The notes under the pieces: model-generated
Told to the model about the DNA's origin: nothing
Database searches by the model: none
Seen by the model: the letters and a program-made list of their open reading frames with translations, nothing else
Assembly: GCA_964406305.1 (NCBI GenBank)
Contig: CAYORF010000001.1
Coordinates: 12,819 to 76,818, forward strand
DNA: 64,000 nucleotides
Direction of reading: 5' to 3'
Origin: an uncultured Anaerolineales bacterium
GTDB lineage: Bacteria > Chloroflexota > Anaerolineae > Anaerolineales > UBA11858
Made by a program: the position numbers and the translations under genes
Shown: positions 1-64,000 of the stretch, piece after piece
Layout of the letters: each line of letters opens with the position of its first letter
Numbering within the stretch: the stretch's first letter is position 1

Positions 1-312
1 AGCACCAACCGCTACCTGCTCGAACACGGTCATGACAACTCTGAAAAGGCTGCCCAACGCATTGGTGTTCATGTTATCCCACCGGTCTTCATCCACCCGG
101 AAGCAGAGGTGGAATCTTCTGTGATAGGACCCCATACTACGGTGGAGGCCGGCTGCAAGATCTTAAGCAGCGTTATCCGTAATTCGATTATTGAAAAAGG
201 ATCCCAGGTTGAGGATGTGTTATTGAATGGGTCTTTGATCGGGCAGAACACAGTCGTTAAGGGAGGATCAACCTCTATTAACGTCGGAGATAATACCGAA
301 ATTGAAATCTGA
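1..312 (+). CDS. sugar-phosphate nucleotidyltransferase, C-terminal hexapeptide-repeat (left-handed beta-helix) part; 5' end outside the window
   Basis: Frame 1 is open from base 1 to the TGA at 310-312; the track reports only the GTG-initiated tail 109..312. The tail ...SSVIGPHTTVEAGCKILSSVIRNSIIEKGSQVEDVLLNGSLIGQNTVVKGGSTSINVGDNTEIEI has the hexapeptide periodicity of GlmU/long-RmlA type enzymes. Confidence 0.5.
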   Translation, partial: STNRYLLEHGHDNSEKAAQRIGVHVIPPVFIHPEAEVESSVIGPHTTVEAGCKILSSVIRNSIIEKGSQVEDVLLNGSLIGQNTVVKGGSTSINVGDNTEIEI

Positions 313-339
313 AGGTAAATTGCAAACCCAAGGAGTTCC

Positions 340-1503
340 ATGCCCCGAGACTTTATAGCCAAACGAGTAGCTGAACTAAAACCATCTGGAATTAGGAAAT
401 TCTTTGACATCGTTGCAACTATGGACGATGTGATCTCGCTGGGGATTGGAGAACCAGATTTCACAACCCCAAAGCCGATCCTGGAAGCTGGCATCGAAGC
501 GCTCCGGCAGGGAGAGACCCACTATACATCCAACGCTGGGATCTATGAGCTGCGAGAAGCTATTGCTGATATGCTGGAAGAGAAATATCAGATAAGCTAC
601 AACCCGACAGACGAGGTGGTGGTTTCGGTTGGAGTTTCTGAAGCTCTATATTTGGCATTGACCGCGGTGACCAATCCAGGAGAAGAGATCATCATTCCCA
701 CACCCTGTTTTGTTTCCTACCAGGCGGAAGTCCTGCTGGCCGGTGGAGTACCAATTGAGGTCCCAGGTACTTTTGAAAATGGTTTTCAGCCTGAACCCGA
801 ACTGATTAAGAAAGCCATCACGCCCAAAACCAAGGCCATCTTTATTGGCTTTCCCAATAATCCTACAGGGGCGGTTGCCACCAGGGAAAACCTTCTGGAA
901 ATTAGTAAGATCGCAGAAGAACATGACCTGCTGGTGATTTCAGACGAGATTTACGACAGCCTGGTATATGGAGTGGAGCATGTTTGTTTTGCTGCACTGC
1001 CTGGTATGAAGGAGCGCACCATTACCCTGGGTGGATTTTCTAAAAGCTATGCCATGACAGGCTGGAGGGTGGGATATGCTGCTGCCCCGGCGAATATCCT
1101 GGCCGGTCTGGTGCGGATCCATCAATACACGGTAATGTCAGCCCCATCCGTTTCCCAGCTGGCAGCGCTGGTTGCTATCAATAAAGGAGCGGACGCTGTT
1201 GAAGAGATGCGATTGAAATATGATCGCCGCCGAAATCTGATTGTCACTGGTTTAAATGAGATTGGCCTGGAAACCTTTCTGCCTCAAGGAGCTTTCTATG
1301 CTTTCCCCAAAGTTAGCGGGACAGGAATGGATGATGAGGAATTTGCCCAGCGGCTGTTGGATGAGGAAAAGGTCGCCGTTGTGCCAGGTTCAGCTTTTGG
1401 GTCTGGGGGAGAAGGATTTGTGCGCTGCTCCTATGCCACCAATTACACCAAGATCGAACAAGCCCTGGAGCGCATCGCGATTTTTGTGAAAAACCACAGC
1501 TGA
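340..1503 (+). CDS. pyridoxal-phosphate-dependent aminotransferase, class I (aspartate/aromatic type)
   Basis: 387-aa ORF with an AAGGAG SD upstream. It carries the class-I blocks FPNNPTG and the PLP-lysine block GGFSKSYAMTGWRVGY. Confidence 0.9.
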   Translation: MPRDFIAKRVAELKPSGIRKFFDIVATMDDVISLGIGEPDFTTPKPILEAGIEALRQGETHYTSNAGIYELREAIADMLEEKYQISYNPTDEVVVSVGVSEALYLALTAVTNPGEEIIIPTPCFVSYQAEVLLAGGVPIEVPGTFENGFQPEPELIKKAITPKTKAIFIGFPNNPTGAVATRENLLEISKIAEEHDLLVISDEIYDSLVYGVEHVCFAALPGMKERTITLGGFSKSYAMTGWRVGYAAAPANILAGLVRIHQYTVMSAPSVSQLAALVAINKGADAVEEMRLKYDRRRNLIVTGLNEIGLETFLPQGAFYAFPKVSGTGMDDEEFAQRLLDEEKVAVVPGSAFGSGGEGFVRCSYATNYTKIEQALERIAIFVKNHS

Positions 1504-1531
1504 TTTGTTTGAGGTTAGAGAAATGAAATGG

Positions 1532-1563
1532 AAACCGCTCGCCAGTTGACGAGCGGTTTTTTT
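1532..1563 (+). terminator. rho-independent terminator (possibly bidirectional, between convergent genes)
   Basis: AAACCGCTCG - 8-nt loop - CGAGCGGTTT stem followed by a T run (1557-1563). Confidence 0.75.
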
Positions 1564-1615
1564 ATGGGATACCTGATCAGTTTTCTGAATAGCTAGAACA
1601 GAACTTTATGTCTAT

Positions 1616-2107
1616 TTAATCAAACTCAAATTTTGTGGTGTCTTTCATAAAAGCTGTCCAGGCTAGGGCTTTGGTTAGACGGATCTCATATAAAACACCG
1701 TTTTCCCACATTTCAGGAGTAGGTGAGTATCCCAGACCAGCGTATTTCTGAGTATAGGCTTTAGCAACTTTCTCTCTGAGGTTTGGGGGCGGGTTATTGA
1801 TTGCTGATGCTTTGCCTTCCCCGATCACAGCATCAGCGCCGCTTTCCAAATGAATTGCTACACTTGGATTAACGGCGATGTTTTTTGCGTGGCGGGTTTC
1901 CGGACTGCCGTCAAAATAGATCTTCCCTTCTACCATCACCGCCCATTTTGGAACCACATGAGGTCTTCCATCTGGGTATACAGTGCAAAGCCAGTAATGG
2001 ACAGCTTCGGTAAGTTTGTCCTCAACAAAATCCCAAGATAAAAGTTCCCCTGGATCCTGAATATAACCTTCGGGTAAGTGTGGACGGCTTCTTTTGACGT
2101 CTTTCAT
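1616..2107 (-). CDS. pyridoxamine 5'-phosphate oxidase family (split-barrel FMN-binding) protein
   Basis: 163-aa ORF. The central block HYWLCTVYPDGRPHVVPKWAVMVEGKIYFDGSPETRHAKNIAVNPSVAIHL resembles the PNPOx-like fold signature. Confidence 0.65.
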   Translation of the reverse strand: MKDVKRSRPHLPEGYIQDPGELLSWDFVEDKLTEAVHYWLCTVYPDGRPHVVPKWAVMVEGKIYFDGSPETRHAKNIAVNPSVAIHLESGADAVIGEGKASAINNPPPNLREKVAKAYTQKYAGLGYSPTPEMWENGVLYEIRLTKALAWTAFMKDTTKFEFD

Positions 2108-2175
2108 AAATATACCGTTGTGTCCTCCTCACGTCATCGGTCAGGACGCGATGCGGCCGCCGGTCATCGGTCTCT

Positions 2176-2979
2176 TTATTCTATGACCACGCCGCTCAGA
2201 TCATCCTCTGCTTCCGGGTAAGACATATTCAGGTTTTTGAGCTTCTCAATGATGATCGAAGAGATCACCAGGTTACGGTACCACTTCCGGTTGGCGGGAA
2301 TCACATACCAGGGGGAGGACTCAGTGCTGGTTTTTTCCAGAGCGTCTTCAAAAGCAGCTGTATACTGATCCCATAACTTGCGCTCTTCCAAATCTCCCAG
2401 GCTGAACTTCCAGTTTTTTTGCGGTTCGTCTAGCCGGGCCTGAAGGCGCTCTTTTTGCTCATCCTTATCGATATGCAAATAGAACTTCAAGATTGTAGTA
2501 CCTTCATCAGCCAGGGTTTTTTCAAAAGCAGATATGTGCTCATAGCGCTTGGACCATACCGCTTCCGGGACCAGATCGTGAACACGGACTACCAGCACAT
2601 CTTCATAATGGCTGCGGTTGAAAATTACTATCTCACCTTTTCCTGGAGTGTGCTTATGGACTCGCCATAGATAATCGTGGGCAAGTTCTTTCCGGGTTGG
2701 TGCTTTAAAACTTGCCACTTTCACTCCCTGTGGATTAACACCCTCAAAAACATGGCGGATAGTGCCGTCTTTTCCGCCTGTATCCAAGGCCTGAAGCACG
2801 ATTAAGATCTTGTGCTTCCCCTCCGCAAAAAGCAGTTCCTGCAGTGTTTCCAGTTCGCTATTCAGTTGGTGCAGATGTTCCTTGCCAACTTTTTTCCCCA
2901 TCGGGAATATGCTCTTATCATTAGGATCCCACTTGCTGAGATCCACTTTCTCTCCGGGTATTACGCGATATCGTTCCAT
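2176..2979 (-). CDS. ppk2: polyphosphate kinase 2 family (polyphosphate:nucleotide phosphotransferase)
   Basis: 267 aa with a P-loop-like block LQALDTGGKDGTIRHV. It also has FNRSHYEDVLVVRVH and the WYVIPANRKWYRN C-terminal block typical of single-domain PPK2. Confidence 0.85.
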   Translation of the reverse strand: MERYRVIPGEKVDLSKWDPNDKSIFPMGKKVGKEHLHQLNSELETLQELLFAEGKHKILIVLQALDTGGKDGTIRHVFEGVNPQGVKVASFKAPTRKELAHDYLWRVHKHTPGKGEIVIFNRSHYEDVLVVRVHDLVPEAVWSKRYEHISAFEKTLADEGTTILKFYLHIDKDEQKERLQARLDEPQKNWKFSLGDLEERKLWDQYTAAFEDALEKTSTESSPWYVIPANRKWYRNLVISSIIIEKLKNLNMSYPEAEDDLSGVVIE

Positions 2980-3036
2980 TTGATCTCCGAACTATTAAAC
3001 ACATCATGGTTTTGAATAAACAGATCCGGCCGAGAT

Positions 3037-3630
3037 TTATTTTAGATGAAGAATAAAAGTATACCCCTCTCCCGCAAATGATGCACCTTCCTCGAGGGGA
3101 AAGTCTAAATCAATTGTATGAGTCCCCTCCCAGGGATATTCTCCCTGAAATCCGTCCGAGATTACTACGACCAATTGGTTTCCAGTCATTTCAACTACCA
3201 GGACCAACTCTCCGCCGTTTCCATCAGCATCACACTCGCCGGTAATTACAAAATCCAGGTTCATTGTGACTTCGTATGTTCCCCATTCTTCTGCTAATAA
3301 ATCACTGTAATCAATTCCTCCACCACCTTGTATGAGATAAGGTGTTTCTCCCGTTGTCACGGCGAATGGGATATTTCCGACAGCATGGGGTTCTAACCCA
3401 ACAACCTCAGCGGGACCGACCAGCATCTGGACCTCTAACTCTCCTACCAGACCAGCACATTTGGATGGAATTTCTGTAGATGTTGGTGGGACTACCTGCA
3501 TTACTTTTGTTGGGGTAGGTGTAACAGTAGGATCCTCACTGGCTGCGGGTGCGCTGTTGCAGGATGATAATGTCACCAGTCCTATGAGGATTATTGCACT
3601 GAATAATGATTTATTTTTATTGCCCGTCAT
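3037..3630 (-). CDS. lipoprotein of unknown function
   Basis: AAGGAGAG SD. It has a signal peptide with lipobox LSSC followed by a Pro/Thr-rich linker. I recognised no catalytic motif. Confidence 0.6.
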   Translation of the reverse strand: MTGNKNKSLFSAIILIGLVTLSSCNSAPAASEDPTVTPTPTKVMQVVPPTSTEIPSKCAGLVGELEVQMLVGPAEVVGLEPHAVGNIPFAVTTGETPYLIQGGGGIDYSDLLAEEWGTYEVTMNLDFVITGECDADGNGGELVLVVEMTGNQLVVVISDGFQGEYPWEGTHTIDLDFPLEEGASFAGEGYTFILHLK

Positions 3631-3708
3631 CTTTCTCTCTCCTTTATGATAATTTTTCTATTTATAATTCCGGAAAATCAGTCTTCTGTCTTCCGTCAAC
3701 TTTCATTA

Positions 3709-6300
3709 TTAGAGTATAACCGGCGGATCCACTTCCACGATCCACTCCGGTCCAGGATGGTGGTTTCGTATCAGCGCCAGTGGGTTAGGTCCCTTGACCA
3801 GGATCTGCCAGCGCCATTCGCCACGGATCTTGCTAAAATAAGCTGGTGTGGGTCCGACGAGGCGGGTGGACCGAAAACCTTCCTTCTCAATCCAGCCTTG
3901 CAGGGTCACTGCATATACCCTAGCTTTTTTCTCAGCTGAATTGGGGTTTTTATCCCGGATCTCAAGCCGGATGATCTTCAGGAAGGGTGGATAACCTAAA
4001 TCACGCCGAAACTCCAGTTCTTGCTGGTAAAAATCCTCATAGTCATGGCCAGCAGCAGCCTGGATCACATAATGATCAGGATCAAAGGTCTGCAAGACTA
4101 CTTCGCCACCCAGGGGACTGCGCCCTGCTCTCCCCGCCACCTGGGTCAGGACCTGAAAGGTACGTTCAGATGCCCGAAAATCCGGCAAATTCAAACCGCT
4201 GTCTGCCAGCACAACTCCCACCAGGGTTACCAATGGCAAATCCAAACCTTTGGCCAGCATCTGTGTTCCGATTAACACATCAGCCTGATGAGTGGAAAAT
4301 TTCTCCATGATATCCCAATGAGCGCCCTTTTTCCTAGTTGTATCCCTGTCCCAACGCAAAGTGCGAACATCAGGAAGGAGTTCTTTGAGGGCTGACTCAA
4401 CCTGCTGGGTGCCAGTTCCCAAATGGCGGATACGTTGAGATCCGCATTTTGGACAGGTTTTTGGGATATTCCTGCGGTAACCGCATAGATGACAGCGCAG
4501 CTCGTGATCCGAATGGTGGGCAGTGAGTGATGTCTCACAGTGGGGGCAGCGCAGGGAATATCCGCAATCCCTGCAGAAAATATAGGTGGCGCTGCCGCGC
4601 CGATTCAGGAACAGGATTGCCTGTTGGTTCTTAGCTAATGTTTCAGCCAGTTTTTCCTGGAGCTCGCGGCTGAAGATGGAGCGATTTCCGGCTTTTAATT
4701 CTGTTCGCATATCAATTACATTCACCGAGGGCAGATCTGCCATCAGGAGGTCTTCATCCAGATCTTGATAGCGAGAGAATGTGGGATCATGAGCTGCCTG
4801 ATTCAACTGCACCTGGATGGATTCTCTGTGAGCCAGAATGCGTTCTGGGAGGGCCAGATAATTCCAATTACCGCGCTCGCCCTGGTATCGGCCGGTCACA
4901 TCAGGAGTGGCGGAACCTAAAATGCAAACCGCGCCCGACACTTTGGCATAGTAAATGGCAGCATGGAGAGCATGATAGCGGGGGGATATATCTCCCTGAT
5001 AATAGGAATCGTCATGACACTCGTCCACCACGATCAACCCTAGGTCCGGGAATGGAGTGAAAATAGCGCTGCGGGGTCCTACCACGATGTCCAGGGCACC
5101 ATGCCGGGCTAGGCGCCAGGTATCGTAGCGCTCTCCGGGAGAGAGTTCTGAATGTAACACACCAACCCGGTCAGGGAAACGGCTCATGAAGCGAGTCACC
5201 GTCTGGGGGGTTAATGCGATCTCCGGTACCATGATGATGGCTTGTTTACCGGCTGCGATGGTTTCTTCAACCGCCCGTAAATAGATCTCTGTTTTTCCAG
5301 ATCCGGTCACGCCATGCAGGAGATAAGGTTTAGAACTGCTACTTTGAAATCCTTCCAGGATCAACTGCCAGACTTCTTTCTGCCCAGGTGTTAGGTTGGG
5401 AGCTGATTGGGGAGTGATGACCAGGTCAGCAAGTGGGTCTCTCAACACGGGCACTTCAATGATAACGGCCAATTCCCTTTGGATAAGTATCTTGAGGTCA
5501 TTCAGATTGGCGCCGGTCTTATCGTAGATACCTGAAAGAGGAACGGGCTCTGGCTGATCCATGATCAACTGTAGGGCTCGCTGCCTGCGGGCTAATGCTT
5601 CAGGATAGCCTTTCCGGGCCAGATCATCCATTTGATCGTGGGCGGATTCTAAATCCCCAATGAACTGAAGTCGTCGTTCATACTTGGGTTTAACACTAGG
5701 GTCTGCCAGGGTGGACTGGCTCTTTATAATTCCCCTCCGGGTCAGCGAGCCAGCTGTTTTTCGCCAATTTTTCTGAGGTAGAGCCCGGTCAATCTGTCTG
5801 CCGCGAAGCGGGCCCCGTTTAACGAGGAGGTCCAATAACCGGGATTGCGATGGAGATGGTTCTGGAAGCAGGGGCTGGCCTTCTTCAAGTAATATCTCGC
5901 TCTCGCCTGTAAGACGATACGTGCTATCCGATTGGACGCTCAGTCCTGCCGGGATCATTGCTTGAAGGGTGACTCCCAGAGGAGACAATGTCTCTCTGGA
6001 TATATATTGAGCTAGTTCGATCTGCCCCGGTGTAACAACAGGGGTTGGGTCCAATATTTTCTGGATGGCTTTGGTTTGAGTGACGGCAGGTTTTTCGGGA
6101 AATTCAATGATCACTCCCTGAACCGACTGTCTTCCAAAGGGCACCTCTACTAACTGACCCAGCCTGAAATTTTCTTGGGTTTTTTCTGGTAGGTGATAAT
6201 CGAAAATTCCCTGCACGTGTGGAACGTTGACAGCAATACGGGCGTAAAGAAGAGTTGTCCTGTTTTCTGAAGGCATGGTGGAGTGGTTGTAGTTAATCAC
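3709..6300 (-). CDS. priA: primosomal protein N' (replication restart helicase PriA)
   Basis: 863 aa with Walker A GVTGSGKTE and a DExH box VVDECHD. The Cys-rich zinc insertions are CRDCGYSLRCPHC...CHLCGY...CPKCGS. The C-terminal block is PPF..IIRLE. Confidence 0.92.
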   Translation of the reverse strand: MINYNHSTMPSENRTTLLYARIAVNVPHVQGIFDYHLPEKTQENFRLGQLVEVPFGRQSVQGVIIEFPEKPAVTQTKAIQKILDPTPVVTPGQIELAQYISRETLSPLGVTLQAMIPAGLSVQSDSTYRLTGESEILLEEGQPLLPEPSPSQSRLLDLLVKRGPLRGRQIDRALPQKNWRKTAGSLTRRGIIKSQSTLADPSVKPKYERRLQFIGDLESAHDQMDDLARKGYPEALARRQRALQLIMDQPEPVPLSGIYDKTGANLNDLKILIQRELAVIIEVPVLRDPLADLVITPQSAPNLTPGQKEVWQLILEGFQSSSSKPYLLHGVTGSGKTEIYLRAVEETIAAGKQAIIMVPEIALTPQTVTRFMSRFPDRVGVLHSELSPGERYDTWRLARHGALDIVVGPRSAIFTPFPDLGLIVVDECHDDSYYQGDISPRYHALHAAIYYAKVSGAVCILGSATPDVTGRYQGERGNWNYLALPERILAHRESIQVQLNQAAHDPTFSRYQDLDEDLLMADLPSVNVIDMRTELKAGNRSIFSRELQEKLAETLAKNQQAILFLNRRGSATYIFCRDCGYSLRCPHCETSLTAHHSDHELRCHLCGYRRNIPKTCPKCGSQRIRHLGTGTQQVESALKELLPDVRTLRWDRDTTRKKGAHWDIMEKFSTHQADVLIGTQMLAKGLDLPLVTLVGVVLADSGLNLPDFRASERTFQVLTQVAGRAGRSPLGGEVVLQTFDPDHYVIQAAAGHDYEDFYQQELEFRRDLGYPPFLKIIRLEIRDKNPNSAEKKARVYAVTLQGWIEKEGFRSTRLVGPTPAYFSKIRGEWRWQILVKGPNPLALIRNHHPGPEWIVEVDPPVIL

Positions 6301-7138
6301 GGGTTAGAACAGCAGAAGTATATCCCACCACGCTGGTATTGTCGCCAGTAATATCACCTGAATGGGCATAATTTAATATATGAGCCGTAGCGCTTCCACC
6401 TGTTTTTACAGCCCAGATCACAGCCGCTAATGCTCCCAACCCGCAGGCAGATCCTTTGTTTTCCTGCTGGGCTTGATAAAGGCTCTCTGGATCCAGTGAC
6501 TGAATGCCCTGGATGATGGTCTGGTCCAGTTGATTGGCTTTTTCAGCCGTTTGGAAATGGGATAGATCTGTGCTGGCGACTAATAATCCTTTCCTGGAAA
6601 ACATAAGTTCTGCCAGGACCTCGCCCAATGACTGCATCAGGTCAGGGTCTTGCTGGCGGAGCATTAATGGGAGAATTGTAAATTCACTCTGCAGGGCTCG
6701 CTGCAAAAAGGGCAATATGATCTCAACTGCATGTTCACTATCGTTGCGGACCTCGCTCAACTCCACCCCGGATTTTTCTCGCAGTAACTGATTAACAAAT
6801 TCTATACTACCCCGGTCCACGGGGACCTTTCCCAGGGGCGTTTGATAGGCTTGATGCCCGCTGGTCAGGATGGCACCCGGATGATACTGATGGAAGGGGG
6901 ATAAGATCACAACTAGCTCAGGATGCAGCCTTGCGATACTTTTGAATGCATATCCAGCAACCGGTCCGGAATAGAGATGCCCGGCATGAGGGGAGATCAG
7001 GGCCAAGATCTCTCCCTTGATCTCAGGGATCTGAGCCGCCTGGATGTAGCCGTCTACTGACTCCGCCAGTTTTTTAGGATGGGCGGGATACCAGCGGCCT
7101 GCCAGGGGAGATGGTCGTATATCTGTGATTTGGTTCAT
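6293..7138 (-). CDS. amrB: AmmeMemoRadiSam system protein B (MEMO1 family)
   Basis: 281 aa with the MEMO-type blocks ISPHAGHLYSGPVAGYAF, ASTDLSHF and GSACGLG. The stop overlaps the priA start by 8 nt. Confidence 0.8.
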   Translation of the reverse strand: MNQITDIRPSPLAGRWYPAHPKKLAESVDGYIQAAQIPEIKGEILALISPHAGHLYSGPVAGYAFKSIARLHPELVVILSPFHQYHPGAILTSGHQAYQTPLGKVPVDRGSIEFVNQLLREKSGVELSEVRNDSEHAVEIILPFLQRALQSEFTILPLMLRQQDPDLMQSLGEVLAELMFSRKGLLVASTDLSHFQTAEKANQLDQTIIQGIQSLDPESLYQAQQENKGSACGLGALAAVIWAVKTGGSATAHILNYAHSGDITGDNTSVVGYTSAVLTRD

Positions 7139-7219
7139 AGGTCTATTCCGATTGTAGCACAGGTATTTCTTTGACGCTGAACATAAAAAGATGGCCCAAA
7201 AAACCCTCCGATTCCCTTG

Positions 7220-7228
7220 TGTTATACT
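7220..7228 (+). promoter_or_regulatory. extended -10 promoter element (TGtTATACT)
   Basis: TGTTATACT lies 34 nt upstream of the ATG at 7262. An AAGGGAG SD lies between them. Confidence 0.4.
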
Positions 7229-7261
7229 TCTTTGAAACCGATTCTAAGGGAGATTTTTAAT

Positions 7262-7513
7262 ATGTGTAAGATATCCATTGAATTTTGTGTGCCTTGAAAT
7301 TACCATCCTCGAGCTTTCAGTTTGGAAGCTGCATTTAAAAAACAATACCCAGATATTATCTCTGAAATTGAGTTGATAGAATCTGCCGGGGGAGCTTTTG
7401 AGATCAAGGTTGATGGGGACTTGATCTATTCGAAATTGGAAACCGGCCGCCATGCGGATCCGCCAGAAATTTTAGGTTTGTTTAAAGCGTATATTGAGGA
7501 GCAAGTTGAATGA
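7262..7513 (+). CDS. SelW/Rdx-family selenoprotein (CxxU), in-frame UGA at 7295-7297
   Basis: The ATG at 7262 (SD AAGGGAG) is in the same frame as track ORF 7322..7513. Translation gives MCKISIEFCVP-U-NYHPRAFSLEAAFKKQYPDIISEIELIESAGGAFEIKVDGDLIYSKLETGRHADPPEIL... TGA falls in CVPU, where Rdx proteins carry CxxC/CxxU. The GGxFE(I/V).VDG.LI(Y/W)SK..GR block is the family signature. The stop overlaps the trpS ATG (ATGA). Confidence 0.8.
7312..7330 (+). promoter_or_regulatory. candidate bacterial SECIS hairpin
   Basis: The stem is AGCUUUC / GGAAGCU (7 pairs including one G-U) with loop AGUUU. It starts 14 nt after the UGA, and a G is at loop position 2. It was found by eye only. Confidence 0.4.
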
Positions 7514-8511
7514 CAGCTAAAAAAGGCAGGGTTTTCTCAGGCGCTAGGCCGACAGGCCGACAGCATCTGGGCAATTACTTGGGCGCGATCAAAAATTATG
7601 TGGCCATGCAGGAGGATTACCGCACTGTTTATTGCATCGTGGATATCCATGCTCTGACCACAGTTGAAACCACCAAAGATCTGGCGTTTAATACACAGGA
7701 AATGGCCCTGGATTGGCTGGCGGCGGGTATGGACCCCAAACAAAGCATTATTTTCATCCAGTCCCATGTCCCGGAAGTTACGGAATTACATACTATTCTG
7801 TCTATGGTGACCCCCTTGGGAAAGTTGACCGCCCTTCCGACCTTTAAGGAAAAAGTGCGTGATAACCCCGATAATGTGAACTATGGATTGGTTGGTTATC
7901 CTGTTTTGATGTCTGCCGATATTTTGCTTTATAAGGCGGATGCAGTGCCAGTGGGCACGGATCAGATTCCACACCTTGAGTTTGCCAGGGAAGTGGTGCG
8001 TTCATTCAATTTCCAATACGGGACTGACGTTCTGGTCGAACCCCAGGCGGTGATTACCAAAACACCTAAAGTTCTGGGTATTGATGGCGAACGCAAGATG
8101 AGCAAAAGTCTCAATAATCACATCGAGCTGGCTGCAACTCCCGAAGAAACAGAAAAACGGGTCATGAGTATGGTGACCGATCCTCAACGGCAGCGCCTCA
8201 GCGACCCGGGTAATCCTGATGTCTGTAATGTTTACACGCTACACAAAATCTTCTCGCCGGCAGATGAGGTTGAGGGCATAAACAAGGACTGCCGCAGTGC
8301 GGATATTGGATGTGTGGATTGTAAACGGATGTTGGCAGCCAATTTGAATAAACACCTTGAACCTTTCAGGGCCAAAAGAAAAGATCTGGAAGGGGATCCG
8401 GATTACGTCAGGGATGTCCTTCTGGACGGCGCCAAGCGAGCCAAAGTGATCGCCTCTGAAACCATGGCAGAAGTGCGGGAAGCGATCGGGTTTTATAGTA
8501 CTAAGGGATAA
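7510..8511 (+). CDS. trpS: tryptophan--tRNA ligase
   Basis: 333 aa class-I aaRS with a HIGH-type block (TGRQHLGNYLG) and KMSKS. Overall architecture is TrpRS-like. Confidence 0.95.
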   Translation: MTAKKGRVFSGARPTGRQHLGNYLGAIKNYVAMQEDYRTVYCIVDIHALTTVETTKDLAFNTQEMALDWLAAGMDPKQSIIFIQSHVPEVTELHTILSMVTPLGKLTALPTFKEKVRDNPDNVNYGLVGYPVLMSADILLYKADAVPVGTDQIPHLEFAREVVRSFNFQYGTDVLVEPQAVITKTPKVLGIDGERKMSKSLNNHIELAATPEETEKRVMSMVTDPQRQRLSDPGNPDVCNVYTLHKIFSPADEVEGINKDCRSADIGCVDCKRMLAANLNKHLEPFRAKRKDLEGDPDYVRDVLLDGAKRAKVIASETMAEVREAIGFYSTKG

Positions 8512-8514
8512 AAA

Positions 8515-8952
8515 TTGAAAGCGATCCTTCAGCGGGTTCAGTTAGGAAGTGTCTCGGTAGGTGGGAAAAAGATAGCCGAGATCCAGGCTGGCCTGGTGAT
8601 CCTGCTGGGAGTTGGCCCTTCTGATACAGAGGTCGAAGCGAATAAGTTGGCCCTGAAATTGGCCCAGATGAGAATTTTCCCGGACGAGAATGGGAAAATG
8701 AATCTCTCTCTGCTGGATGTAGGCGGAGAGGCCCTGGTTGTGCCTCAATTTACCCTATTCGCAGACACCAAAAAAGGACATCGGCCCTCATTTGTCAGTG
8801 CCGGTCCTTCGGAAATCGCTAAACCACTCACAGTTTATTTTGCTTCGGTGCTTCGAGAGCTGGGGGTTCCCACTCAAGAGGGAGAGTTTGGAGCTCATAT
8901 GTTGGTCGAGATCCACAATGATGGACCAGTGACGATTGAGGTGGAGATATAG
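8515..8952 (+). CDS. dtd: D-aminoacyl-tRNA deacylase
   Basis: 145 aa. The N-terminus MKAILQRV, the SQFTL-like block VPQFTLFADTKKGHRPSF and the C-terminal NDGPVT match Dtd. Confidence 0.9.
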   Translation: MKAILQRVQLGSVSVGGKKIAEIQAGLVILLGVGPSDTEVEANKLALKLAQMRIFPDENGKMNLSLLDVGGEALVVPQFTLFADTKKGHRPSFVSAGPSEIAKPLTVYFASVLRELGVPTQEGEFGAHMLVEIHNDGPVTIEVEI

Positions 8953-9048
8953 CGGATGCTCTGCATCCGGACCGGAGTGAAGCTTCGCTTCATGACCGAT
9001 GACGGTGGACGGGAAGAGAGTTCATCCGGAGAAATATTTGATATATAG

Positions 9049-9075
9049 GGACGACGCACCGCGTCGTCCTTTTTT
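9049..9075 (+). terminator. rho-independent terminator of the selW-like/trpS/dtd operon
   Basis: GGACGACGC-ACC-GCGTCGTCC stem followed by TTTTTT. Confidence 0.8.
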
Positions 9076-9108
9076 CTTAAGTTGAGATATTGAGGAGTGA
9101 AGATCAAA

Positions 9109-9159
9109 TCTCTGAGCGGAGGCCCTGAGTACAATCGAAGGGCCGCAGTCGAAGAGCCC
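9109..9159 (+). repeat. short dispersed intergenic repeat (family 1: GAGCGGAGG...AGTCGAAGAGC)
   Basis: It shares the exact 9-mer GAGCGGAGG and the exact 11-mer AGTCGAAGAGC, in the same order, with the reverse complement of 39611-39652. It contains an internal TCGAAG(G/A)GCC duplication. Confidence 0.45.
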
Positions 9160-9167
9160 ACTTTTTT

Positions 9168-9204
9168 GTCATCCTGCCTAGAACGTAGAGAAAGGGAAGG
9201 ATCC
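9168..9204 (+). repeat. short dispersed intergenic repeat (family 2: GTCATCCTG...AAAGGGAnGGAnCC)
   Basis: GTCATCCTG-N14-AAAGGGAAGGATCC compared with the reverse complement of 30011-30048, GTCATCCTG-N15-AAAGGGATGGAACC. Confidence 0.4.
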
Positions 9205-9337
9205 ATAGAGTGATGGGTTTCTCGTATTATAAACTTGGAAAGGCCTATACCTCGCGTGATTATCAGTCCTGGGAGAGCTGTTTTTCTCCCTTGAGAGCGC
9301 GGTTATTTTTTAGTCTCCTGGTGACGCGGTAGCGAGC

Positions 9338-10354
9338 GTGCAAAACCCACATAATGGTAAAATCACTTCCATGGTTGTCAAGATTACCAATCACCCCGGA
9401 GCTCTTCCCATTCGGGATTTTGATGTGCGAACGGACTTACTTTCAGTTTCTGATCTAGTGGAGCTGTGTTTTGCGGATCGTCTCTCTCCTGACGGGGAAG
9501 CCTTGCTGCGAAAAATGCGCTCCTCAGCTCATAACAAACGTTTTCAGGAATGGGCTTATTTAATGGCAGGCCGAGTATCGATGCCTTTCACAGGGTATGT
9601 CTGGGAAGAAGGGGGAGAGATCATTGGTAATCTCAGTTTAATACCCTATCATGTGAGCGGCAGACAATATTATATGATCGCTAATGTGGCGGTCCATCCA
9701 GATTACCAACGCAAAGGTATCGCCCACTCGCTGGTCAGCCAGGCCCTAAATTTCCTGCTTCCCAAAAGACTGGACGGTATTTGGCTTCAAGTGGATCAAG
9801 GCAATCAGGCAGCGGTGGACCTCTATATACGGCATGGTTTTGTTGAAGTTTCCCGCCGTACCACATGGATGTTAAGACCAACCGATATCCCTCAGGCATT
9901 CCTTGATTGGCGCGTGCCTGGATTCACAGTGGAAGAGCACAGATCTAAACATTGGCCCCTGCAGCGCAGATGGCTGGAGAATAACTATCCCCCTGAAGTG
10001 CGCTGGCATTTGCCTCTCCGTCCAGAATATTTGCGAGCAGGATTAGCAGGCCGGTTTTCTCGCCTGATGCTACTGGACCCCAAGATATCTCAGTGGTCTG
10101 TTATGGCTGAAAATGAATTGATCGGTGTGGTTTCCTGGCAATCTTCCAAGACCCAGGCCGACTGGCTTTGGATCGCCTCTTCTCCAGAAACGGAAGGTGT
10201 CCTGTTAGATGCCTTTTTGCCACACTGGATGAATGGGCCTGGCTTCAAACGATCCCTAAGGTTGAATTTCCCGGCCAGGAAAACCAATCTCAGTCTCGAA
10301 ACCCACTGGTTTAAACCAACCAGAACTTTGATCTGGATGACATACGAACACTAA
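9338..10354 (+). CDS. GNAT family N-acetyltransferase (N-terminal GNAT domain plus C-terminal extension)
   Basis: 338-aa ORF with a GTG start; an alternative ATG is at 9371. The acetyl-CoA motif-A block is VAVHPDYQRKGIAHSLVSQAL. Confidence 0.75.
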   Translation: MQNPHNGKITSMVVKITNHPGALPIRDFDVRTDLLSVSDLVELCFADRLSPDGEALLRKMRSSAHNKRFQEWAYLMAGRVSMPFTGYVWEEGGEIIGNLSLIPYHVSGRQYYMIANVAVHPDYQRKGIAHSLVSQALNFLLPKRLDGIWLQVDQGNQAAVDLYIRHGFVEVSRRTTWMLRPTDIPQAFLDWRVPGFTVEEHRSKHWPLQRRWLENNYPPEVRWHLPLRPEYLRAGLAGRFSRLMLLDPKISQWSVMAENELIGVVSWQSSKTQADWLWIASSPETEGVLLDAFLPHWMNGPGFKRSLRLNFPARKTNLSLETHWFKPTRTLIWMTYEH

Positions 10355-10480
10355 AGGTTGAACGTTTGTCAGTTCAATATTTTATCGTATGTAAATACTG
10401 AATCCGGCCTAAATTCACTCCCTTATTACGACTTGTAATTACCTCGTAACTGAATACTCACTTGCACCCCTGGAGGAGAA

Positions 10481-11809
10481 ATGAAACTTGATTGGAAAAA
10501 AACATTCCTGATCGGCTTTGGTTTCCTTGGTATTTCGGCCCTTTGGCAGATCTATAATGCCTTTGTGCCCATCTTTTTACAAACTGGACATCCTGGTTTT
10601 GCCAGCTCCAGGGAGATTCTGGGTTTTGGTTTAAGTGCATCTGCCACCGGTGCCATCATGGGGATAGATAATTTGGCAGCGATCTTTATCCTGCCTATGA
10701 TCGGCATCTGGAGTGACAGGATAAAGACCCCGATTGGCCGCCGCTATCCGTTTATTCTCACAGCCGCACCCCTGGCCGCGCTGGCTTTTATTGCCATGCC
10801 GATAGCCGCTGGCTTGATCAAGCCTGAGCTCAATGGCACTATTGCCGGAAATACCGGAGCCTTTTCGCTCTTTATGGTTGCTACTGCAGTTGTGCTTCTA
10901 GCAATGGCAATATTGCGAACCCCTGTTATCTCACTCATGCCTGACTTGATTCCATCACCCCTGCGCAGTAAAGCCAATGGAGTGATCAACTTTATGGGCG
11001 GAGTTGGTTTTATCATAGGTGCTTTTGGCCTGGCCCTCCTGTTTGATATCAAACCTATTTATCCGTTCATTGGCGGATCCGCAATTTTGATTCTTGCAGT
11101 AGTTATGTTATATACCACCACTAAAGAACCAACTGTGGATGATCTACCCCATCCGGAAGAGCACCTCCAAAGTGAAGAGGAACAGGCAGTTGAAGCCCTG
11201 AAATCCGTTTCTGTGGTTCCTAAAAAATATCGAAAATCTTTATTCTCTTTGCTTGCCGCCATTTTTCTCATGTTTATTGCTTATGAAGGCATAGGGACTT
11301 TCTTTACCTCCTATGCAGTGAACGAGCTCGGAGTCAGCGAAGGTTTTGCACCGACACTCTTCGGGTTGGCGGGAGTGACCTTTATTTTATTCGCAATCCC
11401 GGCAGGATATATTGGTGCGAAATTCGGCCGCCGCAAGACCATCATTGCGGGTATCTTGCTGTTTGGAATCGATATGATGCTGGGATACTTTGTAACCAGC
11501 TCGACCCAAATGGGCATTGTTTTGGCGATCAGTGGGATTGGCTGGGCATTGATAAATGTCAACACTCTGCCGATGGTGATCGATACTTCTGAAGATGAAC
11601 GCTTGCTGGGAACCTACACAGGTCTTTATTATCTGGCATCCCAGGTCGGGGCTGCTATCGCCCCCCTGATGATGGGAACAGTGATTGATCTGTTTGGTAG
11701 TAATTTTAAGACTATCTTCCTTACTGGCCCAGCGTTCTTTGTGCTTGGATTGATTGCCATGACTATGGTAACCCGGGGTGAAGCTCACATTAAAGAACCA
11801 GCGGTCTAA
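10481..11809 (+). CDS. MFS transporter
   Basis: 442 aa with a GGAGGAG SD. It has about 12 hydrophobic segments with a central hydrophilic loop, plus D-R-x-x-x-P-x-G-R-R type loops (WSDRIKTPIGRRYP, GAKFGRRK). Confidence 0.85.
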   Translation: MKLDWKKTFLIGFGFLGISALWQIYNAFVPIFLQTGHPGFASSREILGFGLSASATGAIMGIDNLAAIFILPMIGIWSDRIKTPIGRRYPFILTAAPLAALAFIAMPIAAGLIKPELNGTIAGNTGAFSLFMVATAVVLLAMAILRTPVISLMPDLIPSPLRSKANGVINFMGGVGFIIGAFGLALLFDIKPIYPFIGGSAILILAVVMLYTTTKEPTVDDLPHPEEHLQSEEEQAVEALKSVSVVPKKYRKSLFSLLAAIFLMFIAYEGIGTFFTSYAVNELGVSEGFAPTLFGLAGVTFILFAIPAGYIGAKFGRRKTIIAGILLFGIDMMLGYFVTSSTQMGIVLAISGIGWALINVNTLPMVIDTSEDERLLGTYTGLYYLASQVGAAIAPLMMGTVIDLFGSNFKTIFLTGPAFFVLGLIAMTMVTRGEAHIKEPAV

Positions 11810-11831
11810 CATAGAGATAAACGGTATATAT

Positions 11832-12689
11832 ATGGAAAAGATCATTTTTGATTGCGACAATACAATGGGCGTTCGGACCAAGGAAATTGATGATGGACTG
11901 GCCCTGTTCTACCTGTTGGGTCGTCCTGATGTTAGCCTGGTTGGAGTTACGACTACCTTTGGGAACGGAACTATCGACCAGGTCTACCCTCAAACCCAGA
12001 AAATGGTCACGGATTTAGGCCGACAGGATATCCCAGTAATAAAAGGAGCTGGAAAACGCTTAGAAGAGCCAACTGGGGCTGCCCGTTTCCTGGCAGATAA
12101 GGCTGCAGCTTGTCCAGGTGAAATAACCATCCTGGCGACCGGCCCACTAGGAAATTTACGCGGCGCCACGGAGCTCGACCCAAATTTCTACTCAAATCTG
12201 AAGGCAATTGTCTGTATGGGCGGGTATTTACATCCCATCAAGGTTGGCAGGAGGGATGTAAAAGAACTGAACCTGTCTGCGGATCCCGAAGCCTCCTTCG
12301 ATGTACTGAATGCGCCCTGCCCGGTCACCCTGATGAATGCCCAGATTTGCTTGCAAGCCCCGTTCCGGTGGAGGGACTATTGGAAACTGGATTTTTGGAG
12401 CCGGAAAACTCGCTGGATGGTGCGGGACTGGCTGGTGTTGCATGCTGTATTTTGCGGTATTCCAAATTTTTACTTGTGGGATTTGCTGCCAGCAGTATAC
12501 GTGACTCATCCCGGTCTATTTTATGATTATAAGGTGATGATCCAATCCACTGTAAATGACCTCGAGGATGGCACCCTGCTTCCCGAGGACTCAGTCGGGG
12601 GCCGGGGTGTGAATATGCCGGTCCTTATCAATGACTTGGACAGGTTCATAGAAATCCTTTTTGAGGCCTGGCGGAGGATCTTTGTTTAG
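11832..12689 (+). CDS. nucleoside hydrolase (inosine/uridine-preferring family)
   Basis: The N-terminal aspartate cluster IIFDCDNTMGVRTKEIDDGLAL matches the DxDxxxDD motif. The start was moved to the ATG at 11832, after the MFS stop. The track start at 11778 overlaps the upstream gene. Confidence 0.75.
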   Translation: MEKIIFDCDNTMGVRTKEIDDGLALFYLLGRPDVSLVGVTTTFGNGTIDQVYPQTQKMVTDLGRQDIPVIKGAGKRLEEPTGAARFLADKAAACPGEITILATGPLGNLRGATELDPNFYSNLKAIVCMGGYLHPIKVGRRDVKELNLSADPEASFDVLNAPCPVTLMNAQICLQAPFRWRDYWKLDFWSRKTRWMVRDWLVLHAVFCGIPNFYLWDLLPAVYVTHPGLFYDYKVMIQSTVNDLEDGTLLPEDSVGGRGVNMPVLINDLDRFIEILFEAWRRIFV

Positions 12690-12696
12690 CTAATTG

Positions 12697-12725
12697 TTGA
12701 CTTTATTTTTAAAACGGCGTATACT
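12697..12725 (+). promoter_or_regulatory. sigma-70-type promoter (TTGACT-17-TATACT)
   Basis: TTGACT at 12697-12702, an exact 17-nt spacer, and TATACT at 12720-12725. Confidence 0.55.
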
Positions 12726-12797
12726 GTTTTGGAAGTAAAGGTGGTCCATTATGGGATTGTCAGGCTTAAAAAGAATAACTGAAAGATAGTACTCAAT

Positions 12798-12826
12798 GCA
12801 CGCTTGCTAAGGCAGCGTGCTTTTTT
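12798..12826 (+). terminator. rho-independent terminator (possible attenuator upstream of the SWIM gene)
   Basis: GCACGCT - 9-nt loop - AGCGTGC followed by TTTTTT. It lies about 70 nt after the putative TSS and 25 nt before the SWIM-gene ATG. Confidence 0.75.
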
Positions 12827-12851
12827 ATTTCAAGATTAGTGGAGGGTTATT

Positions 12852-13091
12852 ATGGATTCCGGAATGATCGGAAAGATTCAAAAATCAAAACAATATGCTT
12901 CAGAACCGGAACGGATCAAGATCAATTCCCTTTCGGTGACTTTTCAGGGTCAGAACAACCCCCACCAGGTCACTTTTCAGGACGGCAAGTGGAAATGTGA
13001 TTGTGAATTTTTCCAGACCAGAGAGCGCTGCAGCCATACGATGGCGTTAGAACGTATCCTGGTCCAGGATGCTGACTTAACGTTTGGGTAA
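12852..13091 (+). CDS. SWIM zinc-finger protein (small)
   Basis: 79 aa with a GGAGGG SD. The C-x-C-x(n)-C-x-H pattern is CDCEFFQTRERCSH. Confidence 0.7.
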   Translation: MDSGMIGKIQKSKQYASEPERIKINSLSVTFQGQNNPHQVTFQDGKWKCDCEFFQTRERCSHTMALERILVQDADLTFG

Positions 13092-13210
13092 ACCCTTCTA
13101 TATAACGAATAACTTTTAGAGTAAATCCGCTCCCTGAAAAGGCGCTGCCTTGGAAGGGGGCGCTTTTGTTAAATTATTCTCAACTTGACGCTTACCATTC
13201 AACCGATATA

Positions 13211-14539
13211 ATGACAGCCATGAAATATTACATGTGGACATCAGGATGCCAAATGAATGTGGCGGATTCCCGTCGAGTGGCATCTGCCCTGGAAGGTTTA
13301 GAATATCAACCAACCGATCGCGCAGAAGACGCTGATGTGGTTGTATTAAACACTTGCGTGGTTCGCCAGAGTGCCGAAGACAGTGCTGTGGGCCGGATCA
13401 GCTCGTTGAAAAATTTAAAAAAACACCGCCCTGATGTTGTTATCAATGTGATGGGCTGCCTGGTAGGTATTAAAGGTACCAGGGATTTAGAAGAACAATT
13501 CCCCCATGTGGACGTGTTTTCAGCTCCCTCGGATCCTGGCCCGTTGATGGCATTTCTGACCCAGGACGACAGTAAGGAATGGGAACAGGAAACTACCTCG
13601 CGGCGTTTCGCCTATATGGATGGAGAATTGACTCTGCCCGCAGCAGATCAAAACAAACTGGTTTCGGCATTTGTGTCGATAGTACTGGGTTGCTCCCATG
13701 CCTGCACCTATTGCATCATTCCTTATCGCCGTGGAGTCGAACGCAGCCGTCCGGTTGAAGATGTGGTTAAAGAGGTACGTTCCCTGGCTTCTCAAGGAGT
13801 CAAGGAGATCACTCTGTTGGGCCAGATCGTTGACCGCTATGGGTTGGATCTGCCAGACAAGTCTTCTCTGGCAGCTTTACTGCGGTTGATCCATGATGTG
13901 GACGGCCTGGAACGGATCCGCTTTTTAACCTCACACCCCAACTGGATCAACACCGATTTGATGGATGTGGTTGCTGAACTCCCAAAACTCATGCCCCATA
14001 TTGAGGTCCCCCATCAGGCTGGGCATGATGAGGTGTTAAAAGCTATGAAGCGTGAGTACAGCGTCGATCAATACCGACAACTTGTTCATGATATTCGTGA
14101 TCGTATCCCGGGTGTGAGTATTGCTACGGATGTGATTGTGGGCTTCCCGGGAGAAACTGATGAGTATTTTCAGGGTTCATATGACATCTTGAAAGAGTTG
14201 AAGTTGGACGTTGTGCACCTGGCTCGATATTCAGTCCGACCCGGAACCGTTGCTTCGCGGAAAATGGAAGACGATGTTACGGATGAAGAGAAATGGCGCC
14301 GTTTTAGATTGATCGAGGAGCTTCAGAAAGGTATTTCTGGCGATATCAATAAGGCTTACCAGGATCAAACCGTAGAGGTCCTGTTCGAGGGACTTAATAA
14401 AGGACGCTGGCGGGGCAGGACACCAACAAACAAACTTGTATTCGTGGAAAGCGACCAGAATTTATTAGGAAAACTATTGCCTGTTTCCATTACCTGGACC
14501 GGCCCCTGGTCCATGCAGGGACGGTTGCTAGAGAACTAG
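13211..14539 (+). CDS. miaB: tRNA-i6A37 methylthiotransferase MiaB
   Basis: It has the UPF0004 N-domain (TSGCQMN), the radical-SAM motif CSHACTYCIIP and a C-terminal TRAM domain. The start is uncertain (13166 TTG, 13211 or 13220 ATG). Confidence 0.9.
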   Translation: MTAMKYYMWTSGCQMNVADSRRVASALEGLEYQPTDRAEDADVVVLNTCVVRQSAEDSAVGRISSLKNLKKHRPDVVINVMGCLVGIKGTRDLEEQFPHVDVFSAPSDPGPLMAFLTQDDSKEWEQETTSRRFAYMDGELTLPAADQNKLVSAFVSIVLGCSHACTYCIIPYRRGVERSRPVEDVVKEVRSLASQGVKEITLLGQIVDRYGLDLPDKSSLAALLRLIHDVDGLERIRFLTSHPNWINTDLMDVVAELPKLMPHIEVPHQAGHDEVLKAMKREYSVDQYRQLVHDIRDRIPGVSIATDVIVGFPGETDEYFQGSYDILKELKLDVVHLARYSVRPGTVASRKMEDDVTDEEKWRRFRLIEELQKGISGDINKAYQDQTVEVLFEGLNKGRWRGRTPTNKLVFVESDQNLLGKLLPVSITWTGPWSMQGRLLEN

Positions 14540-14558
14540 AATAGAGAAAAGGCTTGAT

Positions 14559-14987
14559 ATGAAATCACAAAAACAATATCCTGAACCCACTGTTGGCGCT
14601 TTGATCTTTAATGATAAGAATCAGCTTCTGATCGTTAAAACCCATAAATGGAAGGGTAATTACACTATCCCGGGTGGACATGTGGAATTGGGCGAACGGC
14701 TTGAGGAAGCTGTCAAAAGGGAGATCTGGGAAGAAACCGGTTTAAAAATGACCAGGGCGGATTATCTCTGCCACCAGCAATTTATCTACGATGACAGTTT
14801 TTGGGAAAAGAGACATTTTATCTTTTTTGATTTTGTCTGCCGCGTTGAAAAAGGCGAGATCCGGTTAAATGAAGAAGCTGAGGAGTTCGCCTGGGTGGAC
14901 CTTGATGAGGTCGATAACTACCCGGTAGATAAATACTTGAAGTATGCATTGGGCCGAGTTCAGGCTAATCCGCGCATCCTCGAATGA
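14559..14987 (+). CDS. NUDIX hydrolase
   Basis: The Nudix box is GGHVELGERLEEAVKREIWEETGL. Confidence 0.85.
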   Translation: MKSQKQYPEPTVGALIFNDKNQLLIVKTHKWKGNYTIPGGHVELGERLEEAVKREIWEETGLKMTRADYLCHQQFIYDDSFWEKRHFIFFDFVCRVEKGEIRLNEEAEEFAWVDLDEVDNYPVDKYLKYALGRVQANPRILE

Positions 14988-15026
14988 CTTGTGGGGGATG
15001 ATTTGCGGGTACAATAAAAATCACTC

Positions 15027-16220
15027 ATGGGCCAGAAAAATAGAAGACGTGCATTTTCCCTAACATATATTTTAGTATTCATCTTGGGCGCCTGCAACCT
15101 GCCGGACGAGAGTATTGGGTTGGAAGGTAAACCGGGCGCTTTATATACTGAGGCAGCAATGACTGTCTCGGTCCAACTGACTGCAGTTGGAATCGACCTC
15201 TCGAACACTACCCAGTTATCTGAAACACCAGCGCCAGATGGACCTCAAGGGGCGGATCCAATCTCAACCTTTGAGTTTCCAACTTTCACGCCGGAAGGAG
15301 TCGTGGATGCGACCTCCGAGGTCTGCGATCAAGTGAAGTTTGTCAAAGACGTCACCATTCCGGATGAAATGGATATCGCTCCAGGGGAAAGTTTTACAAA
15401 AACCTGGCGCCTTCAAAATGCCGGCTCCTGCCCCTGGGGAATTGGCTACCTGCTTTATTTTGAAACCGGTGATATCATGGGCGGCCCATCATCCCAGGAC
15501 CTGACTTCTGAGACCATCCATCCAGGTGAAGACCTGGATATTTCTGTTGATCTGGTGGCACCTGAGGAAACCGGAAGCTACCAGGGTTTCTGGAAACTTC
15601 GTAATGTAAGAGGTGAGGGTTTTGGTGTGGGGGAATATTCAAAAGGTTTCTGGGTGAAGATCAATGTGGTGGAGGGGGTTGGAATGATGTTAGATTTTAA
15701 CGTCCGGGCTGATGAAGCTGCTTGGGGTAGTGGATCTGTACCGGTCGATTATGCTGATTTAGGTGGAGATATTCTCAATTTTGATCACCCTGGAGATCCA
15801 GAGGATCCCTATGTAGCGCTGTTGGATCAACAGTTCCTGGAAGGTGGGCGGATCTCAGGGATCCTGCTTGCTGCTTACCCACCACAAGGTGCGGGAAAAT
15901 ATATCATTGGCCGTTTCCCCGGTTATAAAGTTAACGGAGGGGATCTGTTATTCGGCCGAGTTGGCCTTTCAACGAATGCCAACGGTGTCTGCGGAGATGG
16001 GGATGTGAAGTACCGAATCAACCTGATGGTAGGAGAAGATCCAGAAACTATGGTCACTCTCTGGGATTGGAATGAGGTCTGTGATAATAAGATGAAATCT
16101 TTTGAGATAGATCTGGATGATTTTAAAGGGGAGGAGGTGAAGATTTTTCTGGTTGTGATAGCAAATACTGACTCTGTAAAAAACTTCGCTGTTTGGGATT
16201 CGCTCTCGATCCATCGCTAG
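15027..16220 (+). CDS. lipoprotein with NBR1-like Ig domain
   Basis: Lipobox LGAC. The block FVKDVTIPDEMDIAPGESFTKTWRLQNAGSCPW...ISVDLVAPEETGSYQGFWKL is typical of the NBR1-like Ig fold found in many secreted bacterial proteins. Confidence 0.6.
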   Translation: MGQKNRRRAFSLTYILVFILGACNLPDESIGLEGKPGALYTEAAMTVSVQLTAVGIDLSNTTQLSETPAPDGPQGADPISTFEFPTFTPEGVVDATSEVCDQVKFVKDVTIPDEMDIAPGESFTKTWRLQNAGSCPWGIGYLLYFETGDIMGGPSSQDLTSETIHPGEDLDISVDLVAPEETGSYQGFWKLRNVRGEGFGVGEYSKGFWVKINVVEGVGMMLDFNVRADEAAWGSGSVPVDYADLGGDILNFDHPGDPEDPYVALLDQQFLEGGRISGILLAAYPPQGAGKYIIGRFPGYKVNGGDLLFGRVGLSTNANGVCGDGDVKYRINLMVGEDPETMVTLWDWNEVCDNKMKSFEIDLDDFKGEEVKIFLVVIANTDSVKNFAVWDSLSIHR

Positions 16221-16290
16221 ATCCGTTCTGTGCTAGCCCTCCGAAATTAAGGTAGAATTAATTTGAACGAATAGAAGAGAATACCTCAGA

Positions 16291-16299
16291 TGGTACAAT
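16291..16299 (+). promoter_or_regulatory. extended -10 promoter element (TGgTACAAT)
   Basis: TGGTACAAT lies 30 nt upstream of the SD-supported ATG at 16330. Confidence 0.4.
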
Positions 16300-16329
16300 G
16301 AGTGCTCAATGCAGGAAGGAAACGATCCT

Positions 16330-17094
16330 ATGAGTAAACAAGAATCAACTAAAGAGATCATAGACTCTTACCGGAAGAAACAAGGCCAATCTTGGCAGAA
16401 TATCGCCATGTTTGTAGGAGCTGCGCTTTTAATTATCTTGGGAGCTGCTCTTATGATTACTTGGCTGACTGGCGCCCAGTTGGATATTGGCGGGATTTTT
16501 GCTTCTAAGACTCCCACCCCCACAATAACATTTACGCCCAGCCCGATTCCACCCACAGCCACGATCACATTAACACCAACAGAATCGCTTCCGACAGATA
16601 CTCCTGTTCCTAGCCCAACAGCAACTCGTTCCGGAGCGGTGATCTATATTGCTGAAGAAAATGACACCTTCGCTTCTATTGCCGAGCGTTTTGACATGGA
16701 TATCTTCACCCTGCTGGTTTATAACGCCGGGGAAGACCGATTAGACTTTGATATGTCCAATCCGATCCTGTTTGTAGGTAATGAGGTGTTAGTGCCAGCA
16801 CCTGGTGCGACCGTGCCGACACCCACTGCTATCCCATCTGACGTACTACCCGGATTCCGGGTGGAATATATGGTACGACCCGGGGATTCAGTTGGATCGA
16901 TCGCCTACCAGCTGAATAGCACTGTGGACGACATCCTGGAATACAACGAGCTGGAGGATTTAAACACCATTTATCCTGGTCAGATCCTGCTGGTACGTGT
17001 CAATTTGGTCACCCCCGAGCCCACAGAAGAGGGCGCTGGCGAAGGTCCAGTAAACACTCCTGGATCGATCTCAACCCTGACACCATCGCCGTAG
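16330..17094 (+). CDS. membrane-anchored protein with two LysM domains and Pro/Thr-rich linkers
   Basis: The SD AGGAAGGA precedes the ATG at 16330; the track start at 16309 sits only 10 nt after the -10. It has one TM segment. The LysM blocks are YIAEENDTFASIAERF... and YMVRPGDSVGSIAYQLNSTVDDILEYN. Confidence 0.75.
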   Translation: MSKQESTKEIIDSYRKKQGQSWQNIAMFVGAALLIILGAALMITWLTGAQLDIGGIFASKTPTPTITFTPSPIPPTATITLTPTESLPTDTPVPSPTATRSGAVIYIAEENDTFASIAERFDMDIFTLLVYNAGEDRLDFDMSNPILFVGNEVLVPAPGATVPTPTAIPSDVLPGFRVEYMVRPGDSVGSIAYQLNSTVDDILEYNELEDLNTIYPGQILLVRVNLVTPEPTEEGAGEGPVNTPGSISTLTPSP

Positions 17095-17114
17095 TGAAAA
17101 ATACTATTAATACA

Positions 17115-17151
17115 AAGCCGAACTTTCATAGGAAGTTCGGCTTTTCGTTTT
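17115..17151 (+). terminator. rho-independent terminator
   Basis: AAGCCGAACTT - 7-nt loop - AAGTTCGGCTT followed by TTCGTTTT. Confidence 0.8.
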
Positions 17152-17408
17152 AATACTGGATGGTGATTCCTGTTATTAGGATATCGGGCAATCAATCGCC
17201 TTACTTAGAGTTCTCCCCCTGTGTTCATTATGATGAGTAGCAAAAAGCCCCAGCGGGGCGCTGTTCTCAGCCCGGTCATTCATGGCCGGGAGGTGGGGAT
17301 TTGATGTATGTTACCTGTGTATGGGAAATGGAGTATCTTCATCCCAGCAATGGAAAACAGGTTGCTCCTATTGTTTCCTCAAAGGAAACCGTATCTTTTT
17401 TAGTTAAG

Positions 17409-17417
17409 TGGTATACT
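17409..17417 (+). promoter_or_regulatory. extended -10 promoter element (TGgTATACT) of the Fur-family/metal ABC operon
   Basis: TGGTATACT lies directly upstream of the Fur-type operator. Confidence 0.5.
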
Positions 17418-17450
17418 CCTTATTGATAATGATAACCATTATCAATAAGG
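17418..17450 (+). promoter_or_regulatory. Fur-family operator (near-consensus Fur box)
   Basis: GATAATGATAACCATTATC (17425-17443) matches the classical 19-bp box GATAATGATAATCATTATC at 18/19 positions. It is embedded in a 14-bp perfect inverted repeat CCTTATTGATAATG-N5-CATTATCAATAAGG, 9 nt before the ATG at 17460. Confidence 0.7.
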
Positions 17451-17459
17451 AAATGGCCC

Positions 17460-17903
17460 ATGTCGGGAAATCTAACAACTGAACTTCTCTCAAACTGGAA
17501 AAACACGCTCCATCAGCATGGTTACAGGGTGACCCAACCACGCTTGCAGGTGATGGATATTGTTGCAGCTAGCCCAATACCACTCACCCCCCAGGATATT
17601 TTCCTTAAATCCCTGGATCTGGATTCTCCCCCGGGAATCGCCAGCGTTTATCGTACTCTGGAAATGCTGGATGTCTTGGGTCTGATCCAGAAAATCCACA
17701 AGCCTGACGGCTGCCATGGGATTTGGCCAGCAGTGGATGGCCATAAGCACCTGCTTCTGTGCAGAAATTGCGGCAAGATGCAGGTTGTTGAAGGTAATGA
17801 AGAGATCACAGAGTACATCAATAGGATAGAGAAAGAAACCGGTTATGAAGTGGATGAACATTGGCTGCAGTTATTTGGCATCTGTAATGAATGCGCGGAG
17901 TAG
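17460..17903 (+). CDS. Fur family transcriptional regulator (Zur/Fur-like)
   Basis: 147 aa with a winged-helix N-domain. It has the two CxxC pairs CRNCGK and CNEC plus an H-rich metal site region. It is followed by a metal ABC transporter. Confidence 0.85.
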   Translation: MSGNLTTELLSNWKNTLHQHGYRVTQPRLQVMDIVAASPIPLTPQDIFLKSLDLDSPPGIASVYRTLEMLDVLGLIQKIHKPDGCHGIWPAVDGHKHLLLCRNCGKMQVVEGNEEITEYINRIEKETGYEVDEHWLQLFGICNECAE

Positions 17904-17923
17904 AAACTGAAGGATATTTGGAT

Positions 17924-18889
17924 ATGAAAGGAATTTGGAAAGGAGCTTCCCGTTTTAGCTTATTTCTAGTTGTTGTATTGATGATTTCCGCCTGCGGAAG
18001 ATCTTTTGAAGGTAACCAAACTCCGTGGGAAGGCAAAACCCGTGTTGTAGTAACCACAACATTTATTTCTGATGTGGTGGAAAACATTGCAGGAGATAAA
18101 GTAGATATTTCTTCACTGCTGACAGTAGGGCAGAACCCTCATTCTTACCAACCCGCTCCTATGGATATGGTGGCAGTCACAGAAGCTGATTTGATCCTGG
18201 CTAACGGATTTGGATTGGAGGATTTCCTGGAAGACCTGCTGTCTGGTACGGATACAACCGCCGAAGTGATCGTGGTCTCTGAGGGTATCAAACCGTTATT
18301 AATGGAAGGACATATTGAAGGTGATGATGATCATAGTTTAGAAGATTCCATGGAGGCCGTGATGGGCCAGGACCCCCATGTCTGGTTTGATCCTAATAAC
18401 GTTCTAATATGGGCTGAAAACATTACCAATGCCCTGTCAGAAGAAGACCCGGAGAATAGGGTCTTTTACCAGGATAATTTTGAAACCTATCAAGGACAGC
18501 TGTTGGAGCTGGATGTATGGATTCGTGAGCAGATCGAAAAAATTCCCGAAAACCAGCGGGAGCTTGTAACGGATCATTCTACCCTGGGTTATTTTGCACA
18601 GGAGTATAGCCTGGTCCAGATTGGGGCTGTTATCCCGGCTTTGACTACCGAAGCACAGACATCGGGTATGGAGCTGGCCGAGTTAATTGATGCGATTCGG
18701 GAACATCAGACCAAGGCGATTTTTATTGGAGTGGACTTTGACCCTAATCTAGCTCAGAGGGTGGCAGACGAAACAGGAGTGGAATTAGTTCCTCTTTATT
18801 TTGGATCTCTTTCTGATGGAGAACCGGCTGGGACCTACCTCTCTTTTATGCGTTATAACGTGAGCGCCATTGTGGAGGCGCTCCAATAG
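17924..18889 (+). CDS. metal ABC transporter substrate-binding lipoprotein (ZnuA/TroA family)
   Basis: Lipobox ISAC. The block is NPHSYQP...DPHVWFDP. An acidic/His-rich loop HIEGDDDHSLEDSMEAVMGQDPH is typical of ZnuA-like proteins. The start was moved to the ATG at 17924. Confidence 0.85.
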   Translation: MKGIWKGASRFSLFLVVVLMISACGRSFEGNQTPWEGKTRVVVTTTFISDVVENIAGDKVDISSLLTVGQNPHSYQPAPMDMVAVTEADLILANGFGLEDFLEDLLSGTDTTAEVIVVSEGIKPLLMEGHIEGDDDHSLEDSMEAVMGQDPHVWFDPNNVLIWAENITNALSEEDPENRVFYQDNFETYQGQLLELDVWIREQIEKIPENQRELVTDHSTLGYFAQEYSLVQIGAVIPALTTEAQTSGMELAELIDAIREHQTKAIFIGVDFDPNLAQRVADETGVELVPLYFGSLSDGEPAGTYLSFMRYNVSAIVEALQ

Positions 18890-18898
18890 GCAGATACT

Positions 18899-19750
18899 AT
18901 GAAAAATTTTATCAATTCTTTTCGCAAGCAATCCTTCTCGCGCCGTTATGCCCCTCACGAGTTGGATGCGCCGCTGTTAGCCATGCAGGATATCACGGTT
19001 CATTATGAAACCGGGTTGGTTCTTGATCGGATCAGTTTCGATCTGAAGCCGGGATCTGCTGTTGCTGTGGTGGGGCCAAATGGGGCTGGAAAGACTACTT
19101 TATTTAAGGTGATTGCCGGCATTCTTGATCCCGGAGAAGGGATCGTCCAGATATCTGGACATGAACCGGGTGGGCATACCTGCATTGCATACGTACCCCA
19201 GCGAAGCACGGTGGATTGGACCTTTCCGGCTACGGTGGCCGACGTGGTCATGATGGGCCGGATAAACAAGATGGGCCCATTTTTATGGCCTCAGAAAGAT
19301 GACTGGGATGTGGTTTATCGCTCGCTTGATTTTGTGAATTTGTCAGATTATGCCAAACGCCAGATCAGCGAACTCTCCGGAGGTCAGCAGCAGCGAATGT
19401 TCATGGCAAGAGCTCTGGCCCAGGAAGCTGAACTGATGCTGCTGGATGAGCCTTTTAACGGACTCGATGTCCCGGCCCAGGAGAAGATTCTTGAGATCAT
19501 GGCTACGCTTAAACAACAAAATGTGACCGTGATGATCTCGATGCATGACCTGCGCCTGGCGGCCGAACAATTTGATCGGGTAATGCTTTTGAATAAAAAA
19601 TTATTGGGATTTGGCGTACCGGAAGAAGTTTTTACCAGAGACCTGCTTTTGAAAGCCTATCAGGGACACCTTCATTTTGTGGAAGGGGAATTCGATACCC
19701 TGGCCGTAGGAGACGACTGCTGTGATGGAGACCGATATGAATATCATTGA
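18899..19750 (+). CDS. metal ABC transporter ATP-binding protein
   Basis: Walker A GPNGAGKTT, signature LSGGQQQR and Walker B LLLDEP. Confidence 0.9.
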   Translation: MKNFINSFRKQSFSRRYAPHELDAPLLAMQDITVHYETGLVLDRISFDLKPGSAVAVVGPNGAGKTTLFKVIAGILDPGEGIVQISGHEPGGHTCIAYVPQRSTVDWTFPATVADVVMMGRINKMGPFLWPQKDDWDVVYRSLDFVNLSDYAKRQISELSGGQQQRMFMARALAQEAELMLLDEPFNGLDVPAQEKILEIMATLKQQNVTVMISMHDLRLAAEQFDRVMLLNKKLLGFGVPEEVFTRDLLLKAYQGHLHFVEGEFDTLAVGDDCCDGDRYEYH

Positions 19751-20612
19751 TCTGTTATTAACCCCCCTTAATTATTCCTTTATGGTGCGAGGTTTAACTG
19801 CAGCAGTGCTGACCGGAATTGTCTGTGCTGTGATCGGTGTCTATGTTGTGGTCCGTGGCTTGGCCTTTTTTGGTGATGCCCTGGCACACTCGATCCTGCC
19901 AGGAGTAGCTGTTGGTTACCTGCTTACAGATGGTGCTCGAGAGCCTCTCTTCTGGTGGGGAACTGGCACAGCGGTAGTGGTCTCGTTGGTGATAGGTGCG
20001 GTCAGTAAAGGTGCCAGAATCAAGCAAGATACAGCGATCGGCATTATTTTCGCCGGCATGTTTGCCTTGGGTATAGCCATAATCTCCACTGTAAAAAGCT
20101 ACACTGTGGATTTGACTCATTTTCTATTTGGAGATGTTCTGGGAGTGTCCGGGAACCAGCTGATTACTATTGCAATTTTCAGTGCCCTGATCCTGATCCT
20201 GGTGATCGCCTTTTACAAGGAGTTTCTGGTTATGACATTTGATCCCACCCTGGCAGCCACCCTTCGCATCCCCACCCAGTTTTTTGAATATCTGCAGCTT
20301 GTATTAATTGCCCTGACTGTTGCGGTTTCATTCCAGGCTGTGGGAGTGGGATTGATGGTTGCTATGTTGATCACTCCGGCCGCGGCGGCCTATCTACTCA
20401 CTAAACGCCTGCCAATAATGATGATCCTGGCAGCGATCATAGCTTCCGCTTCTGGTGTAATCGGGCTTTATTTTTCCTATTATGTCAACGTGGCATCCGG
20501 GCCAGCAATTGTGCTGGTCGCAACGGGGTTCTTTGTGATCGCCTGGGGGTATTCTAAATTGCGTACCCGTAGGATGATCTTGGGTTCCAAACAAGAAATT
20601 AAGCCAGTTTAA
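19737..20612 (+). CDS. metal ABC transporter permease (ZnuB/TroC-like)
   Basis: Polytopic membrane protein with the family block FFGDALAHSILPG. The ATG at 19737 overlaps the end of the ATPase gene. Confidence 0.9.
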   Translation: MNIIDLLLTPLNYSFMVRGLTAAVLTGIVCAVIGVYVVVRGLAFFGDALAHSILPGVAVGYLLTDGAREPLFWWGTGTAVVVSLVIGAVSKGARIKQDTAIGIIFAGMFALGIAIISTVKSYTVDLTHFLFGDVLGVSGNQLITIAIFSALILILVIAFYKEFLVMTFDPTLAATLRIPTQFFEYLQLVLIALTVAVSFQAVGVGLMVAMLITPAAAAYLLTKRLPIMMILAAIIASASGVIGLYFSYYVNVASGPAIVLVATGFFVIAWGYSKLRTRRMILGSKQEIKPV

Positions 20613-22056
20613 TTTTCAGTCTGGATTCAATAAACCAGAGGAGGCTAGCGAGTAGACCCAGGAATAGAACCAGGTAGATCACTACCAAACCCAGACTTGT
20701 CCCATTCACCCAGGTTCCATATAACAAACCCGCTATCGTACTGAACAAGGCTACCCAGCCCACATAGACCCAGGCTTTTAGCCGTCCGATAATTGAGGAC
20801 GTGATCAGAATGCTTTGCAAGCTGAGTTCCGGATCTGAGATCAGGTAAGCTAATAGTGGCCCCCGGTGCATTCCCAAATCTAGGAACATCTGGGCGATTG
20901 GTACTTCAACCAGGGTCGGGAAGTACATAAAAACGCCAAAGATCACTCCTGCAAAATTACCCAGAACTGTATTTTCGCCAGCGATAGCCTGGATCCATTC
21001 TGGTTTGATCAGTTCACGGATCACACCAACAGCAAATACTCCTAAGATCAATAGAGGAAAGATCTGTTTTACAAAACGCCAGCTTTCCCACAAGAAATCC
21101 CTGGTTTCAATCCGGGTTAATTGAGTTGGGATCATCCAGGTTAAAACACCGATCACTATTAGAACCCCGAAGAACTTGCCAGTCAGGAGCAAAGTTACTC
21201 CTCCGGCATAGGAATTAATTCCCAGGCTTGCGAATATCAGAGTTAAACCCACCAATATTGTAGAAAGCCAGGTCCAACCAGTTATCCCGTCATGGATCTT
21301 TTCAATTCCTTTCCAGGCAGCTAGACCGATCAGAGCCAGCATGCTAATTAAGAAGAGCCCCTGAACTGTAACCCCTTCTTCTCCCCTGGAGGGATCAAAA
21401 GGCACAAGTTTAAATAGTTTTTCCTGGAGGGGATGGATTCCGGGGATTGAAAGGTCTATTTGGTAATAAACAGATTTGAGGATGTCGATCTGAAACGTGC
21501 CTACGATCAGTAAGGCAACCAGTACTAGCAGGAAAATGACAGCGGCTTTTCTCATTTTGGCTTGGCCGGCGAATAGTGCGTCCGTTCTCTTGTCATGTTC
21601 AGCATCAGCCTTCCGGAAGATCAAAGCCATGATGATGCCCACACCAATGCCGAATGAGATCGATAATAGCAGTCGGGCGATGGCCAGGTCGATACCGAGA
21701 ACTGTCCCGGTATAGGTTAGTGCCAGGATATTGACGGCGGGCGCCACAAAAAGGAATGTGATGGCGGGTCCCAATCCGGCACCCTTCTTGTGGATACCTG
21801 CGAAGAGTGGGATTACTGTACAGGAGCAGATGGCAAGCAGAAAACCCGCTGCAGCAGCGGCAGGGTAGGAAATGTATTTGGGTGTATTTCTGCCCAGGTA
21901 GCGGGTCACTGTTTCTTTTGGGATCAGAGTGGTCATCGCGCCTGCAATCACAAAAGCAGGCAGCAAACAGAGCAGAACATGAGCGGCCAGATAGGATGTC
22001 AGGTTGCTCAGACCACTGAAGAACAGGTCGTAAACTATTGTTAGGATTGATTCCAT
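20599..22056 (-). CDS. predicted permease (DUF318/ArsP-type family with CxC motif)
   Basis: 485 aa and polytopic. The block LAICSCTVIPLFAGIHKKGAGLGPAITFLFVAPAVN matches the predicted-permease family that usually pairs with ArsR and a small thioredoxin-like protein. It is longer than the roughly 300-350 aa I associate with this family. Confidence 0.7.
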   Translation of the reverse strand: MESILTIVYDLFFSGLSNLTSYLAAHVLLCLLPAFVIAGAMTTLIPKETVTRYLGRNTPKYISYPAAAAAGFLLAICSCTVIPLFAGIHKKGAGLGPAITFLFVAPAVNILALTYTGTVLGIDLAIARLLLSISFGIGVGIIMALIFRKADAEHDKRTDALFAGQAKMRKAAVIFLLVLVALLIVGTFQIDILKSVYYQIDLSIPGIHPLQEKLFKLVPFDPSRGEEGVTVQGLFLISMLALIGLAAWKGIEKIHDGITGWTWLSTILVGLTLIFASLGINSYAGGVTLLLTGKFFGVLIVIGVLTWMIPTQLTRIETRDFLWESWRFVKQIFPLLILGVFAVGVIRELIKPEWIQAIAGENTVLGNFAGVIFGVFMYFPTLVEVPIAQMFLDLGMHRGPLLAYLISDPELSLQSILITSSIIGRLKAWVYVGWVALFSTIAGLLYGTWVNGTSLGLVVIYLVLFLGLLASLLWFIESRLKIKLA

Positions 22057-22074
22057 AATGTGCGATTTCCTTGT

Positions 22075-22100
22075 AATATATTCAGGAATTTGAATATATT
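22075..22100. promoter_or_regulatory. palindromic operator AATATATTCA-N6-TGAATATATT upstream of the permease gene
   Basis: Perfect 10-bp arms. The core ATATTCA-N6-TGAATAT is identical in arms and spacing to the site at 22777-22796 on the ArsR start. Confidence 0.55.
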
Positions 22101-22103
22101 AGT

Positions 22104-22125
22104 AAAAAACCCTGCCGTAGCGGGG
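22104..22125 (-). terminator. rho-independent terminator after the thioredoxin-like gene
   Basis: On the minus strand, CCCCGC-UACG-GCAGGG is followed by UUUUUU. Confidence 0.6.
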
Positions 22126-22146
22126 AAAATTTATAAATGAATTTGT

Positions 22147-22392
22147 TTATTCTAATGTGGTGGTCAGAAAAGAGATCAATTCATTTTGGGAGGGAATCCT
22201 GCCGCTGGAGACGACTTTATCATTGATTACCAGGCCGGGAGTACTGAGTACATCATAGTCCATGATCTTCTGGAAATCGGTGACTTTTTCGAATTCGGCC
22301 TCGACGGCTAGATCCTGGGCGGCTTTTTTAATCTCCTGCTCCAATTTATTGCAGTTAGAGCATCCTGTGCCGAGAATTTTTATTTTTAACAT
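22147..22392 (-). CDS. small thioredoxin-fold protein (redox-active disulfide protein 2 type, CxxC)
   Basis: 81 aa, MLKIKILGTGCSNCNKLEQ..., with an AGGAG SD. Confidence 0.8.
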   Translation of the reverse strand: MLKIKILGTGCSNCNKLEQEIKKAAQDLAVEAEFEKVTDFQKIMDYDVLSTPGLVINDKVVSSGRIPSQNELISFLTTTLE

Positions 22393-22400
22393 GATGACTC

Positions 22401-22784
22401 CTACTTATTTGATGGTACAGGTTCAGGAATACAGTGGGGACAATCACACTTAACGTGTTTTTTTGTTTCGGTGATTTTAGGGATGGAGTTCTCTGGGAGG
22501 TTGAGGATATCCGCGGCAGATTCCAGGATCTCAAATAGATCACGATTGGCTGCGCGATAGTAAATATACTTTCCGTCGCGCCGTGTGTCCAGGATGCCAG
22601 CGTCTCGCATCACCATCAAGTGCTGAGAGATGAAGGCCTGTCGTTTGTTAAGAACTGTTTCCAGATGACAAACGCAGGCTTCTCCATAACCAATGATATA
22701 TAAGATTTGGATGCGGAAAGGCGATCCAAGGATTTTGAAGTATTCAGCGATACGGGATTCCCCGCCATTTTTATTCATATTCAT
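22401..22784 (-). CDS. ArsR/SmtB family metalloregulator with Cys-rich C-terminal tail
   Basis: The HTH block is FKILGSPFRIQILYIIGYGEACVCHLETVLNKRQAFISQHLMVMRDAGIL, and the tail is KCDCPHCIPEP. The start was set at the ATG at 22784 (MNMNKNGG); the track start at 22823 is an upstream extension. Confidence 0.85.
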   Translation of the reverse strand: MNMNKNGGESRIAEYFKILGSPFRIQILYIIGYGEACVCHLETVLNKRQAFISQHLMVMRDAGILDTRRDGKYIYYRAANRDLFEILESAADILNLPENSIPKITETKKHVKCDCPHCIPEPVPSNK

Positions 22785-22797
22785 AATAATGAATATG
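22776..22797. promoter_or_regulatory. palindromic operator CATATTCAT-N4-ATGAATATG overlapping the ArsR start codon
   Basis: Perfect 9-bp arms. It contains ATATTCA-N6-TGAATAT (22777-22796), the same core as 22078-22097. Confidence 0.55.
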
Positions 22798-22872
22798 TTA
22801 CTTCTGGCGAGACAGATTGTCAACCCCCTGACCTAATCACTGAACTGATCTGTGTAAACTGGAAGAAGCAGA

Positions 22873-24147
22873 TTATCCGGTTTCAAAAACCCATTCTCCC
22901 TTTCTCATTAAGGGATGTGCTTCGCCGTTTTGATCATATCCGTCTACATCTATCTCAGCGGATCCAATCATAAAATCATAATGGACCGTGCTGTGATTGC
23001 CTCCAGCCGCCACAAATTCTTCTGTACTCATATCATCAGCCCCGCTTAAACATTCCCGGATGCCCCTTCCGAGGGCGATATGAATGGATGCGTTCTCGTC
23101 CAGCAGGGTGTTGTGGAAGATCACTCCAGCCCGGGAAATTGGAGAACTGTGCGGAACCAGGGCGAGTTCTCCCAGTCGGCAGGAGCCTTCGTCGATTTCA
23201 ATGGTCTTTTTAACGAACTCCTCTCCGGTCTTGGCTTTGACTTTGGTGACCTTACCTTCCTTAAATTCCAGATAGAGTCCCTCCACGAATCCGTCACCCA
23301 TGGTGAATGGTTTAGTAGAGGAAACATAACCATCAACTCCCTTCCGGTCCGGTAAGGTGAAAACCTCTTCGGAGGGCATGTTAACGGCGTTATCCCGTCC
23401 CTCTTTGTCCTTAAATACAGCGGTTTTCCAGCGATGGCCTTCTGGGAGCCGAATCTTCAAATCAGTTCCTGGGCTTTTTAGTTGGATGTATTGAAAACTG
23501 TTATTCGTCAGGCTGTCAGCGCGATCGATCAGGGAAGAAAAATGCTCCTCCCAATATTTAATGGGATCATCCTTATCCAGCCGATAGAATTTGATCATGT
23601 ATTCTGAAATCTTTTCTACCGCATCTTCCGGAGAAAGATCTGGAAAGACGGCTTGAGCCCAGGGGGTAGTGGGATACAGGATGATGATCCAGGGTGTTGG
23701 ATTCAAAACCATGTATTCATTTGCTTCCCTGAAGGTTTCAGAACGGCTTTTCTGCATCTCGGAAAGCAAGGAGCTGTCAATATCCTTAAACATATAGGGG
23801 TCGGATCCCCCGATATAGATCCTGGCATCTTTCCTTTTGGCAGCCTCTACAATTTCACCGACAGACCAGGTAGGCATTTCCTGGAAGGATTCTCTAGGGG
23901 CATTCTTATATCGGACTAAATCGAGTTCTGGATCTCCCCAAAATACCTCAACCAGAGGTGCCCCCAACTGATAAGCCTTGGCAGTGAGCTTCCTCACCAG
24001 AGGAGCGGCTTCCAGCGGGGTATAGAATCTGGCAGACCTGCCTGGTAAAGCCCCTATCCTGATCCGCTGACCAGTTTTATAGTTCAATCCGACTTTCATG
24101 ATCAGTTCGGCATAACTATCTAGATACTTTTCGAACATCTTGGCCAT
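22873..24147 (-). CDS. aminopeptidase, M29 (AmpS/PepS) family
   Basis: 424 aa. The N-terminal block YAELIMKVGLNYKTGQRIRI and the C-terminal blocks HIALG...GGNHSTVHYDFM match thermophilic metalloprotease M29. Confidence 0.85.
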   Translation of the reverse strand: MAKMFEKYLDSYAELIMKVGLNYKTGQRIRIGALPGRSARFYTPLEAAPLVRKLTAKAYQLGAPLVEVFWGDPELDLVRYKNAPRESFQEMPTWSVGEIVEAAKRKDARIYIGGSDPYMFKDIDSSLLSEMQKSRSETFREANEYMVLNPTPWIIILYPTTPWAQAVFPDLSPEDAVEKISEYMIKFYRLDKDDPIKYWEEHFSSLIDRADSLTNNSFQYIQLKSPGTDLKIRLPEGHRWKTAVFKDKEGRDNAVNMPSEEVFTLPDRKGVDGYVSSTKPFTMGDGFVEGLYLEFKEGKVTKVKAKTGEEFVKKTIEIDEGSCRLGELALVPHSSPISRAGVIFHNTLLDENASIHIALGRGIRECLSGADDMSTEEFVAAGGNHSTVHYDFMIGSAEIDVDGYDQNGEAHPLMRKGEWVFETG

Positions 24148-24201
24148 CTTAATTCTCCTCTGGAAATACTATTGACTATTCAGACTTTATTCTTTTAATG
24201 A

Positions 24202-25266
24202 CTACCGGGCACTAAAACCCCCGATCTTCTTTAAGGCCCAGGCAGCGGCTCCCCGTATCAGGGGCTCATCGTCCTTTTGGGCTGTTTCCAGGGTGGGGAT
24301 AGCATCCTTTTCCCCGCGGTTACCGAGTGCAATTGCGACATTCCGCAAATATCCCCGGCGTTTGCTCCTTTTGATAGGGCTTCCCTTAAAACGGGCGCTG
24401 AAACCCTCCTGGCTGAGTTCCATTTCATCAATGAGGTCAATGTCTGTCAGCTCTATGCGCGGCTGCAGCGCCGCTAGTATGGAATGCGATTGCTCCCCGG
24501 GTTTATTCCAGGGGCAGACTATTTGGCAGATATCGCATCCAAAGATCCAATCACCCATCCTGGGTCGCAGTTCCCCTTGGATTTCCGCCCGGTGTTCGAT
24601 AGTAAGGTACGAGATACAGCGATTGGCATCCAGGGTATATGGTTCTTTGAGGGCGCCAGTTGGACAAGTGTCCAGGCATCGTGTGCAGGTGCCGCAGAAG
24701 GTTTCAGTGATCGGTGGATCAGTGATCAGTTCCAGACCAAGCAGGATCTCAGAGAGGAAGAAATATGACCCATGATCGCGGTTGATCAGGGTGGTATTTT
24801 TACCGATCCAACCCAAACCGGCCCGCATGGCTAGCTCCTTTTCAAGAACAGGACCAGTATCGACATACCAGCGGTTAGGTACGGTTTCTCCGATCAATTC
24901 CTCGATGGTTTCCATCAATTTCTTCAAGCGCTTCTCGAGCACTTCGTGATAATCCTGATTTAAGGCATAGGAGGCGATGTTGCCGCCCTTGACGTTGCCT
25001 CTCGGCGCTGGATATGGGCAGGCGAGGACCAGGATCGATTGGCACTCCGGCAAGATCTTTCTCGGATCTGAACGCCGCTCAAGGGAGCGTTCATTCCCGA
25101 TCCAATCCATGGATGCGTTAAATCCTGAATCCAACCAGTCCTGGAAGAAATCCAGGTGATCAGGTGGGTCGGCTGTGGTTACACCCACCAAGGGAAATCC
25201 TAGCTCGATAGCTTTGATTTTGATCTTCTGAGTCAGTGCACTTTTATCCATTTTCAGGGAACCCAT
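24202..25266 (-). CDS. queG: tRNA epoxyqueuosine(34) reductase QueG
   Basis: The 4Fe-4S blocks are CGTCTRCLDTCPTGA and CDICQIVCPWN. It has a C-terminal HEAT-like repeat (DEPLIRGAAAWAL). An alternative start is at 25251. Confidence 0.9.
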   Translation of the reverse strand: MGSLKMDKSALTQKIKIKAIELGFPLVGVTTADPPDHLDFFQDWLDSGFNASMDWIGNERSLERRSDPRKILPECQSILVLACPYPAPRGNVKGGNIASYALNQDYHEVLEKRLKKLMETIEELIGETVPNRWYVDTGPVLEKELAMRAGLGWIGKNTTLINRDHGSYFFLSEILLGLELITDPPITETFCGTCTRCLDTCPTGALKEPYTLDANRCISYLTIEHRAEIQGELRPRMGDWIFGCDICQIVCPWNKPGEQSHSILAALQPRIELTDIDLIDEMELSQEGFSARFKGSPIKRSKRRGYLRNVAIALGNRGEKDAIPTLETAQKDDEPLIRGAAAWALKKIGGFSAR

Positions 25267-26717
25267 CCCGGCTGGAAACCGTTAATGATCAGGCGTAGGG
25301 GCTCGCCGCCGGTGGTGTCGATCAACCAGATCTCAGGGGGGTCAGAAAGAGCTGCCTGGTTGTAGCGCACATAGGCTAACAACTTCCCGTCCGGGTGCCA
25401 GGCGAAGGAAGTGTGTTGATAATCTATAACTTCTGATAGTTGAGTGTTTTCACCATTAATTATATTCAAAACCCAGAGCTCCCGTCCCGGAGTCCACAGG
25501 GCGGGATCGAGGGATTTGTGACTGTAAGCTAAGGTCAAACCCGAAGGAGCGAAGCTGGGGTTGAGGTCCTCAGGGTAGCTGCCGCGTGAAAGATCCAGGG
25601 TGGTGTTTTCCTTTAAGTCATAGAGTTGAAGATGGCGAGGTGCCAGGGTGTCGCTCAGGAACAGGATTTCAGAGCAGACGAAATAACGCCCATCAGGAGA
25701 CCAGCTGCCATCCCCACCGGTTTCGTTGGGGAGTAATTGAGTCTCACCGGTAACGGGATTCCAAAACTGGTAGCCTTTCCCGGTTTGGTTGTAATAGGCA
25801 AGCCACCCTGAAGGGGACCAGAGTGGTTTTTCAAGGTACTGATTTTTTTCTCCCAGATCAATTTGGGTCATGACTTCGATGTCCAAAACCTTGACTGTGG
25901 GACGCTTTCCAGGTTCTATGGGAATGTATTCATAGGCCAACAAATACCCGTCAGGAGATATCCTGGGAGTGGTGCATAGCCCATCAGAGCAGGATGTAAT
26001 TTGTCCAGAAGCCCCGGTTAATCGATCAAGGACCATGATCCTGCCCGTGCCGTCCTCACTGGTGGAGCTGTAATAGATCTGTTCACCGTTAGCCGAAATG
26101 GAATAATCCAGGACCCCGTTGAGTTCTTCTGTCAACGTCTGACTCTCCCCGCTAACAGGATTGACCAGATAGAGATTACTTGTATTATCTGCTGGCCACA
26201 GATATGTCAGCAGAATTGGGCTGACAGTCATTTCAATACTGAATTTACCCAGAAGGGGCAGCCTGATCCGTGACCGGGACCAACTCTTTAGCTGGAGGGT
26301 GATGATCTCTCCTGCTGGCCAGGATTTATTGGGTGTGAATGTGAGCTGATTGTTATCTTCGCTCCAGTTATATTCGCCTGGTTGAGATGGCTCCAAGTCT
26401 AACCGGCTTTCTACGCTATCACCATACATGGCTCTGGTGAACCGTATCACCAGAGGTTGCCGGCCGTGCAGTTCTCCTTCTGATGGCTCAATTCCTTCAA
26501 TCCGGGGCGCAAGCTGCCAGCCGATCAATACCAATATCAGCAGAACAACAAAGCCCAGGACCAGCCCGATTTTCCATCTCATGGCCCAATTATAATCGAC
26601 ATCATTCAGCAGTTGTTTTTCTCTAACTGGGTTCGGAAAGGTTGATTTTACAGCTTTGAGAGGAAAGATTATCGGGGATTGGTTCATGTTAGAATGATAG
26701 CTATGAAACGCTGGCAA
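25254..26717 (-). CDS. membrane-anchored TolB-like/PD40 beta-propeller protein with N-terminal Ig-like domain
   Basis: It has one TM segment followed by repeated blocks of the S-P-D-G..LAY / W-S-P-(D/S)-G type (ISPDGYLLAY, WSPSGWLAY, WSPDGRYF, HPDGKLLAY). Confidence 0.7.
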   Translation of the reverse strand: MPAFHSYHSNMNQSPIIFPLKAVKSTFPNPVREKQLLNDVDYNWAMRWKIGLVLGFVVLLILVLIGWQLAPRIEGIEPSEGELHGRQPLVIRFTRAMYGDSVESRLDLEPSQPGEYNWSEDNNQLTFTPNKSWPAGEIITLQLKSWSRSRIRLPLLGKFSIEMTVSPILLTYLWPADNTSNLYLVNPVSGESQTLTEELNGVLDYSISANGEQIYYSSTSEDGTGRIMVLDRLTGASGQITSCSDGLCTTPRISPDGYLLAYEYIPIEPGKRPTVKVLDIEVMTQIDLGEKNQYLEKPLWSPSGWLAYYNQTGKGYQFWNPVTGETQLLPNETGGDGSWSPDGRYFVCSEILFLSDTLAPRHLQLYDLKENTTLDLSRGSYPEDLNPSFAPSGLTLAYSHKSLDPALWTPGRELWVLNIINGENTQLSEVIDYQHTSFAWHPDGKLLAYVRYNQAALSDPPEIWLIDTTGGEPLRLIINGFQPGWVP

Positions 26718-27728
26718 TTCTGGGTTGGACTGGCTTTAAGCGCTGTCTTCCTCTACTTCGCGCTGCGCGGTCTGGAGATCAACGAGATTTGGGAGCCGTT
26801 AAAATCCGCTCAGTATTGGTGGCTTTTACCCGGAGTAGCCGTATATTTTATCGGTGTCTGGGTCAGAGCCTGGCGTTGGCACTATCTGCTCCGTCCCCTT
26901 AAACCTGTTCCTACAAAGAAGATGTTCCCTATTGTTGCCATTGGATATATGGGCAATAATATCTACCCCGCCCGGGCAGGTGAAGTCCTGAGAGCAGTGG
27001 TTCTGAAACGCAAAGAAGAGATTCCAATTTCAGCATCCCTGGCAACCGTGATCGTAGAGCGTATTTTTGACGGCGTGGTCATGCTGGGTTTTGTATTCCT
27101 TAACCTGTCCGAACTGGCCACTTTAACCGGAACATCCGGTTTTATTGGCAATATCAAGACACTGGCTTTATGGGGGTCAGCCGCATTTTTAGGGGCATTG
27201 GCGGTATTCATGCTGGCAGCCATGTTCCCCGTCCAGGCTGAAAAAGTGATTGCCAAGTTGATTGAGATCTTCCTACCGGAACGATTCCGAGAAAAAGTAC
27301 AGGAGATTGTCTTAAAATTCTTACACGGCCTGGAATCGTTGCGCTCACCTCGAGATGCTGTGATGGTTCTGCTGACTTCGGTGGTGATCTGGCTCCTGGA
27401 AACCGGAAAATATTGGTTTGTTATGCAAGCTTTTGATTTCCAGGTCAGCTTTTTTGCTTTGATGTTAATGAACGGTATTGTCAACCTGGCTACTACCATT
27501 CCCTCCGCCCCAGGTTATGTGGGCACCTTTGATGCCCCAGGTATTGCAGTCCTCTCGGCATATGGTGTAGATCAAGGAATGGCAGCTGGCTATACTTTAG
27601 TTTTACATGCTGCTTTGTGGTTCCCGATCACTTTGCTGGGCGCATATTATATGGTGAGGGAAGGCATCCGTTGGAAGGGGGGTGAAGTGGTTGACCAGCA
27701 GGTTGCAAGCGAAGAAGTAGCTGATTAA
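26703..27728 (+). CDS. flippase-like membrane protein (UPF0104 / lysylphosphatidylglycerol-synthase TM-region family)
   Basis: Polytopic, with the family block GNNIYPARAGEVLRAVVLKR. The start was moved to the ATG at 26703. Confidence 0.7.
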   Translation: MKRWQFWVGLALSAVFLYFALRGLEINEIWEPLKSAQYWWLLPGVAVYFIGVWVRAWRWHYLLRPLKPVPTKKMFPIVAIGYMGNNIYPARAGEVLRAVVLKRKEEIPISASLATVIVERIFDGVVMLGFVFLNLSELATLTGTSGFIGNIKTLALWGSAAFLGALAVFMLAAMFPVQAEKVIAKLIEIFLPERFREKVQEIVLKFLHGLESLRSPRDAVMVLLTSVVIWLLETGKYWFVMQAFDFQVSFFALMLMNGIVNLATTIPSAPGYVGTFDAPGIAVLSAYGVDQGMAAGYTLVLHAALWFPITLLGAYYMVREGIRWKGGEVVDQQVASEEVAD

Positions 27729-27796
27729 TTTAGGCATTATAATAACAGCAAGACATTCTTTGTATCAAAAAGGGTCTTTTCGAAGGAGCACAATTT

Positions 27797-28438
27797 ATGA
27801 ATCAGGCTAAAAAATCACCCTATCGCGTATTGATCGCTGACGATGTCCTGGAAACTCGCCGGAATACCCGGCTAATGCTGGCTGATAATCCTATGGTGGA
27901 TATTGTTGCTATAGCCCATAACGGTCGTGAGGCGGTTGAGCTGGCTAAAAAACACCAGCCGGATATTGCCTTGTTAGACATCAATATGCCAGAGATGAAC
28001 GGCTTTGAAGCTTTTCAAGAAATGTACAAGATCTTCCCTACTATGGCCTGTGTGATCATCTCGGCCGAGGATGACAATCAATCCTTCCGGACAGCCATGA
28101 ACGTAGGAGCAAGGGAGTACCTTGTAAAACCATTTACGGTATATCAATTGAACAATGCAGTAAAACGCGTGGGAGATATTGTGAAAGCCGAACGGGACAA
28201 AGCGGAGGTAGCTGGCCGACTTAAAGAGCAGCGGGCTTCATTTCTGCTACAGTTGGCAGCAGAATATTCTAAAACCAGGCGGACGGATGATGAGGCGGTA
28301 GAGGTCTTTGAACAGTTGGCGGCAAATCCCAAGTGTGAAGTGCGTTGGCTGCGGACCCTAGCCATGTTGTATATCATTCGCCAAGATTGGATGAGACTTC
28401 AGGTGCTGGCAGGACGACTGGCTCGTCAGTTTGGTTAA
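27797..28438 (+). CDS. response regulator (receiver domain plus about 90-aa helical C-terminal region; no recognisable DNA-binding domain)
   Basis: AAGGAG SD. The receiver motifs are LIADD, DIALLDINMP and the conserved K in LVKPF. Confidence 0.85.
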   Translation: MNQAKKSPYRVLIADDVLETRRNTRLMLADNPMVDIVAIAHNGREAVELAKKHQPDIALLDINMPEMNGFEAFQEMYKIFPTMACVIISAEDDNQSFRTAMNVGAREYLVKPFTVYQLNNAVKRVGDIVKAERDKAEVAGRLKEQRASFLLQLAAEYSKTRRTDDEAVEVFEQLAANPKCEVRWLRTLAMLYIIRQDWMRLQVLAGRLARQFG

Positions 28439-28462
28439 TCTTCAATTTCAAAGGAAATCTTA

Positions 28463-29734
28463 ATGAAAACTGCAGTTGTTGGCGCTGGATATGCTGGATT
28501 ATCGGCAGCCTACGATTTAGCGCGCGCCGGACATGACGTGGTAATCTATGAAGCCTCGGACCGGACAGGTGGCCTGGCTGTGGGGTTTAAGGAGCCCAAT
28601 TGGGACTGGTCAGTAGAAGGTTATTACCATCATTGGTTCGCTTCCGATGGACACATGCTGGGCTTGATTGACGAACTGGGTTTCTCTGAGAAGGTCCGTT
28701 TCCCAAGGCCATATACAGTAATGATGCATAAAGGGAAATGGTATCCCTTCGATTCTATCCTGCAGGCTTTAATGTACCCGGGATTGGGTTGGGGAATCAA
28801 TAAAGTCCGATTTGGTTTGGTTGGCCTTTACCTGCGATTGACCAATAACTGGCAGGCGATGGAAAAAACTACCGTCGATGCTTGGATGCGAAAATGGGCG
28901 GGCAAGAAGGTTTATGAAACTATGTGGGAACCGATGATGAAGGGAAAATTCGGTCAGCATTATAAAGATGTCAATATGGCCTGGATGTGGGCCAGGATGC
29001 ACGCTCGCACTTCGCGGTTGGGCACATATGTAGGAGGCTTTCAAGCTTTTACGGATGACATGGTTGGTGTTCTGGAAGAACTTGGTGTTGAGATTCGCCT
29101 CAAAACCCCGGTGAAAGAGATCACGAACAGTCTAGAGATTACCTCCGACTCCGGTAAGGAAAAATATGAGCGTGTTCTGGTAACCACATCTCCTGGTCTG
29201 TTGTCCAGGATGGTACCAGCCCTTCCGGACAGCTACCAATCCGGGTTGAAGGATCTCAAGAGCATGGGAGCGATCGTGCTTACTTTGTCGATCACCAATC
29301 AACTTTCTACTCAGGGTTACTATTGGTACAACATCCCCAAAGTACAGGGATATCCTTTCCTGGCTGTGGTGGAGCATACTAATTATCTCTCCCCTGAATA
29401 TTTCGGTGGAGACCACATCATTTACTGCGGTGATTATAGAGATGCAGATCATCCCTATTTTGAGATGAGTAAAGAACAGATTGTGGAAGAGTTCTTGCCG
29501 TCGTTAAAAAGGATCAATCCTGATTTTGATCCAAGCTGGGTTAAAAAATCCTGGCTTTACCGAACTAAATACGCCCAACCAGTACCGGAGTTGAACCATT
29601 CCACCCGAATCCCACCCATCCAAACGCCTATTCAGGGACTATATTTTGCCAGTATGAGTCAGGTTTACCCCTGGGACCGGGGAACCAATTTCGCCGTTGA
29701 GATAGGCCGCCGGGCTGCGGGGATGATGGTGTAA
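28463..29734 (+). CDS. NAD(P)/FAD-dependent oxidoreductase (amine oxidase/phytoene desaturase superfamily)
   Basis: The dinucleotide-binding motif is [33 protein letters not shown]. Confidence 0.8.
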
Positions 29735-29763
29735 GGGTAAACGAACCAATCGATTCACAGATT

Positions 29764-29799
29764 AGGATCCAGATTCCTCAGAGAGAACTGGATCCTTTT
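29764..29799 (+). terminator. stem-loop terminator
   Basis: AGGATCCAG - 15-nt loop - CTGGATCCT followed by TTTT. Confidence 0.55.
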
Positions 29800-29903
29800 G
29801 ATTTAATCACTGTCTGTCTCCTCGCTGGCCTTCAATACTGGGGCCGGAAACTGCCCCTGACGAATCAGAATATTTACATTCACAATACATCCTCGAATGT
29901 AAT

Positions 29904-29936
29904 TCTGACATTGAGCGGAGCGAAATGGAAGAATCC
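29904..29936 (+). repeat. family-2 repeat copy (left arm of an inverted pair)
   Basis: TCTGACATTGAGCGGAGCGAAATGGAAGAATCC shows 24/33 identity, including the exact 12-mer CTGACATTGAGC, with the reverse complement of 30011-30043. Confidence 0.45.
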
Positions 29937-30010
29937 ATATTGGCAATCAAAGCAAACTAGATATCGAGAGCCAGGGCGAAGGAGAAGTAAAAGTAAAACA
30001 ATGGTTTGAT

Positions 30011-30048
30011 GGTTCCATCCCTTTTACTTTGCTCAATGTCAGGATGAC
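30011..30048 (-). repeat. family-2 repeat copy (right arm of the inverted pair)
   Basis: The reverse complement reads GTCATCCTGACATTGAGCAAAGTAAAAGGGATGGAACC. It is related to 29904-29936 and to 9168-9204. Confidence 0.45.
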
Positions 30049-30135
30049 AATCAATTGTGTATCTGAACATTGAAAACTAGACGCTGACCCCTGAATACTG
30101 ATTATTCCTCCCTCAAATACTTTCCGACAACCCAT

Positions 30136-30170
30136 TTACACCTTACTACTTACCACTTACTGTTTACTGC
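30136..30170 (+). repeat. five tandem heptads TTAC-N3
   Basis: TTACACC TTACTAC TTACCAC TTACTGT TTACTGC. TTAC recurs at an exact 7-nt period, about 150 nt upstream of the cNMP-binding gene. Confidence 0.7.
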
Positions 30171-30321
30171 CCGATGGACTCAGTGTGAAACCTCCCCCTA
30201 TTCTTATGAGCTTCGCCACTAAAAAAGGTTCCGTGAATTGAGTATATTAGGGTAACTATTGGTACAGATTCCATTTTTAGGGGGTAAACCGGGATTATTC
30301 TTAGCTGGTGAAGCGGTTTTT

Positions 30322-30786
30322 ATGGATAGTGAATTATTGGCCCGTTTTGCATTAATCGAGGACTTTTCAGAGGATCAACTCGAGGTCTTAAAGCCGATCA
30401 TCGAGGATGTCAGGTTTGATATCGACCAAGTTGTCTTTAATCAGGGTGATCCGGCGGATTATCTGTATTTTGTGCTAGGCGGCAAAGTGTCAATTCGCTT
30501 TAAACCCGAAGATGGCCCGGAATTAACGGTCTCAGAGGTGGATCAGGGTGATGTATTTGGATGGTCTTCTGCCCTAGGTTCACACAGATATACTTCTTCA
30601 GCAATTTGTTCAGAGTGTGGGTTGTTTATCCGTTTAGAAGGAGAGGATTTAAAAAACCTTTGTCAGGAACATCCTGAAACGGGTATACTAATATTGAATC
30701 GCCTGGCGGGAGTGATAGCCAAGAGATTACGGGGTACTCACGAGCAAGTTTTGGCGCTGCTCCGTCGGGGATTGAATGATAAATAA
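30322..30786 (+). CDS. cyclic-nucleotide-binding domain protein (stand-alone)
   Basis: The cNMP-binding beta-roll blocks are VFNQGDPADYLYFVLGGKVSI and GDVFGWSSAL. No output domain is present. The start was moved to the ATG at 30322. Confidence 0.75.
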   Translation: MDSELLARFALIEDFSEDQLEVLKPIIEDVRFDIDQVVFNQGDPADYLYFVLGGKVSIRFKPEDGPELTVSEVDQGDVFGWSSALGSHRYTSSAICSECGLFIRLEGEDLKNLCQEHPETGILILNRLAGVIAKRLRGTHEQVLALLRRGLNDK

Positions 30787-30803
30787 CCCGGAGGGTTGTT
30801 AAG

Positions 30804-31049
30804 ATGAAAGAAGTTGAGAAAAATTTACGAACAGAACAAATGCAGAACTTGATCAAAAGTCTCAGCGCTTATATTGAACAGTATCACGGCGGTTCAGCAG
30901 AATTGGTTTCTTTTAAAGATGATGTTGTAAAAGTAAGGCTGGGCGGCGCCTGCCTTGGCTGCCCATTATCAACAGCTACATTAAACGGGTGGGTCCAGGG
31001 CACTATTCACCAATTTTTCCCGGGAGTATCGGTGGAAGCCGCTGATTAG
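30804..31049 (+). CDS. NifU-like (C-terminal Nfu-type) Fe-S cluster domain protein
   Basis: 81 aa with a GGAGGG SD. The CxxC block is LGGACLGCPLSTATL. Confidence 0.8.
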   Translation: MKEVEKNLRTEQMQNLIKSLSAYIEQYHGGSAELVSFKDDVVKVRLGGACLGCPLSTATLNGWVQGTIHQFFPGVSVEAAD

Positions 31050-31085
31050 CTGAGACAAGACCTGTTCCAAAAGGAGAAAATAGAT

Positions 31086-31373
31086 ATGGATTATTTCTAC
31101 CAAACCATTGAGATCATAGGCTTATTTGTTCAAATCTTAGGTCTGGTTTTATTTGGTGTCACTGTGGGTTGGTTTACTCTACATGTCACCAATCAGCCAG
31201 AAAAGAGCTGGCAGTTGCAAAGTATTGTATACAGTGTTTTCCTGGTATTCATTGGGTTAATGGTCAGATACCTCAACCCGGGCGCATTGGGCGCATTATT
31301 GGTGGGATTATCCGGGGCCATGATCTATTGGGGGCTGATTAAAAACCGAGTGAAAACACCGAAAAAGAAATAG
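31086..31373 (+). CDS. small membrane protein (3 TM segments, basic tail)
   Basis: AAGGAGA SD and three hydrophobic segments. No motif was recognised. Confidence 0.55.
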   Translation: MDYFYQTIEIIGLFVQILGLVLFGVTVGWFTLHVTNQPEKSWQLQSIVYSVFLVFIGLMVRYLNPGALGALLVGLSGAMIYWGLIKNRVKTPKKK

Positions 31374-31458
31374 AAAATTATCAGACACTGTGATTGGGTT
31401 TCTTGCCAGCCAAAAACGAGCTTGTAAATCCTACCCTAACAGCGCCACATGGAAACCT

Positions 31459-31486
31459 AGCCCCCTTTTAGGGGGCTGTTTGTTTG
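31459..31486 (+). terminator. rho-independent terminator
   Basis: AGCCCCC-TTTTA-GGGGGCT followed by GTTTGTTTG. Confidence 0.7.
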
Positions 31487-31524
31487 TAAATTTATTCGAT
31501 CAAAGCAATACACTGGAGCAAAGA

Positions 31525-32682
31525 ATGGAAATTAAAGTTGACAGAGAGTTCATTCAAAAAGTATTGATCCAACTGGTTCAGACGGATTCCAGAAATCCCT
31601 CAATGGTGGCTGACGCCCCTGGGGAGGAAAATATTGGATCGATTTTTGCTGATTTGATAAAGGAAATGGGATTAAAGGTTACAACATTCACCCTTGCTCC
31701 AGGCAGAGTGAATGTTGTGGGTGTGCTGCCAGGAACAGGTAATGGGCGATCGCTGATCCTGAATGGACACTTGGACACAGTTGGTGTGGATGAGATGAAA
31801 GATCCTTTCTCGGGGAAGGTAAAGGAAGGACGCCTGTACGGTCGGGGGAGCCAAGATATGAAAGGAAGTTTGGCTGCTATGCTAGGATCTATCAAGTCTC
31901 TGGTAGATGGTGGCGTAACCCTGGGTGGTGATTTGATCATCACAGCTGTGGCGGATGAAGAAAACCAGAGCCTGGGAACCATAGAATTGGTCAAATCTCT
32001 CAAGGCAGATGCGGCGATCGTTACTGAGCCGACCGATCTTCAGGTAGTGTCTGCCCATCGGGGCTGGATTTGGTATGAGGTCGAGGTAGAGGGAAAAGCA
32101 GCCCACGGCAGCCGATTCCAGGACGGCAAAGATGCTATTCTCTTGATGGGGAGATTTCTGGTTGAACTGGAAAAGCTCAGTTCAGAGTTAGTTCTAAGAT
32201 CGGGGCATCCTCTGACCGGTCCCCCCTCTATTCATACATCCTTGATTAAGGGCGGGTCAGATATGTGCACCTACCCTTCCCGTTGTACTGTCAGTATCGA
32301 ACGCCGAACGGTTAGCGGAGAATCTGAAAACCAAGTTACTCAGGAGATTCAGGAGATTGTCAACCATCTCAATGAAGAGGACCTGTCATTTATTGCTAAG
32401 TTAAATTTGATTGCGGAGCGTTCTCCCCTTGATACTGATTCTAATTCCGGGATCATGAGAGCCTTGAAAGAGGCTTATCAAAACCAACAGGGCAAACCTG
32501 CCCAAGTCACTGGCGCTGCTTATTGGACGGACGCCGCTCTCCTGGCAGAAGCTGGCATGGATTCTGTTTTAATCGGTCCGTCTGGAGAGGGTTTGCACTC
32601 CGCCGAGGAATGGGTTGAGCTGGAGTCTGTTTATGATCTGGCTGAGATTCTGGCGGCAACGGCAATTTTGTATTGTAAATAA
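31525..32682 (+). CDS. M20 family metallopeptidase (ArgE/DapE/acetylornithine deacetylase-like)
   Basis: The metal-ligand blocks are LNGHLDTVG, GRGSQDMKG and ADEE. The SD GGAG precedes the ATG at 31525. The track start at 31390 runs through the terminator and was rejected. Confidence 0.85.
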   Translation: MEIKVDREFIQKVLIQLVQTDSRNPSMVADAPGEENIGSIFADLIKEMGLKVTTFTLAPGRVNVVGVLPGTGNGRSLILNGHLDTVGVDEMKDPFSGKVKEGRLYGRGSQDMKGSLAAMLGSIKSLVDGGVTLGGDLIITAVADEENQSLGTIELVKSLKADAAIVTEPTDLQVVSAHRGWIWYEVEVEGKAAHGSRFQDGKDAILLMGRFLVELEKLSSELVLRSGHPLTGPPSIHTSLIKGGSDMCTYPSRCTVSIERRTVSGESENQVTQEIQEIVNHLNEEDLSFIAKLNLIAERSPLDTDSNSGIMRALKEAYQNQQGKPAQVTGAAYWTDAALLAEAGMDSVLIGPSGEGLHSAEEWVELESVYDLAEILAATAILYCK

Positions 32683-32685
32683 TAA

Positions 32686-32718
32686 AGGGACGTAGTCCTT
32701 TGGAAGGACTACGTCCCT
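32686..32718. terminator. 15-bp perfect hairpin between convergent genes (bidirectional terminator)
   Basis: AGGGACGTAGTCCTT-TGG-AAGGACTACGTCCCT. Confidence 0.75.
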
Positions 32719-32758
32719 AATAAATTTGAAGGTCAAGGACCCCGCATCCTCACGGTGA

Positions 32759-33550
32759 TTACAATCCCAGTGTTTTATCCATCATGGCGGCAACTGCCAT
32801 GTAAACAGGGGAATCATCTCCCAGTTCAATCAGTGGCTTCCCGGTGACATCATATTCCATCACATTCTGGTCCATCGGCACAGGTCCCAGGAATGGGACA
32901 TCGATTTTATCGATCCGTTCCTGGAGAGGTGCAGGGATCTCCCCCGGTACGCGATTGAGAATGAAGTAGGAGTTTTTTACATTAATCTTAAGGTCATCTT
33001 TTAACTCCACAATGTTGTCAGCAGCAGAAAGGCCGCGCTGCGTGGGACCACTGACAATGAATAGATGATCCACATCCTGGGTGGTTCTTCGGCTGAGATG
33101 CTCCATGCCGGCTTCGTTGTCCATCACAATGTAGGGATAATTATGGCTCAGTTTGTCCAGGATATCCCGCAGATTGTGGTTCACTGCACAGTAGCAACCG
33201 GGGCCTTCCGACCGGCCCATGGCGATCAGATCAAATTTCTCACTCTCGATCAAGGCGCTGTGGATTTCATAATCCAAATAATCGTGTTTAGACATGCCCC
33301 CGGCAATGCTGCCCCGGGCAGCCCCCGTGACATTCTGGGCACTCTGGACCTGTTTTAACATATCCTCGCGGATGCCGCCAACTGTGCTGTCCAGATCCAC
33401 ACCCAGGACCATGTTCAGGTTAGCACTGGGGTCAGCATCGATAGCCAAAATGGGTTGTTTTCCTTTATTGATCAAGTATTTTATGATCATGGCTGAAACG
33501 GTGGTTTTTCCTGTTCCGCCTTTTCCTGCCAGGGCAATGGTAGTGGTCAT
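32759..33550 (-). CDS. CooC/AcsF-type MinD-family metal-insertion ATPase (second paralogue)
   Basis: The deviant Walker A is AGKGGTGKTT. Other blocks are AIDADPSANL, the CxC motif GPGCYCAVN, and MDNEAGMEHL. Confidence 0.8.
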   Translation of the reverse strand: MTTTIALAGKGGTGKTTVSAMIIKYLINKGKQPILAIDADPSANLNMVLGVDLDSTVGGIREDMLKQVQSAQNVTGAARGSIAGGMSKHDYLDYEIHSALIESEKFDLIAMGRSEGPGCYCAVNHNLRDILDKLSHNYPYIVMDNEAGMEHLSRRTTQDVDHLFIVSGPTQRGLSAADNIVELKDDLKINVKNSYFILNRVPGEIPAPLQERIDKIDVPFLGPVPMDQNVMEYDVTGKPLIELGDDSPVYMAVAAMMDKTLGL

Positions 33551-33557
33551 AATTGGT

Positions 33558-34352
33558 CTACTCCTCTAAATATTTCTCGGGATATGGTTCCAATAAAGTA
33601 GCAGCAATCCCTTCTGATGCCTTGAATATTGCAGGTACGTGGTCATAAACTGGTTTTCCCAGCCGATCCGCATCCAGTACACCCAGGTCCATAGGTAGGG
33701 TGCCCAGCAGTGGAATACCCGGGGAATTCTTTTCTAAGAAATCTCTTTCTTCTTCAGTGCGGACTTTGTTGCCCACCAACCAGAGACGGTTTAATCCGAT
33801 ATCCTTGGACAGGTCCTTGATCTGAGCCGCTGTTCCCAGACTGCGCTGCGTGGGTTCGACGACAATGACCATAGCATCAACAAAATCTACAGTGGCCCGT
33901 CCCAGATGTTCTACGCCTGCGTACATGTCGAGGATCAATATATCATCTTCCCGGAACATCAAATGTGTGAAGAGGGTTTTTAACATGGCGCTCTCTGGAC
34001 AAATACAACCAGAACCGCCCAGGTCAACACTTCCCATTTCTAACAAGCGGACACCTCGATGAGTTACGCTGAAACGTTCAGGGATATCGTCTACGCGGGG
34101 ATTGAGTGTAAAAAATCCACCCACTGTCCCAGGTTTGGCGCCAGTGCGGTCTTCTATCAGCTGGTCCATTTCAGCAATCGGGCTTAATTTTGCCTGTAAA
34201 TCTTCCGGAAGGCCTAATGCGCCAGCCAAACAGGGTGAGGGATCGGCGTCCACAGCCAGGACATCTCTGCCCTGGTCCGCATAATATTGGGCTAATAAAG
34301 CTGACAGGGTTGTTTTTCCAACTCCCCCTTTTCCACTGATTGCTAATTTCAT
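33558..34352 (-). CDS. cooC: CooC-type nickel-insertion accessory ATPase homologue
   Basis: The blocks are SGKGGVGKTT, AVDADPSPCL, LNPRVDDIPERF, the CxC motif GSGCICPE, and DMYAGVEHLGR. It is collinear with what I recall of Rhodospirillum rubrum CooC. Confidence 0.85.
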   Translation of the reverse strand: MKLAISGKGGVGKTTLSALLAQYYADQGRDVLAVDADPSPCLAGALGLPEDLQAKLSPIAEMDQLIEDRTGAKPGTVGGFFTLNPRVDDIPERFSVTHRGVRLLEMGSVDLGGSGCICPESAMLKTLFTHLMFREDDILILDMYAGVEHLGRATVDFVDAMVIVVEPTQRSLGTAAQIKDLSKDIGLNRLWLVGNKVRTEEERDFLEKNSPGIPLLGTLPMDLGVLDADRLGKPVYDHVPAIFKASEGIAATLLEPYPEKYLEE

Positions 34353-34391
34353 GTCCTTCTCCTTGCTTTATCTGTGATATACGGCAAAATA

Positions 34392-35024
34392 TTATTCTGC
34401 GATCAATTTTCCAACTAGCATACTTCCCAGGATTGCGCAGCCGTCGGTGGGTAAGTGGTAATCCGCGATATCCTCAAAAAGGATCTTGTAGGAAGGAGGA
34501 AATTCATCGTCTCCTTTCCAATACACGATCAGGATTGCGATCTGGGGGAGGATCTGGTAGCGGAATGCCCCATCTCCAAAATCGACTTTGATTCCACACA
34601 GAGCATCATTCCTGGTTTCAAACTTATCATAATCCGTCTGGAAATATTGAGTCAGTTTCTGAGCAGTATATCCCTGAAATGCGGAATTATAAAATTGCCC
34701 GTCTGCCAATTCTGAAAAAGAGATCCAGTTTCCTGTAGGAGGAGATCCTTTGGAGGAATGGAAGTAGTACATGATCATGGCTTGATGAATGGGGGGAAGG
34801 GGGTGTTGGGATTCAGTGTCCCTGGCTAGAAAATCCCGGCTGAATAACTGAACAGGTTTTCCCCAAAAGAGAAAATTAAAAAAACTCTCCCCATCCTCTG
34901 ATCGCAGAGTGGTCCCCGTTAATTCAGCCAGTTGGTTCACATCCCTTTGAAAGAGATCTTCCCGGAGTTCATCGCTCCGGCGCTCTAAAGGCTCCTGGTC
35001 TTTGTTCATGACAAAATCGCTCAT
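34392..35024 (-). CDS. DUF3786-like protein of unknown function
   Basis: 210 aa. Blocks such as WISFSELADGQFYNSAFQGY and GDGAFRYQILPQIAILIVYWKGDDEFPPSYKILFED resemble DUF3786 as I remember it. The start overlaps the stop of the upstream selenoprotein gene (ATGA). Confidence 0.55.
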   Translation of the reverse strand: MSDFVMNKDQEPLERRSDELREDLFQRDVNQLAELTGTTLRSEDGESFFNFLFWGKPVQLFSRDFLARDTESQHPLPPIHQAMIMYYFHSSKGSPPTGNWISFSELADGQFYNSAFQGYTAQKLTQYFQTDYDKFETRNDALCGIKVDFGDGAFRYQILPQIAILIVYWKGDDEFPPSYKILFEDIADYHLPTDGCAILGSMLVGKLIAE

Positions 35025-35647
35025 GATATGTTGTCCTCTTGGAGATGTTTCTGAATGGCTCGTTTTAACTCACCTGGTTTAAAGCCAAAAGGTCCTAATC
35101 CTCCGGCATAGACTACAAGCCCGTTTTTGTCGATCAGAAATAAACGGGTTGGCCAGGCAGCATAATTTTTGTTCACCTGGTCATTCATTTCGTCCACATA
35201 TGTCTTAACCCCATACTGGAGGGATTCTGCGCAATCTCCTGCGGCATTGCGTCGTTCCTCAATGGTTGTGGGGTCGTAGATCTCCCAAGAAACCTTTGAG
35301 CCAGAGAGCCGCAGTAAAATGTTCATAAATCCTTTACCGAACCACCAGCCATCTATTGGATGGGCTTCCCGGATGTAAACTTTTATAAATTGGATTTGCT
35401 CCTGAAAGGACTGGTAGATTTCATTGAGACTCACGGTCCCGTTAACATAGGGTGGTCAGGTAAAACTCCCAAAAATCAGGACAACAGGTTTTGCTCCTTG
35501 AAAGCTGCTTAATAGAATGGGATTTTCACCATTGATATCTCTCAGCTCAAAATCAGGGGCTGGATCGCCAATCTTGGGTGCGTCGGCATCGTATTTCTTT
35601 TGCCAGGAAGTTGCTTCCTGACGGTTTTTTATCGTAGCCATAATCAC
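35021..35647 (-). CDS. iodothyronine-deiodinase-family (thioredoxin-fold) selenoprotein; in-frame UGA at 35456-35458
   Basis: Track ORFs 35456..35647 and 35021..35434 share one frame and are separated only by TGA plus 7 sense codons. The junction reads ...PVVLIFGSFT-U-PPYVNGTVSLNEIY... It is followed by FIKVYIREAHPIDGWW and RLFLIDKNGLVVYAGGLGPFGF, the three hallmark deiodinase blocks. The gene has 208 codons with Sec at codon 64. Confidence 0.85.
35426..35440 (-). promoter_or_regulatory. candidate SECIS hairpin (weak)
   Basis: mRNA GGGAC-CGUGA-GUCUC forms 5 pairs including one G-U. The stem starts 15 nt after the UGA, and a G is at loop position 2. It is short, so confidence is low. Confidence 0.25.
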
Positions 35648-35653
35648 TTCGCC

Positions 35654-35668
35654 TGATAATTATTATCT
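35654..35668. promoter_or_regulatory. Fur-family 7-1-7 box in the leader of the selenoprotein/CooC operon
   Basis: TGATAAT-T-ATTATCT matches the 7-1-7 consensus TGATAATnATTATCA at 14/15 positions. The core GATAAT-N-ATTATC is a perfect palindrome. It lies between the putative -10 (35682-35690) and the start codon. Confidence 0.5.
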
Positions 35669-35681
35669 CTAGTAAAAATGT

Positions 35682-35690
35682 ATCATACCA
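35682..35690 (-). promoter_or_regulatory. extended -10 promoter element (TGgTATGAT) for the selenoprotein operon
   Basis: On the minus strand, TGGTATGAT lies 35 nt upstream of the GTG at 35647. Confidence 0.4.
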
Positions 35691-35777
35691 CGACCGATAA
35701 GAGGGCACTTTTCCACCTGGTAGTTATCATATATTTCTAATATTAAACCGATTGATGATGTCTTCCAAAACTGGCTC

Positions 35778-35806
35778 TTGACCTGATAATTGGCTAATGT
35801 TACACT
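35778..35806 (+). promoter_or_regulatory. sigma-70-type promoter (TTGACC-17-TACACT)
   Basis: TTGACC at 35778-35783, a 17-nt spacer, and TACACT at 35801-35806. Confidence 0.5.
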
Positions 35807-35943
35807 AACGACCGGTCAAATTTAATTACCGAGGAAATTATGAACAAGCTCAATGTAAAAATCTTTTCTTCCTGCGGATACGCAGAATTATCTGGGAGGT
35901 TTCCCATTGCTTGAGCTTGTCTAACGAAATATGACATTACTTA

Positions 35944-35977
35944 AGCTCCGGGATCCTATATCCCCGGGGCTTTTTTT
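35944..35977 (+). terminator. rho-independent terminator/attenuator in the MFS leader
   Basis: AGCTCCGGG - loop - CCCGGGGCT forms 9 pairs including one G-U, followed by TTTTTTT. It lies 84 nt upstream of the MFS ATG. Confidence 0.75.
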
Positions 35978-36060
35978 CTTAATAGGATCAGGTCTCGGGT
36001 AACTCCCGCGGCCTGTTTTTTATACAGGCAACAAGTCATCAATAAGCACAAGGAATTAAA

Positions 36061-37320
36061 ATGTTGTTCAGTAATTCAATGAAGAGAGTAAATTCGATCT
36101 ACCGAGAATACCCCAAGCAGTTCTGGGTTATTGTTGGTTCAAATTTTATCGACCATGTCGGCGCCGCCTTGATCTTTCCTTTCTTCGCGCTGTACATCAC
36201 CATGAAGTTCCAGGTGGGCATGACAGAAGTGGGATTGTTGTTTGCTCTCTTCTCTGTTACGGATATGATCGGGAATATGATCGGCGGGGCGTTAACTGAT
36301 TTCCTCGGCCGAAAGACCATGATCATAATGGGCTTGATCATCAGCGCACTAACAAGCCTGGGAATGGGTTTTGTTAACCAGCTGGAATGGTTTTATGTCA
36401 TGGGAGCGGTATCTGGATTATTTGCGACTGCAGCGGGTCCAGCCCATGAGGCGATGTTGATCGATATCCTTCCGGAAAAGAAAAGATCTGAAGGATTTGG
36501 CGTGATGCGAGTAGCAATGAACCTTTCGGTTGCGATTGGTCCTGCAATAGGCGGATTCCTCGCGTCAAGGTCATACCTGATCCTGTTTATTGCGGATACG
36601 GTCACCAGCTTGATCACAGCCTTGATCGTTTATCTAGTGGTTGAGGAAAGCATGCCTGAAGAAAAGGAATCAAAAGTCAAAAAGGGCTTCAAAGATACCT
36701 TTATCGGGTATGGTGATGTATTAAAGGACAGGAAATTCATGTTGTTCGTGGTGATTTCGACGATTGCTACATTAGTTTACTCCCAGATGTACAGTACTCT
36801 GTCGGTTTTCTTAAGAGATGTGCACGGTGTTCCTGAGTCAGGCTATGGCTGGCTGATGACACTGAGTGCGGGGATGGTGGTCTTGTTCCAATTCATGATC
36901 ACCCGCAGGATCTCAAAACAACCACCGATGTTAATTTTGGCCCTGGGATCACTGCTGTATGTGATCGGCTTTGGCATGTATGGTTTTGTGGATGTTTACT
37001 TGATGTTCATGTTGGCCATGGTGATCATTACCATCGGAGAAATGGTCACAATTCCAGTTGCCCAAGCTTATGTTGGCAATGCGGCGCCGGAAGATATGCG
37101 GGGGCGTTACTCTGGAGTGATGAGTTTTTCCTGGATGATCCCCTGGATGATCGGACCGCTGCTGGCCGGATTGATCATGGATAACGGAGATCCAAACTGG
37201 GTCTGGTATGGAAGCGCCATTCTGGGAATGATTGCCACTTCGGGATTCCTGTGGCTCCGCAAGAGCCATGATCGGGATTGGACGCCTTTGATAGAGGATT
37301 CGGAATTGGAAACGGGTTAG
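36061..37320 (+). CDS. MFS transporter (drug/H+ antiporter-like)
   Basis: 419 aa with an AAGGAA SD and 12 predicted TM segments. The motif-A-like loop is GALTDFLGRKTM. Confidence 0.85.
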   Translation: MLFSNSMKRVNSIYREYPKQFWVIVGSNFIDHVGAALIFPFFALYITMKFQVGMTEVGLLFALFSVTDMIGNMIGGALTDFLGRKTMIIMGLIISALTSLGMGFVNQLEWFYVMGAVSGLFATAAGPAHEAMLIDILPEKKRSEGFGVMRVAMNLSVAIGPAIGGFLASRSYLILFIADTVTSLITALIVYLVVEESMPEEKESKVKKGFKDTFIGYGDVLKDRKFMLFVVISTIATLVYSQMYSTLSVFLRDVHGVPESGYGWLMTLSAGMVVLFQFMITRRISKQPPMLILALGSLLYVIGFGMYGFVDVYLMFMLAMVIITIGEMVTIPVAQAYVGNAAPEDMRGRYSGVMSFSWMIPWMIGPLLAGLIMDNGDPNWVWYGSAILGMIATSGFLWLRKSHDRDWTPLIEDSELETG

Positions 37321-37333
37321 AATAAGGAAAGAA

Positions 37334-38368
37334 ATGATGAAAAAGAAATTACCAATAAACTACACTTCTCGCCAGGCGGTGATGAATGACGTGCCTGAGA
37401 TCCACCGCCTGGAGGAAAAGAAATCACTTCATTATAGCGGTGTGCCGGGGTTTTCTCTGGAACGGTTGAGAAATGAGTATGAGACTCCAGGATTTGACAT
37501 TAATAAGAGTGTTCATCTGGTGGAGAATCAACAGGATAAACTTGTAGGTCTCGTGGAAGTCTGGGAACACTCCGATCCCCCGGTACATCCTTACGTGTGG
37601 ATCGCCGTGGACCCCGATCTAGAGAATCAGGGTATTGAAGACTACTTGATGGGTTGGGCAGGAGAACGGGCTTTACAAGTTATTGACCGGGTTGATCCGG
37701 ACCTTCGCGTGGCGATCCGGGCTCATACAAACCAGGCAATTGAATCCGTAGCGAAAACGCTAAAATCTGCGGGGTTAGTGCAGATCAGGCACACCTTCCG
37801 GATGCGAATTGAAATGGAGGGTGAGCCTGACGCCCCTGTTTGGCCTGAGGGTATATCCATGCGCCCTTACAATCCCGATCAGGATGCCAGGGCTATCTAT
37901 GAAGCGGATGAAGAAGTCTTCCAGGATCATTTTGGATTTATCAAAGAAGATCCAGATGAGGGCTTTAAAAAGTTTATGCACCATATGACGGGCGACGATT
38001 CATACGATCCGTCGTTATGGTACCTGGCAGTAGATGATAATGATGAAATCGTAGCTATCTGCCTTTGCCGCCGGTAAGGAGCGGAGGAAAAAGAGACGGG
38101 TTTTGTCTCCAGTCTGGGTGTAAAACGTCCCTGGAGGCGTCAGGGCATCGCCCAGGCCCTTTTACTGGAGGCTTTTGGCGAGTATTACAAACGCGGCAAG
38201 AAAAAAGTGGATCTTGGCGTTGATGCCGAATCGCTTACTGGAGCGACCGATCTGTACAAAAAAGTGGGTATGTTTGTCCTGCGCCAGTATGACATGTATG
38301 AAAAAGTACTGCGTCCGGGTAAGGATGTAAGTGTTAATGCCCTGGAACCGTCAGAAGAGTCTATGTAA
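37334..38368 (+). pseudogene. two-domain GNAT acetyltransferase interrupted by an in-frame TAA (38075-38077)
   Basis: The frame of ORF 37334..38077 continues directly after the TAA for 96 further sense codons: GAEEKETGFVSSLGVKRPWRRQGIAQALLLEAFGEYYKRGKKKVDLGVDAESLTGATDLYKKVGMFVLRQY... This stretch contains the acetyl-CoA-binding motif (R-x-x-G-x-A) that the truncated product lacks. Confidence 0.7.
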
Positions 38369-38381
38369 ACAAAGGAGATCA

Positions 38382-38990
38382 ATGATCCAAACAATCATAT
38401 TTGACCTGGGCGGGGTGTTGGTTCGCACAGAAGACCGGATACCCCGCCAGCTTCTGGCTGAAAAATTCGGTATGACATACGAAGAGATGGATAGCTTGGT
38501 TTATGGCTCTCCGACTTCAAAAGAGGCTGGAGAAGGCAAGATCAGCGCGGAACAGCACAAGGAAACCGTGTTGAAGACCCTGGGTTTGCCGTTGGATTCG
38601 TTTAAATCCTTTGGTGATGAGTTCTGGGGAGGCGACCGGTTGGATAAAAAACTGGTTGAGTTCATCGAGGGCTTGCGGGGGGAATATACCACAGCTCTGC
38701 TGAGTAATGCCTGGGACGATCTGAGGCCTTTGCTGGTGAATTTGTGGAAGATCGATGGTATCTTCGATCATATCTTCATCTCAGCCGAGGTGAAGCTGGC
38801 CAAGCCCGATCCAAGAATCTATCAGCATGTGATCAATGAACTCCAGCAAGATCCTTCAGAAATGATCTTCGTGGATGATTTTATTGAAAACGTCAAAGCT
38901 GCCAAGGCAGAAGGGCTGCATGCGATCCATTTCCGCTACAGGGATCAGGCCTTGAATGAGCTGGCAGAGTACCTTGATAGTGATCTTTAA
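38382..38990 (+). CDS. HAD family hydrolase
   Basis: AAAGGAG SD before the ATG at 38382. HAD motif I is IIFDLGGVL, motif II is LLSN, and motif III/IV is K...FVDD. Confidence 0.85.
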   Translation: MIQTIIFDLGGVLVRTEDRIPRQLLAEKFGMTYEEMDSLVYGSPTSKEAGEGKISAEQHKETVLKTLGLPLDSFKSFGDEFWGGDRLDKKLVEFIEGLRGEYTTALLSNAWDDLRPLLVNLWKIDGIFDHIFISAEVKLAKPDPRIYQHVINELQQDPSEMIFVDDFIENVKAAKAEGLHAIHFRYRDQALNELAEYLDSDL

Positions 38991-39009
38991 TTGATCAAGG
39001 TTATCATTT

Positions 39010-39600
39010 ATGACAAATAAACTTATTTTTTTAATGTCCTATTTATCTAGAAATCCCCCCTGGGATACAGGAATCACTCCCCCTGAGGTTATTGAGTTCC
39101 TGGAAGAAAAACCCCCGGGAAGGGCGCTGGATCTGGGCTGTGGGACCGGAACCAATGTAATAACACTGGCGGAGCATGGATGGCACGCAGAGGGAATCGA
39201 TTATGTGGCCCGGGCAGTGAGAGCTGCCAGGAGAAAAGCCCAAAAGAGCAACCTGGATGACAGGGTTGAGTTTCAGGTCGGGGATGTTTTATCTCCAGAG
39301 TTCTTCCGGGGGGAATATGACTTGATCCTTGATATCGGTTGTTTTCACAATATCTCAATCGATAAGGCTGATCAATATCTGGTGAATGTTCACTCTCATC
39401 TAGCTGTTGGCGGCAGCTTGCTGATTTATGCACATTTGAACGAATTTCCAGAATCTGGACATGGGGCATCTGAAGCCAGCTTAACTAAACTGGGGAAAAA
39501 GTTACAACTAGTGAAGCGAGTTGACGGAGAAGAATCCGACAGGCCTTCAGCATGGCTGGAGTATATAAAGGATCCAAATCATCGAGCGGGCTCCGAGTGA
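39010..39600 (+). CDS. class I SAM-dependent methyltransferase
   Basis: Motif I is ALDLGCGTGTNVITLAEHG. The acidic post-I residue lies in EGIDY. Confidence 0.8.
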   Translation: MTNKLIFLMSYLSRNPPWDTGITPPEVIEFLEEKPPGRALDLGCGTGTNVITLAEHGWHAEGIDYVARAVRAARRKAQKSNLDDRVEFQVGDVLSPEFFRGEYDLILDIGCFHNISIDKADQYLVNVHSHLAVGGSLLIYAHLNEFPESGHGASEASLTKLGKKLQLVKRVDGEESDRPSAWLEYIKDPNHRAGSE

Positions 39601-39610
39601 AATCGAGGAG

Positions 39611-39634
39611 GAAGTCGAGACGCTCTTCGACTTC
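39611..39634. terminator. 8-bp hairpin between convergent genes (no U tract); also part of repeat family 1
   Basis: GAAGTCGA-GACGCTCT-TCGACTTC. Confidence 0.4.
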
Positions 39635-39663
39635 GGCCCTCCGCTCTGAGACCTGGTTTGATT

Positions 39664-40623
39664 TCATTCTAATTGTTCAAAAATTTCCCTCACCTGCTCT
39701 TTGAATTTCCTCCCGTCGGTTTCCATCAGCAATTCTCTTCTTTGCTCTCTCTCAAGGCCATAGGGCTCTAAATACCCTGCTGCAAATTTCCGGAAGAGAA
39801 CCAGCCCCTTCTCGGATCCGTAAAAAGATAGTGATCGATCCAAATGGTCCAACATTAGATTTATGACCTCGGTTGAGTTGATCTCCTCGCGATCGCGCCC
39901 GGAAAAGATCCAGGGATTGAGTACAGCTCCCCGGCCGATCATTACACCGTCACAATTTGTGGCGGTGATCATGGTTTCGATATCTACTGCCTTGCGGATG
40001 CCGCCGTTACCTAGCACTGGAATCTGTAATAGGTCTTTGATATCGGCCAGAGCGTCGAGGTCTGGCTGGCCTTTGTGGCCTTGTTCCTTGGATCGCGCAT
40101 GCACGGCTACCAGGGATCCTCCAAAAGATTCGATGATCTGGGAAAGAAGCATCCCGTTCTGGCAGTCCTTCCAGCCCAGCCGGATCTTGGCAGTGACCGG
40201 CACATCTAGAGAGTTTTTTAATGTTTTGATAATCCGGGCAGCTTTGAGTGGGGTACGTATTAACCCGGCACCAGCTCCCCGCCCGGCGATGGACCGGTTG
40301 GGACATCCCATGTTAATATCGATCGCATCAGGTCCGGTCTCCTGCAGGATCAGGGCTGCCTCCAGGATTGTGTCTGCCCGGTTTCCATAGATCTGGATGA
40401 ACACCGGACGCTCAGACTCTGTGAAATGGATCTTTTCTTTGATGTAATGAGGCCGCTGGAGCACGTCTTCTGCTTTTACAAACTCTGTATAACTGATAGC
40501 TGATCCGAGTTCACGGCAAATGGAACGAAATGGCCAATCAGTATAGCCGTCCATTGGGGCTAGAATCAGGTTTCCATTGATTTCTAGATCATTTACCAGG
40601 AAAGTGGGTTGGTTTCCAGACAT
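39664..40623 (-). CDS. dus: tRNA-dihydrouridine synthase
   Basis: 319 aa with the blocks LAPMDGYTD, DINMGCP and the FMN-binding TIM-barrel pattern. Confidence 0.9.
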   Translation of the reverse strand: MSGNQPTFLVNDLEINGNLILAPMDGYTDWPFRSICRELGSAISYTEFVKAEDVLQRPHYIKEKIHFTESERPVFIQIYGNRADTILEAALILQETGPDAIDINMGCPNRSIAGRGAGAGLIRTPLKAARIIKTLKNSLDVPVTAKIRLGWKDCQNGMLLSQIIESFGGSLVAVHARSKEQGHKGQPDLDALADIKDLLQIPVLGNGGIRKAVDIETMITATNCDGVMIGRGAVLNPWIFSGRDREEINSTEVINLMLDHLDRSLSFYGSEKGLVLFRKFAAGYLEPYGLEREQRRELLMETDGRKFKEQVREIFEQLE

Positions 40624-40624
40624 C

Positions 40625-42025
40625 TTATTTTTTGACCAGGGCTTCTTTTAAAGCAAGGCTTAAAGAGCGCACTTCGATTATATTGATATCTTTTGGAAAA
40701 TCAAAACCTCCGCTGCGCAGTCGTTTGGGAATGATGGCGGACTTAAAACCAAGTTTGGCTGCTTCGCTTAATCGGTCGCTCATTCGACTAGCCATGCGCA
40801 GCTCCCCAGAAAGACCGATTTCACCGATCAGGATAGTATCTGCTTTGACAGGTACGTCTTTGATGGAGCTGGCGATGGCAGCGGCAACTGCCAGGTCGGC
40901 GGCCGGTTCACTAATCCTCAGTCCTCCAACTACATTGACAAAAACATCCTGATCTGTGAGTTTATATCCCGCCCGGCGGGTCAATACGGCTGTGATAAGA
41001 AGTAAGCGGTTGAACTCGATCCCGTTCGGTGTTCGCCGGGGATTGCCAAATGTAGTGGGATTGGTTAATCCCTGGATTTCTACCAGGATGGGTCGTGTAC
41101 CTTCCATGGTGACTGCGATCGCAGATCCTGGGGCATTGATCATGCGCTCGGCCAGGAAGGCCTCAGAAGGGTTGGTGATCTCGATCATGCCCTGCTCCTG
41201 CATTTCAAAGACTCCCACTTCTGAAGTTGCACCATAGCGGTTCTTTACGGAGCGAAGCAGTCGGTAAGCTTGGTAGCGATCGCCTTCCAAGTATAAAACC
41301 GTATCCACAATGTGTTCCAGGACTCGAGGTCCTGCGATATTGCCTTCTTTGGTGACATGGCCGATCAGGAAAATGCTGGTCCCGGTGCGTTTCGCGTATT
41401 CCCGGAGATGAGATGCGCACTCCCGGACCTGAGAAACAGAACCAGCAGAAGATTCAAATTGGGGTAAGTAGCTGGTCTGAATCGAATCAACGATCAGCAG
41501 TTTGGGTTTGATCTCTGTGGAGTGGTCGAGTATTGCATCTAGATTGGTTTCTGTTACCAACAGCAGTTTGGAGGGAAGATTAGGTACCTTGCCATCCTGA
41601 TCGCGCTGCAAACGGTCAGCCCGCATTTTGATTTGTCTTTCGGATTCTTCGCCAGAAACATACAAAACTGTTTCGTTTTCGGCAATCTCCAGAGCAATTT
41701 GCAGTAATAAGGTTGATTTGCCAATTCCGGGATCGCCGCCGATTAAGTTGATTGAGCCAGGAACCAGGCCCCCGCCCAGCACACGGGAAAACTCCTGGTG
41801 TTTAAGCCGCATTCTTTTTTCTTCGTCAGAATGGATATCCTGGATCGACCGCGGCACGGATGTTGCATTAAAACGAGCAGAGGAAGCGGATGAGGACGGG
41901 CTGCTTTTTTCAATTCGTTCTTCCGCCATGGTGTCCCAGTTGCCGCAGTTAGGGCATCGTCCCAGGTAGCGGGGATTGGAATAGCCACAGTCCTGACAAA
42001 TGTATTGTGTATAAGATTTAGCCAT
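40625..42025 (-). CDS. radA: DNA repair protein RadA
   Basis: It has an N-terminal C4 zinc finger (CQDCGY...CPNCG), Walker A GDPGIGKSTLLLQ, a KNRYG motif and a Lon-like C-terminal domain. Confidence 0.95.
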   Translation of the reverse strand: MAKSYTQYICQDCGYSNPRYLGRCPNCGNWDTMAEERIEKSSPSSSASSARFNATSVPRSIQDIHSDEEKRMRLKHQEFSRVLGGGLVPGSINLIGGDPGIGKSTLLLQIALEIAENETVLYVSGEESERQIKMRADRLQRDQDGKVPNLPSKLLLVTETNLDAILDHSTEIKPKLLIVDSIQTSYLPQFESSAGSVSQVRECASHLREYAKRTGTSIFLIGHVTKEGNIAGPRVLEHIVDTVLYLEGDRYQAYRLLRSVKNRYGATSEVGVFEMQEQGMIEITNPSEAFLAERMINAPGSAIAVTMEGTRPILVEIQGLTNPTTFGNPRRTPNGIEFNRLLLITAVLTRRAGYKLTDQDVFVNVVGGLRISEPAADLAVAAAIASSIKDVPVKADTILIGEIGLSGELRMASRMSDRLSEAAKLGFKSAIIPKRLRSGGFDFPKDINIIEVRSLSLALKEALVKK

Positions 42026-42099
42026 AAGGAAATTATAACGCCTTCATTTTATAGTAGGGTTTCCGTAAATTTAAAAATTAGGTTAGTTTGGCACCGCTC

Positions 42100-42127
42100 T
42101 TGCAAAATAAGAAATAACCGCTATAAT
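42100..42127 (+). promoter_or_regulatory. sigma-70-type promoter (TTGCAA-16-TATAAT)
   Basis: TTGCAA at 42100-42105 and TATAAT at 42122-42127. Confidence 0.55.
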
Positions 42128-42133
42128 GATTAT

Positions 42134-42147
42134 AGAACAAATGTTCT
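42134..42147. promoter_or_regulatory. LexA-type SOS box (GAAC-N4-GTTC)
   Basis: AGAACAAATGTTCT is a perfect palindrome of the Gram-positive/Chloroflexi-type LexA box. It lies 7 nt downstream of the TATAAT. Confidence 0.6.
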
Positions 42148-42173
42148 GCTTGACAAGGGATAGGGAGAATTAA

Positions 42174-42458
42174 ATGGATATTGGCATGTTGTGGTTTGAT
42201 AATGATAAAAAGTCCAGCATACCCAGCAAGGTTGAGAAAGCCGCCCGCTATTATCAAAAGAAATATGGCAAGAATCCTGATGTATGTTATGTACATCCAA
42301 AGATGGTTAAAGGGGAAAACGGGAAGAAAAATGGATCGAAGAAAATTGCAGAGGGTAATCCGCTCAAAATAGGAAAGGTCCTGGTGCTAAAAAACGACAA
42401 AGTCCTCCCGGACCATTTCTGGATCGGTATTCGCACCATGGAAGATAGGATTAGTTAG
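42174..42458 (+). CDS. hypothetical protein (94 aa), candidate SOS-regulated
   Basis: GGGAG SD. The protein is lysine-rich and I recognised no domain. A promoter and LexA-type box lie directly upstream. Confidence 0.6.
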   Translation: MDIGMLWFDNDKKSSIPSKVEKAARYYQKKYGKNPDVCYVHPKMVKGENGKKNGSKKIAEGNPLKIGKVLVLKNDKVLPDHFWIGIRTMEDRIS

Positions 42459-43302
42459 GGTGGGTGATATAGATTTCCCAGCTGCCCCAGTAGGAATCGT
42501 CTGATTCAGTTAGGCAGGTAGGTACTTCAATATCGGTAATGACCAAACCGCTGTCAGGAACTTCAAGTTGATAGGTCAACCCCGGTTCTGCCAGATAGTC
42601 TGCGTACCCCAATCCCAATTCCGGCTTTAAACCTGTATAAAATACCTCTGTTGGGTCTGTTCCCAATGAAATTTTCATTGTAATTCCAGGTACTCCTCCT
42701 CCAGAGCCATCTGTAGCGATAATTTGGATTAACGTCTCCCCCAGGGTGGGATCGCAAATTGGAGAAGAATCCTGCAGGATAAATGGAGGGGATGTAGTAG
42801 GTGATGGCGTTGGCGATGTGGGTGCTTCGCTAGTAGGTTCCCGAGTTGAACTGGCAGTATCCTGACTATTGTTTTCAGAACCGCTGCCATTATTGGATGT
42901 GCTGGAAATCTCTTCCTCTGGTATTGCTGTAACTGTAGGCGGGATAGGAGTTGCTGCCGGTCCAGCTGCAATCTGAAGCTCAGCGGAGAGATTGGCAAGC
43001 ACTTTGGCCATCTCGGTATCTCCGTTTTCAGCCAGGAATCGCTGGGCCTGGGCCGCCAAAGCCAGGGCAGGATCATCGTCTCCAATTAGTTCCAGGCGTG
43101 CTTCTGCACGTGGTAGATTGCCGTTTGCCTGGTAAGCGCGGGAGATCAATGAGCGGTAAATATCTTTGTAATCATCCCGGAGTAAATTGGGATGGGTGTC
43201 CACTTCTGTGATAGGAGAAATAACCCAAGCGTATATCATCCCCAGGGCCAGACCGAGGATCAATCCCGTCAGTAGATACCAATTACCCCGATTCTGTTCC
43301 AT
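42451..43302 (-). CDS. membrane-anchored protein with helical domain, Ser/Thr/Pro-rich linker and C-terminal beta-rich domain
   Basis: The N-terminal TM plus helical region is paralogous to the upstream gene. The start is either the ATG at 43302 or the TTG at 43314. Confidence 0.6.
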   Translation of the reverse strand: MEQNRGNWYLLTGLILGLALGMIYAWVISPITEVDTHPNLLRDDYKDIYRSLISRAYQANGNLPRAEARLELIGDDDPALALAAQAQRFLAENGDTEMAKVLANLSAELQIAAGPAATPIPPTVTAIPEEEISSTSNNGSGSENNSQDTASSTREPTSEAPTSPTPSPTTSPPFILQDSSPICDPTLGETLIQIIATDGSGGGVPGITMKISLGTDPTEVFYTGLKPELGLGYADYLAEPGLTYQLEVPDSGLVITDIEVPTCLTESDDSYWGSWEIYITHPN

Positions 43303-43306
43303 GGGA

Positions 43307-43639
43307 TTAATCAAGCTCCTTTAATGCGTTATGAAGATCCCGCAGCAGGAACATGTCCGGAAGAGTGTATTCTGCTTGTGAGGCGAACTTTAGTGCATTT
43401 TCAACACTGACTATGGGAGATTTATCCTCGAGTAATGTCAATCGGTTCAGAGCCCAATCCAGATCTCCTTCCTGGTGATAGACTTCAGCAACCATCAAGG
43501 TGTAATCAGTTTGATAATCTTCTCTTAAGCTGTCCAGGGTTGTGTCTTGATAACTGATTGGATTGACCACCCAACCATATACCAGCCCCAGCCCCAGCCC
43601 AAGCAGCAGAATTAGGATAAACAAGGTCCAACGAGACAT
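43307..43639 (-). CDS. membrane-anchored helical protein (short paralogue of 42451..43302)
   Basis: The SD AAAGGTGG lies 3 nt before the ATG at 43639. The sequence is MSRWTLFILILLLGLGLGLVYGWVVNPISYQDTTLDSLREDYQTDY... In the neighbour the matching stretch is WYLLTGLILGLALGMIYAWVISPITEVDTHPNLLRDDYKDIY... Confidence 0.55.
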   Translation of the reverse strand: MSRWTLFILILLLGLGLGLVYGWVVNPISYQDTTLDSLREDYQTDYTLMVAEVYHQEGDLDWALNRLTLLEDKSPIVSVENALKFASQAEYTLPDMFLLRDLHNALKELD

Positions 43640-43782
43640 AAACCACCTTTGAAAAATCTCTCCTAATTGTGCCATAGAGGGATAGAACGGACAAGCCATC
43701 CTATCTGAAATGATTCGAAAAAGTCCTCAAACAGCCTAAATATCAATAAAATTAAGGTTTTATTAATCCCGCAGGCCGTTTC

Positions 43783-43811
43783 TTGACGTGAATTGTGGCA
43801 GGTGATATAGT
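43783..43811 (+). promoter_or_regulatory. sigma-70-type promoter (TTGACG-17-TATAGT)
   Basis: TTGACG at 43783-43788, a 17-nt spacer, and TATAGT at 43806-43811. These are followed by the SD GAGGAGG (43816-43822) and the ATG at 43831. Confidence 0.55.
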
Positions 43812-43830
43812 TGTCGAGGAGGCTTCACAA

Positions 43831-45015
43831 ATGGAAAACGAACACCAAGATGATCAACTGGAAGACAATAAAGATGAACAGGTATACGGGATCTTCACTC
43901 CTTTTCGTGATCTGATACGAGATCTAGTGGCAAGAGAAAATGGTCGTCGGATACTGACCATTGGGGGTGTTGTCCTGCTGGTTATCGTTGTTATAGTTGT
44001 AATTAGAGCTTTTTATCCCCAATCTCAGGATATTCAGCAAACACTTCAGGTATTTGAGGACCAGTCCTCGGCCGAAGAATCCACCCCAGACCAGAGCATC
44101 CTGGAAATGCCCAGTTTTGTCCAGGATCAAACTTCCTTGACCAGGGGTATCCACCGGGCGGCTGTTATTCATACTACTATCCCAACCAGGGCCAGGGTGG
44201 ATGTACTGAAATATGAGGTGGAACAAGGCGATTCTTTATTTGCTATCGCGGAGGCTTTTGGTTTAAAACCTGAAACACTCCTATGGGGAAATTTCGACAT
44301 TTTAGCTGATAATCCGCATACTCTCCAGCCCGGACAAGAGTTAAATATCCTCCCGACAAATGGTACTTACCATGAATGGAGGGATGGGGAAAGCCTGCTC
44401 AAGGTGGCTGATTATTATGGAGTGGAACCGCTGGAAATTGTTCAATACCCAGGCAACAAGATTGATATCTACGATTTTGATCTAGATAATCCTTCCTTTG
44501 ATATCGGACAGATGTTGATCGTCCCAGGTGGAGTAAGAGAATTAGTGGATTATGGCCCACCGGCAATTACCAGGAACAACCCTGCTATTGCTGCTACCTA
44601 CGGGCCTGGTCATTGTGGCACAATTTATACTGGATCTGTGGGAGTGGGCGTTTTCCTATGGCCTACTACTGAACGTTGGATTTCAGGCTACGATTACAAT
44701 CCCGGCGCCAATCACTCAGCCATTGATATTGCAGGAAGTATTGAGAATCCGGTTTGGGCCGCGGACAATGGGGTGATTGTATACGCCGGATGGAGCAACT
44801 ACGGATATGGAAACCTGTTAGTAATTGACCACGGCAACGGTTGGCAAACTCTCTATGCTCACTTGAACTCCATCAGCGTTGGTTGCGGGCAAAGTGTTAA
44901 CCAGGGCCAGAGAATTGCCGGGTTGGGAACCACAGGAAATTCTTCAGGAGCCCACCTGCATTTTGAAATGATTTATGCGGGAGTAAAGGTGAATCCCTGG
45001 AACTTCCTGCAGTAG
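43831..45015 (+). CDS. LysM domain-containing M23 family peptidase
   Basis: It has a TM anchor and the LysM block YEVEQGDSLFAIAEAFGLKPETLLWGN. The M23 blocks are HSAIDIAG and GNSSGAHLHFE. The start was moved from the GTG at 43795, which lies inside the promoter, to the ATG at 43831. Confidence 0.85.
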   Translation: MENEHQDDQLEDNKDEQVYGIFTPFRDLIRDLVARENGRRILTIGGVVLLVIVVIVVIRAFYPQSQDIQQTLQVFEDQSSAEESTPDQSILEMPSFVQDQTSLTRGIHRAAVIHTTIPTRARVDVLKYEVEQGDSLFAIAEAFGLKPETLLWGNFDILADNPHTLQPGQELNILPTNGTYHEWRDGESLLKVADYYGVEPLEIVQYPGNKIDIYDFDLDNPSFDIGQMLIVPGGVRELVDYGPPAITRNNPAIAATYGPGHCGTIYTGSVGVGVFLWPTTERWISGYDYNPGANHSAIDIAGSIENPVWAADNGVIVYAGWSNYGYGNLLVIDHGNGWQTLYAHLNSISVGCGQSVNQGQRIAGLGTTGNSSGAHLHFEMIYAGVKVNPWNFLQ

Positions 45016-45037
45016 TTTTTGAATATAAGAGTATATA

Positions 45038-45069
45038 AAAGCAAGGTACAGTTCTGTACCTTGCTTTTT
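45038..45069 (+). terminator. rho-independent terminator
   Basis: AAAGCAAGGTACAG-TT-CTGTACCTTGCTTT with a T run. Confidence 0.85.
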
Positions 45070-45110
45070 GTTACAATAAGGTAATTATCCACTACCATGG
45101 TATTCTAACA

Positions 45111-46580
45111 ATGAAACACTACCAGAGAATTTATCAATTGCTGTTCATAATAATATTCATTGCCCTGCTGACAGGTTCTTGTGATCAAATTTCAAATAAT
45201 GATTCAGACCTGAAGTCGACGTCAGTGTTGGTTCAAACTATCCACCCAGCAACACTAACGGCGATCAGCGCTGCAGCACAACCTAGCCAAACACCTATTC
45301 CTGAACCGATGGGTTTGCCTTGGTCATCTGTTGAAAACGTGGAATTGGATTTCTGGTATATGTGGGATCGGGACCAGCCTGGCATAGGCATGAATGCGAT
45401 TGTGGATCGTTTTAATCAAGAGAATGAATGGGGAATTGTAGTTAATCCTGTTGATCAGGGCTTGGTTCTTGACCCCCTCAACTCAATGGAGATGGCCTTT
45501 GAAGCGGGGCTTGTGCCCCACCTTCTGCTCAGTGATGCTTCAGCAATAACCAGCTGGTACCAAGATGGATTAACGTTGGATTTGAGCCCACTCTTGGATG
45601 ATCCGGCGGCAGGCTTATCTGTTAAAGACCAAAAGGATTATTACTCAGGCCTTTATGACGGTTTTACTATTGAAGGATCGATCCGTCCGGGCCTTCCCTT
45701 TACTCAAACCATTCAGGTGATCTATTACAATCAGAGCTGGGCGAAGGAGCTGGGGTATTCCACTTCACCTAACACTCAGAGTGATCTGGAGCAACAGGCC
45801 TGCTCTGCTGCGGGGGATCGTGGATTATCACCGAGTTCCCTGCCCCAGGCGACAGGGATTCTGTTATCACCTGAAGCGGCCAATATCGCTTCAGCGATAT
45901 ATGCTTATAATGGAAATTTCCTGAACTTGGATGGGGATGGGTACCTATTCAACTCTCCCGAAGTTCAGCAGGTGGCGGAGGATTGGCAGGGAATGCTTCG
46001 GGAGGGCTGCGGGATGACTTTTTATTCATATCCCGATCCGATGTCGAATGAGCTGGCCATAGAAAATTTCAACCAACGAAAGACCATGATGATGGTGGGC
46101 TCATCTCAATTGATGGATTATGTTAATACCGGAGCCAACCAGACTGGGAGAGCTGATGACTGGATGATGCTCCCATTTTTAGGTCCAGAAGGTAATAAAG
46201 CAGTTTCATCAGAGATCCAATCGGTCGTGATCTTCCATACTACTCCGGAAGAAGAACTTGCATCTTGGTTGTTTTTAAAATACCTAACCTCCCCGGAAAC
46301 CCAGGCGGAATGGGCGCAGTTCAGTAGATATTATCCGACCCGAAAGAGTAGCCTGCGTTTTTTGAGGGACTTCCGTGCAGAGAATCACCATTGGTCGCAG
46401 GGTTTGAATTTGTTAAAATTCAGCATTGGAATGCCGTTGGATCCGTCTTGGAATACTGTAAAATTATCCGTTGGTGATGCATTTGAAGAAATCCTTCTTG
46501 ATGGAACGCTGGAAGTCACGGGGCAGCTGATAGCTCTGGATCTGCTGGCCGCAGAATTGTGGGAATATACCCAAGAATAA
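45111..46580 (+). CDS. ABC transporter extracellular solute-binding lipoprotein (orphan; no permease/ATPase adjacent)
   Basis: 489 aa with lipobox LTGSC. The size and composition fit a family-1 sugar-type SBP. Confidence 0.7.
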   Translation: MKHYQRIYQLLFIIIFIALLTGSCDQISNNDSDLKSTSVLVQTIHPATLTAISAAAQPSQTPIPEPMGLPWSSVENVELDFWYMWDRDQPGIGMNAIVDRFNQENEWGIVVNPVDQGLVLDPLNSMEMAFEAGLVPHLLLSDASAITSWYQDGLTLDLSPLLDDPAAGLSVKDQKDYYSGLYDGFTIEGSIRPGLPFTQTIQVIYYNQSWAKELGYSTSPNTQSDLEQQACSAAGDRGLSPSSLPQATGILLSPEAANIASAIYAYNGNFLNLDGDGYLFNSPEVQQVAEDWQGMLREGCGMTFYSYPDPMSNELAIENFNQRKTMMMVGSSQLMDYVNTGANQTGRADDWMMLPFLGPEGNKAVSSEIQSVVIFHTTPEEELASWLFLKYLTSPETQAEWAQFSRYYPTRKSSLRFLRDFRAENHHWSQGLNLLKFSIGMPLDPSWNTVKLSVGDAFEEILLDGTLEVTGQLIALDLLAAELWEYTQE

Positions 46581-46613
46581 GATCCAAGATCATGACAAAT
46601 TTAAGAGGAAGTT

Positions 46614-47063
46614 ATGGCTAATAAACCGCATGTGACCATTTACACGGATGGGGCTTGTTCAGGAAACCCGGGACCTGGGGGTTGGGGCGCACTGCTCCGG
46701 TTCGGGAACCAAGAAAAAGAGCTTTCTGGATCAGCGAAGGAGACCACAAATAACCGGATGGAGATCACGGCTGCGGTGATGGCCTTTCGAGCCCTTAAGG
46801 AACCCTGCCAGGTGAATATTTACACTGACTCGGAATATCTAAAGAAGGGAATTACCGATTGGATCCATAACTGGAAAAAACTAGGTTGGCGGAGAGGATC
46901 ACCCGGTAAGACCAAACCGCTGGCCAATGCAGATCTTTGGAAGGAACTGGACCAGGCGATCATTGATCACCAGGTATCGTGGCATTGGGTGCGGGGACAT
47001 ACTGGTCATACAGAAAACCAACGCGTTGATAACCTGGCTGTATCAGCAATGAAAAATCGCTGA
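46614..47063 (+). CDS. rnhA: ribonuclease HI
   Basis: 149 aa with the blocks [33 protein letters not shown]-like and HTGH..N..D. Confidence 0.9.
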
Positions 47064-47119
47064 TCTGTTCCTATTAAGGGGGAAACTGAAGGCCATATCT
47101 CTACGGTATAATCCTCACT

Positions 47120-47452
47120 ATGGAAGCGCCAAAACTGCAAATTAAAGAAGAATTACTACTAGCAAAACAATCCCGCCTGGAAGGCAATGAAGGTCGGGCA
47201 AGGGTTTGTGCTCGGCGAGCAGCAGGCGCTGCTGTTAAAGAACATCTAGTAAAAATGGGAATAACACAAAAACAAGAGAATGCCATCCAATCTATGCTAA
47301 TTTTAGCGCAAAAAGAAACGCTTCCTGCCAGGGTTCAAGAGGCTATTGATTGGCTTGTCCAGAGGGTGAACCAGGATCACAATTTGCCTCCAGAGGTGGA
47401 TTTGATCCATGAAGCTGGGGTTGTTATTAAGTTTATCGAAACGGATGAATAG
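47120..47452 (+). CDS. hypothetical helical protein (110 aa), possibly leaderless
   Basis: TATAAT (47107-47112) lies 7 nt before the ATG, and no SD is present. Confidence 0.5.
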   Translation: MEAPKLQIKEELLLAKQSRLEGNEGRARVCARRAAGAAVKEHLVKMGITQKQENAIQSMLILAQKETLPARVQEAIDWLVQRVNQDHNLPPEVDLIHEAGVVIKFIETDE

Positions 47453-47476
47453 AAGTTTCTCATACACCTTGAATCT

Positions 47477-48994
47477 ATGAAAATTATCCAGAAGGCTCCT
47501 GCCTGGTTGGTTATACTCGGATTGATCTTGGTTGCTGCAGGCTGCAATCCGACAGAAATCTCGGCGGTTATATCTACCAATACTCTAACGCCTACAAATC
47601 CACTCCCTCAAACGACTGCCCAGGAAGTTACACAATCTTTACTAACCCCAACTCCGGGGGCAACCCCCCAACCGACGGCTGTTCCACTTGAGAGGACTAA
47701 ATACTCTCTTGCGGTGGTATTGGATTACCCAAATCAGAGATTGGACGTGGAAGAAAGAATTCTCATTCCGCATCCTTCGACAAACGTACTGAATAACATA
47801 GATCTGGTTGTCCCACCAAACAGCTGGTCAGGGGTATTTTCTATACAGGAAATTACCGCGGGAGATTTGTCTGTGAAAGGTTATGGAACTTCAGGTGTAG
47901 TTTTGAACATTGCAATTGGTAGCCCTGGTTGGCAACCTGGAGAAATTCTTGATCTCCTTATCAGATATTCACTGGATCTTCCGCAGCAAAACGTCCGGGA
48001 AGGATTTGGACCCTCTCCATTTGGGTACACTTATCTTCAGACAAACTTAGTGGATTGGTATCCTATGGTCCCTCCCTATCAGGATGATCTGGGCTGGATC
48101 ATTCATGATCCCTGGTTATTTGGGGAATATCTGGTCTATCCTGCGGCCGATTTTGAGATCAGCCTGAAGCTGGGCACAGCTGGATTAATTGCAGCTGCAA
48201 GTTCAGCTCCTTTGAACGAAGGAGACCCTTTGAATTACTCCTTGGAAGCTGCTCGGAATTTTGTATTTTCCATTAGTCCATCATATGTTGTTTTGGAAGA
48301 AGAAGTAAACGAGACAAAGGTTTTTGGATATATCTTCCCAGGTTATCAAATTCCCGGTCAGGCAGCTTTTGATGCCACAGTGGAAGCGCTAGTTTTATAT
48401 TCTGAATTATATGGCCCTTATGGGCAGTCCAGTTTATCCATGGTCCAGGCAGATTTTAATCATGGCATGGAATATGAAGGTATGTATTTTCAGAGCCGAG
48501 GATTCTTCGATACCTATGGTGGCTCGGAGCAAAGTTATCTGATAGCGATTGCGGCTCATGAAACAGCCCATCAGTGGTGGTACGGGAAGATATCCAACGA
48601 TCAGGCTTTTGAACCCTGGCTGGATGAAGCACTCTGCACTTTCAGTGAATTGGCTTATTATGAACATCTCTACCCGCAGTCCGTAGATTGGTGGTGGGGG
48701 ACTCGGGTTAACTATTATGACCCAGATGGATGGATCGATCGCTCCATTTACGATTTTCAAGAATATATCGATCAATACTTGAGTTATCGCAATGCCACTT
48801 ATTTACAAGGGGCGAAATTTATGGCTGCACTGAAAAATGAATTGGGAGATGAGCAGTTATACGATTTCTTGCAGGAATATGCAACAAGATATCAAGATCA
48901 AATAGTTACTAGTGAGGACTTTTTCGGTTTATTGGGGGAATATATAGAAGTTGGCAGCTTAGTGTGGCTGGGGGAATATTTCGAGTTGGAGTGA
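47477..48994 (+). CDS. M1-type (gluzincin) metallopeptidase-like lipoprotein
   Basis: Lipobox AAGC. The HEXXH-X18-E motif is HETAHQWWYGKISNDQAFEPWLDE. Confidence 0.7.
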   Translation: MKIIQKAPAWLVILGLILVAAGCNPTEISAVISTNTLTPTNPLPQTTAQEVTQSLLTPTPGATPQPTAVPLERTKYSLAVVLDYPNQRLDVEERILIPHPSTNVLNNIDLVVPPNSWSGVFSIQEITAGDLSVKGYGTSGVVLNIAIGSPGWQPGEILDLLIRYSLDLPQQNVREGFGPSPFGYTYLQTNLVDWYPMVPPYQDDLGWIIHDPWLFGEYLVYPAADFEISLKLGTAGLIAAASSAPLNEGDPLNYSLEAARNFVFSISPSYVVLEEEVNETKVFGYIFPGYQIPGQAAFDATVEALVLYSELYGPYGQSSLSMVQADFNHGMEYEGMYFQSRGFFDTYGGSEQSYLIAIAAHETAHQWWYGKISNDQAFEPWLDEALCTFSELAYYEHLYPQSVDWWWGTRVNYYDPDGWIDRSIYDFQEYIDQYLSYRNATYLQGAKFMAALKNELGDEQLYDFLQEYATRYQDQIVTSEDFFGLLGEYIEVGSLVWLGEYFELE

Positions 48995-49132
48995 GACAAA
49001 GGTAAAGAGACGGTTGAGAAGAAACAGGGATGAAGAGATGGGTTGTCACGATGAGAACCTACAATGTCCAGGAATAAAATCCTATCTCCAGGCTGATTCC
49101 TAATAATTGAATATCAATGGTTATAAGAAAAG

Positions 49133-49157
49133 AAAAAAATGTCCCTGAAGAGGGACG
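49133..49157 (-). terminator. rho-independent terminator (minus strand)
   Basis: On the minus strand, GUCCCU-CUUC-AGGGAC is followed by AUUUUUUU. Confidence 0.6.
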
Positions 49158-49301
49158 TTCAGCTTTGCCAGTACAACGACTTCAGTCGGGTACCCCCCCA
49201 ACCCCCTAACGGAACTGATAACTGCAAAGGATAAGATTTAAGCTATGATGGATTTAACGAAGATATTGAAGACACATTCATTTCTTCTCCTCCTTAGATA
49301 A

Positions 49302-49339
49302 GCACTCACCTCACCGCGGGCAGCCGGTGAGGTGAGTGC
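49302..49339 (-). terminator. 15-bp perfect hairpin directly downstream of tRNA-Cys (terminator or processing signal)
   Basis: GCACTCACCTCACCG - 8-nt loop - CGGTGAGGTGAGTGC. Confidence 0.5.
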
Positions 49340-49354
49340 CTTTAAAAGAGAAAG

Positions 49355-49425
<71 letters not shown>

Positions 49426-49497
49426 CTGATATAAAGAAGCTGATGGTTTCCGGCTGATAAATTTCAGCCATCAGCCACCAGCCGGTATTCTGGAAAG

Positions 49498-49569
<72 letters not shown>

Positions 49570-49576
49570 TTGAAAG

Positions 49577-49649
49577 TGCCGAGAGCCAGACTCGAACTGG
49601 CGACCCTTTGATTTTCAGTCAAATGCTCTACCAACTGAGCTATCTCGGC
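49577..49649 (-). tRNA. tRNA-Phe (GAA)
   Basis: Manual cloverleaf: GCCGAGA TA GCTC AGTTGGTA GAGC A TTTGA CTGAAAA TCAAA GGGTC GCCAG TTCGAGT CTGGC TCTCGGC A. Confidence 0.9.
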
Positions 49650-49711
49650 CTGCTGTTTATCCCTAGTAATGCAACGCCAATTTTACTCGTTCGATATGGC
49701 ATTGTCAAGCT

Positions 49712-50167
49712 TTAGGCCTTTGTGGAAAGAAAAGGCATATAAAGAATGAAGCCAATAGCGATGGTTATTTCTCCAACGATCACTCCAGTAGCTTGGGTGG
49801 GGCCGAAAAATGGTGGAGCGGGCCAGGATTGGGTGCCAAATCCGAACACATCAGCCATCCCTGAGATCAATGCGATCAGATAACCGGTCGCGACTAAGCG
49901 TACACCAATATCCTGGGCCAAGGATTGAATACTGTCTGCTTGCTGACAGGCTCTAAAGCTGAGAAAACCCCCCAGGCATAACATTGCTAGCCCAATTGAA
50001 AACGTTGCAATTTGCACAAAACCTATGTATAGACTACGATCGAGTCCGACTATGGCAGGATCTGCGCCTAAAAGAAAGATCAAAAAACCACTGATGGTTA
50101 AGCCGAGGCCGATATTGATTCTCGTATTAGAAAATCTGTGATTGGATTTATTGCCGTTATTATTCAT
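49712..50167 (-). CDS. small integral membrane protein (4 TM segments)
   Basis: 151 aa with hydrophobic segments. No motif was recognised. Confidence 0.55.
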   Translation of the reverse strand: MNNNGNKSNHRFSNTRINIGLGLTISGFLIFLLGADPAIVGLDRSLYIGFVQIATFSIGLAMLCLGGFLSFRACQQADSIQSLAQDIGVRLVATGYLIALISGMADVFGFGTQSWPAPPFFGPTQATGVIVGEITIAIGFILYMPFLSTKA

Positions 50168-50181
50168 GATAGGAATACGGA

Positions 50182-50484
50182 TTATAACTGAAATCCTGTT
50201 TGAGCTGGAATCACTTTGTATGAGAAATTTTCTACGAATTTTAATAAGTTTTCAAGCAACAACTGCCATTCCTTGGAAGCCATAACAACATTAAGTGAGG
50301 CCTGACTTTGTGTTTTGGCAGCCACCATGATTTGCGGTTGATCTCCATACATGGTGTACCAGGCATCCACGGGGCGAATGCCTAACTGCTTAATCTCTGG
50401 GAGGAACTCACTTATCACAAACTCAAAGTATTCCTGTTCTAGATTGGGCAAGATATCCCAGGTCAAGAGTAGTTTAACGGTCAT
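50182..50484 (-). CDS. hypothetical protein (100 aa)
   Basis: ORF packed tightly between the neighbouring minus-strand genes. No motif was recognised. Confidence 0.5.
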   Translation of the reverse strand: MTVKLLLTWDILPNLEQEYFEFVISEFLPEIKQLGIRPVDAWYTMYGDQPQIMVAAKTQSQASLNVVMASKEWQLLLENLLKFVENFSYKVIPAQTGFQL

Positions 50485-50495
50485 GCAGGACTCCT

Positions 50496-51155
50496 TTATT
50501 CGGATTCCTGAGCATATTCCAGAACGACTACGTTTGTTTCACTGCTTGATCGGCTGCTGGTTATATTGAGTTCTGGCCGAGGTTCCACTTTGTCGAGCCC
50601 CATTTCCTTAATGAATTTCTGCAGAGATTCCAATTCCAGCTTGCATTCCTTGGTTTGGTAGAACATGGGGATGGCGTAACTCGGCTCAAGAATACGAATG
50701 GCCTCAACTGCCTTGGAAGCGGTTAAGCTGCCAGCACCACCAACCGGTACCAGCGCTACATGGATATCTCCCGCGATGGACTTGACATCAGACTGGTTGG
50801 GAACTCGGCTTAAGTTCCCCATGTGAGCGACCAGGATGCCGTTGTAATCAAAGATATACATGATATTCCGTAGATCATCTTCTTTGCTCTTATGATTGGT
50901 GCGGATACCGGTAATAAAGACTTCACCAATTTCATATTCACCTGGTCCAGTGAGGATATGTTGGCCATCCTTTCTTTTTTTAATGACCTTGGTGTGGTTA
51001 TGTCCGGGCGCATCATGACTGACAGTAATAATATCTGCGGATAAATTAAGCTCGTCATAGCCGATTTTTTTATGGTTATAGGGGTCAGTTACCACTGTCG
51101 CCATTCCCCTTTCTGTCAATCGGAAACATGAATGCCCATGCCAAGTGATCTTCAT
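50496..51155 (-). CDS. MBL-fold metal-dependent hydrolase (UPF0173-like)
   Basis: 219 aa with the blocks MKITWHGHSCF, ITVSHDAPGHNH and HMG. Confidence 0.8.
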   Translation of the reverse strand: MKITWHGHSCFRLTERGMATVVTDPYNHKKIGYDELNLSADIITVSHDAPGHNHTKVIKKRKDGQHILTGPGEYEIGEVFITGIRTNHKSKEDDLRNIMYIFDYNGILVAHMGNLSRVPNQSDVKSIAGDIHVALVPVGGAGSLTASKAVEAIRILEPSYAIPMFYQTKECKLELESLQKFIKEMGLDKVEPRPELNITSSRSSSETNVVVLEYAQESE

Positions 51156-51390
51156 TAAGCCTCCTGCTGGCTTTTGTTTTTTTATTGATTTTGAGCGTCT
51201 CCTGCAAAATGTGATTATACTTCAATCTGCTCAAAACTCATAGCTTCCAAACGCTCACCGCGCCAGCTGGAAGGAAATTCAATGATCATGATTGATGCTG
51301 AAAAACTGGGTTTTTCTATCCCCTTTTTGGGTAGATTTTATTAGAACATCGTTAGTTTTCGGCGCTTTAAATATGTCTATGTATTGTTGT

Positions 51391-51399
51391 TGGTATAAT
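51391..51399 (+). promoter_or_regulatory. extended -10 promoter element (TGgTATAAT) upstream of uvrA
   Basis: TGGTATAAT lies 70 nt upstream of the uvrA ATG. Confidence 0.45.
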
Positions 51400-51468
51400 G
51401 TCCGATATTATTTCCGGATCTCCAGGGATTCGGTTAAATCTTAAATCCAGAACGAAATCAAAATAATT

Positions 51469-54366
51469 ATGGAAAAGAAGATCAAAGTTGTTGGGGCCAA
51501 AGTTCATAACCTAAAGAATATCACCGTGGAGATTCCCCGTGATAAATTTGTGGTCATTACCGGCCTGTCAGGATCTGGTAAATCTTCCCTGGCATTTGAT
51601 ACGATATTTGCAGAGGGCCAGAGAAGATACGTAGAATCCCTTTCCTCTTATGCCCGCCAGTTCTTGGGACAAATGGATAAACCGGACGTGGAATATATCG
51701 AAGGTTTGTCTCCAGCGGTGTCCATTGACCAGCGCGGCACTTCTCAAAACCCGCGATCGACTGTGGGTACAGTAACAGAGATCTACGATTACTTGCGTTT
51801 GTTATACGCCCGGGCTGGAGTTCCCCACTGTCCGGAATGCGGTCGAGAAGTAACCACTCAGTCTGCCCAGGAAATTGTTGACCATATCGAAAATCTTCCG
51901 GAAGGAACCAAGTTTAATATCCTTGCTCCGGTTATTCGAGGTAGGAAAGGGGAACATCAGGGCATCCTGGATGAGATCCAGAAATCCGGTTTTGTGCGGG
52001 CTAGAATTAACGGAGAGATCCGCCGCTTGGAAGAGGATATCAAGCTGGAGCGCTATCAACAGCACACCATAGAAGCAGTAGTTGACCGGCTGGTAATTAA
52101 CAAACCTGAAAACGAAGAGGAAATGAATAATTTCCGGTCCAGGCTGACGGATTCTGTGGAAACTGCCCTGAAATATGGGGACGGCTACCTGACAATCTTT
52201 GATGTTACTGATCCAGATAACCCTGTCACCACAAATTACTCCGAACATTTGGCTTGTCCCGTTTGCGAGACCAGTTTCCCGGAAATTGAACCCAGGACCT
52301 TTTCATTTAATACTCCCCATGGGGCCTGTCCAACTTGCGAGGGAATCGGGACCAAACTAGAAGTGGACGTCAATTTGCTGGTTCCAGATAAAACCCTCTC
52401 GATCACTGAGGGAGCAATTGATGCCCAGGAGTGGGGTGGTCCCAAGGCTCAGGGTGGTTACTATTGGAAAGCCTTGGTAGGCGCGGCCGATAAAAACAAG
52501 ATCTCCTTGGATAAACCCTATAAGACGCTTACAGCTGAACAGGAACAGGTCATCCTGTATGGAACCCAGGGAGATGAAGTATCGATGACCTATACGGACA
52601 AGGAAGGACGGGAGTACGAGTTCTTCCGGGAATTTGAAGGTGTAGTCAATAACCTTGAACGCCGATTTAAAGAAACACAATCGGAATATATGCGTTCCCG
52701 GATCATGGGATATATGAATGACAATCCCTGTCCGTCGTGTCACGGTGCCCGTTTGCGCCCGGAAGCTCTGGCAGTGACTATAAATGATATTAACATCGTT
52801 GAAATATCCTCTTGGCCGATTAAGAAAGCTCTTGAGTGGATCAATCTCTTAAACAGCAAGGATTCTCCGCTCACGGAACGCCAGCAGATTATTGCTGACC
52901 GGATCCTGCGCGAACTGACAGAACGCCTGGGATTCCTTGTAAATGTTGGACTGGATTATTTGACCCTGAACCGAAACGCGGGAACGCTCTCGGGAGGGGA
53001 AGCCCAACGAATCCGCCTTGCAACCCAGATCGGGTCCCACTTGATGGGTGTGTTATATGTGCTTGACGAACCATCTATTGGATTGCATCCCCGAGATAAT
53101 GGACGGCTGCTGCGGACGCTGGAAGGGCTGCGCGACCTGGGCAACACAGTTATGGTTGTGGAACACGATGCAGAAACTATTGAAACAGCGGACTGGATTC
53201 TGGATCTCGGTCCCGGCGCAGGTGAACACGGCGGAGAGGTAGTTGTCGCTGGAACCATCAAGGATATCCTGGCTCATCCAACTTCCTTGACTGGCGCTTA
53301 CCTTTCCGGTCGATTGAAAGTGCCCGTCCCGGATGAGCGGCGGGAAGGTTCAGGAAAATCAATTCAGATCCTGGGGGCCAGGGAACACAACCTCAAGGAT
53401 ATTGATGTAACTATCCCGTTAGGACAATTGGTTTGCATCACCGGAGTTTCGGGTTCTGGCAAATCAACCCTGATGATCGAAATCCTTTATAAAGCGCTGG
53501 CGCGGGAATTGAACCGGGCCAAGACCAAACCTGGTGATCACGATGCCATCAAGGGCATCGAAAATATAGACAAGATCGTCAACATTGACCAATCCCCTAT
53601 TGGGAGGACGCCAAGATCGAATCCCGGTACTTATACTAAGTTATTTGACCATATTCGGGATCTGTTTTCAGATCTGCCGGAGAGTAAGATTCGGGGTTAT
53701 GATAAAGGTCGGTTCTCATTTAATGTTAAGGGCGGCCGCTGTGAGGCCTGCCGGGGACATGGGCAGCTGGAGATCGAAATGCAATTTCTGCCTGATGTCT
53801 ATGTGCCCTGTGATGTTTGCCACGGCAAACGCTACAACCGGGAGACTCTCCAGGTCCGATTTAAGGGAGAATATAACATCGCTGATGTGTTGGAGATGAC
53901 CATCGATAAGGCCATGGAAGTATTTGAGGCCTTCCCAGCCATGATGAGTAAGCTGAAAACCCTTCAGGATGTTGGGTTGGGTTATATCCGCATCGGCCAG
54001 CCTTCGACAACTTTATCGGGTGGTGAGGCTCAACGTATAAAATTATCCCGGGAACTTTCCAAACGCTCCACTGGATCCACATTATATGTGTTGGATGAGC
54101 CATCAGTGGGTTTGCATGCTGCAGATGTGCACAAATTGATCGAAGTGCTGCAAAGATTGGTTGACGAAGGCAATACGGTTTTGATCATTGAACACAACAT
54201 GGATATCATCAAAGTTGCCGACTATATCATTGACCTGGGTCCTGAGGGCGGAGACGCGGGCGGCGAAGTGATCGCAACAGGACAACCCAGTGAGATTTGC
54301 AGTTCCCCTCAATCGTATACAGGTGAGTATCTAAAGTCTTATCTCAAGGCAAATCACACAAAGTAA
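51469..54366 (+). CDS. uvrA: excinuclease ABC subunit A
   Basis: 965 aa with two ABC modules (GLSGSGKSS and GVSGSGKST; LSGGE signatures) and zinc-finger insertions (CPECG, CPVC...CPTCEG, CEAC...CDVCHG). Confidence 0.95.
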
Positions 54367-54384
54367 ATTACTATGATTAAATGA

Positions 54385-54421
54385 GCAAACGGTATCCTTT
54401 TGAGGATACCGTTTGCTTTGT
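54385..54421 (+). terminator. rho-independent terminator (between convergent genes)
   Basis: GCAAACGGTATCC-TTTTGA-GGATACCGTTTGC followed by TTTGTT. Confidence 0.85.
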
Positions 54422-54460
54422 TATATAAAATATTTCTTCTCAGCTACTTTATTTTCACAC

Positions 54461-56566
54461 TTATTCTATCCGGACCCGCACGTCCACAGCAGCAGCGCCT
54501 TTCCCGGCTGGGAAAATCCGCAGAGGATTGATCTCGATCTCAGCGAACTGAGGAAAGTCATTCGCAAATTGGGCTAGACGGATCATCACATCCCGCACGG
54601 CCTTTATATCGGCAGGTGGGATATTCCTGTATCCTTCCAGTTTGCGGCCGGCCCAAGTTTTCTGAAGCATATAATCTATTTCTATTTTAGTTATGGGTGC
54701 TAGGCCGAAGGATAGATCTTTTAACCCTTCAACTTCAGTACCCCCCGAACCAAACATCATGACCGGGCCAAATTGTGGATCCTGAACTACCCCCAGGATC
54801 ACTTCTTGACCCAGGGGAACCATTTCCTGGACATAGACGCCTGTAATCTTGGCATCAGGTAGGGCGGCCTTCGCCTGGCTGGTGATCGTTTGATAACCGC
54901 CCCTGACAGATTTTTCATCAGCTAGATTTAACAGCACCCCGCCCACATCCGTTTTATGGCTGATATCCGGGGAGGCGACCTTAAGAACGACCGGCATACC
55001 AATTTCTGCGGCCAAGGCAGCGGCTTCTTCCTCATCCTTCGCCAGAGTCATTTTAGCTGTGGGAATCCCGTAGGCCTCCATTATTTGGGCGATCACTGGT
55101 CCGCTAAGATGGTTGTTTTGAATATTTTCCTTGATCAATTCCCTAACCAGATCTGTCTGAATATCCTGGCGAATGACAGGCTCCGCAGAAGCATATTCGA
55201 GCAAGCCAACTCTTTTTACTAGTGCAGCCAGTGCAGCTGCTGCACGCTCTGGAAAACGGTATTCCGGTATTCGGGCAGCCCGCAGATGTTCCACTGCTTC
55301 CTGGATCAATCGATCTCCCATGACAGAGATAACGACTGGTTTTTTGGCCTGGTGAATGATTGGGATCATAGCTTTGGCAACTGCGCCTGCTGTATACATG
55401 GGTGGTGTGGGAAAGATCACCATCACACTGTCCGTTCCAGGATCAGCCAGCAGAACCCTCAAGCAATCCGCAAATTGGATTGGCCCAGCAGCCGCAAGCA
55501 TATCCACTGGGTTATGCAAACTGGCAGCTGAAGGCAAGATCTTCTGGAGATCAGAGATAGTATCCGGGCTGAAACTTGCCATTTTCAATCCCCTGGATTC
55601 AAGGGCATCTGCAGCGGTCACACCGGGACCGCCTGCATTCGTAAGTACAGCCACGCGGTTGCCTTCTGGCAAGGGACACCAGGCTAGAGCTCTGGCCTGG
55701 TCGAACAATTCCTCGCTGGTTTCTGCCCGTAGGACTCCCGCCCGACGGAAGACAGCGTTATAGGCGCTTTCCTCGCCGGATAAAGCCCCGGTATGGGAGG
55801 CAGCTGCTCTTTGTCCGGCTTCGAACCTCCCAACTTTGAGGGCAATGATCGGCGTGTTCGGAACAACAGCACGGGCCTCATGAACAAAGCGCCGACCAGA
55901 TTTGATCCCTTCCAGATAGAGTGCGATCACATTTGTGTGCCCATCAGCTGCTGTAGGAACAAGCAAGTCGGTTTCTGTGACATCGGCCTGGTTTCCGAGG
56001 CTGATCAATCTGGAAATACCGTACCCCTGACCGCGGGCCCAATCAATGGCAGCTGCGCAGATCGCGCCAGAATGGGACAGAAATGCCACATCACCGGGAT
56101 TCGGACCTGGCGGAGGAAGAAAGGTAGTGTCCAACGGCAAGTGAGTATCCAGAAGACCAATACAGTTCGGGCCGAGCAGGCGGATGCCTTCTTCTTTCGC
56201 AACCTTCAGCATTTCCTGTTCCAGCGCTAAGCCTTCAGGCCCGATCTCTCTGAAACCACCAGCGCCTATAATGGCTGCTTTAATACCGCGCTTTCCACAT
56301 TCCCGCAGAGTGGGAATAACGAATTTTGAAGGAATAAGAACTGCAGCCAGATCTACTGGATCAGGTACATCCAAAACAGACTCATAAATGGTTTTGCCAA
56401 GCAGTGTGCCGCCTTTTAAGTTCACAAAATGAATGGCGCCTTTATAACCGCTTCTGTTGAGATTAGTTGCCAGGAGGTAGCCCAGCTTGGTCGGATCCTG
56501 GGAGGCGCCAATTACTGCAACACCTTTGGGATCAAAAAAGGGGGTCAGGGATGTTTTATCTGTCAT
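54461..56566 (-). CDS. ADP-forming acetyl-CoA synthetase / acyl-CoA synthetase (fused alpha-beta; CoA-binding plus ATP-grasp)
   Basis: 701 aa. It has the N-terminal CoA-binding block PKGVAVIGAS, the succinyl-CoA-synthetase-like blocks GPNCIG and SHSGA, and a C-terminal ATP-grasp. Confidence 0.85.
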   Translation of the reverse strand: MTDKTSLTPFFDPKGVAVIGASQDPTKLGYLLATNLNRSGYKGAIHFVNLKGGTLLGKTIYESVLDVPDPVDLAAVLIPSKFVIPTLRECGKRGIKAAIIGAGGFREIGPEGLALEQEMLKVAKEEGIRLLGPNCIGLLDTHLPLDTTFLPPPGPNPGDVAFLSHSGAICAAAIDWARGQGYGISRLISLGNQADVTETDLLVPTAADGHTNVIALYLEGIKSGRRFVHEARAVVPNTPIIALKVGRFEAGQRAAASHTGALSGEESAYNAVFRRAGVLRAETSEELFDQARALAWCPLPEGNRVAVLTNAGGPGVTAADALESRGLKMASFSPDTISDLQKILPSAASLHNPVDMLAAAGPIQFADCLRVLLADPGTDSVMVIFPTPPMYTAGAVAKAMIPIIHQAKKPVVISVMGDRLIQEAVEHLRAARIPEYRFPERAAAALAALVKRVGLLEYASAEPVIRQDIQTDLVRELIKENIQNNHLSGPVIAQIMEAYGIPTAKMTLAKDEEEAAALAAEIGMPVVLKVASPDISHKTDVGGVLLNLADEKSVRGGYQTITSQAKAALPDAKITGVYVQEMVPLGQEVILGVVQDPQFGPVMMFGSGGTEVEGLKDLSFGLAPITKIEIDYMLQKTWAGRKLEGYRNIPPADIKAVRDVMIRLAQFANDFPQFAEIEINPLRIFPAGKGAAAVDVRVRIE

Positions 56567-56583
56567 AGTACAGATTGTAACCT

Positions 56584-56614
56584 AAAGAAATCCCCCGGAA
56601 TTACCCGGGGGATT
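56584..56614 (-). terminator. rho-independent terminator after the HD-GYP gene
   Basis: AATCCCCCGG - 6-nt loop - CCGGGGGATT, followed on the minus strand by TTCTTT. Confidence 0.65.
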
Positions 56615-56651
56615 AGTGTGGTTTGAATATAGTCGGAAGAGTTTGGAACAA

Positions 56652-59108
56652 TTATCCAGTAATAGTCTTGCAGAATACATCAACAATCATGGGATCAAAC
56701 TGGGTCCCACTGGCTCGGCGTAGTTCGGCGATGGCTTCTTCATGGGTATGAGCTTCACTGTATACCCGCTCATCCCTGATGGCTACATATGCATCCACAA
56801 CAGCCAGGATCCGGGAACCGAGTGGTATATCGTTTCCTTCTAACCCGTATGGATAGCCAGTGCCGTCAAATTTCTCATGATGGGCCCGGATGATGGGTGA
56901 AACAGGGGCCAGATATTTAATCGGTTCGACTATTTGAGCCCCTGTAAAAGGATGCTCCTTCATGATGATCCATTCCTTTTTTGTGAGCGATCCTTTCTTA
57001 TTCAGAATCTGATCTGGGACACCAATTTTTCCGATGTCATGTAAAATACCAGCCCAATGCAGGATTTCAATATCCCGGGTAGAAAGTCCCATTGCTAATC
57101 CAATTCGGGACGCCATATCAGCCATTCTCTGGCTGTGGTCGCCAGTGTAACTGTCCCGGGCATCCATGGCGTTAGCGAGAGAAATGACAGTTTGTAGGAA
57201 ATTTTCTTCCAATTTATTATGCAACATTGCCCGTTGAATGGAACTTGAGGCATAGTCTGCTATAGCATTAATCAATCTTAGCTGGGAAGGTGTAAATGGA
57301 GCTGTTTCTCTGCTGTGGAATTCTCCAAGGATGAGGAGACCAATTTTGCCATCGGCGCTTATTAAAGGGCAGATGCATAAAGTCCTTGCAAAATTTATGA
57401 ATATGGCTTGTTTTTCTTCAGCTTGCCAGTCTGGATCGTTAATATCTATTACAACAATTTTTTCATCATCAAGAACCATATCATAGTAATGTTCAGCGAC
57501 TATTGGCTCAACATTTCCATATCGAAGTGGATCCATAAGATTTTTGATTGGATATATAGACTGACAATAATAATCTCCGTTATCATCCCTTATTAATATC
57601 CTGGCATATGTAATTTGAACACTTTCAACAGAGTGTTTAGTAATAATGTTTAATATGGTTTCCAAATCATCTGTATCAACAAGCTGATTGGATAGGTTGT
57701 AAAGAGTGTCGATTTCTTTCCGTCTACTCTGTTCTGCAGTATATAACCGTGCGGTTTCGATTGCAGCAGCCGTTTGATTAGCGACTGTTGTGAGGGTTAT
57801 TATTTCCTCAGAACTATATGGTTGTTCAGAGCGTTTGGGTCCCAGAATGAATATTCCAACTAATTGGGATTGCACTTTGATAGGAATGAATAATTTTGCC
57901 CTCATATCTTTCAAGAGTTGTCTTTCACTTTTCCAAAGAGATTGAAATTGCGGAAGAACTTCCATATCGTGATGGCTGATAGGATGATTTCGGTTGAAAA
58001 ACCAAAGAACTAGGGGGTGTCCCTGCCTGAATGAGTGGTTTCCAATATCATCTAATCCGATCTGGGTTGTCAGTTGGAACACTCCCGTATCTTCATCTCT
58101 GAAGAAAAACGCGGCGTCTGGAAGGTGCAAAGTAGTCGCGACTTCCGATAAAATCATGTTTGTGATTTTATATAGATCCAATGTAGAAGTAGTTTGGCTG
58201 CTCAATTTTTGAAGCATGACCTGGGAATCATATTTCTCTCTGAAGAACAGGCGGTCAATGATTGCCTGAGCCCGAACTCTAAAAGGTTCGGCTAGCAAAG
58301 CAGTAAGAACCGCCACAACCAGTGAGGTTAAGAAGATCTCTGCTTTGGAAAATAGGCCGAAGATATTAATAAACAAGGTGATGATCAAGAAGTAGGCTGT
58401 ACCTATTATTACAGTAGGGATAGAGTAAAGCATACCCTGGCGAATAACAATTCGGATATCCAGCAGCTGGTACCTTAAGATTGCATAAATAAGCAAAAGG
58501 GCACCTATGCTATTGGCCACGATATCAAAAGGATATCCCCCGAGGACAGGTATAAAATTGATAATGGAACCAATAATCATCAACAGAACGCCAAGGATTA
58601 TGTACAACAAGCGGTTTCTTTGAACTGGATCCCTTGATTTTTGGTGGAAGCGAACGAGGGCGATTAGACTTATTATGATTAAGATATATCCAGGTCCGGC
58701 GACTATTGCCGTGGTTTCAGCGAAATCATAGACAACAACCCCGTCAATTACTGAGACCGACTCAGTTAAAAGGTTCGTAAATATACTGAGTCCTATCATA
58801 ATCACGCTAAAGATGAAGACCGCGGTCCCCCGCCAATTTTCAACTTTGATTGTGGCTCTGGTGAACATGTAAATGCTCAGCATGGCACTAAGACCGGCGC
58901 CGGACATCATTCGGAACCAGAATACAGCCCTGGTTTGATCTGTATACAACAAGAATGCACAAAACGACCAGAGGGCCATAGAAAACAGGTACCACCGGAA
59001 CGCTTTGTGTATTTTGGTCTGGGGTTTCGAAACGGTAACTACTATATACAGTCCTGTATATAGTAGGAACGCCAAGCCTGAAATTACTGTAACTATAGCA
59101 AGAACCAT
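56652..59108 (-). CDS. multi-TM sensor protein with two GAF domains and a C-terminal HD-GYP domain (c-di-GMP phosphodiesterase type)
   Basis: 818 aa. It has about 7 N-terminal TM segments and two GAF-like regions. The HD-GYP blocks are GILHDIGKIGVPDQIL and HHEKFDGTGYPYGL. Confidence 0.85.
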   Translation of the reverse strand: MVLAIVTVISGLAFLLYTGLYIVVTVSKPQTKIHKAFRWYLFSMALWSFCAFLLYTDQTRAVFWFRMMSGAGLSAMLSIYMFTRATIKVENWRGTAVFIFSVIMIGLSIFTNLLTESVSVIDGVVVYDFAETTAIVAGPGYILIIISLIALVRFHQKSRDPVQRNRLLYIILGVLLMIIGSIINFIPVLGGYPFDIVANSIGALLLIYAILRYQLLDIRIVIRQGMLYSIPTVIIGTAYFLIITLFINIFGLFSKAEIFLTSLVVAVLTALLAEPFRVRAQAIIDRLFFREKYDSQVMLQKLSSQTTSTLDLYKITNMILSEVATTLHLPDAAFFFRDEDTGVFQLTTQIGLDDIGNHSFRQGHPLVLWFFNRNHPISHHDMEVLPQFQSLWKSERQLLKDMRAKLFIPIKVQSQLVGIFILGPKRSEQPYSSEEIITLTTVANQTAAAIETARLYTAEQSRRKEIDTLYNLSNQLVDTDDLETILNIITKHSVESVQITYARILIRDDNGDYYCQSIYPIKNLMDPLRYGNVEPIVAEHYYDMVLDDEKIVVIDINDPDWQAEEKQAIFINFARTLCICPLISADGKIGLLILGEFHSRETAPFTPSQLRLINAIADYASSSIQRAMLHNKLEENFLQTVISLANAMDARDSYTGDHSQRMADMASRIGLAMGLSTRDIEILHWAGILHDIGKIGVPDQILNKKGSLTKKEWIIMKEHPFTGAQIVEPIKYLAPVSPIIRAHHEKFDGTGYPYGLEGNDIPLGSRILAVVDAYVAIRDERVYSEAHTHEEAIAELRRASGTQFDPMIVDVFCKTITG

Positions 59109-59109
59109 A

Positions 59110-60720
59110 CTACCCTTTTACTTTTTTATCTCCCAGTAGCTTTTTCATCTGATCCTGTGTGGGTTTCATATGGGGCGGCTTGGTATGTGCGAGATCAGCA
59201 CCCTGACTTTGCTGGTAATCCATATACATTCCAAAAGCTCCCGGATTAAGCATCGATATTGTAAGCGCCGTGTAACCAAGCATCTTTTCTAGATCGTCGT
59301 AATCTGAATTTATTTCCCTTAAGGCAGTGCTGATTTGCTTTTCAACTTTCTTTGTGTCCAGATCAGTTACAGATTTTAGCTCAATGAAAAGTCGTAAATA
59401 TGTTTTATTATCTTTGATCTCTTTTCGCGCAACCCATTCGTAGTAATCAAGGTCGGTTTTTTCCAGAGCTAGCCAAATATCTTTTTCTGTGATCAAGGAA
59501 AATCCTGCAAGATTTATGATATCGCTATCTCTGGAATAGAACTGAACCTGCGGGAGGTCAATATCCAACTCATCATCTCTCAGTGAGATTACCTCAAAAA
59601 GATCGCCAATCCGGTAGCGTGTAAAGATTCCCCCATGGAAGTTTGTGAATACCAGCTCATAAATCCCTGGCTCTAATTCGTTATAAAGTACTGTTTTTGG
59701 CTGATAATCCGGATCTTCTTTGTTCTTCTTGTGTTCCTCATGAGGAATAAATTCCAAAAAGTCGTTTTCAGGGAAAAATGTCATTCCCTTGTAATTCCAG
59801 GCTTGCATACACAAAGATCCACCTTCAGTGCAAGCGTACCCTTCCAGTGGTTTTTTACCCCAATAGTATTCAATTTGCTTTTTATAAATGGAAGCATCTA
59901 CTCCGCCGGTCATAATACCTTTCAGTTTCCAGATATCTTTCGGTAGAACTTTTCCGCCTTTTAATTTTGCGGTAAAGTAACCTTTCATCAATCTCCAAAG
60001 TACGTCTGGTCGGAGCATTTTTGCCGTGATTTTTACTGAACCGGAACCTTTTTCAAATTGTTCACCAATTCCAACCAATATGCTCGCAAGTCCGTAGAAA
60101 AAATCCAAGCCTTCAACCATGGCTAACTTAAATCCAGATTGAATTCGGTCTCGAAAACCCATTTGATCACCCTCTTCGAGTGAAGGAAGGAATCTCAGTT
60201 TCATTTGTTCATTTGCGCTGTTAGTAATTTCTCCAGATACGTAGGGTGTTGGAGCTGTTGCCAATAGAACGGTATCGTAAGGCTCTAATAGAACCTCGCC
60301 CTTTTTTGTACAAGAGGCTAAGATCATGGAACCGGTAACAGACTCGCCAAGACGGTCATACATCTTTTTGCTATATGGAGCCCATTTCCATCTAAAAGAA
60401 CCACTCCTTCCAGAAGTGTGCGCCCAGGCAACCGGTTCGCGAGGAAGAACATCAGTTCTCTTTTCATCAAGATGCTCGTGATAATCTTGATATGTCGTAA
60501 GGGGCACATTCTTGCGGAACTCTTCTACAGTTTTTGGAATTTTATCACCCATCAACATACGCCCCATCATGCAGCTTCCTAATAATTTGATCTGTTCCAT
60601 GAGCAGGCGTTCCTGAATTTCCATGAATTCATCTATACTCAGATCAAGGAAACCCAAATACTTCGTCCAGATTTCCTTCTGTCGGCCTTGTTCAAGCATG
60701 GTATTCAGGTCAGTCATCAT
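59110..60720 (-). CDS. GH3-family (acyl-acid amido synthetase-like) adenylate-forming enzyme
   Basis: 536 aa with three adenylation-type motifs in GH3 order: HTSGRSGSFRWKW (P-loop-like), GYACTEGG and YRIGDLFEV. Confidence 0.65.
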   Translation of the reverse strand: MMTDLNTMLEQGRQKEIWTKYLGFLDLSIDEFMEIQERLLMEQIKLLGSCMMGRMLMGDKIPKTVEEFRKNVPLTTYQDYHEHLDEKRTDVLPREPVAWAHTSGRSGSFRWKWAPYSKKMYDRLGESVTGSMILASCTKKGEVLLEPYDTVLLATAPTPYVSGEITNSANEQMKLRFLPSLEEGDQMGFRDRIQSGFKLAMVEGLDFFYGLASILVGIGEQFEKGSGSVKITAKMLRPDVLWRLMKGYFTAKLKGGKVLPKDIWKLKGIMTGGVDASIYKKQIEYYWGKKPLEGYACTEGGSLCMQAWNYKGMTFFPENDFLEFIPHEEHKKNKEDPDYQPKTVLYNELEPGIYELVFTNFHGGIFTRYRIGDLFEVISLRDDELDIDLPQVQFYSRDSDIINLAGFSLITEKDIWLALEKTDLDYYEWVARKEIKDNKTYLRLFIELKSVTDLDTKKVEKQISTALREINSDYDDLEKMLGYTALTISMLNPGAFGMYMDYQQSQGADLAHTKPPHMKPTQDQMKKLLGDKKVKG

Positions 60721-61445
60721 TCCTCCAGACTATAAGTTGCTTGGATTGTCAAAGGTTCCGGGATCCAACGGTATTTTGAGGAAAGTTTGGTTATTTTGAT
60801 TTCCTCAAATCCCGCTTTTATCAATTCTTCATTCCAACCTTCAGGTGTTCTTGTGTTGCTTATTGCGACTGATTCTGCCCAGGCACGAGCAGGGTTTTTT
60901 TGTAATAGAAAGTATATAAAAATTATCACTCTGGTGATGCCGCGAATAACAGGCAATTCCCAGAAAGGAGACATGCCTACGTCAATAAATGATAATAAAC
61001 CACCGGGCTTTAGAACCCGTCTTTTTTCGGACAGCATAAGGGAAATATTCATATGATGAGAAGCCAAACCTGAAAGCACTACATCGAATGACTGCCCGGA
61101 AAAGGGAAGAGCCATCGCATCACCACAAATCAAACTGATAAACGCTTGTTTTTCTTCCTTGTGTATTTTTTCTTTGCCTTTCCTGAGCATTTCTTCGGTG
61201 ATATCCAGACCAGCGATGTGAACCCCCGAGATATTTCCGGCAGCAATTTTTCTGGGGATTATAGAAGTTCCGGTAGCGATATCAAGGATTTTTTGGCCTT
61301 CCTTGATAGGAGTTCTTATTACTAGTTCATCTAAAAACCTCTGGTAACTCCAACCCCAGAATTTGTTTAATTCCCAATCAATCGCATCTTCATAATGGGA
61401 AGAAAGTTCATTAAATGTTTCTTTGATGGCCTGTTTTTCTCTCAT
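60717..61445 (-). CDS. class I SAM-dependent methyltransferase (UbiE/COQ5-like)
   Basis: Motif I is ILDIATGTSIIP, plus the blocks GDAMALPF and LKPGGLL. The stop overlaps the GH3 start (ATGA). Confidence 0.8.
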   Translation of the reverse strand: MREKQAIKETFNELSSHYEDAIDWELNKFWGWSYQRFLDELVIRTPIKEGQKILDIATGTSIIPRKIAAGNISGVHIAGLDITEEMLRKGKEKIHKEEKQAFISLICGDAMALPFSGQSFDVVLSGLASHHMNISLMLSEKRRVLKPGGLLSFIDVGMSPFWELPVIRGITRVIIFIYFLLQKNPARAWAESVAISNTRTPEGWNEELIKAGFEEIKITKLSSKYRWIPEPLTIQATYSLEE

Positions 61446-61556
61446 ATTTCCTTGAATTTTTTTCCCAACTAAAAGACTCGATTATTAGCTATGATGTAAT
61501 TAATAAACAAAGCTGATTATACTCTTCTTTATTAATGTGTTTTTCTCAAAAGATTT

Positions 61557-62324
61557 CTAGATATAAAATCTATCTTTATCTACTTCCACCCTCAGAATCC
61601 GCAGCTCTTCAGCGCTAGGGGGTGGGTTTTCTGTGATCTCGCGAGCCAGTAAAAGTTCAAATCCAGTGTTCTCCAGGACCTGTTCAACGCTTATCCCGGG
61701 CTGAACCGATAATAGTTTCATGCGCTTCTTGTCCTCGTCATAGCCAAGGATTCCCAGGGTAGTTACAACTCTATAAGGACCGGTTCCGGGAGGCAGCCCG
61801 GCTTTTTCCCTGGCTCCCGGGCCGGAAAGATAACCTGGGGTGGTAATGAAATCCACTTTTTCCACGAAGCGCAGCTTATCATGTTTCATGATCGCAATTG
61901 TCCGCCAGCAATGTGAGCCAACATCATTGCCTCCACCGCTTCCAGGTAGGCGCACCTTCGGGTGATCGTGGTCGCCGATCACTGTTGAGTTCAGGTTGCC
62001 ATAGGGATCGATCTGGGCCCCGCCTAAGAAACCGTAATCCACAAAACCTCTCTGGGCCGTTTCTACAACATCCAGAATTCCAGAAGCAGCCAGGGCTTTA
62101 TGAAAGGTCCTCCGTTCGCCAACAGCGAGCGGAAGTTCTTCCAGGATGGCGCCTGTCCCTCCAAACTCAAAAATACTTATTAAGTTAGGAGCATGCATTT
62201 TTTGTGCCAAAGCCCCTGCCAACATGGGAATACCTGTGCCGATGAAGACCGTGGAATTGTCCTCCATTAGTCTGGAGGCCGAGCAAATCATTAACTCGTT
62301 GGGGTTGTAATTGGGTTCAGTCAT
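61557..62324 (-). CDS. CoA-transferase subunit B (glutaconate CoA-transferase GctB-like)
   Basis: 255 aa with the blocks FIGTGIP, GGAQID and GSGGGND. Its start overlaps the stop codon of the subunit A gene (ATGA, 62321-62324). Confidence 0.85.
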   Translation of the reverse strand: MTEPNYNPNELMICSASRLMEDNSTVFIGTGIPMLAGALAQKMHAPNLISIFEFGGTGAILEELPLAVGERRTFHKALAASGILDVVETAQRGFVDYGFLGGAQIDPYGNLNSTVIGDHDHPKVRLPGSGGGNDVGSHCWRTIAIMKHDKLRFVEKVDFITTPGYLSGPGAREKAGLPPGTGPYRVVTTLGILGYDEDKKRMKLLSVQPGISVEQVLENTGFELLLAREITENPPPSAEELRILRVEVDKDRFYI

Positions 62325-63298
62325 TTGGAAACCTCCGGGACCATATCCTTAATTTCCTGCAGTCGCTCACTGCCGATCAAATCCAGATAGGCCTGGTGGT
62401 CTTTCAGATCATAGATGTATTTTTGAAGATAGGCCTGGGTTGTTTCTGGATCTTTGGAGGCCTCCACCCAGGATTTGATATGGGGTTCGTCTCTCTCATA
62501 AACATAGCACATCTCCCCTGGATGCGATCCAAAGGGAGCTTCAATTACAACATCTACCAAATAGTAGGGAATGATGGTCTGGTCGGGACGTTGGCGAATC
62601 TCTTCCGTTGGAATGATTTCTTCAGTACTGATCAGTAACCGCTTGGAAGCCCGGGCCAGCTCAGAGGCAAAACCGCTGATCCCGTCGATTTGGCAGTTGC
62701 CGAATTTGTCTGCCCGATGTACGTGTATTAATCCCACATCCAGGATCAAAGCCGGCAGCAAGGCGATCGGCTCGCCGGTAAATGGGTCTTCTACCACCTT
62801 GGCTGCACTGTATTTCAGAGTATCTGTGCCGAGCATGGATCTGGTCGGTATAAAGGGCACTCCCATAGCAGCGGCTTTAAAACGCCAGGCAATGGCGGCA
62901 TTGCTCCATTCTACACAGTGTTCTACCCTTCCGCTTTCCACTTCCCTTCGCAGACAATTGGAAAGTCCGTAAACTTCCATACCGATATAAGTATGGTCAA
63001 GTGCTTTGATCAATCCGGCACCCAATAACAGGTCCAGCTCATAAACTCCCTGGCCAGCCACCCGGAGTTCCTTTTTCCCCTGGCGAATGACTTCGTTGAC
63101 CAATGACTGCGGGCAGCGGACTGTGCCATACAGCTCTGTGCCGATATAATCGCCGTCATTGATGAATTTGGCTACCGCCTCCTTTTCAGTCATCCGTTTG
63201 TCTATCAGACCACGGGGTTTAGATCGATTGTGCTCCCGGAAGTCATTCATATCGGGGGGCTGCAGCATAACCCCTTTGCCAGATGAGATCACCTTCAT
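62321..63298 (-). CDS. CoA-transferase subunit A (glutaconate CoA-transferase GctA-like)
   Basis: 325 aa. The C-terminal blocks IHVHRADKFGN, PFGSHPG and YIYDLKDHQAYLDLIG are collinear with Acidaminococcus GctA as I recall it. Confidence 0.85.
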   Translation of the reverse strand: MKVISSGKGVMLQPPDMNDFREHNRSKPRGLIDKRMTEKEAVAKFINDGDYIGTELYGTVRCPQSLVNEVIRQGKKELRVAGQGVYELDLLLGAGLIKALDHTYIGMEVYGLSNCLRREVESGRVEHCVEWSNAAIAWRFKAAAMGVPFIPTRSMLGTDTLKYSAAKVVEDPFTGEPIALLPALILDVGLIHVHRADKFGNCQIDGISGFASELARASKRLLISTEEIIPTEEIRQRPDQTIIPYYLVDVVIEAPFGSHPGEMCYVYERDEPHIKSWVEASKDPETTQAYLQKYIYDLKDHQAYLDLIGSERLQEIKDMVPEVSK

Positions 63299-63417
63299 GT
63301 ATAGATCCTCCTTGATTTGCAGGAATATCTGTTAGGCATCTTTACAGCGTGCAGGATTACCACCAAACTGCCAATATTTTGAGTTGTATGGTTATTTCTT
63401 ACATCAAGATGCAATGA

Positions 63418-64000
63418 TCAGCGATGTAAGTTAGGTGCAGCCAGGAACGACAAACCGTTTTCGGTTAATGCCCAGGCTGTTTTATTGAGGGCGATGAATT
63501 TATCCATGAAATTCCCGGTCATATGATCAAAATCGCCGGCTTTCTTGATCTCTTCTTTGTCACGGAAATAATCCAGGATATCCGAAGGGTGTTCGCGGGT
63601 CTTGTCGATTTCAGGATCCCCGCCCTCATGTTTGGCGGAGATATTGGCCACATGGTCAGCGATCTCGATTAATTCATCCCGGCGGTTATAAGGTTGGCGG
63701 ACAATACTCTTATAAGTCTCTGTGATGTGGTGTTCAAAACGGATAATATCCTCAAACCCCAGATCTTTCCGGAACTGTGCTGTGATTTCCATCGTTTGAT
63801 TATCTATTGAGTTGCTCCAGTTGAATCCAATTAACGGGGTGGTGCCGTCGTCACGAGTGAATAATTTGGCGCCCAGCAGGGTCCATAATGCGGCATAGGG
63901 ATTATCGTTCCCCATATATACAGAAATCTTAAATTCGTTATTCACACCCAGGCGATGCAGCATATATCCCAGCAGCACAGTGCCGGGATTGATATTCAAT
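63418..64000 (-). CDS. conserved hypothetical protein, 5' end outside the window
   Basis: The minus-strand frame is open to the window edge. No motif was recognised. It lies immediately upstream of the CoA-transferase genes. Confidence 0.5.
   Translation of the reverse strand, partial: LNINPGTVLLGYMLHRLGVNNEFKISVYMGNDNPYAALWTLLGAKLFTRDDGTTPLIGFNWSNSIDNQTMEITAQFRKDLGFEDIIRFEHHITETYKSIVRQPYNRRDELIEIADHVANISAKHEGGDPEIDKTREHPSDILDYFRDKEEIKKAGDFDHMTGNFMDKFIALNKTAWALTENGLSFLAAPNLHR

Follow-up and report, generated by a model that had tools for sequence, protein, structure and literature searches.

The locus described here raises the question of why a bacterial relative of the plant GH3 enzymes should be encoded end to end with a methyltransferase and a membrane sensor. 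It lies on the minus strand of the analysed DNA, a stretch of 64,000 nucleotides from an uncultured Anaerolineales bacterium (the window). A literature search found no description of a GH3/methyltransferase-sensor pairing, and the trio is probably an undescribed cassette for making and sensing a lipid-like molecule. The three-gene unit, as read from the ORF translations, and its boundaries comprise the following features, listed in the direction of transcription.

61446 to 61556, minus strand: AT-rich spacer of 111 nt, 5' of the methyltransferase gene (sequence reading)
60717 to 61445, minus strand: class-I SAM-dependent methyltransferase (MT), 242 aa (Pfam, NCBIfam and PDB matches)
59110 to 60720, minus strand: GH3-family adenylate-forming ligase, putative acyl-acid amido synthetase, 536 aa (Pfam GH3 domains)
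56652 to 59108, minus strand: membrane sensor, 818 aa, with a nine-helix HisKA_7TM region, two GAF domains and HD-GYP (Pfam, AF2)
58239 to 59108, minus strand: sensor residues 1 to 290, polytopic membrane input of HisKA_7TM and two further helices (Pfam, AF2)
57756 to 58181, minus strand: first GAF, sensor residues 310 to 451 (Pfam GAF_2, GAF and GAF_3)
57219 to 57716, minus strand: second GAF, sensor residues about 465 to 630, limits approximate (two Pfam GAF stretches)
56688 to 57176, minus strand: HD-GYP (HD_5), sensor residues 645 to 807 (HD_5, 136.5 bits)
56589 to 56614, minus strand: terminator-like hairpin with an 11 bp stem, 7 GC pairs and a T-rich tail (sequence scan)

The initial annotation had described three genes fused at their boundaries, and the sequence bears this out, with an exact match of the ORFs and both the ATGA overlap and the 1-nt gap in place. 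The MT/GH3 junction reads GGAGGAATGATG, in which the TGA of the methyltransferase overlaps the ATG of the ligase (ATGA, 60717 to 60720), and a GGAGGA Shine-Dalgarno sequence stands close upstream of that ATG. The true GH3 start may be one codon later, because a second in-frame ATG directly follows the first and many homologues are 535 aa long; the overlap with the methyltransferase stop would remain. The GH3/sensor junction reads GGG TAG t ATG GTT, with the stop at 59110 to 59112, one spacer base, and the ATG at 59106 to 59108. Across loci, the distance between GH3 stop and sensor start is mostly +1, 0, -1 or -4 nt. Downstream, an intrinsic-terminator-like hairpin begins 38 nt past the sensor stop codon; it had been placed at 56584 to 56614, and its presence stands with the limits corrected as listed above. 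Upstream, the spacer holds a perfect TATAAT at 61516 to 61521, a candidate promoter for the three genes. A canonical -35 is absent at 16 to 18 nt from it in this spacer, where the promoter scan lists no promoter. A look for RNA runs found none that contains the locus.

The 536-aa protein contains the GH3 (N), GH3_M and GH3_C domains in order (Pfam PF03321, PF23571 and PF23572), at 38.9, 41.3 and 31.5 bits relative to a gathering cut-off of 23.6, and the same N, M and C domains are also precomputed for its homologues. A profile built from 17 homologues matched solely plant GH3 structures in the PDB, led by GH3.12 (8.5e-12) and followed by GH3-1, JAR1 and GH3.15. The motifs AHTSGRSGSF, GYACTEGG and YRIGD, quoted in the initial annotation, are all in the translation. 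The motif set checked consisted of the P-loop (S/T)SG(x)(S/T)G, Y-x-x-(S/T)-E, YRxGD and the C-terminal catalytic lysine. In the alignment with GH3.12, T102-S103-G104-R-S-G, Y295-A-C-T298-E299, Y369-R370-I-G-D373 and K514 fall on these motifs, and T102-S103-G104 of the P-loop, E299, Y369-R370-x-x-D373 and K514 are conserved in at least 95% of 81 sequences. Judged from its sequence, the assignment to the GH3 family holds, with its catalytic residues intact, and the HMM search places the protein there rather than in a housekeeping adenylating family. Its putative activity is to use ATP in joining an acyl acid to an amino acid through an amide. Its only NCBIfam match was the OlsH equivalog model (NF052613), at 33.3 bits with a cut-off of 620 and aligned over residues 256 to 519 only, so that it cannot be called OlsH itself.

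The structural comparison is less specific. The AF2 model of the ligase (pLDDT 77.6) had AtGH3.15 (6e1q) as its top Foldseek match (E 8.6e-20, TMq 0.61), with the PaaK-family ligases BT_0428 and PaaK1 nearly level (E 1e-19 to 1e-17) and higher in target-normalised TM-score, and a fold search of this kind cannot separate GH3 enzymes from PaaK-type acyl-CoA ligases. The trio is also flanked by genes of CoA metabolism, namely CoA-transferase A/B (61557 to 63298) and an ADP-forming acyl-CoA synthetase (54461 to 56566), and both observations would suit a PaaK-like acyl-CoA ligase that serves ordinary acid metabolism together with these neighbours. We consider this very improbable, given the three GH3-specific domains above their cut-offs, the lack of any reported AMP-binding or PaaK Pfam model for the protein, and a sequence profile that selects plant GH3 structures alone. 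Furthermore, the flanking CoA-transferase and acyl-CoA synthetase genes are kept only in relatives with a GH3 identity of at least 59% and are gone from every locus below about that value, where methyltransferase and sensor persist, and in the window the terminator and the 111-nt spacer set the trio apart.

The methyltransferase matched the Pfam models Ubie_methyltran (67.4 bits) and Methyltransf_11 (66.5 bits). It resembles UbiE/COQ5 enzymes and falls under every NCBIfam equivalog cut-off; an assignment as the quinone C-methyltransferase UbiE/MenG was rejected, with MenG_MenH_UbiE the best model at 69 bits relative to a cut-off of 158 (range in NCBIfam 158 to 420). Its closest sequence matches in the PDB were LahSB, a glucose O-methyltransferase and phosphoethanolamine N-methyltransferases (E about 1e-11 to 1e-9), which differ in acceptor atom, and the predicted function supported by these matches is general class-I SAM methyltransferase membership only. 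LahSB, the closest solved relative, acts on a peptide C-terminal carboxylate. The protein also has a conserved hydrophobic segment around residues 160 to 182 and weakly resembles PmtA, a phospholipid N-methyltransferase (42 bits).

A class-I methyltransferase adjoins GH3 in 68 of 75 loci. In five of the 75, the neighbour is a PEMT-like integral-membrane methyltransferase unrelated to the class-I enzyme, and four of these five have no class-I gene, so that in some lineages one enzyme has displaced the other non-orthologously. Each type is also found fused to the N terminus of GH3, the class-I enzyme in P0116/P0117 and the PEMT-like enzyme, whose domain is membrane-embedded, in P0249, P0273 and P0275. 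At least one methyltransferase of either type stands beside GH3 in 72 of the 75 loci. These counts, together with the fusion of both types to GH3, indicate that the methyltransferase is selected as part of the cassette. Methylation is not obligatory, since three loci (L076, L077 and L081) have no methyltransferase of either kind within their flanks.

The sensor had been described as having about seven transmembrane segments, two GAF domains and an HD-GYP domain. Two GAF domains and HD_5 were found, and the membrane part is predicted to have nine helices rather than seven, together with a beta hairpin at residues 115 to 129 (AF2, pLDDT 71, and hydropathy). HisKA_7TM (PF16927) covers residues 15 to 218 with 47.8 bits (gathering cut-off 28.6). 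Residues W47, N184, P193, D195, N199, L215, D217, R223 and Y239 of the input are conserved across 69 sensors of all output classes. A Foldseek search of the sensor input against the PDB returned just generic 7TM bundles (E of 3.8e-3 or higher) and no informative match, and in the literature HisKA_7TM is listed as a sensor domain with no ligand named. The first GAF is found in all sensor classes beside GH3, and the second is missing from the roughly 650-aa one-GAF sensors of some lineages (e.g. L026).

The HDIGK and HHEKFDGTGYPYGL motifs of the output domain were present in the translation, as the initial annotation had quoted them. Across 17 homologues, neither the metal ligands (H, HD, H, HH and D) nor the GYP motif varies, and these residues align one for one with those of PmGH (4mcw, E 1.9e-33) and V-cGAP3 (5z7c, E 7.2e-40). 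The catalytic set is thus complete, and the domain is predicted to be a cyclic-dinucleotide phosphodiesterase. Its nucleotide may be either c-di-GMP or, possibly, 3'3'-cGAMP, because the best PDB match is a 3'3'-cGAMP phosphodiesterase.

Of the three refuting conditions named beforehand, none applied: the 536-aa protein did not fall into a housekeeping adenylating family, the HD-GYP domain has its catalytic residues, and gene order was conserved in every relative with enough flanking sequence. Counting genomes and contigs together, about 90 others carry the trio, with differing signalling outputs. Loci were taken as informative if 900 nt or more of sequence followed GH3, and in all 76 such species-level loci a HisKA_7TM+GAF sensor is part of the GH3 cluster. 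It lies directly downstream of GH3 on the same strand in 75 of the 76, counting L080, which has a methyltransferase gene in between; in the remaining locus (L078) the order is sensor-MT-GH3. Over Anaerolineae and Dehalococcoidia, GH3 identity drops from 92% to 40%, and the genes around the trio are exchanged although the trio itself is retained. Chance would not account for this arrangement, because all 76 loci keep it while their flanks change. The GH3-sensor pair also extends to remoter family members, whose profile scores go down to about 290 bits (L084, L085, L089, L091/L092, L093 and L094). Synteny inherited without any functional link would be helped by the fact that one phylum supplies most loci. 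We give that explanation practically no weight, as it is already contradicted by the turnover of the flanks, by a linkage that survives the rearranged orders in L078 and L080, by the fusion of GH3 to two unrelated methyltransferases, by the non-orthologous displacement of the methyltransferase, and by the overlapping start and stop codons.

HD-GYP is the sensor output in most loci, and one-GAF HD-GYP sensors also occur. The others carry HisKA/HATPase, HisKA_2, HisKA_3, a PAS-HK, a hybrid kinase with REC, GGDEF, or GGDEF with HD-GYP, and in L091/L092 a 7TM kinase is followed by a separate REC-GAF-HD-GYP regulator. The constant partner of GH3 is the 7TM-GAF input module of the sensor and not c-di-GMP turnover; the output varies and the input is constant, which places the role of the ligase on the input side of the sensor. 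The proposal that a signal is wired directly to c-di-GMP turnover was thus upheld as to the sensor linkage, which is conserved, and not as to the output, which is swapped for kinases or GGDEF and whose nucleotide may be cGAMP. In the sister clade of P0249, the partner of the PEMT-GH3 fusion is a B12-binding radical SAM enzyme and no sensor is encoded within 8 kb, which suggests that the ligase module can work without one.

What the ligase and methyltransferase contribute to the sensor can be proposed only tentatively. Under the mechanism that we put forward, the GH3-like enzyme would adenylate a carboxylic acid with ATP, probably a fatty or otherwise hydrophobic one, and couple it, as an amide, to an amine that is probably an amino acid. 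The methyltransferase would methylate the substrate or the product of this reaction. The resulting methylated, lipid-like amide conjugate would be an amphiphile in or at the cytoplasmic membrane, where the nine-helix HisKA_7TM and GAF input module, made from the same mRNA straight after the ligase, could read it. Here, the ligand level would set the rate at which HD-GYP hydrolyses a cyclic dinucleotide (c-di-GMP, possibly 3'3'-cGAMP); elsewhere, the same input module would drive histidine kinases, hybrid kinases or diguanylate cyclases. We hold this mechanism, by which the trio would be a selected unit that both makes and senses its molecule, to be quite plausible, at somewhat short of an even chance. 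The sequences establish the gene anatomy, the family memberships, the intact catalytic motifs and a conserved triad whose output varies; we infer the product chemistry, the lipid-like nature of the product, and the role of the product, not its precursor, as ligand. Three indirect observations, namely the PEMT-like membrane methyltransferase, the hydrophobic segment of the class-I enzyme and the fatty acid-ornithine precedent of OlsH, point to a hydrophobic, membrane-resident, lipid-like molecule. In place of the small acyl-acid signal envisaged in the initial annotation, these signs would favour a lipid-like molecule. If the mechanism is true, cyclic-dinucleotide hydrolysis by HD-GYP would be set by the cassette's own lipid-like product.

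Genomic linkage would look the same if the sensor read the substrate instead of the product, and it fits equally well with signal removal or adaptation. The 7TM-GAF module would then sense a free carboxylic acid, exogenous or metabolic (e.g. a fatty acid), and GH3 and the methyltransferase would conjugate and methylate it so that the signal is ended or reset. Plants inactivate hormones such as auxin in this way, through conjugation by GH3 enzymes of the IAA type, and in Xanthomonas the DSF signal is turned over by RpfB. An enzyme co-translated with its receptor would suit a feedback loop, and the order in L091/L092, 7TM kinase and then REC-GAF-HD-GYP regulator, follows RpfC/RpfG logic. However, the membrane methyltransferase-GH3 fusion and the OlsH/OlsG precedent suggest synthesis more than breakdown, and no conserved uptake or degradation genes were seen in the cluster among the loci inspected, so that we regard signal removal as rather unlikely. 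So tight a translational coupling is explained by a stoichiometric complex at least as well as by a synthase and its receptor, and near-stoichiometric co-translation would also suit enzymes acting on the sensor itself. In that case, GH3 (carboxyl to amide) and the methyltransferase (carboxyl to methyl ester) would modify sensor carboxylates in a CheR/CheB-type adaptation. Both enzyme types are able to act on carboxyl groups, LahSB is the closest solved methyltransferase relative, and the wider membrane methyltransferase group of the PEMT-like domain includes the protein-carboxyl methyltransferase ICMT. No GH3 enzyme is known to modify proteins, the data give no sign of a modified residue, and the P0249 clade has ligase and methyltransferase with no sensor within 8 kb; such modification is hardly to be expected. 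If true, it would be CheR/CheB-type adaptation for non-chemotaxis sensors and the first protein-directed GH3.

The other biosynthetic reading is that an OlsH/OlsG-like pair makes a (methylated) N-acyl amino acid membrane lipid, with the sensor as an attached regulator that follows the state of the membrane or the environment in general and does not act as a receptor for the lipid. OlsH, OlsG and OlsI form one operon in Singulisphaera (PMC12493201), the OlsH model is the sole NCBIfam match of the GH3 protein, the methyltransferase has its weak PmtA similarity, and the P0249 clade lacks a nearby sensor. On the other hand, the OlsH match is far below its cut-off (33 bits vs 620), and no OlsI-like alpha/beta-hydrolase O-acyltransferase was found in the cluster here or in the inspected loci, which leaves at most a single-chain, lyso-type product. 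It would also be surprising if a chemically unlinked regulator kept its place beside the pair in 76 of 76 loci, often with an overlap, even as its output domain is swapped. We therefore judge the aminolipid reading to be distinctly unlikely.

The initial annotation took bacterial GH3 members to be uncharacterised, which is outdated, as OlsH was characterised in 2025 as a bacterial GH3-like enzyme making lyso-ornithine lipid, a fatty acid-ornithine amide, and requires its P-loop serine for activity (PMC12493201). In Singulisphaera acidiphila, it shares an operon with the methyltransferase OlsG and with OlsI (PMC12493201, PMC12971839). As here, a GH3-like ATP-dependent ligase and a SAM-dependent methyltransferase occur in one operon; unlike here, that operon includes an OlsI-type O-acyltransferase, whereas the third gene of our trio encodes a 7TM-GAF sensor. 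No alpha/beta-hydrolase O-acyltransferase of the OlsI type is among the window neighbours of the GH3/MT pair (CoA-transferase, sensor and acyl-CoA synthetase) or in the gene tables of the loci inspected, and the Ols papers report no 7TM-GAF sensor (PMC12493201, PMC12971839). Chloroflexota is absent from the text of these published GH3 surveys, with 0 occurrences in one (PMC12493201) and no place in the list of orders of the other (PMC12971839). By analogy only, and from another organism, NAME is the type of molecule expected from an N-acyl-amino-acid ligase with a carboxyl methyltransferase; its synthesis genes are not yet identified in the literature.

Plant GH3 enzymes (JAR1, GH3.5/3.6, PBS3/GH3.12 and GH3.15) share with the ligase the Pfam family, the three-domain order, the adenylation motifs and the C-terminal lysine. 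They rank first among its matches by sequence profile and, with PaaK-family ligases nearly level, by fold. In plants, they produce or inactivate hormones, which a receptor then reads. Identity is only 15 to 19% in structural alignments, and the ligase here is bacterial and tied to a membrane sensor and a methyltransferase. The sensor in turn resembles PrsK (TIGR02916, the XrtA/PEP-CTERM kinase) in its HisKA_7TM and GAF input, with TIGR02916 aligning to residues 15 to 477. It was rejected as a PrsK, at 49.8 bits relative to a cut-off of 300 and with an HD-GYP output, not a histidine kinase, and no PEP-CTERM or exosortase genes were seen near the trio. PmGH (4mcw) and V-cGAP3 (5z7c) have the same full metal ligand set and GYP motif, but are soluble and have other N-terminal domains. 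In its logic, the cassette is like the DSF/Rpf system of Xanthomonas, which consists of the synthase RpfF, the fatty-acyl-CoA ligase RpfB, the membrane sensor kinase RpfC and the HD-GYP regulator RpfG. No RpfF-type crotonase synthase is among the annotated neighbours in the window or the loci inspected, the ligase and sensor-input families differ, and sensor and HD-GYP form one polypeptide in the window. The likeness is functional only and lies in an adenylate-forming enzyme that would act on a signal of fatty-acid type, in a polytopic sensor in the membrane and in output through HD-GYP, and in L091/L092 it extends to the split into a membrane kinase and an HD-GYP regulator.

The three genes of the cassette were found in the window as open reading frames (ORFs) at exactly the coordinates proposed in the initial annotation, and the peptide motifs that it cited were all present in the translations. 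The stop of the class-I SAM methyltransferase (MT) gene and the start of the gene for the GH3-like ligase have an ATGA in common, with GGAGGA located just 5′ of the overlap, and a single base lies between the GH3 stop TAG and the sensor ATG; the overlap and the one-base spacing that had been described were thus both evident in the sequence.

Features of the cassette and its flanks in the window (the three cassette genes are ORF calls)
49354-49649, minus strand: tRNA cluster, Phe-GAA, Gly-GCC and Cys-GCA
54461-56566, minus strand: ADP-forming acyl-CoA synthetase, 701 aa, downstream of the trio
56589-56614: stem-loop with an 11-bp stem (7 GC pairs) and a T-rich tail, 3′ of the sensor gene
56652-59108, minus strand: sensor, 818 aa
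59110-60720, minus strand: GH3-like protein, 536 aa
60717-61445, minus strand: MT, 242 aa
Upstream of the trio: spacer of 111 nt, AT-rich and containing a perfect TATAAT, between the trio and the CoA-transferase genes
61557-63298, minus strand: two CoA-transferase subunit genes with a 4-nt overlap, upstream of the trio

A consensus scan called no canonical promoter in the upstream spacer, where the TATAAT stood alone, and when the whole window was scanned with Rfam for riboswitches and other RNA elements, only the three tRNAs emerged. The surroundings are those of an ordinary Anaerolineales chromosomal region, encoding PriA, a TrpRS/TyrRS-type synthetase, UvrA, RadA and Dus among others. Sequence of the locus was present in metagenome DNA runs from salt lake and marine sediment, and the RNA runs examined contained no sequence words from it. 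The CoA-transferase A/B genes and the ADP-forming acyl-CoA synthetase gene, whose best NCBIfam match was 4-hydroxybutyrate--CoA ligase at 543 bits (cut-off 1300), were rejected as components of the cassette, since their synteny is confined to relatives in which GH3 identity is 59% or higher; they are neighbors by descent. Farther upstream than the CoA-transferase genes, the window edge holds an ORF (63418-63999, minus strand) that is at least 193 aa long and had no Pfam or NCBIfam match. Two other genes of the window were also noted. One encodes a 397-aa protein (15027-16220, plus strand) with a single Pfam match, the Ig-like domain N_BRCA1_IG (86 bits). The other, 30 kb from the cassette (26679-27728, plus strand), has a 39-nt overlap with the end of an opposite-strand PD40-repeat ORF and encodes a protein made solely of LPG_synthase_TM, the membrane domain of lysyl-phosphatidylglycerol synthases, which may be relevant to aminolipid handling.

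The association of ligase and sensor is conserved across relatives. Scanning one genome per GTDB species identified 80 loci encoding GH3 relatives, with identities from 92% down to 40%; by record title, almost all belong to Anaerolineales, Anaerolineaceae, Pelolinea, Chloroflexota or Dehalococcoidia, and several (L025, L053, L056-L059 and L064) bear the genus names Pelolinea or Anaerolinea. Among the 80 loci and that of the homolog P0117 (L001), 76 had at least 900 nt after GH3 and were considered informative. The gene order was conserved, with a HisKA_7TM-GAF sensor within the GH3 cluster at all 76. The sensor was directly downstream of GH3 on the same strand in 75, including L080, where MT lies between the two; in the remaining locus (L078) the sensor comes first, followed by MT and then GH3. 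Gaps between GH3 and the sensor were mostly +1, 0, -1 or -4 nt. The cassette is almost certainly a selected functional unit. Four of the loci (L009, L019, L065 and L069) come from metagenome-assembled genomes labelled Porphyromonadaceae, Nitrosomonadaceae, Clostridia and Spirochaetes, and L009 and L019, which have Anaerolineales-type flanking genes in common, look mis-binned.

When 1.84 billion representatives were searched with a profile, 293 GH3 family representatives were recovered at E <= 1e-30, and ten of these were inspected at contig level. A 7TM-GAF sensor was located beside or near GH3 in six (L084, L085, L091/L092, L093, L094 and L089), and two were on short contigs where signalling genes are truncated by the contig edge. 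A sensor was also present at the P0117 locus, which was taken additionally from an earlier homolog list. No 7TM sensor was found within 8 kb of GH3 in the P0249 clade. In this sister clade the same ligase family has a different partner, a B12-binding radical SAM enzyme. The gene for P0249, a 744-aa fusion of PEMT and GH3, runs into the start of the radical SAM gene (L082 8001-11710; L083). At another distant locus, GH3 is followed by a gene for a 338-aa protein (L086 1991-3007) that contains CxxC and a PP-loop ATPase-like SGGKDS and has no Pfam match, and then by a convergent GAF histidine kinase gene cut by the contig end.

Assignment of the ligase to the GH3 family, as initially annotated, was upheld by several lines of evidence. 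All three GH3 domains scored above their Pfam cut-offs, a profile built from 17 homologs matched solely plant GH3 structures in the PDB, and the P-loop, YxxTE, YRxGD and a C-terminal lysine are kept across 81 family members. The best structural match of the AlphaFold model (pLDDT 77.6) was AtGH3.15, which PaaK-type ligases nearly equal in fold score; fold cannot separate these families, and sequence evidence therefore decides between them. The single NCBIfam match was to the model for OlsH, where the score was 33 bits (cut-off 620), which makes the protein a remote relation of OlsH rather than OlsH itself. The ligase probably performs GH3-type chemistry. Two variants were seen in the wider family. 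A sub-clade (P0273, P0275 and P0262, the last at L084 6001-8178) has TTWEGG in place of the P-loop TSG(R)SG and retains coupling to a 7TM-GAF hybrid kinase, and its member P0262 contains an internal repeat of ~190 residues that may be an assembly artefact. The predicted protein P0330 (558 aa) combines a Peptidase_C14 domain of the caspase type with two of the GH3 domains, the central and the C-terminal one.

The MT is a class-I SAM enzyme that falls under all equivalog cut-offs; a hydrophobic stretch of its sequence, roughly residues 160-182, is conserved. Its nearest solved relatives by PDB sequence match are a mixture of O-, N- and C-methyltransferases with similar weak scores. A class-I MT adjoins GH3 in 68 of the 75 loci with enough upstream sequence, and in P0116/P0117 it is fused to the ligase. 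Beside GH3, four loci without it (L065, L069, L075 and L079) carry an integral-membrane methyltransferase of the PEMT-like type, which contains an RHPG motif; both types are present in L070. The PEMT-like domain is also an N-terminal fusion partner of GH3 in P0249, P0273 and P0275, and L089 has a divergent version of it as a separate gene. Only L076, L077 and L081, among the 75 assessed, had no MT of any type within their flanks. The methyltransferase is also under selection. Two unrelated folds have been recruited to one ligase, each both as neighbor and as fusion, which argues that methylation takes place on the same molecule as ligation, and the membrane-embedded variant argues that this molecule is located at the membrane. 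Just upstream of GH3 in L017, L046 and L066 (~9250-10000), the MT frame is in two or three pieces, which may be pseudogenes or assembly indel errors.

The sensor consists of a HisKA_7TM region followed by two GAF domains and an HD-GYP domain. In its AlphaFold model the membrane part comprises the Pfam HisKA_7TM and two further helices, nine in all, and residues 115-129 form a hairpin. HisKA_7TM is widely distributed as a membrane sensor domain, occurring in many archaeal kinases as well as in the PrsK protein of PEP-CTERM systems; the literature searched lists it as a sensor domain and names no ligand for it. Foldseek of the 7TM module against the PDB returned only generic 7TM bundles (E >= 3.8e-3), namely class-C GPCR transmembrane domains and adiponectin receptors, too unspecific to serve as evidence. 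In the HD-GYP domain, the metal ligands and the GYP motif show no variation and match their counterparts in alignments with PmGH and the cGAMP-specific V-cGAP3.

Output domains on the GH3-adjacent 7TM-GAF module were diverse. They included HD-GYP with one or two GAF domains, kinases of the HisKA/HATPase, HisKA_2 and HisKA_3 types, PAS-containing kinases, receiver-bearing hybrid kinases, GGDEF, and GGDEF plus HD-GYP. In L091 (3168-8498) and L092, GH3 is followed by a HisKA_7TM histidine kinase, whose gene overlaps that of the next protein, a REC-GAF-HD-GYP response regulator; what is a single polypeptide in the window is here divided between two components. Output type tracks the GH3 tree, and ligase and sensor have therefore been co-inherited while outputs were swapped at deep nodes. 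Since one input module carries such varied outputs, the ligase is tied to that module and not to c-di-GMP as such. The initial annotation was sound in its observations and in part of its interpretation: the conserved trio, the GH3 assignment and the HD-GYP domain stand, while wiring specifically to c-di-GMP turnover does not, the 7TM-GAF input being the constant partner of the ligase.

We propose tentatively, from sequence and gene context, that the cassette makes and senses an amphiphilic molecule. GH3 would adenylate a hydrophobic carboxylic acid and then amidate it with an amine, and the MT would methylate the substrate or product of GH3. The 7TM-GAF module would read the resulting amphiphilic product and switch the HD-GYP phosphodiesterase. 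That the product is methylated and lipid-like is slightly more likely than not; that the product itself is the sensor ligand is plausible at a lower level of confidence.

In the chief rival, the sensor would read the free acid, with GH3 and MT serving to remove it; we consider this rather unlikely. An aminolipid pathway in which the sensor is not the receptor for the lipid is less probable again. Covalent modification of the receptor by the enzymes is very unlikely. A role as a PaaK-like CoA ligase, suggested by fold score and opposed by the sequence evidence, is just as improbable, and chance synteny, with a sensor at every informative locus, is scarcely credible.

Under the make-and-sense proposal, GH3 chemistry, which is best known from the control of plant hormones, would extend to signal transduction in bacteria, whose GH3 enzymes have until now been tied only to ornithine-lipid synthesis. 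The cassette would also point to a signalling molecule in Anaerolineae and Dehalococcoidia. Members of these groups are abundant, frequently grow as filaments and are for the most part uncultured, and their cell-to-cell or membrane signalling has received little attention. Should the product prove to be a methylated N-acyl amino acid, the cassette would be a candidate biosynthetic route for this compound class, whose biosynthetic genes are still unknown in Roseovarius. A ligase and MT locked to one HisKA_7TM branch provide a concrete route to finding its ligand.

The three-part cassette is real and strongly conserved, is undescribed in the literature searched, where no description of a GH3-sensor pairing was found, and is built from components of known families. 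The nearest precedent for its GH3 and MT pair is OlsH/OlsG of Singulisphaera. OlsH is a characterized bacterial GH3 that joins a fatty acid to ornithine in an ATP-dependent manner, and its gene shares an operon with those of OlsG, an N-methyltransferase, and OlsI, an O-acyltransferase (PMC12493201); OlsG has been called related to phospholipid N-methyltransferases in a review (PMC12971839). In contrast to the Ols operon, the cassette fails the OlsH equivalog test, lacks OlsI and has a sensor as its third gene. The DSF/Rpf system is alike in logic, but has no defining component in common with the cassette, and a likeness in logic also extends to the GH3-hormone-receptor circuits of plants.
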